In this document: piece after piece, positions 1 through 64,000 of the stretch | Position numbering within the stretch: position 1 is the stretch's first letter | Layout: every line of letters begins with the position of its first letter | NCBI GenBank assembly: GCA_976226885.1 | Contig: OZ320315.1 | Span: 86,738,001 to 86,802,000 of the forward strand | Origin: Iphione sp. A-MEVVRFRX5 | Lineage: Eukaryota | Reading direction: 5' to 3' | DNA: 64,000 nt | Notes under the pieces: model-generated | Database searches by the model: none | What the model saw: only the letters and a program-made list of their open reading frames with translations | Told to the model about the DNA's origin: nothing | Made by a program: the position numbers and the translations under genes

Positions 1-347
1 GGCCCCTTGTCCACATTGGGCCGATATGTATCTGTGTGTGTGTGTGTGTGTTTGTGTACGTGTGTGCAAGAACATATCAAGTAGCTGCATAGAGAAACAT
101 GCACTATGGACAGACTTGAAATCTGGAAAAGAAAGGAATCAGAACCAACCTGCTCTGGCGGGGAGCCTACATGAGAGAGGACCGTATGGTGAATAGACCA
201 TTTACAGTGTACAGACCAGCGACTACGAAAATATGTACTGGGAACATGCAGGACAGTTTTTTTTTTCGGTGTAAGACCATATTGCAGACAGACTGGTTTT
301 CATGTTATCGAACGGTTATTGAAGATAACATGTTTACAGACGGTTTA

Positions 348-520
348 CAGGCCGGTAGCCAAGGGGGTATCAGGGGTATCGTCCGATACCCCCCCCCCAC
401 AAAACCTAATGATATAGCCTTGCACAGAGGCATTAAGATACGCTAATCCAGGAGTTCCACCTCTGGGGTATCAGGGGTATCGTCTGATACCCCCCAGAAC
501 AATTCCTGGCTACGGGCCTG
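348..520. mobile_element. 173-bp MITE with 14-bp TIRs and 5-bp TSD (hAT5-like)
   Basis: Left end CAGGCCGGTAGCCA (348) matches the reverse complement of right end TGGCTACGGGCCTG (520) at 13/14. GTTTA flanks both sides. The internal motif GGGGGTATCAGGGGTATCGTCYGATACCCCC occurs twice. Confidence 0.7.
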
Positions 521-1349
521 GTTTATGAAAATGATACTGAGCGTCTCCTTTACGCCCCCTCCTTACTAAATAAAACCCAGTTTTACACGTGTTTGTGTGC
601 GCGTTTGTATGTCTGTGTGGTGTGTGTATGTACTTCCATGTATTGCGAAGATCTGTAGAATTTGTAAGTTAAGATTGGGGAGAAGAACTGAAAATTTAGG
701 AGCGAAAAGAAGAAACAGCAAAGTAGGAAGTTAGGATTCAGATACACAACTTATCAGCGCTGTATACTCTATTACCCGTCACTATTATTGTCACTGATTT
801 ATTACTAAGCAGTTAGGTTTCAGTATCACGATCCACACGGGTCTATGTAGCCTTGTGGGGGAAGACCAAACAGTGCTGTTGTATGAGCGATCCAGAGGAA
901 AGATCGTCGGTTAATCATATTTCATAATCAAAGAATTTGAAAGAAGACTGACACCCTATTCCATAAAATATAAGCTGGTCTTTGATAATGAGTCTTGTTT
1001 ACATATAGACAACTAGGACACGAGCTTTTGACCCTCACAAGTCAGTGAGTTGTGGTTAGCTACACCCACTACACATGCTTTTATACTGATAGCTATCCAC
1101 GGTCTGGTTGACCAGGCGTTAAGGAAGTTCTATTAACCGTTTAGTATTTGAAAGTGAAGGACATTGAAAGTTCAATCAATAAAAAAGTTTAAGGACAGTA
1201 GAAAAATCCTGTTATCATTCAAAGAAGGCAAAACGTCTGCTCAGTGATCCAAATGTTTAGAATGCACCCGTTCTTTCAAAATACATGTACTATGTAGTTT
1301 TTTCCATAATTGATCACCAGGATCTGTTAGCAGTTATTTATTTATTGTC

Positions 1350-1560
1350 CCCCGCCTCTATGAGGCAGGGGACCTTAGGAATGCTGCTGGCTTACTGTCT
1401 GACCTTCCGTCACATTCTTGTGGATCTTATAACTCTCAAACCCTTCAGTCAAACTGATTTTTGTCCCCTGCCTCATAGAGGGAGGGACATTAGGAATGCT
1501 GCTGGCTGGTGTCCCAACCTTCCATCACCCTCTTGTGGGTCTTATAAGTCTCAAACCCGT
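1350..1560. repeat. Diverged tandem duplication (~120-bp unit)
   Basis: Two copies of 'ttaggaatgctgctggct...cttgtggRtcttataaStctcaaaccc'. Confidence 0.6.
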
Positions 1561-1741
1561 CACTCAAAAGAACTGATTTTAATATATGATATTGGTATAT
1601 ATGGCCCCATGGTACTGGGTAATTTTGGCAGTAATTCAAGTAATTTAATGGTGAAATAATTTCAGTTTACTCTTTTGCTAACACACCTACAAACATACAT
1701 AACTGTTTTAGGGATTCCTGGGTCTGACAATGCACTGACAT

Positions 1742-1777
<36 letters not shown>

Positions 1778-1789
1778 CAATACCTCCCT

Positions 1790-2207
1790 TCTGGTAGTAC
1801 CAGCTTGTAGCAGTCAGACAGAACTGTCCAGCCATGCAAGCAATCAGCCATGAAATGAGTTGTTGATGGTGGGAGACAATGGACCTCACAGGTCCACACT
1901 CTTGTCTTCATTAGTTGGTAATGATAAACCTAAATCTGTCGTGAATACTCTCCTTAGAGTTGTCTGCTACTTTATTAACATCCCCCATGTATTCGTAGGC
2001 AGCAGCAACGTGCCATACACTGCTCTTGGTCCTGTCTATGTCAGCTTTTAATTTCCTTTTCACGGTTGTGGCATGTTGACCCTCCACATACACCACTGTG
2101 TCATCTCCATTTAACAAGATACTTTCCCTAGTGGCTTGAACCAGATCATTAATACAAGTTTGTGTACAGAAGAAACTTACTTTGCGACCACCAGTTGGGT
2201 CGGCCAA
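1790..2207 (-). pseudogene. Decayed LINE (CR1/L2-like) reverse transcriptase fragment
   Basis: The translation SILLNGDDTVVYVEGQHATTVKRKLKADID resembles the FADDT-x-x-Y region of non-LTR RTs; it is frameshifted downstream. Confidence 0.45.
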
Positions 2208-2249
2208 AAATGGTCATGATAGCGAATATGGTTGCAAAGCAATAATGCC

Positions 2250-2480
2250 TCCGACCCCTCCCACCACCCTCTCCAGGGTGTGAGGGACATCAGAGAGGTC
2301 GCTGTTGACGCCCCCGGCAGGTATAGACTGCGAATTGGCGGGTTTAGACCACAAATAGGCGGGTTTAGACTGATTTCAAGGTATGAGAGACATCAGAGAG
2401 GTCGCTGTTGACACCCCCTACCTCTCCCACCGCTCTCTCCAGGGTGTGAGGGACATCAGAGAGGTCGTGGTTAACGCCCG
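2250..2480. repeat. Short tandem/dispersed repeat cluster
   Basis: Three copies of 'gacatcagagaggtcg', two of them preceded by 'ctctccagggtgtgagg'. Confidence 0.6.
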
Positions 2481-4714
2481 CGACCATCAAAATGGTCGGA
2501 AAGCAAGAGTAAATTCTATAGAAAATTACCCTAAGGTGTGTGGTCGGAGGGTGAATATGGTCGGAAATCAATATGGTCACAAAGTAAGAGACTATCATAT
2601 AGGATATGCACTGAAATTAATTCTGTTCCAACCCCAAATGGTCGCAATGGGCGTCTTGGTCGCAAAGTGATGAGGTCACAAAGTAAGATTCTCCTGTATA
2701 TTGTTAGCCTCTGTTATAATAAAGATGAGTTGACCTCAGATACAATTTGATTTGTTTATTCAATGATGAGTGACACATAACTGACCAAAAGGCCTCTGCT
2801 TACAACTCCTTATATACTAGTAAAATGCCCTCCACCCAAATAAGCCAGTGCATTTATCTAAATTCAGTGGCAGTGAGTTTAAGATATACATGTATGTACA
2901 GAAGCCCTTCGTCATTGCAACACCGCTTGGTACCAATAACTATACGTTCAACAGATAACCTTTTAAATATAGAATTGTTGACGTTCTATGGTCTCCCCAG
3001 AGTATAAAAGTTAGGTCGTAGTGTCAAAAGACTCTCAATGGGAGCGTGATGATGTGTGAAGATGAAGGGGAAGCACAATTAGAGGATGCCTGGGGAACAT
3101 CGAAGAAAAGCAGGGGGAAGATGAGGATAAGTATTGCACTGACAGACATTTCCTTTGCCTGAGATGAATATGCTGGGAATATGCTCCAGAGTGGATTGGG
3201 TGGAATTAGGGTGGAGAACAGCATTCTGGCAGCACCATTAGATCCAGCGTATCGTGGATTGAAGGAAAGTGTCACCAGAATTTCGCATCTGGTTGGGAAA
3301 TCTTGTACTACCCACTGGATCCACAAAAAAACAACTTTATCTATGTGTCCTCATGAACTCTATAAGCCTAAGGAAGAAGCTTCTTAGAGAACACTTAACC
3401 TGAATGTGTGGATACCACGAAGCTTGTCCGCAGCGATGTGACGAGGCGAAATGGGTCACGGTCAGCACATGCATCTCTCGCATGACAATCACGGAGTAGG
3501 ACATATTTCTACTGATGTAGTTTCCAAGTTGAAGCGTTACCTATTACATTAATCTATGTGCATCAGTACCGTCTCACACCATTTGATCATCTCGTTTACG
3601 TTGAGAAAAGATTAAACTTATGAGCGGTTTAAAAATACTGGATTTACACACTGTCCGTGGGTGCATATTCCCATTAAAAGTAACACACGAACAAATTGTA
3701 AAAGATGAAAGCGGTCCAGGGAATTCGTATTTCCCCTTGTAGTGACATGGCGGTAAGGACAACTGGATCAATGATTGTGCGAATAGAGGTTCCCGGGAGT
3801 AAATTGTGCCCCCCATTAGGCGCCATTGGCATGGTAGCACAGGGAAGTAACTACAGCTGCAGTGACCCACAAAGTGTGCAGCGTGAAAACTAGCACCCGC
3901 ATAGATGAGAGGCTTACAACACATACGACGGCCACATACATGCACATGAATGGAAAGGTTCATTTTCTACTCAGATGTTTTCAAGACCTGTTATATACTG
4001 GCTAAAGGAAGAAAGTTACACATGCATATAGGCATGTATCCTGTTATCACATTAAGACAACAAATTGGTTATTTTCACATTCATTATGAATCATATATGT
4101 ATTTACATAAGCATATCACTGTGTTGTCTCTGCATAATAGGCCCATGTAGGTTGGGTATGTGGTTGTGAACTTTGGTCGAGACCAACTGGGCCAACATGC
4201 CAAAACGCTTTCTTTAAGGAAAAAATATTTATCTCGGTTATAAGGACTATTAATTTCAAAGCGACAAAGGAGACAGTTTACCGGAACGCTTGACTGGCAG
4301 GACAAGTTAGGAAGTTTATAACTTTTATTACATCTGTCCATGTTGGCCTTTTGAGCCTCCGTTAGGATAAGCAGTATGTGTTTCAGCTGAGGTATATCAC
4401 GTGTTGTTAGCTTACACAGGTCTGTGTTTTGAGCCTGTGTCAGAATTCTTTCTTTTTTGTACTTTGCTTAGCCCAAGAACAATGGCTGGCGATCACATAT
4501 TATACATGTATTTGGAACTGTATGTAAGTTCCATCTGGTAGTATATTATGCATGTACGTATGCCGTCATACAGACATGAATTACTTATACAAGTTGCTAC
4601 CTTTGAACAGAGATAGCAGCTCTACGCACAAAGATACCACATGACCAGTTCGTTCACATATCCCACCTTGCCTTTCAGTTCATACTTAATGCTGTATGAG
4701 GTGATAAACCCAAG

Positions 4715-7700
4715 ATGCAGCAGGAAGGGACTGTTCGTTTCCTGCGCCATCACCAGGGGTCAGTTCGAGGCGTAGCATTCNNNNNNNNNNNNNNNNNNNN
4801 NNNNNNNNNNNNNNNNNNNNNNNNNNNNNNNNNNNNNNNNNNNNNNNNNNNNNNNNNNNNNNNNNNNNNNNNNNNNNNNNNNNNNNNNNNNNNNNNNNNN
4901 NNNNNNNNNNNNNNNNNNNNNNNNNNNNNNNNNNNNTCTTCCTGTTTATCTGTGGCAGATATAATATCAGATATACCCTCTCCTCTCCCTCTTTTCCCTT
5001 TCCTCCTTCGCTCTCTCTTCCTGTCTGTCCCATCTTTCAGTCTTTTCCTGTCCCTTGCACTCTACTTTCCATCTCTCTCTATATCTATCTATCTCTCTAT
5101 CTCTATCTCTCTCTGTCCCTGACATGACTACATGCATAATGCAGATTAAGTAATGCTTCATACATTTCACACAGAGTTATACATATACATAATTATTAGT
5201 AGATATGATCAACAATTATATCTTTATAAAACTGACTGATTTCTTGTCAACTTTTTACTTTAGCATCGATACCTGTTCTGCTCCGGTGCGTATGATGGGA
5301 AAGTGAATCTGTACTCTGCTCAAAAATACGAATTCCTCCAGAGTTATTCGGTAAGTTTTTGTACTGTATATATAACTTACCATTTTTATGTGTATTTTCA
5401 CCAACCTATGCCATCTACATTACAACCGCCGTCCGTTCATATTGAACTCGTACGTATGACAGTTTTTTAAAAACTCTTCATCTACATCTGTAGGTAGATA
5501 AGAAGGACCCTAATCACACAAAAAGAAATGCGTGTCAGGGAAGTTAGTGCGAGGCGACAGGGCAGGTGCGATTTCTGCTGTTGTAGTAGCGCTGAGCTAC
5601 AAAAGCAGCTCACTACACCTGTATTGTAACCTGCCTAGCGAGCGGGTATCTCTTTTGGAGCACTTTGAGTTGTTCAGCTTCAGTAAAAAAAGACTTTGTT
5701 TGTGGAAAAGTTGCCGCGAGACCCCAGATCCAAGTGTGTTGTAAATATGGACAGAGCCGTCAAGAGCAAGGGTGTCCTATACTCAACCGTGATTGGCTCT
5801 TTTTGTTTACACAGATTTATTCATATCCAGAGACATTATTATGTAAGGCTCAGTGGATTCCTGCCCTCCCACCACACAACACCTCGGGACAGTGGAGTGA
5901 GTGAGGACTTATTGTTGAGGGGCAGGCAGCTGTGGTGTGAATGTGCACCTTTTCCCTGTCTTCCTGAGCATGGCAGCCAGGCTGATGGTATGACCAGCCT
6001 GTAACTGACAGAGTGCTGACTCTGTGGTAAACAAAGTGCTTTTACAGCTACCTAGAATCTCTGCACACTCAGTATTCTTCAGTATTTACCGGTCCTAAGC
6101 TGGGTAACATCACCAGAGGGATAGACCTTTTCTCTAGCATAGAGCCTTGTCGTTGGACCTGTTATCTCCCAACAGCCAGACATATGTGATGTGACCACTG
6201 TAACCCCAGCCAGTAGGGGCGGGTGCATATCGATATTTCGATATTTACCTCTGGTTGCTGTGTAATTAATAGAACGTAACTCTGTTATATAAGCCACACA
6301 GTAGAATAGGTCAAACTCCAGAAAGAATCAGTTTTTGAAATTTACTTCATCCAAACTTGATGTCAGCAAGTATTTCTAGAACTGAGATGCTGAGAAAAAA
6401 AAACGGGAGTGAAACCTGGGACGATGGAGGACATTCCCATGTTACTACACAGGAGGTTTTCTCCCTGCAGGCTGCAGGTACAGTGTAATCGAGACACACC
6501 AGTGTGATGTCATCTCAGACTACGAAGTCGTTTCCGTGGCCGTTAGTTGTATGCCTGAGACGGCGTCGGTGATAAAGGAAGACAGAGAAGGCTAGAAACA
6601 TGAGAAGTAGGTGAGATTTTAGAGGTTTCAACGCAGCATTTTCTCATTTCCTCAGGAGAGGATGGACGCTCATTGCGCATACTTTGGACATTTTGAAACA
6701 GACCCTACTCCACCAATGAATCAGCAACGCTTCCATGCAGTTCTCGGGCGCAGCCATGCCTCAGGCCTCACACTCTTCTGAGAGAACGATTAATCTGATT
6801 ATCAAGCACTGTATCGCAAAGTAAGAAAGGATTGGGATTCAGATGTTTATCCTGCCATAAGTCTGAAATGAAAAAAAAAACTATAGAGATAAATCCCTCA
6901 CAAGATGAAAGAAAGGAGATGCATTTTCTGTCGAAAGGGACACCTCGATTATTGAATTCTCAGGTAAAGATAACAAGACTAAAACGGAAAACAAAGGAGT
7001 GACGTTTTGCTCCGTTTCATTAGGGTCACGCAGGTAAGGTTGAAGAGGATTAGCCATATCCAAAAGTGCCTAGTCACTGAATATCTCATGCCAGAGAGGA
7101 TTGGCTACTCACCTACGTCCTTTGCTTCTCTGGGTAAAAATAGCTGAGTGACACTTGACTCAGCATTCTTAAAATCATCTCAAAAGATCAGACAAGTCAG
7201 CGGTTTTATGAAGGAATCACGCTTGTTTGATTAATAGAATCACCCGTGAACAGCCTCTAAATTAATATAGCTAGGAGTAATAGAGTTTGAATTTTACAGG
7301 GTAATTGTATGGCAATGTTCTCCATTTGGTCCTCTTTATCATGAGACAATTGTTATTCTCTTTGCTATGAAAGTTACAAATTGCAGGTCCGGGGCCAACT
7401 TTTTGAGATACTGAACAAATTAGTTTTACTCACTTTGAATCACTGGATAAAGTGGACTGCTCATAGACTAATTACTAACTTGTCACAAGTTAACAAATTT
7501 AACAAACACGTTTTCACAAAAAAATAAAAACAAAGATAGCAACTGCAGAGCTTTGTAGTTCCGCAATCACTGTTGGTAATTTAGGGAATGTTTAACTAAG
7601 TTTCCCACAATAAAGTGATATTAAAGAACACATCTACTCCTTCAACACAAGTATACATGTACTTGTACTTCAGTCGACACAATAGTCGTCCCAACAGAAG

Positions 7701-10700
7701 CACAGTAGCTCGAATCATGCAGCAGTTTGTGGTATCCGTAGGAGAAATTATACAATGTAGCTATCAGGAGAAATTGACATCCAAGCTTATCTACATCCAA
7801 ACGAGCTAACAAAAGCATGGTAAGTAGAGTAATATCCCATGTGCTGGTGGAGTAACGCTAGATTCTGAGTTTTCTTTCATACAGACGGTATCTAGTATTC
7901 CTGGTAAATAGATATACAGTACTTGCAAAGGTTGGGCATTTTATATATGTGGTCGCACAAAACAGGAGAGGGTCACCGACCAGCAGAGAGACATTCAAGA
8001 TTTACAAGCAGATTATCTCAGTCTGCAGAGTTATTTCAAAACAGAAATTTTTTCTAAATAAAGATAGTGAGACAACACTACTGCGGTGACGTGCCCTAAC
8101 AAACAGGTGTTTGCTTTGCATTATGCCAGATACTGCATGGAGTGGAGGAGTTAGTTCATTTGGTAATAGTGTTCATTAGCACCGGTCCACTCATCTAGAG
8201 GTCACAGGTTCAATCATTGGTCTGGACCTGGGGCTCTTGATCATGGTTAGATGGACTCTAGCTCACCCATCTCTCTGTCAGGAGAGAACATGTTGAGATG
8301 TTACATGACCCCACGCTTTGATGACATAAGCAGTCTACGTTTTCAATGTTTTGATGGACAAGACATGCAAGGCGGTGCTGATGAGATAATTCCATTATTT
8401 TATTAATTTGACTTTCTAAAAATGTTGCTGGATGTGTTAAAATAGTTAAAATATGTATGTAGGTTGGAGGCAGAAATGAAAGTGTACATTTTTTTGTGTA
8501 TATTTTGACTTAATTTGTCGGCTTAATTTTGACACATACATAATTAATCGTCTTTTATCATAGAAAAGTTGACCTACATATGGATATGGCAAATTTTTCC
8601 ATAATTTAACCTTATTATGTCATGAATCGCCTGAAGTTGACTTATATACGTCAATATTCATCCAACAGTTTGGTTGGTTAGTTTTCTCATCCTTTGGCTG
8701 CCTTGTGCTAATTTTCCAGATAGTAAAATTTTAAATTGTTTTAGACCTCGCAAAATTCAATTTAGCTAGAATTTAGCAATGCTTATTGTGTGAATTCATG
8801 TGCCCTGTGGAGAGTAGAGAATCCAGCATCTGACCCTCCCTGCTGTTGCAGTAGAGTAGGGTGCATTACTAGGGCTGCATCCCCAGCTTTCAGTCGATGA
8901 GTGAACCCTTGTTTTGCTGAAGAATCAGTGCATGTGTCAGACACGACCCTTCATTGTTTGGTAAATTTAGGTCTCTAATTTCACTGTCAATGCATGCTCA
9001 ATTTTAGGATCAGCGGTTAATTGCCCTCATGACATTCCAATGGTGACTGAAGCCACTCATGATTATGATAGTACACTACCCTCTCCTAGTAAAAAGAAGG
9101 GAATGAGCAAGGTGAATCCTGACAAAGGCAAACAAGTGGCGAAAGACAAAGTTGCATCTCCCCAAAGACCTGTTCACAGGAGCCTATGATGGTCATGCTG
9201 TGATGTCCTTAAGTCAAACTCTTACCCAGTTTCTCTCTGGATTTAAAGGATCAAGTTGCTGATCTCTGAACTGATTTGAAAGGGGAATTGTCTGGCTTAA
9301 CAGAGGCAATGAACTACAGCTTTGAATGCCTCTGTCAGGAGAGGAGGATGGTTCTACTGATGGCATCCCTCCTGGGCAAGTGACCTGCCAAGATGACTCC
9401 AGGGATGAGGCTGAAAACTTAATTTCATCCCTCATTAAGTTTCCGATGACAAAGAAGGATCTCCTTTTGATTTCCTCCTGGAATTTCAGAGTCAACTAGA
9501 TAAGGATGATTCTGTGAGGTCCAAGGTGCCAAAAGACCTGGCCTAGTTTGTGATGTCTGCACAACTCAGGAACTGGGATGAAACCAAGCTCAGTAAGAAG
9601 AAGGCAGCTTATCCATGCCCTGCAAACATCAGAGGCCTACAGTTACGCAAGGTCAATGAGCCCATTTTGCTCACGCCACCAAAGGCCCACAGAGGAATGT
9701 AACAGAAATTTGGAAAAAGTACAAGCCATGCTGCACTTGGGACCAGCCATGCTGGTGCACAGCACTATTCAACTAACACAGAAAGCCCAGAAAGATATGT
9801 CACTTCAACCAATTCTTAATAACTTGTTTGATACTTGCAATGTCCTTGGTGATACCAATAATGAAATGGTGAAGGCCAGAAAGTCTGATATTCACTTTGC
9901 TGTGAAGGATGAATACAAGTGTCTGGGCTCAGAATATCATCCCCCACCTTTCAAGTGGCTTTTTGGGGACAATTGAGAAGCATCCCTGAAGACCTTAGAA
10001 GTGGCAAATAAAGCATCTAAGAAGGTTGAACAGCATTCATCAGGAAAGCCAAGAAAAGCCCGATTCAGTAGAGGAGGCAGTCACAGATGTGGCTGGGGAT
10101 GGTCCCACCCTTACAGGTCTTCTTCATCTGAGGAACATCCATACTATCCAAGATGTATTTCATCTACCCCATCCACTTCGCTCCAATGCGTTCATTGCTG
10201 GGGGATTAGCTAATAAGTTTCACGTTTGGGAATGACTTTCTTTGGATCCTGAGATTTCAAGTATTGTTAATGGCATTAAGTTATAGTTTCTCTAGGCTTC
10301 CTCTTCAACAGTTCCTTAAGCCTTTACAATTTCAGAATGTTGAATTTTAAAAAGTTAATATTGTGGTGGAGGACCTACTCTGACAGGGAGTCATTGTTCC
10401 TGATTCTCTGCCTTTGCCATACAAGTCTAGAATGTTTCCACATGGTAAACCATGCATTATTTTGGATCTATAAGAGTTAAACTGATTTATGCCTTTTTTC
10501 ATTTTAAAATGGACAAGTTTCAGTCAGTCACATGAAGCAGGGGAGAGAACACATTCTCACCCAATAGGACCTTGCCCTTTGATGCTATGTGTTTAATGCT
10601 GTTCTCTCCACTAAATGTTTTTTCTAGTGGGTGGCAGTCCCATGTAATCACTGGAGCTGAATTACTGCTAATGTCATCAAAGCATGGTTTCATGTGACAT

Positions 10701-13700
10701 CTCAATGTGTTCTCTCCTCTGCTTTGACACTTAGGCTCGCTAGAGTCTAAGTTATCCTGTACTAAAGCTAGGATAACTGAACAGTTTACTATGGNNNNNN
10801 NNNNNNNNNNNNNNNNNNNNNNNNNNNNNNNNNNNNNNNNNNNNNNNNNNNNNNNNNNNNNNNNNNNNNNNNNNNNNNNNNNNNNNNNNNNNNNNNNNNN
10901 NNNNNNNNNNNNNNNNNNNNNNNNNNNNNNNNNNNNNNNNNNNNNNNNNNNNNNNNNNNNNNNNNNNNNNNNNNNAGGAAAAGTTTTCTGTAACCGTGGC
11001 ATTTTAGTAAATATCATTAGATGTAACACGTTTTGATAAACTTTTTTAGTAGGTAGTGACAAGTAAAGCTTATTGAACAGAACCTATAGCTATACCTAAA
11101 TGCAATACTTTTTTCCAGATTACAACGATAAGCCTTGCCAGAAACATAAATAGCGTTCGATTTAGTACGGATGGCAGCAAGGTCAGTTGAGATTTCCTAT
11201 GGCCATAATATACAGGCACTTCCATTACATTGTGAAAAAAGACCAAGGCAAACCTGTCTGCTGAAATTTAGCCAAAATTACGTCAATGTTATCAAGATCT
11301 CGGTTGAGCGAGAAATATATCTAATTACAGAATGCATTGCTTTGAGGAATTTGTCATGCTAAATATACCCTTTTTTCAAAATGTCAATTACATAAAAGTT
11401 AATTATGGCAATTATAATAGTAAGAACAACCTACCTCGTATGGAAAAGCTACATTTACGCTTTAACTCGATGTGGCTCTGTCCTTGAAAAGTAAGAATCT
11501 CGTGGCCCAAGTGAAGGTTGTGCGTCGTTACAAACACGCCGTTTTAAAACTTCATTTGTAAAGAATAAACTGTTCTCTCTTTGTCAGATCCTGGCCACCA
11601 CGACAGCACGCCGTCTGGCGGTGATAGACGTAGAGCGAGGAGACCAGATCCAGTCGTATGATAATTGTAAGAAAACTACAGGTGTTTTCCCGGGTGTGTG
11701 CTTGAGTGTCCAGTGTTTGGAGACCAATATGCGTATGAATTAGCTCCAGTGTTGCACTGGAAGAAGGTGAAACAGTTGAATGTTCTGTGTACACACGTGC
11801 ACCGTCTTGGCATCGCTGAGGTCACCATGGCCGAGTGCCCAGAGTGCTGTGCTCCTTCCGTTTAATTCTATGTGGTCAGGGCCAATTGTTGTACATGATT
11901 AAAAAAAAAATCCAAGAAGCTCAACAATACTACTTGGTAGTTGTTCCTGCTTCGTTGTACTTGTCCTTATACTTTACCGTGCATCCCTGCAAGCACCGTC
12001 AAAATACCTTTTTTATGTAACGTTTTATGTTTAATAACACGTTTTCTTTGTTCGTAAATAGACAAAAACATTGCAAATGAAAACACGCACCTCTGGCGAA
12101 GTGCCAGTGATATTCTTTTCCGTGTTGATGCCTTATCTTCATAAATTGACTTATTTTAACACAGGTGCGTTCAATGGCCGTGACCGGACTGGCCTGGCAG
12201 TGGACCCTTCCAGTCCTAATATGGTCGTCTGCTGTTCGGTCAACGGCAAGGTATACATGTACATGTATTTGCCAACATGTTAACAGGAACTGGTTTTTTT
12301 TTTGGTAACGCTCAGGTTATTTATTATCTGCCACTTTAGAGAAACGTTGATGAGGTTAGACAATGCAAACCGCGGTAGCACCACACAAACCCTAATATGG
12401 GGTGTTTCACGGCCATAAACACAGAAAAATAGGACTATATATTTTGGGGGTTATATTTCAGGGCCTTACGTTATTTGACCTTCGGATGTCTTCTCTGCCT
12501 CTGGATTTCTTGAATGACGTGAGTAGAAAATTTTATTACAGCATTTTGCATTTGTTATGTGGAAAAATATACTTGTCATCTTTGTCATTGCAACACATGT
12601 AGAATTATCTGCAAACTTCCCTGCCTTGGTTTTGAGTCATGTTCAACTTCTTTAACTAGAAATACCACGGAAGTTAAGGTACAAACGCAAAAAAATATGG
12701 AGGTACAGGGACAAAACGTGAATTTTCAGCCCGATTAGGTAATGGGAGAACGGTACGGGCTTTCTTATTTCTTTCGCCAACCCTTATCCCCCTTTACCGT
12801 TATTTCACGCTCTTTAGATACATCTGGGGATCATCCGTGATGTACTCTTCCTTCATGAGAGCTGGCCCTGGTGCAAAGGTCAACGAGGTCTCATCTCCGT
12901 CGCCTCAGACGGCCTCTGTAAGGTACGCCTGTATATAGTAATTCGTACTCCTCGGTTGACCTATAGGCAACCTACGTCGTTTTTTTTCAATCATATAGCA
13001 ATTCATGGTTTTGTGTGGTGGTAACATCGTCAGGTTGCGTATTTGTTTGAAGTTTGAAAGGAAGGCAAAATCGTGTTTATAATGTCGTTTTGGACTAACT
13101 TCCTTCCTTAGAAGGTACAGGTACTTATCATGAGTGTTGATCTGACATGGAAAACAAGTGTAATTAGTAACGTGGAACAATTTACCATACAGAAGTACGT
13201 TTCTGTTCACACGGGACTGTTTCAGTGCTGGAACCTTGAGTCACAAAGATGACCCAGTGACATCACCAGTGTCGAGATACATAACATCACGTTTCTTTCA
13301 GTGAGGTCGTCAGCCTATAAAAGATAGCGGCTAAGTTTTAATATAGGTTCTCGTACTTTCTTCCACAAGAATATTTCCTTTTGTTTTGTTTTGACATAAG
13401 GCTATCATACGGTGTTTACAAAAGACTAACCAGGCTCGAGGGTGCTACCCAGATCTGCTTCAATGCTTTCTTCGGACCTTATGCCAGTTATTTTGTATAA
13501 CTGTGGCCAATGTGCCATGAAGGTGTAATTTCGAATTTGTACTTGGTAGTGGTCATAATTTTCTTCTCGGATGTTTCTACCGTTCTTATTGTTCTCCTCA
13601 ACATCTCCATCAGTTTCTCTGCTATTTCTCTCAGTAGATACTCGTCTGCTTCTCTCAATGTTTGTCTGGGTGTGGCCCTTTCCCCCATCTTTCTCCCCTC

Positions 13701-16700
13701 CTTTGCTTCCTTTTCTGTCGCTCTTTGTCCTTCTCTTCCTCTTCGTAACCTTCTCTATCCAGACCCTTAGCGCTTATAATGCCCTTTATCTCCATACACG
13801 TACTTTATTTTCCGTGCATCTGTCTTTGGTCCTGTTCTCTCCTTATCCGGCACAATTTATTCTGCTTTCTATCCACCTTGTATCCATGTCATTTTCGTCC
13901 CTCGCTGTCCTGTCAATCCTCTCCTCTTCCTCTCCTTCCATCCCTCTCTCATTGTCGGTGTCTTTCTTTGCCCCACCATCTCTTCAGCTCCTTCTCTGCC
14001 TCATTCTAACATTTGTGGACATTTCATATATTTAATACTATCCGTCTCACTAATGACACTGAAATCGTCCTCCCCTCCCCTCCCGCCCTCCCCTCTTCGT
14101 TTCTCATCACAGATGCCTGTCTCTTTCTCTCTTCTCCTGTCTTCTTTCTTTCCTCTCGTTCTCTGTCTCTTTCAGTCTGCTACCTGGCGAGGGTAGAAGC
14201 TCTGCTGACGGTCTTTGTGTGTGTTTTCTGCGGCTACCGCCAGGTGACCACCATAGACGGGCGGACGCTGCACGTGGTGGATACACATGGCCAGAGTCTC
14301 AATACTGTGACGCCGACCCCAGAGTCATACGGATCGGCCGTCGATGACGGCTTCTCCAGTGAGTAACACGCAACACGCGTCAATGATCTAAGAGAGTGTT
14401 TTTTTTTTAAATCACTGTTATTGCTTTCAAACAGGTGATCCGGAATCAACCATAGCCTGGTTTTCAGCCGGTGCTGTATATATATACATAAAGAATTATC
14501 TCGACCAAGCAGTTTTAACTATTGTATCAAGAGGCTGGTTCCATCTAGCTAGCTATTGCAGGCTTAGACTTGAAAAGTTAAGCATATGAAGCTATTAATA
14601 GTTCCTGAACCACTTCATCTTATGGGTGTTTTGGTGGTGGTTAGTTGTCGTGTAGAACTATGTTCTGTGCTTTCCATCTGTTGCACATATCTTGATCATC
14701 ACATCACGAATGTACAAGCCTCAAAGCGTTCACTATTAATTAGCCGCATTGACGCCCGTGTGGAATTAAGTAATGTACCAGGAAGCTTTGTCTACGCAGG
14801 TAGTTTTTGACATCCATACGTAGACGTAGCACAGGACAGACTAGGGCCAGTCTTGAAACTAAACAATGTTCCTTTTGCCCTTATGGTCCTCCCAGGCCAT
14901 CCTGTATGGCGACTATAAATGACTGACTCCACCAATAGATGTACCAAATGTATTCTCCGGGATGGCCATTTTCCTAGTGAAAATCAGGGTTTAATTTGAT
15001 ATTTGAATCCTTTTTGTTATGGCGTCTATAAATGACTGACTCCACCAATAGATGTACCAAATGTATTCTCCGGGATGGCCATTTTCCTAGTGAAAATCAG
15101 GGTTTAATTTGATATTTGAATCCTTTTTGTTATGGCTAGGTCTAGGGGTCCTCAAGAGTCTGATTTTAAATTTTTAGCATTATAGAATAATTCATCCCTG
15201 TAGATTTTACTAGTTCCAGAGAACACCGATGGTACATCTATTGGTGGAATCAGTCAAATTCATCTTATAAACGGCAAGCGTGCACGAAGCCCCTAAATTT
15301 GAATATGCATAGCGTGCGATGTACAGATAAGCTACAATATGTAAAAAACAGTAATGTATAAGATAGATTGGTTTCTTTAGATTGGTTTCTTTTATTTCTT
15401 ATAATGTCTTATAATGTGTGATAAACATGATATTAAGGTAAAGCCCCGCTTGAAAAGACTTTAATGGAGCTACAATTTGCGTGCAATCCTCGCTCCAGGT
15501 TTACTGGTGATGGGAGGAGACACTACCGCCGCCTACCTTCCCGATGCTGGTATCCAAGAGATGCTTCGAGATAACAATGATGCCCCAATATGGAAACTCA
15601 GGTAGCATTTATATTCATAACATATTATAGAACAGAAAACCTGGAAAGGCACTGCATGTTGTTCTCATCTTCTTTGTCATGAACAATCATCTGTCACTTA
15701 AAGACAAAATAACAGGGGAAACTATAGACTGCTATTGAGACCACATTTTACCACTACCAAATACATACATTTTGAGATGGAAAGAGATCACAGAAGAGAC
15801 CAGACTGTACCAAAGATAAAATTTCTTAAAGTCCCAGAGATGGTCTTCTGCGCGAGAGTTAACTGTACATGTGCACATATTAGGTAGACATGGCTAGGCC
15901 GATACTCATGTTGGTGCTACCGAGTCAACTGTTTAACCAGCTCTGTGTACCCCATGTATATATCTGTTTGTTGTGTTGTTGTCATGGACACAGGTGGCCC
16001 TTTGGTCTCACTGTGTTAAATATTTTTAGGTTAACTGGTTAAGGTTTTTCTCACTTCTATGACACGTTTTCGACTTGAGTCTCATCAGACTCCTTCCATT
16101 ATGTGGAAATTTTTCCAGGGAGTTCATTTGTTTAAAAAAAGTACATGTTTATGCGTGTAGAATCATCAGGTGATGTTTTTATTCTTGGAGTGGGGAATCC
16201 GGGCACTTTTTGCAAGCAAGGTGTAAACAAAGAGTTGTCAAACCCAATTTGATAAGGATTTCAAAGGTGTCATAGGGTTCCATTGTGATAAATGTGTAGG
16301 TTTATTATTAATCTAAAGGGCCACATTAGTGTTTAGATACAAATTCTCTGCTAAAATTTCTAATTTAGCAAAAACACTACAGAGGTGAAAAGTGGGTGAT
16401 AATCAGGGAGTTTCTGTATATTTTAATGTGAACTCTAAGGCCTTGTGAAAACAACCTAATGATAATTTTGACATATGCACTCTATCTACAGGTAGTCCTA
16501 GGTGTGTTTTCATTATAATATCAGAGTTAGCATTGAAATCATTGCCAAATGATTATTATGGAGATAAACATTATAAAAGCTCAAAGAGAGAAACCCACTC
16601 TGTTTCACCTCCACCCTAGGCAGACTGACCTAAATTTGACTAAGGGTACCAGGCTTATCAGCCCTTGTGACGTCATTCCCACTTCAAGAATTATCCTGAA

Positions 16701-17054
16701 ACATGAGAAAGTCAGTTGCTCATACACGTGATACGTATCAAATAATTTTACTGTAAACTTTCAGCATTACATTTGAACAACAGAGAGATTGTTTAGAACT
16801 AACAAAACACCACCGGCTTTATTTTGAATTGTTTGATACAGAGGATCTCTTTTTCAGCAAGCTTATGAACATGTCCTTTCTACAGTAATTAAATTTGAAC
16901 ACTATTCTATGTATATATAATATATAAACATGTATATCACATTCTGTACGTTCTACATTTACTTATACCTTCTTGTTTTATTGCGAAATCTTCTACCCCA
17001 TACATATCCACACAAATTTGCCACACATACATCCAAACACACACAAATACACAC

Positions 17055-17087
<33 letters not shown>

Positions 17088-17708
17088 GCAATGCCACCAA
17101 TACCCCACCCTGCAGGTACACCACGCACGGCAGCCTGCTGTACACGGCATGCGATCGCGGAGTGGTCCGGCGCTATCGGCGCTGGCCTGACCACCACGGC
17201 TATATTGGTGAAGTCTTCAGGCACAAAGGTGACGTCCAGGACATGGATATCTCCCCCTTCGATGAATGTATCCTTCAAGTAGCCGGCTTCGTTGATTGAT
17301 TGATATATGAGATCGAACATAGAGGACGGACTTGGAAAGTTTACTCGTTTATAGATTAAAGCCGCAGGAGATCGTAGGTTGGGAATTGGCATATGCTGTA
17401 GAGATAAAACATTGAAAATAATGACGAGGGAATGTAGATAACCCATAATATAAAATATGTTTTCCCAGCCAGGTAATATAAAATCGGTATTTCCTGATAA
17501 GCAAGCCTAACAAAGTCCTATCAATTGGACCAATGTCTGCCATCGTTTCTTCTCCCACAAACTGATTTGTATCTATTGCTCAAGGAGAGACTTTGCCTTG
17601 ACCCTTTCCCCAACAGATCTAGTGACGGCCTCCAAGGACCGGTCGGTAGGAGTGATCAAGCTGGGCGAGCCCAACCACGGCTCCTCCGAATATGGAGAGC
17701 TCACCTGA
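4715..17708 (+). CDS. WD40-repeat beta-propeller protein, ~337 aa, 11 coding exons; ortholog not recognised
   Basis: Exons: 4715-4780+ (end lost in N gap), 5264-5350, 11119-11181, 11588-11666, 12165-12250, 12462-12518, 12818-12922, 14244-14358, 15499-15601, 17116-17267, 17617-17708. All visible junctions are GT-AG with matching phases and give one open frame: MQQEGTVRFLRHHQGSVRGVAF...HRYLFCSGAYDGKVNLY...RHKGDVQDMDISPFDEYLVTASKDRSVGVIKL...GELT*. WD-type H-x-G-x-V and S/T-A-x-D-x-x-V motifs are present. An in-frame TGA lies upstream of the ATG. Confidence 0.88.
4781..4936. other. Assembly gap that removes the 3' end of WD40 coding exon 1
   Basis: Run of N. Further gaps at 10795-10975 and 51718-51890. 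Confidence 0.99.
8143..8300 (+). mobile_element. Degenerate tRNA-derived SINE-like copy
   Basis: A-box-like start and B box GGTTCAATC (8207). Shares 'ggtccact..tctaga.gtc.caggttcaatc...ttgatcatg' with the copy at 19.75 kb. Confidence 0.5.
9560..10520 (+). mobile_element. Relic of a DIRS-type (tyrosine-recombinase) retrotransposon: gag and start of RT
   Basis: Translations PANIRGLQLRKVNEPIL, ARKSDIHFAVKDEYKCL...KWLFGDN, FIAGGLANKFHVWE and ILDL*ELN*FMPFFHFKMD match typical DIRS ORF1 and RT N-terminal motifs, with multiple stops and frameshifts. Lies in WD40 intron 2. Confidence 0.65.
14905..15136. repeat. Near-perfect tandem duplication, 113-bp unit
   Basis: 'tatggcgWctataaatgactgactccaccaatag...gaatcctttttgt' starts at 14905 and again at 15018. 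Confidence 0.9.
17268..17616 (+). other. U12-type (minor spliceosome) GT-AG intron
   Basis: 5' splice site GTATCCTTC, branch site CCTTGAC (17596-17602) 15 nt before the 3' CAG, no long pyrimidine tract. Splicing restores the frame FDE-Y-LVTASKD. Confidence 0.85.
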
Positions 17709-19751
17709 TCAGACGCCTCCTGGTGGCGTTTTAGACACAATAATCACTTCCTCTTTTTTTTTCTTGGGTGGGGGTTCTCGTTTTCTCGAGGATTTGATCC
17801 CATATCGGTTTTCACCTGGTAGATGGCCGGGGGGAATGACCTTGTGATAAAAGTTCATGCCATAACGTCGTACGTCTTTTGCTGAAAATGATCGGCAAGA
17901 ATGACACGGTGCTCTTCAAGGTACACCTTGTGAACGTTTTTTTTAAAAATCAGAATTGATTACGTTCCAACCATTCAAGTGAGTATATTTGGACTTCATT
18001 AATCACGATGCGTGATTACTGGGAGATGAGGCATGTGATTAGTGATTAACACAGGTATAGCTCTGTTAAGAACGAAGATGTATCCTGTGAATTCACCTTG
18101 TACGTAGAACCTCCGTCGTGGGACGCGTATCATTCCGGCAGTAATTTTAAAGATATAAACTTAATATCTATTTATCATTCGTGTATATCGTTAATACAGT
18201 GTCATGAGTCTTTGGGTGGCCTCTCTTTTTCAACGATTGTTTTTAAGACCTTTGGGTAATAGTGTCCTCAGGCCACAAAATCTGTCGAAACAGTTAACTT
18301 CGCCATAAAGAGACTTGATTTTTAGAGGATACGTCAATAGAGGTATACCTGTAGCTTACTGAGTAATTCTAAACCATTTTAAAGTTTTCACATAGGTATT
18401 TTCGCGCACTCATAATGCAGTCTGCCTGTGCTATCCGAACTATGTGCGTTTTCTTGCTTGGTTGAGAGTTTCGTTCTGGTACAGGATATTATGATATGTA
18501 TGTCCGGCTGAAATGTTTCCCTCAGAATGGATTTGGGTATGATGAAAATTTGAATACTGAGAGTTCGGTAAGTTCAGGCCAACTGTATTATGTTAGGTAA
18601 TACTGTGGGGTAGTAGGATTAATCAGAAAGGAAGAAATTAGTAAACCAGCTGAACAAGCCGGCTCACGACCTGACCTGCACAGGTACAGACCTGGATACA
18701 TAAAATGTCATACTTAGTTTTTGTCATAAACTGCAAGTTCATACACACACGTAAGAGATTAGTGGAAGCTTGTGATGTGAAAAAGAATTCCATTTAAATA
18801 GCCGCTGTAACAGTTGACCCTTTTCCCCAAAGTTCCGAAAGTGTCAAGGAAAACCGTAGACGACAATTTATCAGCACATTCCACATTTTGAGAACATACA
18901 AATGTAGGAATGAGGCTAGAACAATTCTACATATGCGAAGCTGCCGAGGCAAGCGTATATAACGTGGTGAGGAAAACAAATACAATTCTACACCTGAGAA
19001 ACATTTTCTCGGCGAGTGTGTGGATGCTTGATGCGAACAGGTCTTGATGACCTGGCTAGACTCTCATATCAGTGTGTTTGTGTGTGTGTGTGTGTGTTTG
19101 GGCTTATTAAATTGCATTCTAGGCCCTTTTAAGTCTTAACAAACACGCTGTCACTGTCATTCCCTCCGCAAGAGACATATCTCTGACCAAATATCCAAGA
19201 AACAGTTGTAGAAGATAATGCTATGTCTAATGTTTGCCTAGACCAAGATTATATAGTCAGGACTCGATTTCCAGAGGGTGTTACTGCAGAAAAAAATCCA
19301 TTTGGAAAAAGAGAATGCATATACATGTAGTCAGATACAGGCATACTTCTAAGTACTAAGGAAATAGATGTATTGCTTTATAACACTTCGTTTGGATGAC
19401 CGTGGTTATCAGAGGCTCGCCATTTTATCGTGATTTGTCATAGTTTTAAAAAGTTCCTAATAAGTGATAAGGATATACAATTCTGTGTTTATCATCTCTT
19501 TAAAGTTTAGCTAATATGACCTGAAGCCATACATTTTAGTGAAATAGCCAAGGTTGTGTTAAGTGTTTTTTTTCAGATGATTCCGTTAATAGAGGTATAC
19601 CTGTAGAAAACTGGACTTTTGTATCTTTAGGGTTGATTAAAAAATGATTATAGCTGTGGAGGTCCACTTTATAGATTTCAAAGAACAATTATTACACCTA
19701 TAAAATACCAGAAGACAATTAAATAAACATAATGATGATAATGAATATTAA

Positions 19752-20090
19752 GAGAAAAGAGCTCAGTCAGTAAGAGTGCTCAGTAGCAGTGGTCCACTGC
19801 TCTAGATGTCGCAGGTTCAATCCTGGGCCCAGGACTGTTGATCATGACCACACAGATTTATTCTAGCCCAAATCCAGAGTGGTCCACAATTTGTGACAAA
19901 GGCTGTAGGTGTATAGAATTCTGTCCTCCATGTACAAAAAGACCATAGAAGCATGTTCAGAATAAGAGTAGAGGACAATCCCAGGTATTCTGGTCTCTCA
20001 ATTCACAGTAATTGATGGAAGTATGCTACCCTGTAAGAATTAGGACAGCAAAGAGTGGTGAATATATAGTTCCTGGTTAAATAGACAATG
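19752..20090 (+). mobile_element. tRNA-derived SINE-like element
   Basis: A-box-like AGCTCAGTCAGTA, B box GGTTCAATCC (19814-19823). The body 'aaaaagacc...aagagtagagg...cccaggt' recalls Deu/Nin-type SINE cores (from memory, unverified). 3' end approximate. Confidence 0.55.
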
Positions 20091-23000
20091 AATATGAAAC
20101 ATAAAGATTAATTCCTTTACATGCCTAAATAGGGTGATTTCACAGTGTGACACAATTCCAGTATTGTAATTTATCAGATAGTATTTTTCGTGGCACTTGG
20201 TCAAAGAATGTCAGATCCCTCTTTTAGGTATGGTTCTCAATGTTTCAACTTTTAACATCCAACAGAAGTGGTTGCAACCACATCATCCAATTAATAACTT
20301 TTCAACTTGTGCCTCTTTTTATGACAAGTTATGTACATGAGGTTCGACCTGATCGAGAGATTACACACAAATGTTAAGAGGTCATCACTTGTTATATCCT
20401 GAAGAAATAAGATACAAACTCCATGAGGTACCTTGATACTAGGTTTGCACTGACCAGCATGGCACACCAAAAGATTGAATGACAATATCTTCATGCTTCT
20501 GTTCGATGGGAAAATAATAAGGAAGCAAGATTTTGTCCGTGAGGTATTTGAGGTCTTGTCGTCGTTTGTTTATATTAACCAAGAAAAGTTTGCATGTATT
20601 ATCGCGATGGATAACATTTTTTGTTGTTGTATTGGGCCGTTCTCAGCAGTAATTCATACAGTCAGGTCACAAGTGTTCACAAAACCATTGGTTTTTTCGT
20701 GAAGAAAAATTACTATACATGAAATATTGAGTATTACAGGTATGAATATATCTTTCATTCTGTCACCTGTTTCTTTGTTGTTTACAACCAAGCTATGCAC
20801 ATAGTAAGTATGGTTTCACCACAGTTGATTAGTCTTCTAAATTATACTATAGATGATTTAGTCCTTCGTTGTTTAACATCCAATGAGTTGAATATTAACA
20901 AGTTAAGTGCCTCACTACTCAGCCCAGAGTTGAGACCCCAGGGGACAATATCTCATTTAAAACGCTGGCAAGTCAACAAATAAAGCTGTGTACTTAAAGG
21001 AATTATAATGGTACGTTAGCTCCAAAAGAGGAATAAACTTGCCTCAGGGGCGTATTTGATACTTAATTAGGTTTATAGATAGTTCTAAGGCAATAAGGAG
21101 ATAACGGAAGGCATGAATCTCAGTAACGTCGCATGCATACCAGTCTTGCCCCTAATAAGTGGTTTAATACAGTCGTGACTCGTTAACTGGACAACCACCA
21201 TTCCCATCAAATTTGTAGTCAAAGTATAGATAATTTTTATTTGTTGTCATGACAATATCAAGGAGAATCCCTCTCTGCCATGTCGACGGCATGTGTTGTC
21301 TCTGCGTAGGAGGTCACATATTGCACTTCCATATGACCCCCTCTCTAGTGCTTGCTAAATCCAAGGGATCCAAGGGACCGTGTAAGTGCTGCATTTCACA
21401 CGTAAACAATGGTTTCTCGAACGTCTGGTCCAGTTAAAGCAACATTTTCTATTACAATCCTCTCTAAAAGTAAAAAAAATGCACTCCGGTTATGGATAAT
21501 TAAGTCCGATTAAACTACATTTTGTAGTGAAAAAGTATTTGTTCTCCTCTTTGCATACCGTCAAAGGAAAATCTGGTTGTTGAGTCTTCAGATAGCGTGT
21601 CACGACTGCATAAATATATATTTATATATATACATGGTTACATCATCTGTTGTCATATATTAATGGAGGAGATGTTGGAAGATTTGTAGAGAACTTGCAC
21701 GATATCAAAATTAATTTTGCGGTTTGAATGGCAATTGGTCTACTTAAACCAATTACTTAAGGTGTAAGAATGGAATAATTAGCAACGAATATAGCTAGAA
21801 AAGATGCATTCATTTTTTATTGGAAAGGTTTACTGCTTATTCACCATTATCAATCTTTCTTGGCGTTACTGTGCGAACTGCATCTAAAATGAGGTACCAT
21901 TGCCACACAAAGAATATCAATGTGTTTGTTGAATGAAATGTAAATTAGTATATAGAAGGATCGTACCTGTGATGTCCTATGGCAATCCTTGGTTTTAATG
22001 CTTGAATATAATACAAACATTTTGTGAATCTGCACCTTCGTAAAGTAAGACGCGTGGATTAAGTGTCAATAATTTAATGGAGATTAACTTATTGACTATA
22101 ACAATGTTCACATATGAGGAAGAGCCACACGTCTATTCAAAAGTTTATCAAGATTCAGTCTCGCAGTAAACCCACCAATGTATAACGGATGTCCTTTTTG
22201 TCTTTGTAATTTTTTGAGGCCATGTTCTAGTGATATTTTATCAGAAATGAAGCTGATTGAAACTTTCCAGGTTTAACAGTTTAAATCAAGGCAATCATTC
22301 ATGTACTCATTTGTCCAAATGACGACTGTTGAGAAGCAATACAAAGTCATATTATATGTATGCATCTTTGTCAATAGATTGACCTGCAACCCCTGTTCTG
22401 GCATGGAACCCTTGCTCTCATTAGGCCTCTAAATGTTCTATGCTAACAAACATATCATGTATACAATGGCTCATATACATTGTAATCCTGCTACTGGTTC
22501 ATACCCCACCAGCTCCTCCCTCCCCTTACTTCACAGTGAATCCACCACCCTCATCTAGTATTTCCCTCAGTTGAAAGCTAATTCGGAAACTGTGGTAATA
22601 ATTTCATATGATTTTTAAGGTGTAAATATAGCTGTTTTTAGTTACCTTTCATATACGGAGATGGGTATATGTAAGGAAGTAAACTAGTAAAGCTTTCATA
22701 AGAAAGTCGGGGTTATATTACCTTGAGGGGGGTATTGTCCATATGTCCGTTTGTATGCTGGACATTGACACATGTAAAATGAAAGTAAACAGGTGACAGG
22801 GGATGCCCGTCTGTGTATACAGGAAACTCCGAATCGTCTAGGCGTGTGTGTATTTATCCTTCCGTGCCCCTCTCTGAGGAAAACATTCATTTTACTCTAT
22901 CCCCCATGTATGAAACCCATCTGGTTGTCAGATGTGTGATGAAAGTGTCAGATTACTGAAGGAACGGACAACGGATCAATGTACACTTGGCCCTGGGTGG

Positions 23001-24429
23001 ATCAGGGTTGCAAGCTGGTGGTGGCAGACAGGAAATCCATATCCTTAAAGAGCACTGCCGTCTGTATAATCTTAAACCGACCACTTATTCTCAGTGGTTT
23101 AATATGTAATAATGTGCAGGAAAATAAATTGATGGTACCTCCAGTACCCTATCTCTGATTGCAGTAAACTGCGCTGATGGGAACTGCTATTCCCTGGATA
23201 TGAATTTAAATGGAATTGACAACTTAGGACTATTGTATGTTTTTCTTTTGTGTAAAAGACAGGTGGATTTCAAGCATAGATACTCCATTGTTAAAGGTTA
23301 AAGTTTCTTTCAACGTAACCGGAACCTGACGTAAATGCCATTCAATCTCGAAAGGAGATACTTCTAAGAAATAAATGGAGCAAATTTCTTTAATTTGTCG
23401 GATATTGTTTTTTAAATGTACCTCGCAATTACAACAGGTCTCAACTACTTTCTCTACAGCAAACAAATACTTTTTCATTAAAGACATTATATTGCTATCA
23501 CAACGAATATTATTTTGTGATATTGAATTGTTTATTATCTCCGTCTTACAGGATTTTTCATGGTCAATAACACAGTAGAAGAGACAATGGAATTCAGAGT
23601 AGAAACATTTGATAATAGATTAATTAGGATGGAAAAGCAGTATACCAAATTAGGACAGTGAGCAACGTGTATCAGACATAGTAGTTCATGCATCAAATGA
23701 GCAAATCCATAAATAAAATGAAAAGTATAATACAAGAAGCTCACTCCAAATATAATGGCAGACCTTCACTGTACCTGTACAGGACTGCCAGTACCATGCC
23801 ATTAGGCAGCTAATTTGCACTTTACTGGCCTATTACATAGCCTGTACTGGACCATTATCTTAAACTGTACTGGTCCAATACAGGTCCATTACAGTAATCT
23901 TTAGTGGGATTCCTCATCACAATTGATAAAGCCCCCAATTATCACCCGTTATCATATTCCAAGAGTACCAGTATTTTACAACCATTCTTCAAATATATTC
24001 AAGCTAACAATGCACTAGCCAATGTCCTAGTGAATCACTGGTGACTCATGTTCAATATCACACAAACTTGTGGAGAAAGAAACCAATATTTACCTGTAAA
24101 ATGCTAATTCTGTTGTCTTCTGTGTTGCACCTTTTTGCTTTTGACTATTGATTTTTGAATTTTTATCACTAGGTGGCAGGCATACTACTGGACAAGAATG
24201 CCAATACCAGACCAATACTGGGCCAGTACATCATTTAGATCATACAAAACACACAAGGTATTGGCTATTATTGGCTGGGTAATGACTTTTATTTGCCATT
24301 ACTGCCAGTACCTAACTGTACAAAATTGGTATTGGACCAATACAGGCATGTTTACTGGGATTGCTTGAAAACACAGGATATATATCGTCCTTGAGTATAA
24401 GAACAAATATGCCAGTTCCAGTATTGTAC

Positions 24430-24890
24430 ATCCTTTCAATGAGATACCTTGTCCTTATTATATTGTGGGCGTATTGGGTTTTGTAGAGGTGATACTGTAG
24501 GGGTTTTAATGGAGGTATGTAGTCACATTTTTGGGCAGAGGACACAATTAGGTGGAGGGAACTCTGGTAATAATGGGTGGAGACGCTCGTTGTCAGTTGT
24601 GTTTCCACCTTGGAATAAAACGCATCGACCCAGATCTGATGTTTCCCCATCTTTACTATGGTGAAGGTAAACAATGATGTCAGAAGTGGGATCCAATGGT
24701 GGGTAAAGGCCCTAACCTCTCCAGGGCCTAAGGAGGAATTGCCATTGGAGACTTTAGGTGGAGGCAACCCTGAAGAGTGGCAAGTCACCTGCAGCCAGCG
24801 AAAATTAGGGAGCACAACTGACCAGGTCATCTCTCAACAGGACCAACTACACCGCACTCTGTCCATCCATAATTTAAGAGTAGGCATGTA
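24430..24890 (-). pseudogene. Old L2-clade LINE ORF2 C-terminal fragment
   Basis: KCDYIPPLKPLQYHL resembles the L2 'DHITPVLxxLHWL' motif, and VTCHSSGLPPPK resembles 'YCNSLLxGLP'. Confidence 0.4.
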
Positions 24891-25649
24891 GTTGCTGCCC
24901 TCTAGTGGCAGTTATGTAAATTAGTTTCCAAAAAATTCTGGGATTGAGGCAGAAACAAGATGGCAGCCAGTAAGAACTGACTTCATGTGAATTTCTCTGC
25001 CAAAATTTATGTTTATTAACCACAAGAAAGGACCAAGGAGGCCAGTAAACATATGCTTATGTTAGGTAAACTTGTAGTGTACATGCATATATAGTTATTT
25101 TATGTTTTAGAGTATGTATAGCTTCAGGTTTTGATTCTAAATTTTTCAGTTTGACTTGTACACATGCCAAGAGATTTAATTGTACGACCCAGTGGTAGTA
25201 ATGAGGTACCAAGTCTGTAATTTCTTGGAGTGTATGTAACCTTTTTGGCCATTAGTGTTAGTCAGAATTTTAAGCAGGGTATTTCTTTGTTTTTTATTAT
25301 AGTTTTCACAGAGACATATGCATGAGTTTGTGAGAACTGTGGCAAATAAACAAGATCCAAGCCAAACTCAGTGTCATCTGTTGAGACCCTTGACTGCCAT
25401 TATAATCATAGATCTATCATAGATTTCAAGCAGCCTCGACACAACCTCAAAAGACACCTCTCCTGTAAGACTGCATGACAGCAAAACACATGTACATGTA
25501 AATGCACATGGAAGGGAAACACAGATGAACACATGTAAATGAGGGTATGGAAACCAAGCCTAAGGTGGGTGGTAAAGCATGGTATAGGTCATTACAGCTA
25601 GTAATGTTTACTAGATGGACAAAGAAGAGTACACTTTAACAATTTTTAT

Positions 25650-26035
25650 TGAGAAAATATTCGAGATATTGATGATCGAATATCGTATTATACATTAAGG
25701 TTAATAACTGATTTATATGTTTTCTCATTTTTTAAGCCAAAACGATCTACGACTACACAACATGGAAGGAAGGCACAGTTGGAGATGATGAGACCTAAGC
25801 TGAGAATCATACAGGATAGCTTTGTATATAATGGAATCAGGAGATGGAATGATCTGCCTGATGATGTTTTGAATATGCCATATTTGCTTATTAAATCATA
25901 TTTAAAAAACAATACATGGTCATGGAGAGATCAGCCAAAATAAAGATCTGCTGTGAAAGGCTGAGCACTTAGTTGTAAGACATCTGGTATCAGATGGTAC
26001 TTTTTGCTCAATAAAATTGTTTGAATTGAAAAAAT
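25650..26035 (+). mobile_element. CR1/L2-type LINE 3' end
   Basis: The + frame RPKLRIIQDSFVYNGIRRWNDLPDDV matches the 'SFxYxGxxxWNxLP' ORF2 terminus, followed by a short UTR with AATAAA. Confidence 0.6.
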
Positions 26036-26039
26036 TGAA

Positions 26040-26940
26040 AAAATGTGTGTGGCTTAGTGAGTAGCTGTTCGCAGACAATGCTGCCTTAACTGCACACACT
26101 GAGGACACACTACAATGTCTCGTCACCTGCCTGGCACACGCAAGTGATGAATTTGGCCTAACCATCAGCATCAAGAAGACCAACATCTTGGGTCCAGATG
26201 TCAGCACTACCCCATGCATATCTATTGGAGCACACACCCTTGAGGTGATAGAGGACTTCACCTACCTTGGCTCCACCATCTCCAGCAACCTCTCCCTAGA
26301 CCCTGAGCTAAACATCTGGATTGGTAAGGCATCATGGTCCTTATACTCTTGCCAAGAGCATAGACTCAACATTTTTCATCTGCGCTGTCTAAGGAGGATT
26401 TTGGGTATCACCTGGCAGGACCATATCCCAAACAAGGATGTGCTGGCAAAAGCAAAAATACCAAGCATGCATGCCCTTCTCTTGCAGAGACATCTATGCT
26501 GGCTTGGTCATGTCATACATGTGCAGGATGGCTGAATCCCCAAGGACATCTTGTATAGTGAGCTTGCCCATGGTTCAAGGCCCACTGGCAGGCCAGCCCT
26601 GTGATTCAAAGATGTCTGCAAGCATGATCTGAAGGTCGGAAACATCCACCCAACTGACCTTGAAACTACAGCTGCTGATCGCAGTGCCTAGAGACATGCT
26701 GTTAGGACCAGTGTTGAGTTGAGTGAGAGGAAGAGAGAAGGCAACTGGAAAGTAAAGAGAGATCACAGGCAACAGAGAGTATGATCACAGGTCTCAGAGA
26801 CAGTTGCAGACTTTGCCTGCAGTAACTGCAACAAACTTTGCCACTCAAAAATAGGCCTGTACAGCCACAGCAGGTGCTGTTATACAGACTAGCCAAGGCG
26901 CAAATCCCCCCATTGTCTCTCGAACCAGATGGATGCCAAC
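26040..26940 (+). mobile_element. 5'-truncated, decayed RTE-clade LINE
   Basis: LFADNAAL, GLTISIKKT, FTYLGSTIS, RCLRRILGITWQD, WLGHV, IPKDILYSEL...RPTGRP, and a C-terminal CxxCx12HxxxC-like finger (CSNCNKLCHSKIGLYSHSRC). Several stops and an internal deletion. Confidence 0.85.
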
Positions 26941-29900
26941 CAGTGAGTAACATTATCAATGACTGCAAATGCTGATTTCTGCACAGAAACTTGTGTTAAC
27001 ACAAAAAACATAAATGTGTATATGTATAATATATACAACTTTCAGCAATAACTAGCCAGCAACTTTTTTTTTTTATATAGGCACAAGCCATTTATTTCTG
27101 AAGTCATGGTACAATATTAAAATCGTGCTTTTGGGTGTTTTAACAGTTATAACAAGAAGAGAAAACAACAACAAGGCAAGCAGCATTAAGAATCCTGAAG
27201 TACCATATTCCATAGTTTGATAGATTTCTTATTATCCAAATTATATGCCAAGGCCAGTTCTTGTCTAGCTAACTGCTTTTTTTAAAAATTTTTTTTTCAA
27301 ATAGGTGTCTCACCCTTTATTTCTGAGGTGTGTGTACAGAATCACTTTCTTTGATGCTTTTTGTATTTTAAAGATAACAAATAGAGAAGAAACATTAAAC
27401 AGTAACATCAATATGTTGTAGAAGGAACCTGAGGTCTTGCCATTTCCTTTTTTGCTTTGTTGAACTTTTGTTTATACAATGACTTGTCCTTAAGTTGACC
27501 TGGTTTTTAAATTCACTTTTGAAGACAGTGAAGGGTAATTCTCCATGGTAAAAAAGTTTCCTTTTGTATATATAGAATTTGGCTAATAGAAGAGTGAAAT
27601 TTAAAATACTTCTCACTGGGAAGGGATCTTGTACACCTAGGAGCAGCTCTTTATCTGTGAGGCGAGTGATGTCAATGTTATACACAGAATACCACCAACT
27701 GAAGAGCTGTTCCCAAAAAACTCTAGTGGGGGGACATGTAATCAAGAAGTGTAGTACAGTATCAACATTGTTTGATATGTTACAATGAAAACATCGATCT
27801 GATTGTGCTATTTGTAAAAAGTGTAGATAGGAGTTACACGGTATTATATTATAGATTACTCTTACAGCAAAACTTTGCAGTTTTGTAGAAATACAGCAGT
27901 CATATGGATTTCTAAAAATTGTTCTCCAAGTATACTGATCATCAATGAGGTCTGGGATGAGAGCCTGTAATCTATGTTTACATGGTGCAGTGTAACCGGC
28001 TAGTCTGATAGTGAGATCATATATCTGATTCGTAGACAGTTTAACAATATCTACAACATTGTCAATGTCCTCCAAGAAGATCTTGTGAAGGTCCTCCGGA
28101 TTGATGCATTGATCTTCAAATTGAACCTTATAGTAATTTGGAATACTTTCTAACAGGCACTCATATTCTTTTTCTGTCAATACTAGACTAAATTTTTGTT
28201 TAAATTCCTGGATGGTGAAGATATTACCATCAAGTCTAAAAGATGACCTAGCTGTAAGCAACCCTGAGGTTTGAGTATTGTATGAAACTTACATAATATA
28301 GCTTGATCAAGATAATCATTAATCCAGAGTGGCTCAGTGTAGATACCTAATTTAGTAACTGGTATGTACATATAGAACTTCTTCCAGACCTTACAAAGAT
28401 CTTTGTAAAAAGGATTTTGAACTCTCGTTAAGGAACCATTTGATTTGTCTTTAAAGAATTTCTTAATGTCTATTGCTCCTAGAGCTTGTTGTGCCAGGCA
28501 GAGCCAGGGCATTTTAGAACCATATTCTGTCATATGACATATTAACCATATTCGTGTGGCATAATACCTATGAAGTATTGATGCCAGGTTCATTCCACCC
28601 TGTGTTATAGGGAGATATAATGCAGATCTGGCTATCTTTGCCTTCTTTCCATCCCATAAAAACTGATTTACTATTTTATTATATATTCATCTATCACCTT
28701 GGAACAAAGTGGTAAATTTGTGAGAGCATATTGAATAAGGGGTAGTACTAGAGTATTCAATATGATAATCTTTCCCTTGAGAGAGAGTTCCTGTGCCTTC
28801 CATTTATTAAGTATATTTTGTCCCAATTGTAATCTTGGTTTAAAATTATGAAGATAATTAAAATTGGAGTCTTTGGTATTTGTATAGACAATTCCCAGAA
28901 TTTTGATGGAGGACTGAAAATTTATATTCTTGTTGAGAGTACTTGGATCAAAAGTGCCAAAGGCAAGTCCTGTTGTTTTTTGATAATTCACTGTAATTCC
29001 AGTGGCTATCTGGAAACTGTCCAGAATAGAGAAGACTGTATTGACATCTTTTGCTGAGGAGGCAAAGACAACTAAGTCGTCTGCATATTGACAATACTTG
29101 AATCTTTCTCCCTTGATTAGAATACCATTAAAATTATTATTGTGACAAAAGATGTGACCTAATACTTCTGAAACGAGTATGAATAAAAGTGGTGATAAAG
29201 GGCATCCTTGTCTAACTCCCTTTTTCATATGGAAAAAGGAGGTGGTGTAACCATTATTACAGACACAGGATTCTGCATTTTGATAGAGTAGTTTCACCAT
29301 ATGACAGAATCTGTCACCAAAACCAAATTGCTTAAGGATGTGTAACATAGATGGCCACTGTATGGAATCAAAGGCTTTTTTTAAGTTAATACCAATCATT
29401 GCCCCTGACCCTTTCATTGCTATGAGGTGCCACTGAATGTCCGAAATGAGATGATGATTGTCACTTATTGAACGATTTCTTATGTATCCTGTTTGTCTCA
29501 CTGAGATGAGTGAGTCTATGCAAGTTCTTAATCTATTGGCAAGTATCAAGGCTATTATTTTATAATCTAGATTTAGAAGGGAGATTGGACGCCAGTTCAT
29601 AATGTCTTGTAACTCTTGTTGGGGTTTAGGGAGGAGTGTAATAACAGCTCTGTTGAATGAAGGTGAGGTGTTTTCTAAAGAATGAAGATTTTCAAATGCC
29701 AAGTAGAAATAATTTTTGAGAGTGGGCCAGAAAGTCTTATAGAATTCAGTTGATAGGCCATCCAGACTGGGGGCTTTATTTAGGTGCATTTGGCTGAGTG
29801 CCTCGTTGATTTCTGATTAAGAAAGAGGTTGCTCCAAAAGGGTATTTATTTCTGTGGTAATTTTGGGGAGAGGGGGGGTGTAGTGTTTGCAGCAGATCTG

Positions 29901-30879
29901 GGATGGGAGTATCAGCAAAACCATCCCCAGCATATAATGTTTGATAGAAGCCAAGATTACGTGTCAAGATTTCCTTATTTTTATACAGTATAACACCATG
30001 TTCATCCTTTAGTGTTGAAATAGTTTTTGCTTTCATTTTGCTTTTTTCCATATTGAGAAAATATTTCGAAGGCTTCTCCCCATAGGCTAACCATTTTGCT
30101 TTAGACCGAAATATGGCCCCTGCTGCCTTTCTATATTCTAGATCTAATAGCTGTGTTTTAACTTTTTCTAGTTCATTAGTAATGTCTTGAGAAGTATTTG
30201 GTTGATAATCTATTTTTTCCTGAAGATCCGAAAGTTGATGTGTCAAAAAATTCTCTAAAAGTTGTGTCTTTTTTGCTTGAGATTTGGAGTATTGTATTGT
30301 GACTTCCTTATTTTTGAATTTGATATATTCCCATTTACTCAAGTGAGATAAAGTGGTTGCTTGGTCAGCCCAATGAGGAATCCCTTCCTTGATTAACTCT
30401 ACATATTCAGGGTCCTCTAACAGTAAATTGTTAACTTTCCAGTGACCTGGTCCTTTACGTGTACCAGCTATCAACAACGTTGCTTGTACAAGACTATGGT
30501 CTGAAAGGACCCCAGGAATAATCGTACTTGTCAGGACACTAGGGTAGGCCTACAGATCCGGCGATACAAGAATGAAATCTATACGTGAGGCAGCTTTTCT
30601 GTTGTGCCAGGAATAACGTCTGGATAAGGGGTGACTTCTTCTCCATACATCTACAAATTCTGTGACATTTAGAAAATCTAAGAAGGCTTGGTGGGGTTTC
30701 TTTTGTAGGCCTCGTCTAGAAGTGTATCCAGTGTTTCATCTATTACCGAGTTGAAATCACCCCCTAAAATCCAAGACTCCCTCTGGGCCTGTGTAATCAG
30801 ATTTGTCACATCATCAAAAAGTGCCCTTTGGCTGTCTACATGATTTGCAGTAGATGCATATATAGACAGTAGATTATAT

Positions 30880-31124
30880 TGTTACGTTGTTTACCGCTTC
30901 TCAAACTCATGACGCCAAGAACACAGAGGTAAGTTGAAAAGATGTTTATTCCAACAGAACTGGTCTTAAACTGAGCCACCCCCCATCTCCTGCTCACCCT
31001 TATATAATGTTACTGAGGAGCTTTCACGTACAGATGCACTCGCACAATCACCAACGCACGACCACAACCTCGCACAACCAAGCTCGCACACTCTCATCAC
31101 AATCACCACTGCACGCGCGCAACA
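30880..31124 (-). repeat. 3' LTR (245 bp)
   Basis: Direct repeat of 39881-40125 with TG..CA termini. The PPT AAGAAGGGGGAAG (31125-31137, -) abuts it. Confidence 0.97.
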
Positions 31125-31939
31125 CTTCCCCCTTCTTAGTTTCTACCGTCTCGGTAGAACAACAACACTGAACAACAGGTCTGCACTTGCTCAGACTAAC
31201 TTCTAGTAGAAATCCATTCAACAGGAATGGCAGATGAAATATAACCGCACAGTACAGTGCAGGACTTAGAAGAGTTACTGGAGTAAGGTTGCCAGAACAT
31301 GCATGAGGAAACATCCGTTCCAACTACAATCTTACAGTAGCATTTCCAATATGGAAGATAAACATCAACTTGTAGCCCAAGTACATGAGCTTACTGGCCT
31401 ACAGTGGCCCAAGGAGAGAAGATGGAACATATTCCATACAAAACTAACAAGTCCTTATCTCTTCTTTTATCTTATGTAAGGTCAAAATCCACTCGGATCC
31501 CCAGTACAGGGGAAACTTAGTCTGGTTACCTCCACACATCACAGGACACCACAACACTACTGAAAATAAAACAGTGCAAAAGGCACCGGAGCTGAGCTCT
31601 ACACATTACAGGACAACACAACAGAGATCACGCCAACATTCCAAGTACCTCACCAACTAGGGCAACATGGTAACAAGCCTAGAGCTAAGCTCAACAACTC
31701 CTTAGCCTAAACACTTGAGGCAAATTTACATGCTTCTATAAGTTTAGCTAGGTTTACACACAACATGGATCTTGAAGAATGAGCATGATACAATGCCAAG
31801 ACGTGGTCTGCTAATCAGAGCCACGGCCAAGGGGGACCCAGCAGTCTGGTCTACGACTCTCCCCTCAGAGAAAATTAACAAAACTACCTCCCGGAGCGGA
31901 AGGAAAACAACCCATAAGGGGTCGAGAGAATAATCCCTA

Positions 31940-34130
31940 TTACTTATCTAGAAGATACTCGAACTCCTCTGACATGGTGAAAACCCGCATGTTCGGGCCA
32001 TCGCTAGTATGTCCCCACTGTTCTTTGACCAACCTGGGCTGACGACCCTCCAACATGGCAGACCGTTCGTAATACCAAACGCGTACGCCAAGGATAGTCC
32101 CCGCGTCTCCTCGCTTCAGGGTCATAGACTGCTCCACGGTAAGTGTCACTACCCACCCTTCGACCCTGGTACTGGTAAGTCCCTCTGTTTCTTGGATTAG
32201 CCAGCCTGGTGGAGGCGCAACATCGGGGGTAACCAACCTGGCCGTCTGCCAAAGAATGAGGAGTTGGGGTACCACGGTGGGCTCCCCAGAAATGGTGAAG
32301 CGCTCACTCTTTTTGTTGACTTGTACCAGCAGTCCGGCTTCTTCCCCAGGGTCCAAGTCTGTACCTAGGTTGGTACCTTTTCTTGGACTTCGTAGTCCCT
32401 CGGCCCGGGGACACACAGGTGACCCTTGGGGAGTAATCCGGGGTCGCACAGGTGACCCTTGGGGGGGTAATCCGGGCCACCAGATCGCGCCGATCCACGG
32501 GTTTCTCCGTCGTTGGTCCTCCTGGCCTGGAAGGCGTTCCATGGGGCAGCGCAGGGGGAGCCGCACCCGCATCCACGATGATGGTGATGTCGCTGTCACC
32601 GTTCGGTTCCATCTCCTCTGCAGTCTTGACCACAAACTCTTGCCCCGGTAAGAGGGCTACCCCGTCACAAATGAACTCCTGGTCCTTCCCCGACACCCGG
32701 ATCTCTTTACTGGGTACGCCGTAGTCCAGGCGTGGGGTCTGGGCCACAGTCTCAGTGGTGAGCCCTTTGGATGGGTTGCTGGCCTCGACTTCTGATGCTG
32801 ACGAGATGTCCTCGTATACCGGGGCCTGCACAGTGACCACCGGAGAAGAAGCGGGCGCCCGTCGGGTCTGTGTGTGAGGAGGTCGCATGTCCGGCTCACG
32901 GAATTCTCCAGCAGGTGTCGTACCGGTCACAGCAGTTCCCGCTCCCATCGGGGTTGAGGTGGAGACCGCAGGGGGAACTGACATGTCCCGGCGTCCCCCA
33001 CTGGAAGACACCTGGTCCCCATGCCCAACCCCTTCGTCCAACTCCATGAGGCAGGTCTGGTCGGGGTCAGTTCTTTCAACTCCTGAGGTCACCCGCACGT
33101 CTCCACTTCCGGGAGCCATCGTTCCCTGACCTGCGACTGACTGCGTGTGCAACTGTCCCACGTCCCCAGTGGTAGTGGTCACGGTTACCACTGTGTCGGT
33201 CACTGTCGTCGTCGTCGGGCCCGAATCCAAGCCCGATAACCCTTGAAGATTTCCAAGTCCTGCCAGGAATTCGGAAGGGCTCCAATCTGAGTCGGCCGGG
33301 GACCACGCGATCACCTTCTTTGGCGGAGCCCCACCCTCGTCATTTGAGATGAGGATAACACTAGTCTTCTTCTTTCCTCTAGGTCCCAGGGAGGAGTCGG
33401 AGGACGACGATCCAGGTGTGGCTCCACTGGAGGAGTCGCCCACCCGTAGTTGCCCGATGCGCAGAGGAGGGAGTGCCTTTTCTGACTTCCGACGGGAAGC
33501 GAGTCCTTTACCCTTGGTCACTTTTCGTACGGCCGTATCCGAACTAGGCACCCGTCGCACCGGCGGACCCGCCTCGCTGCGGCTCCCGTCCTTGCTCCTC
33601 TGGGGAACAGCTACCCCTGAGGGGCCTGGGACCGGCTGAGCCACGGGGGTGGGAGCCATCCCCTCACCGGAGGGCCCCGGCATAGGAGCAGGAGAGGGCC
33701 CAGGCGTCAGGGGGGGCGGCACACGAGTAGCCCCCGAATCTCCTGTCTCCCGCCTTTGGCGTGCCTCCTCTTCCATCTCGGCCCGCTCTTTCCGCCGCTT
33801 CTTGGCCTCCATGATGAGCTGGTACTGGTATTCTTCCTCCAGTTCAGCGGGCATACGTTGAGGGTAACCCCGCGTTGGGTTTGAGCCCTCAAACATCAGA
33901 TATTCGATGTCGATTTTCTGCCCTAACTCCAGGCCGTGATGAACCAGGCGGAGATGGCGTACCAGGTCGGATCGTCGATGGAAAGCTTGACTCCGGCAGG
34001 TGGGCGTGGGGCACCGGCGCCCAAACCCCACGATCTCATGCTTCTCTTCAATATGTTTAAGTAGGCGATACTTGTTGGGGAAGGCCCGGTCGCAATACTG
34101 GCACTCCCACTTCGCTTTGGTTGACGACAT
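31940..34130 (-). CDS. Gypsy accessory ORF3 (~729 aa after removing 1 nt in the G7 run at 32461-32467): two C2H2 fingers, charged helix, disordered P/S/T region, unknown C-terminal domain
   Basis: MSSTKAKWECQYCDRAFPNKYRLLKHIEEKH (Cx2Cx12Hx4H) and CPTPTCRSQAFHRRSDLVRHLRLVH (Cx4Cx13Hx4H). It combines track ORFs 32304..35096 and 31940..32635. The correction turns a 33-bp DNA repeat into a clean RITPQGSPV x2 peptide repeat. Confidence 0.75.
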
Positions 34131-34899
34131 ACTGGCGCTGGGGAGATGCGAAACAGGCCCGCACGAGTCGCTCACAGAAGCGGTGGATGTCCGCAATGGA
34201 AACTCGCACGACTGGTCTCCAGGAGCGGTCAACCCGCAGGGTGCGATCTTTCCACGTGCGCGAAGCTGGTCGGAGAACCCTCGCACAGGTGCGGTAGTGG
34301 TTGCACTGGCCGGCCCCAGAGCGAGTTCGGTAGTGCGGTGGTGCCCTGCAGCGACAAGGGGTAATTCAATAATCGCTCGATCACCGTAATCCCAATCGAA
34401 CGATCTTCCCCCCAATCCAAAATTCCCCGCATGAAATCGATCCAAATGCCAGCCAACATGATCCAAACAGTTACTCACGAGGATAGTCCAGCAAATTCCG
34501 CGCAGGGGAGGCCGTTTCTCATCAGAAATCAAGTTAATCCTTCGTAGCGACGCTAATCGGCACTTTCCTCCATCAGATTTCGGTTCCTCCAGCGTCCTTC
34601 CAGGAGGCGCCTTAGTCGCGTGCTCCTGATAGTGCGTTCGTTCCTCACTAGAGGGCGACTCTGTTCGATCGCTATCGCACGCACTACGTGCGAGGCTCGT
34701 TCTTTCAGGTGGCGCTCCACTCGTGCGCTCTTGGTCGTGTGCGCACTTTCCGCTAGGTGGCGACTCGCTCCTGTGCCAGCTATCCTCGCATGACTCGTGC
34801 CCGCCTTCCGCGCATGAACATCGGCCGACGGAGTTCTCAGCCAAGCGCAGTCTCCTTATCACCGCCAGACTTTCTGCCGATTCCTGATCTTCTACTTCA

Positions 34900-37800
34900 G
34901 TGGGAGCATCCAAGATTGCCTTCTTCAAGAGATCACCATGGACTATTTTTGTAGTCCTGCCTTTCTTGATGCGGAAGACCACCAGAGACAGTTGCTGGTC
35001 AATAATCCAGGGGCCGGTCCACCAGCGCTCCAGCTTGGGTGAGCGACCGGGCTTTTTTACAGGCTGAAACAGCCACACTGATTGCCCGTCCTCCAACTTT
35101 TGAGGATGGACCCGGTTATCATACCAGTCAGCTTGCCTTTTTTGCCACTTTCTTCAATTGTTGGGCCACCCCTCGGTACGCCGACTGTGCCCGCTGGTGT
35201 AAGTCCTGTGCATAGAGGGGGAGGTCAAGATCCTCTCTTTCTGGGCCCCCATACATCACCTCCACCGGAAGCCTGGTTTCACGCTGCGTCATCAGCCAGT
35301 TCGGAGTGTGACCAGTACTTGCATGGGGGGTAGCTCTATAGGCGGCCATGACGAAGGGAAGCTGCAAATCCCACTCTTCTTGGGCACGGTTACAAGATGT
35401 GGCGATCATCCCCAAAAGAGTACGATTCATACGCTCCACCACCCCATCTGCTTGCGGGTGATAGGGAGTGGTGTGGGTCTTCTGAACTCCCAGCAACCGT
35501 AGAACCTCCACGACCAGGCTGCTTTCAAAATTCCTTCCCTGATCTGAATGGAGGGTACGCGGTGGTCCAAATCTGCAGATCACTTCTCTGACTAATACCT
35601 CCGCGGTAGCCGTCGCCGTCAGTTCCTTCAATGGAAATGCTTCTCCCCACTTCGTGAAGTGGTCCATTACAACCAAGACATAGCGGTTGTCATGCTCAGT
35701 ACGAGGCAAGGGACCCAACACGTCCACTGACACCAGCGACCAGGGCTCCGATGCTCCTCTGCTTTGTAGTGGCGAACGGCGAAGAGCCCCTGGTGACTTT
35801 CGCTGCTGGCACTCCGGGCAACTCTGGCCCCAGCAAGAGATGTCACGTCGCTGTCCAGGCCAAAAGTACCGAAGTCGCAGCACCCCTAGGGTCTTCTCTA
35901 TGACCAAGTGGCCCCCCAGAGGCCTAGCATGAGTAGCACTCCACACCTTCCGACGCAAGACTCTGGGCACATAACACTGCCTCAGCGACCGCCCATCCTC
36001 CAGCTCCCACCTGCGAATGAGTTTCCCCTGGTCCAGCTCCAACCGACCCACTTCCAAACAGAGCTTCCTCTCTTCCCATGTAGACTCTGGCAAAGGGTGG
36101 GGAGCCTCCCCTTCCCCTTTTTCCGACCAGTCCAGCAACTGAGCCGGAAGAGCTTCGGCTCGAGTCTCCACCTCGATTCCCAGGCGATCATCATGGCTTC
36201 GTAACTCCAGCCGGTGGACTTGTTCTGGATGGTTACCTTCCTCCATTCGCCCACATTGACGACATGTAACTCGAGAAAGAGCGTCTGCATTTCCGTGTTT
36301 TCGGCCAGGGCGGTGCACGATCTTGAAATTATAGCAAAACACCTCCTCCAGCCATCGGGCTAGTTGGCCTTCGGGTTCCTTGAACTGACATAACCACTTG
36401 AGAGAGTCATGGTCGGTACGTATGACTACCGGCTGCAAGCCCAAGTAATGGCGGAACCGGCGTAGGGCCCATACCACAGCGAGGAGTTCCCGACGAGTAA
36501 CACAATAGTTCCTCTCGGCCTTGTTCAATCCCCAGCTGGCATAGGCGATAACCCGTTCTTCTCCTTCTTGTTCCTGACTCAATACTGCACCAACCCCAAC
36601 TAGGGAGGCGTCTGTGTCAAGCCACAACTCTCCCTCACTCTGTGGGTACGCCAACACCGGAGCAGAAGTGAGACGATTCTTCAGCTCTTCGAAGGACTGT
36701 TCGCATTCCGATGACCAGCGGAATTCCACACCCTTCTCAGTAAGGGAAATCAGTGGGGATGCGATATCCGCGAATCCCCGAACGAAGCTGCGGTAGTAGG
36801 ATGCCAAACCCACAAAACTTCTGACTTCAGTCACGCATCTGGGGGTAGGCCAGTCCCTTATGGCTTGTGTCTTCTGAGGATCTGCCGCAATTCCCTTCTC
36901 CGAAACCATATGGCCCCGGTAACGCACCTCTTCCTGGCAAAGTTGACACTTTGAAGGCTTAATCCGGAGACCGGCGTCCGAGAGCCGCTGAAACACTAAC
37001 TCCAGATTACGACAGGAGTCCTGAATATCATTCCCCAAGACTATCACATCGTCGAGATACACCAAACATTTGTCTCCCACAACGCCCCGAAGGATGGCCT
37101 CCATTAGCCTCTCAAACGTGGATGGGGCGTTGCAGAGCCCAAATGGTATAATTCTAAATTGAAATAGTCCTTCCAAGGTGCTGACCGCGGTCTTCTCCCG
37201 GTCTTCTGGGTGGACTCCAACCTGCCAATAACCGCTGGCTAAGTCCAGGGCGGAAAAGAACCGCGCTCCCTGTAAGGCATCGAGGGTATCATCGATACGC
37301 GGGAGCGGGTACGCGTCCTTCTTGGTACACTTGTTCAGTTGTCTGTAGTCCACACAGAAACGCACACCTCCATCTTTCTTGCGCACCAGGAGTGCTGGGG
37401 ACGCCCACGGACTCACCGAAGCCTCTATCACCCCTTGTTCTAGCATCTTCTCGATCTCCTGCTGCATAAGAGACCGCTTGTTGCGATGAACTCGATGTGC
37501 CCGTTGACGAATAGGGGGGTGTCCCTGCGTATCAATGCGGTGGGTAATCAGCTCCGTGTGTCCGGGTGTACTGGAGGCCGTCTGAAGAATAGTGCTAAAC
37601 TTCTCCAATAAGCGTCGCACTAAGTCCTCCTCTTCCGGTTGTAGAGTCGAGGGGAGCGTAGCCATCAGGCGACCAATAGCCTCTTGGCGTTCTTGCTGTA
37701 GACCCATCTCCTCCACTTCCGACGTCTCACAGGGGGTAACTGCGCAAGCCGTCCCAATACACGTTCCGGAATAGACCTTGAGGGGATCCTCACCAGGGTT

Positions 37801-38478
37801 CCATACCGGGACCCTAGGCTCAGTCATCTTCGGGTCCAAGACGGCAGGTAGCAGTCGCAGTCCCGTACGCCCCTCGAAGCCAATCCCGGGTTCCACTAGG
37901 GTAAGACCTGCATCAACGGTCCCCGGTAAATTCACGGTCAACACCTGCTGGCTGCGCCCTGGGATGACACTGGTTTCCCTCACCGACACCTTTCCAACCT
38001 CCCCGGGGAGTGCAATCTCCACCCGGCCCGTGTTGGTATGGACCGTAGCTCCCCATGCCTCCAAGGTATCTAGCCCTAGTAGTCCATCGGCCTCGATATG
38101 CCCTACGCGGGCGGACACTGGTAGCCACAACTCGTTGAACCGAACCATCAAACGGGCGATTCCTTGCACCTCCAAGGGCTGTCCATCAGCGCAGAGGACT
38201 CGTCCTCGAGAGGGAGACAAGGGCACTTTCTTGAGTCCTTCGTAAATTCGCGAGGCCAACACCGTCACCGAGGCTCCAGTGTCGATCAGCCAACGTACCT
38301 CCACTTCCTGGATGAGGCTCGTCAACACCCAACCTTTCTCGGAGGTTCCCCACGAAGCTTGCAGTGCACAGTTGACCGGAGAAGCCAGCTGAACCGCAGC
38401 TAGCTGCTCCGGCCAGTCCTCTTCGGGCTGGCTCTCCGCCCGCCCTACTGTTCCAGGGCGGGCGGGTTGCCGTTTCCC
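34900..38478 (-). CDS. pol: Gypsy pol (protease, RT, RNase H, integrase); 1-nt frameshift in the A6 run at 35148-35153
   Basis: LIDTGAS, WASPALLVRKKDGGVRFCVDYRQLN, YLDD, DTDAS, HHCC zinc finger, D-D-E core (SVDVLGP, HSDQG, VERMNRTL). The GPY/F-like tail KLERWWTGPW...HGDLLK continues in the +1 frame. Confidence 0.95.
38436..38478 (-). promoter_or_regulatory. -1 programmed ribosomal frameshift signal (gag-pol)
   Basis: Slippery G GGA AAC (38472-38478), 6-nt spacer, then a perfect 11-bp stem CCGCCCGCCCT / AGGGCGGGCGG with an 8-nt loop (38436-38465). pol is in the -1 frame relative to gag. Confidence 0.9.
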
Positions 38479-49812: not shown

Positions 49813-52800
49813 GAGAATGTATCATTTCTTTGTTCTCTGCACTATGTTTTCTATTCCTTTAGGAGGTGGTGACCTGCATATAGCTGTGATATAATCGTTT
49901 CACACATCTGTATTTGACTTTGAGCCTCTGTCAGTCCCTCTGCGCTCTGTTGTTTCTACGTTTACCAGGGTCTGGCTGGCATGTAGCTCTTATGTAATTA
50001 TTTCGCCCGTCTCTGACGCTTCCTTTGTTCTCTGCAGTCTGCACGTCTGTATTTGACTTTGAGCCTCTGATAGTCGCTCGGCGCTATGTTGTCTGTGACC
50101 CTTCCTTTGTTTATCTGCAGTCCGGTTAACTGAATGTATTTCCTATGTTAAATGCTCAAAAATGCAGCTAAATTTCGTCGGAATACGGAAAGGGGGGGTC
50201 CGGTTAAGTAATATAATTTTAATAGAAAAAAACCTTGGTTATTCAAATACCATCCGGTTATACGATGATTCCGGATGGGAGGGGTCCGATTAAGGGGGGC
50301 ATAGAACACATACATACAGGTACATAGAATTTACCTGCGTCATCCCTAAATGATTATGTGACATTACTTTATCTGTCCTTCTCATCGAAATCTTGGCGCA
50401 GTAACCCAGATTATACCATATGCATGTACATGTAGTTTTATTTTCTTACTTGTGAACATGTGGATTTCGCTCCTAAATCACGCGAGTGGACATGTTTAGA
50501 TCTTCCTCTGTGTGAAACTTGGGTCTTCTTTGTGTCCACGCTTCTGTTCTGATAATAGGGGTACCGGCAGGCGAACGGTGTGGGAGAATCTCTTTCATCC
50601 GAGTGATCTTGAATCTCGCCAAAGCCCGCTTGTCATTTGTTAACCAGCATATCCTCTATTTTAGCTGCAGTACTTCTGTAATTTACATTCCCTGACTAAC
50701 TAACGCGTACCTATTTTTTTTATTTCCATAATTTCTTACACATCACACGTCAGTCAAAAGGCTGATTCTGAGTCTGTTGTTGTTGATCTTATTGCGTCAT
50801 CTTTTTATATGATTATTGAAGATTTTTTTTGTCATTTAAATCATAAGTATCATGTACAGTGTCGGCTATAGCAGTTACTAGTACAATGCACATGTTTTCG
50901 GAGAAGAAGCAGAATGAAAAGACGTATAGTCAGTACAGCTAGAGTGTTTTCTAAAGGGATTTTAACATCATGTAAATGAGGTATTGCGCATTCCCCATCC
51001 TCTTTTCTTTTTACTGATCTCAAATAACAGTATACTTTATATAATGAGTATCCGTACGGTATAACGGTCCCGATTTGATGCCTCCAAGGATTTCCAGGTA
51101 AGTGAACTTGTCTGGTTCAGTACAGGTCTGTCCAGCTTTGGTGCTTCCAGCCTCCAAGGGTTCAAACCTCGTTTAGATATGGACAATAGCTTAGAACATG
51201 GTAGGAACCTGCCTCAATGGCTGTGTGTGTTACATCGTTTTTCGCTCCCACGGTTTTGCTCGATGGCATGCAGTTCCTGTGCACGGCGCAGTGGCTTTGT
51301 CCCAGGAGTGTCTGACAGAGGGGTCAGGGACACCATATACTGTTCTCTACACTGTACCAATGTGTCTGTCAAGGAGAAATGAATAAACACATTCTGATTC
51401 TGATTCTGATATGACGGACAATGCTCCGTTATCTATCGTCCGTAAAGTCTCATTGCCCCTGCAGTTGGTTAGATTAAGAGCTCCCCATTAGCTTATGTAC
51501 AAGTATTTCCATAAAATCATCCATTAAACAGTTTCTTTTTCGGTCAGGGATGGAAATGGTCTGATATTGTCGGATGATGGACATTGCACATATGGACATC
51601 ATATAGCACATAGCAGTGGTCTTGACATACGACGGACGATAGAGCATCGGCTGCCATATCGCAAACATGGCACTAGATCTCTCATGTCGCCCAAACCAGG
51701 CCGGTCCCAGTTGTCGGNNNNNNNNNNNNNNNNNNNNNNNNNNNNNNNNNNNNNNNNNNNNNNNNNNNNNNNNNNNNNNNNNNNNNNNNNNNNNNNNNNN
51801 NNNNNNNNNNNNNNNNNNNNNNNNNNNNNNNNNNNNNNNNNNNNNNNNNNNNNNNNNNNNNNNNNNNNNNNNNNNNNNNNNNNNNNNNNNGCGTATGTCT
51901 GTTTATTCCGGTGTGTAGCAGTTTTCAGCAGTTCTGTAAAGTCAAGATCATATTTCAATGGTAAGGTCATATGATAAACGAATAAAGCAAGATCGCTCCT
52001 TCGGCAGCCTTTTTACTTGTGGTCACACTACCTGTTGAAACGTTGTGGGTCGAGGTCTCATCTCACTCTTTCTCACACTACATGTACTACAATGTGAATA
52101 AAAGTGTTTTTTTAACATTCCTTTTGTTTTATATCTGCAAGTATTTGAGAATAAACGCTTGGGTCTGTTGGCAGCGCTATATGTTGCCCTAATTTCCTCG
52201 GGGTGTAGCGATATATCAGCTCGTCTGTTCAGCCTTGTATGTCTGGTGCTGCTGACGAATATACTGCCTTTCACTGGGCCCCGTCCCTACCATGTTTACC
52301 TGTCGATTGTTGGTTGTCATGTGTGTGTGTGTGTGCTCTCCCTCAACTACTGACCTTTCTCGATCCAAGCGCTTCAGACATCCAACTCTCCCCATAAAAT
52401 ATTTGAAGAAGGCCGTAACTGGCCGAAAGCTTGCATCACATATACCATATTAAAGAGAAGAGCCAACCAGTTCCTCAGGAACTGTTGTGATTTGTTCTTC
52501 CTACATGTCTTTCCCCATGGAATGAACGTTGACAACCAAATACTATTAAAGAAAGCCTTTCTAAGCTCACTGCAATTGTTGGCAAACGGCTTTGGCCAGA
52601 GAAAAAGTACCTCATTTGTAAATCGATAGCATAAAAACTGCAGCTGCCACAGGTTTGGCTCAATTTCCACTCAAACAGGTGTGGAAACACAGATACATTG
52701 ATATAGAGGTGTCCATGTTTCCACCGAGCCTCTGTATAAATATTTACACAGACAGGTCATGGAACACACATGGAACACGCAAATACGGGTAACATGGAAA

Positions 52801-54243
52801 TAAAGCATAATTGCAGATAGCCTCTTTTTTCCAGACTGTAGGGACCTAATGAATTCTATCATGACTGAGTGTACTTGTTGAAGGTTCCTTCCCCTCCCAT
52901 TCCCTTCCCTTCTAAAGCTGCCCCCCCCCCCGCCCTTACTTTCTAGACGTCTCTAGCCCTACAAACACTCCGTGTGATTAGCTGCTGGGATTATTTGCCT
53001 TTCCCTCTAACCTCCCCCCCCCCCTTGCTCCCTTGCAAAGAGGACCAGCAAGGTAGCATGCACTACACAGAGTGGGAATGGCAACAATTGACACTAATGA
53101 CTGACAATAATTTAGAAACATCACAGTGCGGTCGACCTTACCCATTTATATTGATGTATGTGTTTGCAAGAGTGCATCCTGGTCTCTCGGGTGATGGGCT
53201 GGGTTGGTAAATTCGGCTGGTAGCTCTTGAATGAGGTGATTTCCACCTGTAGAGGCATCACTCCCGCTCATTTATTTACAGACTGTGGTTGCACGCACCC
53301 CTGTACAGACGCTTCGTTCAGAAGCGCTGATGCATCAGCCTTAGGGATAGGTGGTTACTGGTGACCTGATATAGGCAAGCACGACGGCACGAGTATCCGA
53401 ATACAAATTTATTTCATCATTGGGTATAGATTGTGATCTCAGTAGAGACCCTATCCCTGCAACTCACAGGTGTGCCCATGTGTTCAGAGAATCAGTGAGT
53501 ATATAAGATGAGATGATGCAGATAAGGGCGTTTCACATGTACCCATATTCTGCGATGCAAACGGGTGCATTTGCATAGTATTTAAGCCATCACTATCTTT
53601 CAGATGCACCGGTAGCCTATGCCAAAGGATCCGTTTGTGTAAGTCTGACTCCATCCGGGACAGATTTTCTACTGCTACAGATGCGCACCTCATAGACTTC
53701 TATATTGAAAGGCATGCGGTTACCATATGCATTAGCTTAAGGACCGTACAGTTCACACGGGATAGCTACAGTATTGGATATGTTTGCATAACTTTGGTAT
53801 GGATCACATCCCCACAGAGGGATGGCCCTACACAGCTGGCCATTATATGGATATGGTTCATTTAACACAACATGAGAAACAAATCCATGACAGTGTATCC
53901 AGAAACAGAACAATGCCCCCTTGCCCCGGCTGCTAATCGGAGGCTGGTAAAAAAAAAAAAACTTAAGACGTTGCAAGATCAACATGAGTGATGCAAAGCT
54001 GAAGGCAATAGCAGTAGCAGCAGTCGTAGCCATGGTACTTAGTAACAACATTCGGCAAGCAGCCAAGCTAGACCAACCTTCTCCACACAGCCCCACATGC
54101 AGATCATGCAGTAGTAAAATTTATATCTGGCTGTGCAGGTGCTCTGTGGTCAGTGTCAGTAGAAGCCACGACATTATTATTATTATCCTCGAGCAAATTG
54201 GTGTCCCTGTATAGGATCCACGGAAGTGACTTTATGCAGTCTC

Positions 54244-54423
54244 CAGTAAAACATCAGCACTGGGGACACGCTTCATTCCCAATGAAAATGTCCCTATTTA
54301 GGGGTTGTCCCCAGTTACAGATAGTACCATGTACAGCCCAAATAAGAAGCTGTTCCAGGCTAAAGTATCTCCAGTCAAGGGGCGTTCCCTGTATCAGGTG
54401 TCCCCAGTTCTGAGGTTCTACTG
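54244..54423. mobile_element. 180-bp Tc1/mariner-like MITE
   Basis: 26-bp TIRs cagtaaaacatcagcactggggacac / gtgtccccagttctgaggttctactg (3 mismatches); TA on the right flank only. Confidence 0.6.
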
Positions 54424-56164
54424 TACATCCATCAATACAAGGAAGAGGACTTGGGAGACTCACTATGAATATGGTTGTAAACACACGAGAAGGTTGGTCT
54501 CTCTATACATGTATCTGCACGTATCGTTGGTTGACTATCCTTCGCTGGTCGCAGACCCTAACTAGGTTACCCCAAACATAATTACCCTTGTCTGTGACAT
54601 AGTGGATAACAGGGTTGAGCACAGAGAAGTAGTGTGGTCAGATTGGCTTAAGATCCAGGCTGCCCATAGACAGCTGGCTTCACAAAGGGGGATGGCATTC
54701 CATTCACACTTGTCACGGCAGGTACATCCATATAATTTAGCAACACATTGTTATCTGCTTGCATGGGGAGACAGTCAAGACTACTACAACCTAGCAACCC
54801 AGTCCATGAGGAAGCAAAGGCTGCAGAATAGCTGAGTTACGAAAAGACTAGGAAAAGACTATCTAGAGAGGTGAACAAGGAGAGGAAAAGCAGACATAAT
54901 AAGCCACACGGACTAGAAATACACGTAAGAATCTGATGGCTTCTAATGCGTCTCCAGCTTCATGGTAGGATTCCTGAATGTTTTTCGCTTTGTAGATAGC
55001 AGATTGCCGTCTGGTGGAAGAGACTGGGCAGGTGGTGGTGGTTTGATGTCCTCCGTCTGTGTCATTGTTGATCCCTTTTCTAAGCAAGTGGTGCTGTTAA
55101 ACTAATACATAATTACAATAGGTTACTGGTTGCCATTTTAGTGGTCGGTGATTTTTTTTTTATCTCACATTCGCTCCATCATGTATAGTTGTATACATGT
55201 GCGTAAAGATATCCAGATTTTGCTAACTTGTTCGGGTTTCAGTATGTATGTATATATGCATATATAAGTATGTGAGTATTAGTGCTAGTGATTTGCTTCT
55301 TTGAGGTTTACTGTTGACAAACAGGTCAACTATAATGCCTCCACACCTATCTGCTTTTTTTCTATTAAAACTGCTTCTTTGATTGAATGCTTTAATTTGA
55401 TTAAACTCCTCGCAGTTTCCCCTCACAAACTCACAGAACGTTCCACTAGTAGACGGGTGTGGAGTCGACACGTCGGTTGCTGCCCTATGACATCTCTCGG
55501 TAGATGACTTTGCGCGCACGCAACAGACCATCATACATGTATGCATATGTCACCCACTGTTCTTTCTGTGACAGGAATTCTGTGTAAATGATGTGTTTGG
55601 CTCTATATACTGTAACATGTCTAATGTCGAGATAAGCTCTAGTAGCTAACGAGACTGTATTATAATTGAATTTGACAAAAACAGATGAATAATGCTCACT
55701 CCAAATACACTAATATAGTTGTGCATGGAATGGTCTCTCTCGTAAGTGCAAAGAGTAAGGGTCTGTTTATTCCAGAAAACATGGCTTTATATATGACAGT
55801 GTTACATAAGAGTTGCTAAAAATAGTGTCTAGACATACGTTACTACGCAGCAAATAAACAACCTAAAGTATACCCCTACTACGCAGTACCCAGTCAAATC
55901 CGGGAGCGCCACAGATTTCACCCTGTCACGGATCGCAGACCGTCTCACAGATCGCTTTCACGGACCCTGTCTGACCTTTTAGCATTATACGCTCTTATTT
56001 CATGCACACACTACAATACTGTAGACAAGACTTACACATCGTGCAGTTTGTTTTAAAGACCGTGGTGGTTACTTTTACCATCCACGTGGGTTAAGAAGAT
56101 ACACCTGTACTTGTATATAGAAGCTTGAAACTAATCCATCTTTTTTTTGCCCTCTTGCGCACAG

Positions 56165-56179
56165 CTGACCAACCAGCCG
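56165..56179 (+). CDS. Candidate 15-nt microexon of the SLC35A-like gene (ADQPA)
   Basis: actaatccatcttttttttgccctcttgcgcacAG | CTGACCAACCAGCCG | GTATGT; phase 1-1, no stop. Confidence 0.55.
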
Positions 56180-57841
56180 GTATGTCTTTTTTGTTTCTAT
56201 ATACTCACGATTACATGGCAAAGGCGCTTGTTTTAAGCTTAAACTAAGTCACGTTCACTTTGGAGATTGGCGGTATTGTTTACGCGTGTGCTGGTATAAA
56301 ATATTCATAAACGCCAGGGTGCAACTTGATCGGGACAAAACATGGTGGAGGTGGCCATTTGCTTCCGTTCCTGTCCTGAATGTGAAAGCTTGCACATGCT
56401 GATGCTACTTTAAAAGTAATCACTATTTAGTTGGCACGGTTTGCAGTAAGCTCAGAAAGTTAATCGCGGTTTCTGTCCCCTTCCCCCTTCCCCCCCCCCA
56501 AAAAAAAAATCGTAACTTTTTAAAGGAGGAGCGAACAATAAATCTATCTTAGTGGGAATTTGATTTTTGCTTGCCAAGGTGCGCCTCTCTGGTCTTGCCG
56601 GATATCATGTCACAATGCATGAGGAAAACACACTGCCGTCCCTTCCTTATGTTAAATCCACCTCATTGTTGTGTAGGGCACATGCTGAGGGCCTTGGGTT
56701 CTTGCCCAATGTTTTTATAATTTTCTTAGGGGGGGAGGGGATGGATAGGTTGGAAGAAATGATATGGACGCCAGTGGTGAATGCCTTTCGATGATCCCGG
56801 TGTTTCATCCAAACACTTCTACCACGCCGAACACTATGTCAGCATCATTAGTAGGAAAAAAGCACGTTTAAATATTTCCTCCTGCCGCCGCCTGGCGAAA
56901 CTTGCCGCCGCCGATGAGAAGACCTTGGTGGTTAAAGATCACCGTTGTCTTTTGAGTTTCGAGCAGAGAAGCTGGGACACGCACAGGTGTGGTTGTAACC
57001 ATGGTAACAACCCCACGCCCCCCCCCCCAACACACACACAGACACACACCCCTCCGCCAGTGCGGGAGATATATCTACGTGGCAGTCGAGGCACGGAAGC
57101 CACCGCCGGGGCGCGAGAGAAGCACCGAGTTTTATCGGCCGAGAGGAGGGCTTGGGGTAGGGCTGGCCGTCGAGGAAAGAAAGTCCCTGACTGTCCTGAC
57201 GGTGGATATATTAGTGATTACCGGACGGCCACACTACACTTTGCACTCATATGACGGGTTGCAACGCGTCCCAGTTGCGACTTAAGACTTCAGACGGGGA
57301 GAGAATGTGTTTATGTGTGTATGTGTGGATGCCGGGTCCCTTGAAGCGGCGGTATACTTTATACTGAACTGCCCTCCTGGAGCGACGTCTCAAGCAGCAC
57401 CACCAGCACCACCACTAACCACCACCACCACTACCGCAGCAGGACACCGCTCACGCCCCACGTCACGACAACCCCGGTGTAGCAGTTCATGTGATGGTTT
57501 GATGTTCGGAGGCGGGTTGACGGAGGTTGACGTCTCGTTGTCGAGCTTTTTTCTCTGTTAGTTTTTTTTTATTTACCTACCTTTTCGCCTCTAACCGTAT
57601 CGGGTTATGCAAGCCTATGCTGCTTTGTGCTGGGTTTGGTTTGGACACGTATGCCTGTATGTGTGTGTTGGAGGTGGGGGGGGGAGGGTGAGGGGGTGAG
57701 TATTGACTAATGTGCGGCACCCGGTGCGGCCAGGAGTTGGGACCACATGCGTGTTATGCACCTGCTGGGCTGGTCGATCAGGGTGCATGCTTCATTATTT
57801 GTTAGACTACCTTATTTAAAATGGCTGCAGGAAGAAGAATG

Positions 57842-57998
57842 GAAAGTAGATCTGTCAGCTGCCTCGTTCTTACAGAGAGAGATAGTATCACTACGCCTGT
57901 ATGTTAGGGAAGTAGACTGGAAAGTAAATCTGTCAGCTGTTTCCTTCCTGCTGAGAGAGATAGTATCACTACGCCTGTGTGTATATTAGGAAAGTAGA
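57842..57998. repeat. Tandem duplication, ~78-bp unit
   Basis: Two copies of ggaaagtaRatctgtcagctg...gagagagatagtatcactacgcctgt. Confidence 0.8.
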
Positions 57999-58813
57999 AT
58001 AGACAGATATGTTAGGAACATTCCTAACTTTCTCTCCACTAATTGCAATCAGTATAATTGCCGAAGGCGCTTGTAACATGTATAAAAGTGGCCTCTTAAG
58101 CTTAAAGGATTAACAGGAGAAGTTTTAACAATTAACTAAACTACATATACATATACGCATGCCTTAGGCATGGCATCCGACGGCTTAAGCTCATGCAGCA
58201 GGGGATGTGAATGGACACAATAGCCACGTGCAGTTATTGAAGGTGTCCTTTTAGGAGGAGGTGAGGGGGAGTTGGAGATCTTTTTATAATATGCAGGACC
58301 GATTTCAAGGCACCATGATTGCGGTTGGGTAGGATTGTCTAGATTAGACAGCATTTTCATTTTGCCGGTATAAGTATGACGGGAAGTAGGAAGAACATTT
58401 TTGGACTAGATGACCTAGAATGACCCCTCCCCCCACCTCGTAGTACTAACCGCCCGGATGGTGTGGCGAGGAGAGACTCGTTTAACGTGTTTGAGCTTAG
58501 AGAGGCCTGCATGAGCTCTCTTAACTAAACCACGTGTACAGCCATGATCGATGCATACTTTCCATTGCTCGTTTGTTACAGAGTTGGTAGTGGCTAAGTG
58601 AACTCCTCTACTGTCGGCAGGAAACGAAACTCGGCGAAGTTTTTAGCACGGACATCGTAAAGATAAGCGTATCATCTATGCCGAACGGAGCACCTACAGA
58701 GGACTGGCAGGGTGTTGGAGCGTTTCCTCTTTCCCAAAGGACTATAAAGCATTCACTTTGTACCCTGTAGTTAGATCGAGGCACCACACACTGACACACG
58801 CACACACCTCACG

Positions 58814-59006
58814 ATGGCGTCAGGCAGGAGGCGTGTCCACAGTTCAGGCGACTTTATCGCCAGTACCGATGCCACAGACAAGCAATCACTTGATGCAGGA
58901 GCAAGCCCGGCCACGGCCCCTGAAGGGGAAGGAGGGGCTCAGCTGGATGAGCAGTGGATGAAAGAGCAAGGGGTGCAGAGACCGAGCAACCCCAGCAGCC
59001 CCTCTG
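58814..59006 (+). CDS. Candidate alternative first coding exon of the SLC35A-like gene (64 aa)
   Basis: ATG GCG start (MASGRRRVHSSGDF...PSSPS), phase-1 donor G|GTAAGG, in frame with the exon at 61511. Confidence 0.6.
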
Positions 59007-61510
59007 GTAAGGCTACCAGTCATGTCTCACTCGTCGCCACCTTGTGTGTCTCACCGGCCTCACTTGTGTGGTGGTGGTGGTAGTGGTGGGAGGGGGGGGG
59101 GCATTACCTCCTTCTCTCAGGGCACCGCCGGTTTTAGATTCCCACGCCAAAGGGGATACCTTTATATGATTGGTATCTATTGTTGCGGAACGCCTAGGCC
59201 ATTTATGAATCTTCCTCGATTTGGTGGACGTTTACCCTTCGGTCTTGTTCACCTTGTGTATCTCTTTCAGTAATGGTGTATAACTGCACGCAGTACTATT
59301 TCTGCTTGCGAAGTGTCGGGAATTCTAATACACGTGCATGTTGAATAATACTTTTTACTTTTTTTGGCATCTGCCTGTAAGGAGAGGTAAGTGGAACACC
59401 GCTAGAGTCAGAACAATCACGCGTCCCTTCCCGTCACGTGACATTTGCCAGGATTTATAAATCATGACGAAGTTAGCTGTCTAGCAGCATACGTGTATCG
59501 CACAGAAAGTGTTATGTTTGAAGATGGTTTTATATATGAGAACATAAGTAAAAGCCTAGTTTGATAAGAGTCTTGAATAAGTCATTAGAACGGTACTGAG
59601 ACACTACATACGCTATATTTAGGCGATAATTTTGGAATCCTCAGAGTGGGAAAGCATCTCTAGGTAAAGAAACATTTCATGTTTGATAAGGACTGAACCA
59701 CCTACTCCCTCTACATGTGTTTTAGTTAAGTTTGGTGTCTGTCTTTTTTAACTACTCGACGAGCATTTACCATGCAACATAATGCACACTCGGAATATGA
59801 TGCAAAAGCTACACGTCCTTGCATTGAGGCAGTTTAGGACGGTTTACTTGTACATGTTCTGCTATGTTACCTTATTCCACCTTGAGCCTTGGGTAAGGAT
59901 GCCAGACCATAAATGTAGTGTATTTATTGTGGGACATGTACAGACCATACTGTGCCATACTGTAGAGTTTTGAGGAGCGAATGGCAGATTGTGAGTCATG
60001 TCATTGTCTGTACGGGGACTTTTTTCTCATTTAAACCACCCCTACCTACAACTGTATGATTAGCCAGTCCTAGTAAGGGAGTTGGGTCCAGCCAGGCGCA
60101 ACCAAGATGGCTGTCGAGGCTGAGTAGTTCTCTGAGGTGCAGGTAAGACAGCCAATGAACTGCCTGTTGAAATGACTGCCATCTAGTGGAATAAAAGCTC
60201 ATTGCCCCCTCATGGGACAGTTCCCCTAGGCTGAGAAGGTTCCCATGAGAACACCCGCCTCGCCAGCCCTCGGTTGCGTGATTAGAGGACAGCAGCTTTA
60301 GCTGTTGAAGTTGAACACTCAAGAAGTGTAAGCAAAGGTTTATAGAAATGGACAAATACATAAAGTTTATAGGTTTAACACGAATCTGCAATGCAAGAAA
60401 AACTGCACAGTTTCCATAGATATGCTGCTGTAGCTACCTCGTGTGAACTGCACAGTCTTCCCGCTGTGATGCCCCAAAGAAGTTGCCATGGATATGCTTC
60501 AGTTTCCACACGAAAAACAATATTTCCACAGATCAATTCAATTTCCACCAAAAAATCTGGAAAATTTCCACAGATCCGCTCCCATTTGCACAAAAACTGC
60601 ACACTTTCAACTTATATTGTTTGTCTACGAGAAATATAAAGCTGAGAATTTTAGGGTAGGATGATTGGCATCAGAGTGAATGTGCATATTGAATATTTTT
60701 TTCTAGTAAGCAAATTATGAAGTATTTTTTACTCAAAACTATTAGAACTATACATTACAATCTATGTTACCCTCGATTCATGAATCGTCGCACCAATTCA
60801 TAAACTGTATATTGATTGCATAAGCTATACTGTAGTAGAATAACGAAGTTTATGTTAGTGTTGAATGAACTTGGAACGGTATTGAATCTGTTTGTCAGAT
60901 CATCTCATCTTTCATTATTTGTACGTCGTTGGACCCTGGTCAATATACATAGTTTTATGTATTTCACCTCCAGGTTAAATAAAAGTTTTCAAAAAAAAAA
61001 AATATTGTATATTTGGACATTTTCACGAAAAGCATATAATTTCCACAAATATGCTTCTCTCCCTGCACATTCATATTTAAATGATAAGTATAAGCTCTAG
61101 CAATAGTTAAACCGTTCAACACTTCAATGAATGCAAGAATAATGCTCTAACATTGTCTAGTCTCTGTGGCACAATGAATAGGGGCGCCGGTCCATACAGA
61201 GGATATTTGTTGAGAGATCACTCATTCACCAGGCTGATTAAATCCCAGCTGATCCCCAACTGATATCAGCCAACACCGACATCAGACATATCCAAACAAG
61301 AAAATCTCACAAGGTGACCAAAAGATGGTGATATTACGCCAGTATATAGTCCTCAGTGGGATGGTAAGGACATAGAGAGAAAAAGATGGCACGGGTGGTA
61401 TAAGTGAATATAAATGTAATGCTGCGTTGTTATTTTCTTCCTTCTAACCTGCCAACGCCTGTAATGGTTCTAAATGTGCATACTTAAGACAGTCGTATTG
61501 TTCTTTGCAG

Positions 61511-61695
61511 AGGTCAGCGGTATGTTGAAGTACGTCTCCTTGGTGACTTTGACGCTGCAGAATGCCTTGCTCATCCTGGTCATGCGATATGTCCGAGTGC
61601 GCTTTCCAGCCGATGATCTCTTCATATCCACCACAGCCGTCATTATGTCGGAACTTGTTAAATTAACCTGTTGTACGGCGATCATTTTTGTTCAG
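61511..61695 (+). CDS. SLC35A2: Exon of a UDP-galactose/UDP-GlcNAc transporter (SLC35A2/A3 family); gene continues beyond the window
   Basis: EVSGMLKYVSLVTLTLQNALLILVMRYVRVRFPADDLFISTTAVIMSELVKLTCCTAIIFVQ matches TM1-TM2 of SLC35A2/3 (LKY-S---L--QNA-LIL--RY; F--TTAV-M-E--K). Flanked by ttctttgcAG and CAG|GTGAGT. A2 versus A3 cannot be decided from one exon. Confidence 0.88.
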
Positions 61696-62513
61696 GTGAG
61701 TTCTCTTTTTGCTTGCGTTACTTAATATTCGACATTGCCGTTTGAATTAATTCACATTAACACTACGCCAAACTTTTCGACTTGTGAAGAAAGAATTAAA
61801 TATCTTATAGACTTCAGTTCTACTGCTGTTTAAAGTATAGAAAATGACACACAATTGCTTTTTATATTGCAGAACGTAATTTGATAAGATAATGGATAAA
61901 ATAACCTCATTATCGGGATCATTAGATTATAATTCTTCTTGCGGACGTTATAACCATATGTTCTACATGGCACTTGGCCTAGTTCTCCAGCCAAGTAGAT
62001 GAAACGAAACCAGTCATTGACTAAAACGCTTCCAGCATAAAGAGTAGTTTACTCAATGTTTCAGTGGAGATTCGGTTATCAGATGCTCTAATTTAGGAAG
62101 TCAGACCTCTACAAGTTTCTCCTTGTGTAAATTCTGGTTTGTTATCTTCGTTTTTCTGGGGTCGGCTATTATATAGTGTAATTGCTGTTAATCATGGTTG
62201 ACTAGGCTGAAGTATACCTAGTTTACCGATGGTGTAAGATAGTCATGGGATTATGGGAAGTGCACTGGGTCAGGTCCGTTCATCAGGACTCTTGACCATC
62301 CTTAAGGCTTTTTCGTTTTTAGAATTTGTTAGATTTGGTGCGTATGCTTTAGAAATTGGCAAAACTGCATGCTCGTTTTTATGAAGAAAATTGTTCGTCC
62401 TGTCCTCCTAAAGAATAGACCAGTTTGGAGGTTGGGAGACAAAAGACAGAAGGAAAAATGTCTGTCTGTCCGACCGTTTGTCTCTCCGTCTCTAACAACC
62501 AGATATGCATACA

Positions 62514-62555
<42 letters not shown>

Positions 62556-64000
62556 GTTATCTATCTAGTTATCTATCTATGCTCTTTGAAACAGGTTACT
62601 CTTGTCTCTGTATACATGTACATATATTTTCACAGGGTATGAAGCTGTGTCAGGACACAAGGTCCTTTTTGGCATCCCCCTTTTTCACTCACGCTCTGTG
62701 TGTCGTTATCTGCAGCGACCTTCTGTGTATATCTGATAATTACCCACAAAATAATTAACCACCAATTGAAGTGAAAGTCCGTTTGCTCGTGTCACTCCGT
62801 ACTTATGTACATGTGTGTAGCGACACTGATAATTTGAGTACATTGTTCATGGTGTACATTCATGTTATGAACCATTTTAATGTCAACGTTCATCCCATGA
62901 ACTTAGGCAACGGTTTTGAAAAAAAGTCTGCGTATAACAAGTACATGTGTATGATGTTTGAATACACGTACAAAATGTAAAGCAAGGCAGCTGATGACTT
63001 ATTTAAACTAGAACGGTCGATCTGGCCCTCATCCAGACCAGAACTTAATTTATTACTTTAATGAGACTCTCGCACAGATGAGGGCTGAATTGCAGCTAAG
63101 GTTAGCTGTGTAATGTCAGCGATACGCTCTATATCAGTGACATATGAGGAGGACATGTGCTTCGTGTCAGACAACAAAGAAGTTTATTGTGCAAAGGAGT
63201 TTTACTGTCTATAAGGAAGTGTTGATAATTTTACACCAATTGAAACTTTATCGTAATACACTACCGAGAGCAATAACAAGACAAAAGAAAAACATTGAAT
63301 ATAAAGTGTTTAATACAATAATTGGAGATATCCTCAGGAGGGCTCCTGGAGCATACACAATGTGACTTCTCTCTGTGATGCACATGAACACCAAACATTA
63401 ACAAACCATCTCAGGGGTAATACATCCTGGCTGATACACTCTGTGTGATCACGAATACATAATCAAGACGCCTACTAGTACCAAATGCATTTTCTTCATC
63501 GTAACATGAAAAACCAATAGCAAATACAATTGTAAGTATCAGAGGCTCAACCTTGGGCGTGGAGGGCGGGACAACAGCAACTGGGCGCCACGACGAGAGT
63601 GAGGCCCTGCAAGGTCGTAGCCCCGTCTATATATAGCCAGGGCCCAGCGTGGCGCCCTCTGTTGCAACGATAAAGCATTACCGACCTCGTCTGTAATATC
63701 CCATTTTAAAACGAAACCGAACTGATTGTGAACTGTATGACTGGTCTATACAACTCTAGAAATAATATTAAGTCGCCAAGGCTATTTGTATACGAAGGTT
63801 GGAAAATACCCTCACTTGATCCCATATGTTAATGGTCAAACAAAATTAGTTCAGTTTACGAATCCCAGCATGTTTGAAGCAAACCTCCACAAAATTACCG
63901 TTAAGGTTGTAAATCCCCATATAATTTATATTTTATAATATATTTATATTATATATATAAATATATACATATAAATATATATATATATTTATATTTAAAA

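Follow-up and report, generated by a model that had tools for sequence, protein, structure and literature searches.

The window (the whole stretch of 64,000 nucleotides that was analysed) holds a 9,246-bp Gypsy LTR element on the minus strand (30880-40125), which carries an ORF for two C2H2 zinc fingers (ORF3) at the env position and in frame with integrase (IN), as a preliminary description of this DNA had claimed and as ORF and Pfam analysis bear out. The ORF is kept by selection, a methionine stands before its first finger, short words cluster in the DNA of the same elements, and in most families these words match the finger helices. Judged from these patterns, ORF3 is on balance probably a self-encoded sequence-specific regulator, likely binding the GCG-containing words clustered in its own promoters and keeping them active or unsilenced. 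A wider reading is put forward more tentatively, namely that an animal Gypsy clade may have swapped env for its own zinc-finger transcription factor, with site arrays at two promoters, a feedback loop, family-by-family co-evolution and carriage in Gag-Pol that would shield new insertions from host methylation. What appears to be new is the presence of clustered own-word sites beside matching finger helices in Gypsy elements without env, and no description of the architecture was found in the full-text literature, a search that Repbase-type repeat libraries lie outside.

Structure of the element in the window

The features of the element are as follows.

39881..40125, minus: 5' LTR, 245 nt, TG...CA ends
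40028, 40042, 40056, 40072, 40086, 40111: six GTGCG sites in the U3 of the 5' LTR
40001-40008, minus: TATA box in the 5' LTR
39862..39879, minus: primer-binding site, complementing the 3' end of tRNA-Leu
38445..39911, minus: gag with CCHC knuckle, start codon within the 5' LTR
39563-39759: ten GTGCG sites in 5' gag
38472..38478, minus: slippery-type heptamer GGGAAAC where gag and pol overlap, -1 frameshift predicted
34917..38499, minus: pol (PR-RT-RNase H-IN with a GPY/F-type tail); in the window copy the frame breaks near 35143
34131..34916, minus: in-frame linker, CpG-rich, weak protein constraint
34131-34900, both strands: 14 GTGCG sites in the linker, putative internal promoter/enhancer
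33760..34130, minus: finger part of ORF3, starting at Met 34130
34103-34038, minus: C2H2 finger 1
34013-33939, minus: C2H2 finger 2, RRSDLVRH
33806-33783, minus: AKKRRKER, in the conserved extension and basic helix after the fingers
32351..33759, minus: disordered P/S/T-rich region in which short motifs are conserved; in the window copy the frame breaks near 32467
33383-33366, minus: motif PRGKKK
33362-33339, minus: SIM-like motif
33284-33255, minus: motif W.P.EFLA.L
32816-32799, minus: motif YEDIS
32477-32463, minus: motif ARITP
31940..32350, minus: C-terminal domain, beta-rich and conserved, then stop, no known family matched
31125..31939, minus: 3' non-coding region, no ORF >70 aa
31125-31139, minus: polypurine tract
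30880..31124, minus: 3' LTR, 4 mismatches against the 5' LTR
30876-30879 and 40126-40129: ATAT target duplication

The LTRs, target duplication, primer site, polypurine tract and the order of gag followed by PR-RT-RH-IN make this a Ty3/Gypsy LTR retrotransposon, and 38499-35131 gives Pfam matches to PR, RT, RNase H and IN. The complement of the primer-binding site was found in three of the four host tRNA-Leu loci scanned. The -1 frameshift is predicted by the slippery heptamer rule, and the same heptamer occurs in six of ten families. Named Gypsy clades include 412/mdg1, Osvaldo and MolGy; the nearest integrase relatives are mostly unnamed, and the tree was built without named reference elements. 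No chromodomain follows integrase among Pfam matches to E 1, so the element does not class as a chromovirus. Baculo_F is absent from the Pfam matches of the window's ORF3 and present in three of three control ORF3s, and ORF3 is not an env-type fusion glycoprotein of the errantivirus kind.

Most of the layout first described for this region stands. The frame remains open for 262 codons from the end of integrase (34917) to Met 34130, against some 260 proposed, the two tandem fingers are there, the second with RRSDLVRH, and AKKRRKER, PRGKKK, PGPS, YEDIS and the C-terminal domain (32350-31943) are all present; the motif labels of the disordered region, such as SIM-like and YEDIS, are ones we take to apply. 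The disordered part spans some 470 aa rather than about 350, and the two 1-nt breaks are real, but an in-frame stop in gag (38886-38888) had gone unmentioned.

In 35153-32307 Pfam finds Integrase_p58_C and zf-C2H2, the latter at E 1e-3, below the curated cut-off. Across 13 aligned rows (27-56% identity), the C2H2 ligands are invariant in every one, as are R, D and R at positions -1, +3 and +6 of finger 2, and the base-contact residues of finger 1 are canonical in families E-I, atypical in the window's family A and acidic in M. The linker between the fingers is of GFGR type and not the TGEKP type that is canonical for classical DNA-binding C2H2 fingers. A structure model of the fingers (pLDDT 76) gave no fold match with E below 0.001, its neighbours being DNA-binding fingers at E 2e-3 or worse, and a structure atlas returned generic C2H2 clusters; a profile search of 1.84 billion representatives was headed by generic multi-finger proteins in the 150 matches listed. 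By ligands, fold and contact residues the fingers are predicted to be of the classical DNA-binding type. Protein database searches with ORF3 (length range 334-1,064 aa) and with the finger alignment (222-2,000 aa) gave no match, which is weak evidence since a later search for integrase relatives turned up P0067.

The C-terminal domain was modelled at pLDDT 56, with no E <0.001 among viral folds, no useful Pfam or PDB sequence match and atlas scores below 0.9. Phage neck proteins were its best structural match (Z 8.0, rmsd 4.0, 103 aligned) and no assignment was made.

Spread, selection and the open frame

The architecture is not peculiar to the window's family. There are 1,533 primer-site junctions in the genome, and the two-finger ORF was present in 37 of 40 hand-sampled elements sharing the tRNA-Leu primer site, so that it is clade-wide here, and it is present in other samples too. 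Family A is young, with 0-1 LTR mismatches in 21 of 35 copies. L093 was dropped as a family with an altered helix, being a lone decayed copy.

Strong purifying selection acts on the fingers and the C-terminal domain and leaves the linker nearly free. From unbroken copies of families A (n=12), B (n=8) and C (n=4), dN/dS is 0.02, 0.14 and 0.07 for the finger block, 0.11, 0.16 and 0.04 for the C-terminal domain, and 0.61, 0.68 and 0.60 for the linker, where dS is lowered. Family E', which lacks RT, RNase H and IN, keeps ORF3 nonetheless (finger pN/pS 0.09-0.19, 6/6 pairs). The idea that ORF3 is a one-off captured host gene or neutral passenger, to which only the broken state of the window copy lends anything, is therefore refuted by the sister copies and by dN/dS and must be regarded as extremely improbable. 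Single-copy changes in the A linker are 3-8 times commoner at CpG, a pattern that host methylation of inserted copies would be expected to leave.

A natural frame of the kind first proposed for the window (one of ~2180 codons, after correction of the breaks) runs unbroken from protease via integrase into the finger module in 12 of 39 fetched sister copies (2,185-2,197 aa). It crosses unrelated linkers of differing lengths, and in the A linker no stop is common to two copies; base composition alone would leave the linker open with a chance of 2e-5 to 2e-3 (7/7 copies tested, three families). In none of these seven copies is another frame of the linker open throughout, the longest stretch being 212 codons. 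The linker ends at a conserved Met, which lies 4-35 aa ahead of finger 1 in all 13 families and is an ATG in each of the 38 recognisable copies of family A (of 40). Because of this Met, found just ahead of finger 1 in every family examined bar one copy, and because the close relatives P0001, P0154 and P0156 end right after IN, fusion to integrase is probably not the sole route to an ORF3 protein. A splice acceptor just ahead of the Met occurs in the window copy but in none of 12 unbroken A copies, and no acceptor common to families was found.

Word clusters, finger helices and competing readings

In family A one word, GTGCG, clusters in U3, 5' gag and the linker. In an unbiased ranking of all 5-mers it comes first in U3 and linker of A, B and C, with counts reached by none of 300 shuffles, and pol and ORF3 of A and C have no excess of it. 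Family A has the core only, without a fixed 3' triplet. Families B and C combine an R at +3 of finger 1 with clusters of GCGGGG (0-1 of 200 shuffles). All six families whose finger 1 is R..N..R (E, E', F, G, H, I) have GCGGAG clustered in both U3 and linker (0/100 shuffles each), and J, with Q at -1 of finger 1, has GCGGCA. In the published finger code RSDDLVR reads GCG, RSDNLVR reads GAG and KRERLDR, with R at +3, reads GGG (as given in PMC5260015). By this code the helices of the six families read GCG+GAG, which is their GCGGAG word, and for E-I the LTRs were looked at before the helices. As the families are related, about two to three independent changes of helix underlie the match. Three families (J, M and N) fit the code only in part: J's helix predicts GAA where GCA is observed, N combines Q at -1 with GCGGAG, and M retains a GCG-type finger 2 with a U3 rich in GTGCA (11) rather than GTGCG (1). 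Family I has GCGGGG alongside GCGGAG.

For the best word common to U3 and the stretch after integrase, scores were 3.9-10.3 in eight of 11 finger families and 1.0-2.7 in four finger-less controls (O, without an LTR pair, and control L118, without an LTR, being omitted); F and G score low because their word fills pol too (22-24 sites). Env-bearing control families lack comparable clusters. In the K families, which are distant and have their two-finger ORF standing by itself, four of five show the same layout with different words; homology of the K-type finger module to the present one was not supported (probability 14%). Site columns of the A linker, defined from the very copies tested, carry fewer shared variants (8/84 against 156/706, p 0.006); split into CpG and non-CpG columns the effect is not significant (p 0.075 each), nor is site conservation in the LTR. 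A TATA box with a site 17-21 nt upstream occurs in the linker of six families, and TATA[AT]A is absent from that of A, B, C, J, M, N and O; a TATA alone means little, as three of four control families also carry one after integrase.

In the mechanism we favour, the two-finger protein would bind the words in its own LTR, in 5' gag and upstream of the finger ORF, with GCG read by finger 2 and the adjoining next triplet by finger 1, and would thereby keep its promoters active or unsilenced. The basic helix would carry it into the nucleus, and the disordered region and C-terminal domain would recruit host cofactors. The linker may double as an internal promoter giving free ORF3 protein from its own Met, which would close a positive feedback loop, and the open linker frame would add a form borne on Gag-Pol which, once packaged, could arrive at new copies.

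It is also possible, if unlikely, that ORF3 binds the same sites and represses, limiting copy number by recruiting SUMO or corepressor complexes. The site evidence serves this equally, sites lie on both sides of the TATA in E, E' and I and continue into gag, and what we take to be SIM-like runs (A, B, C, E, E', M) and [YF]EDIS motifs (A, B, C) occur in ORF3; against it the clade is abundant and young, and the sites upstream of the ORF itself are compatible with either sign. Slightly less likely again, the words may be sites of a host transcription factor, with the element's fingers binding something else or merely competing. Homotypic clusters of host-factor sites are common in LTRs and J, M and N match the code only in part, but finger-less families of the same genome lack such clusters, the A/B/C and E-I groups differ in word as they do in finger 1, and GCG+GAG is the exact code reading of six families' helices.

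Two readings tied to other steps of the replication cycle rank lower still. An RNA-handling factor, binding or exporting genomic RNA as Cer1 CERV does, would suit the basic runs and S/T-P sites of ORF3 and is improbable given sites in U3 and on both strands, which fits double-stranded DNA as the target, the invariant R/D/R at DNA-contact positions and fold neighbours that are, if weakly matched, DNA-binding fingers. Marginally less probable is an integration tether or escort, in which IN-fused ORF3 would steer or import the pre-integration complex, perhaps by binding the LTR ends of its own cDNA. The frame kept open through unrelated linkers favours it; the retention of a selected ORF3 in E' without RT and IN argues against it, as do relatives that end after IN, insertion flanks in which sites are not enriched (10 in 20,322 nt, compared with 49 in 48,001) and target duplications that are plain 4-bp RTAY (28/34), likewise in unfused K elements. 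The interpretation first offered for this ORF is thus partly supported: its tether option is disfavoured, and its transactivator and anti-silencing options gain real support from motif clusters that largely match the finger helices.

Relation to known systems

Zinc-finger genes are usually seen as a host weapon against retroelements, and here an element appears to bring its own finger protein together with its own sites. Such a system would make the means by which LTR retrotransposons evade silencing in animal germlines directly testable. A dozen natural finger pairs with predicted cognate words form a ready cross-family specificity matrix, and given about 1,500 related junctions in a single genome the factor could also rewire host genes near its sites.

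Extra ORFs at the env position are known from LTR retrotransposons, the GDSL and DEDDy ORFs of rotifers among them (PMC5408684; review PMC6431247), although these encode enzymes or membrane proteins, and 'zinc finger' and 'C2H2' are absent from the main text of the rotifer paper. CERV of Cer1 in C. elegans likewise lies between pol and the LTR in frame with the polyprotein, but is described as spliced, with a C4-type Cys loop and a role in RNA export (PMC10309623); a C2H2 pair and a DNA site array do not feature in that account, and the present elements have no conserved splice acceptor. The Spm TnpA and Mu transposase regulators, as described, activate cognate copies in a sequence-specific manner (bioRxiv 10.64898/2026.08.24.746577), but unlike ORF3 are transposase-derived and belong to DNA transposons.

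The closest parallels in logic are Tas and VANC. Foamy-virus Tas (Bel1) is reported to act, in a positive feedback, on response elements that lie both in U3 and upstream of an internal promoter with a TATA box, and these elements vary by lineage (PMC3798896). As with Tas, a candidate regulator is encoded near the 3' end of a retroelement, and the same word occurs, as a sequence pattern, in U3 and upstream of the ORF. Tas, however, sits after env in a retrovirus, whereas here C2H2 fingers lie at the env position in the pol frame with short multi-copy sites; a linker TATA is found in 6/13 families and not in the window's, and with no Tas similarity among the listed Pfam or fold matches, membership of the Tas family is unlikely given the C2H2 architecture. 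VANC proteins of Arabidopsis VANDAL transposons are described as anti-silencing proteins whose short motifs are specific to each family, densely arrayed and different from one family to the next (PMC5735166), and similarly dense family-specific arrays occur in the present families and in K. Those are plant DNA transposons with motifs mainly in non-coding DNA, whereas here they are LTR retrotransposons with many motifs inside open frames, namely those of 5' gag, of the linker and, in F and G, of pol, and the words can be read by the finger code; demethylation by ORF3 is, by analogy, a candidate activity. The logic of Tas and VANC may in this way extend to simple LTR retrotransposons.

The element and its finger module

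The elements found in and around the insertion are as follows.

40125-30880, minus strand: LTR retrotransposon of 9,246 bp that houses the finger module (ORF3: two C2H2 fingers, a disordered part and a C-terminal domain)
39911-39860: point at which the gag frame, whose start codon lies in the 5' LTR, crosses the primer site
34131-34916: linker, the in-frame stretch from the end of integrase to the Met before finger 1
27395-30879 and 40126-40500: host of the insertion, an L1/Tx1-like LINE interrupted in its endonuclease part (Pfam matches RVT_1 and zf-RVT; LINE type judged by eye)
25920-26535, plus strand: fragment resembling another LINE reverse transcriptase

The retrotransposon is flanked by an ATAT duplication and has LTRs of 245 nt each with 4 mismatches between them. 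Its primer site corresponds to host tRNA-Leu, and a polypurine tract is present. Its Pfam domain order is gag with a CCHC knuckle, then protease-RT-RNase H-integrase, then C2H2, with the C2H2 matches scoring below the curated cut-off. A gag start within the 5' LTR, with read-through of the primer site, was found in 10/10 families checked.

In the window copy one gag stop and two frame breaks disrupt the reading frame, but unbroken copies exist in its family (A). With the finger region as query, a DNA search in which 40 of 109 candidates were scored gave 39 sister copies, most of them full length, and in 12 of these an unbroken frame of 2,185-2,197 aa runs from protease to the C-terminal domain, confirming the preliminary description of a C2H2 ORF in frame with integrase. 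Family A is young, as 21 of 35 copies scored have 0-1 LTR mismatches. Families B and C, chosen for long open frames, keep the same layout with finger blocks 50-57% identical and linkers of 207-356 codons that are unrelated in sequence. Within the A linker no stop is common to two copies and one frame-shifting gap is, with lesion rates similar to those of pol. A predicted -1 frameshift heptamer, GGGAAAC, is present in 6/10 families.

Spread across the clade

Exact junctions of the tRNA-Leu primer site number 1,533 in the genome; 40 loci were hand-picked from the first 100 listed, of which 28 match the finger profile, 9 belong to the more distant K group, whose two-finger ORF is of another kind and stands free of pol, and the other 3 are truncated, deleted or rearranged. 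A further 20 loci were taken by frame length out of 150 integrase matches, also the source of the control families, and 13 of them match the profile, adding families M, N and O. In an RT tree of 33 rows (34 intended) the in-frame families form one clade (support 100), with the database protein P0067 as its sister (100) and K next (93). It is apparent that the two-finger architecture is clade-wide.

The 120 integrase relatives ranked best in the protein database have a median post-integrase tail of 126 aa, and in 5 of them this tail carries C2H2 fingers, with P0067 (2,315 aa) having the two-finger geometry of the clade (E 7e-6 among 120). P0001 and two cluster members nest within the clade and end directly after integrase, therefore the fusion is not obligatory.

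Four proteins from other samples (P0100, P0109, P0110, P0112) make up a Gypsy clade of their own, in which integrase is followed in frame by C2H2 tails of another type; this may be an independent capture. The K-group elements L074, L090, L095, L096 and L097 measure 10.6-12.3 kb. Their two-finger ORF is separated from pol by a gap of 2-3.4 kb containing long A runs and encodes another type of C-terminal domain, and their LTRs contain tandem repeats. The same genome also contains three young Gypsy families (L111, L113, L114) with a baculovirus-F-type env.

Selection and clustered words

Pairwise dN/dS within A, B and C is 0.02-0.14 in the fingers, which are under purifying selection, 0.04-0.16 in the C-terminal domain, 0.19-0.33 in the disordered part and 0.60-0.68 in the linker, where dS is below that of pol. 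The shift from weak to strong constraint coincides with the Met before finger 1, which is present in 38/38 recognisable A copies and lies 4-35 aa upstream of finger 1 in 13/13 families, the exception being one C copy (L048) without it. This pattern would fit a protein made on its own, with a cis-acting region ahead of it that is kept stop-free. A conserved block of ~100 aa, starting PP.WYR, is confined to the linkers of H, I and E' (L087, L079, L070, L082); as it is conserved (pN/pS 0.27-0.38 within H/I), the in-frame linker is probably translated in these families.

GTGCG is the top-ranked of all 5-mers in both U3 and linker of A, B and C, on both strands, with U3 or linker counts reached in 0/300 shuffles; both regions are CpG-rich. 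Shared variants in the A linker are fewer at site columns (8/84 vs 156/706 elsewhere, p 0.006), an effect without significance once split by CpG, and LTR site columns show no significant shortage. The score for shared words is 3.9-10.3 in 8/11 finger families (only 1.2-2.8 in F, G and M) and 1.0-2.7 in four finger-less controls, three of them with env; in 4/5 K families a word of their own recurs in the LTR and in the stretch between pol and the finger ORF. In 6/13 families, A not among them, the linker contains a TATA box preceded at 17-21 nt by a site; such a box is present in pol or ORF3 in 0/10 families tested, and control families likewise carry TATA words after integrase.

In finger 2 the residues R(-1), D(+3) and R(+6) do not vary, a helix type that a finger-code table assigns to GCG, with R..N..R read as GAG (PMC5260015). 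Finger 1 varies between families: it is R..N..R in E, E', F, G, H and I, and GCGGAG clusters in U3 and linker of 6/6 such families (0/100 shuffles), R at +3 accompanies GCGGGG in B and C, and Q at -1 accompanies GCGGCA in J, two of three bases being as coded. Family A has the GTGCG core only. The misfits are N (Q at -1, yet GCGGAG), I (both GCGGAG and GCGGGG) and M (finger 2 kept, yet U3 favours GTGCA). The apparent match is partial, was not blind in E-I, and amounts to only two to three independent helix changes because the families share ancestry. In family M (L116, L121, L130) the finger-1 helix is acidic and U3 abounds in GTGCA, a word without CpG, which may reflect a change of strategy. 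F and G (L083, L069) have 22-24 GCGGAG words across pol, with 14 of 21-22 sharing strand and codon phase.

A possible regulatory role

From the observed ORF, its selection, the Met, the site clusters and the partial helix/word match, it is on balance probable that a self-encoded finger protein binds its own clustered sites and so sustains or shields transcription of the element. The linker would act as an internal promoter, and the free protein would enter the nucleus, bind the word clusters and recruit cofactors via short motifs and a C-terminal domain without fold assignment. The motifs are SIM-like, [YF]EDIS and W.P.EFLA.L. The bound protein may keep transcription going or shield it from CpG methylation, a footprint of which is visible in the copies, and the predicted frameshift would place the finger module in Gag-Pol as well.

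The same binding could serve repression, which is unlikely, and it is rather unlikely that the words are host-factor sites; that the module is an RNA export factor seems quite improbable. A role as integration tether, an option of the preliminary description, or as escort is disfavoured and very improbable. In family E' RT, RNase H and integrase have been lost, yet ORF3 stays under selection and the family has spread (4 copies, LTR identity 95-99.5%). RTAY accounts for 28/34 target duplications, and no excess of sites was found in the flanks of insertions.

E' (L063, L067, L082, L085) is a 6.3-kb non-autonomous family with gag, protease and a finger ORF, the last sharing a single pol-position frame with the protease. 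Its LTR is near-identical to that of family E, while the ORF3s of the two differ widely (dS about 1.2), which suggests that E' is a mosaic.

Full-text searches of openly accessible papers turned up no C2H2 regulator that is encoded by a Gypsy element and has sites of its own. Further extra ORFs are catalogued in PMC2774666, PMC5408684 and PMC6431247. The module is a member of none of the three known systems closest to this reading: its mode of action would resemble those of foamy-virus Tas (PMC3798896) and VANC (PMC5735166), and its position is similar to that of CERV in Cer1 (PMC10309623).
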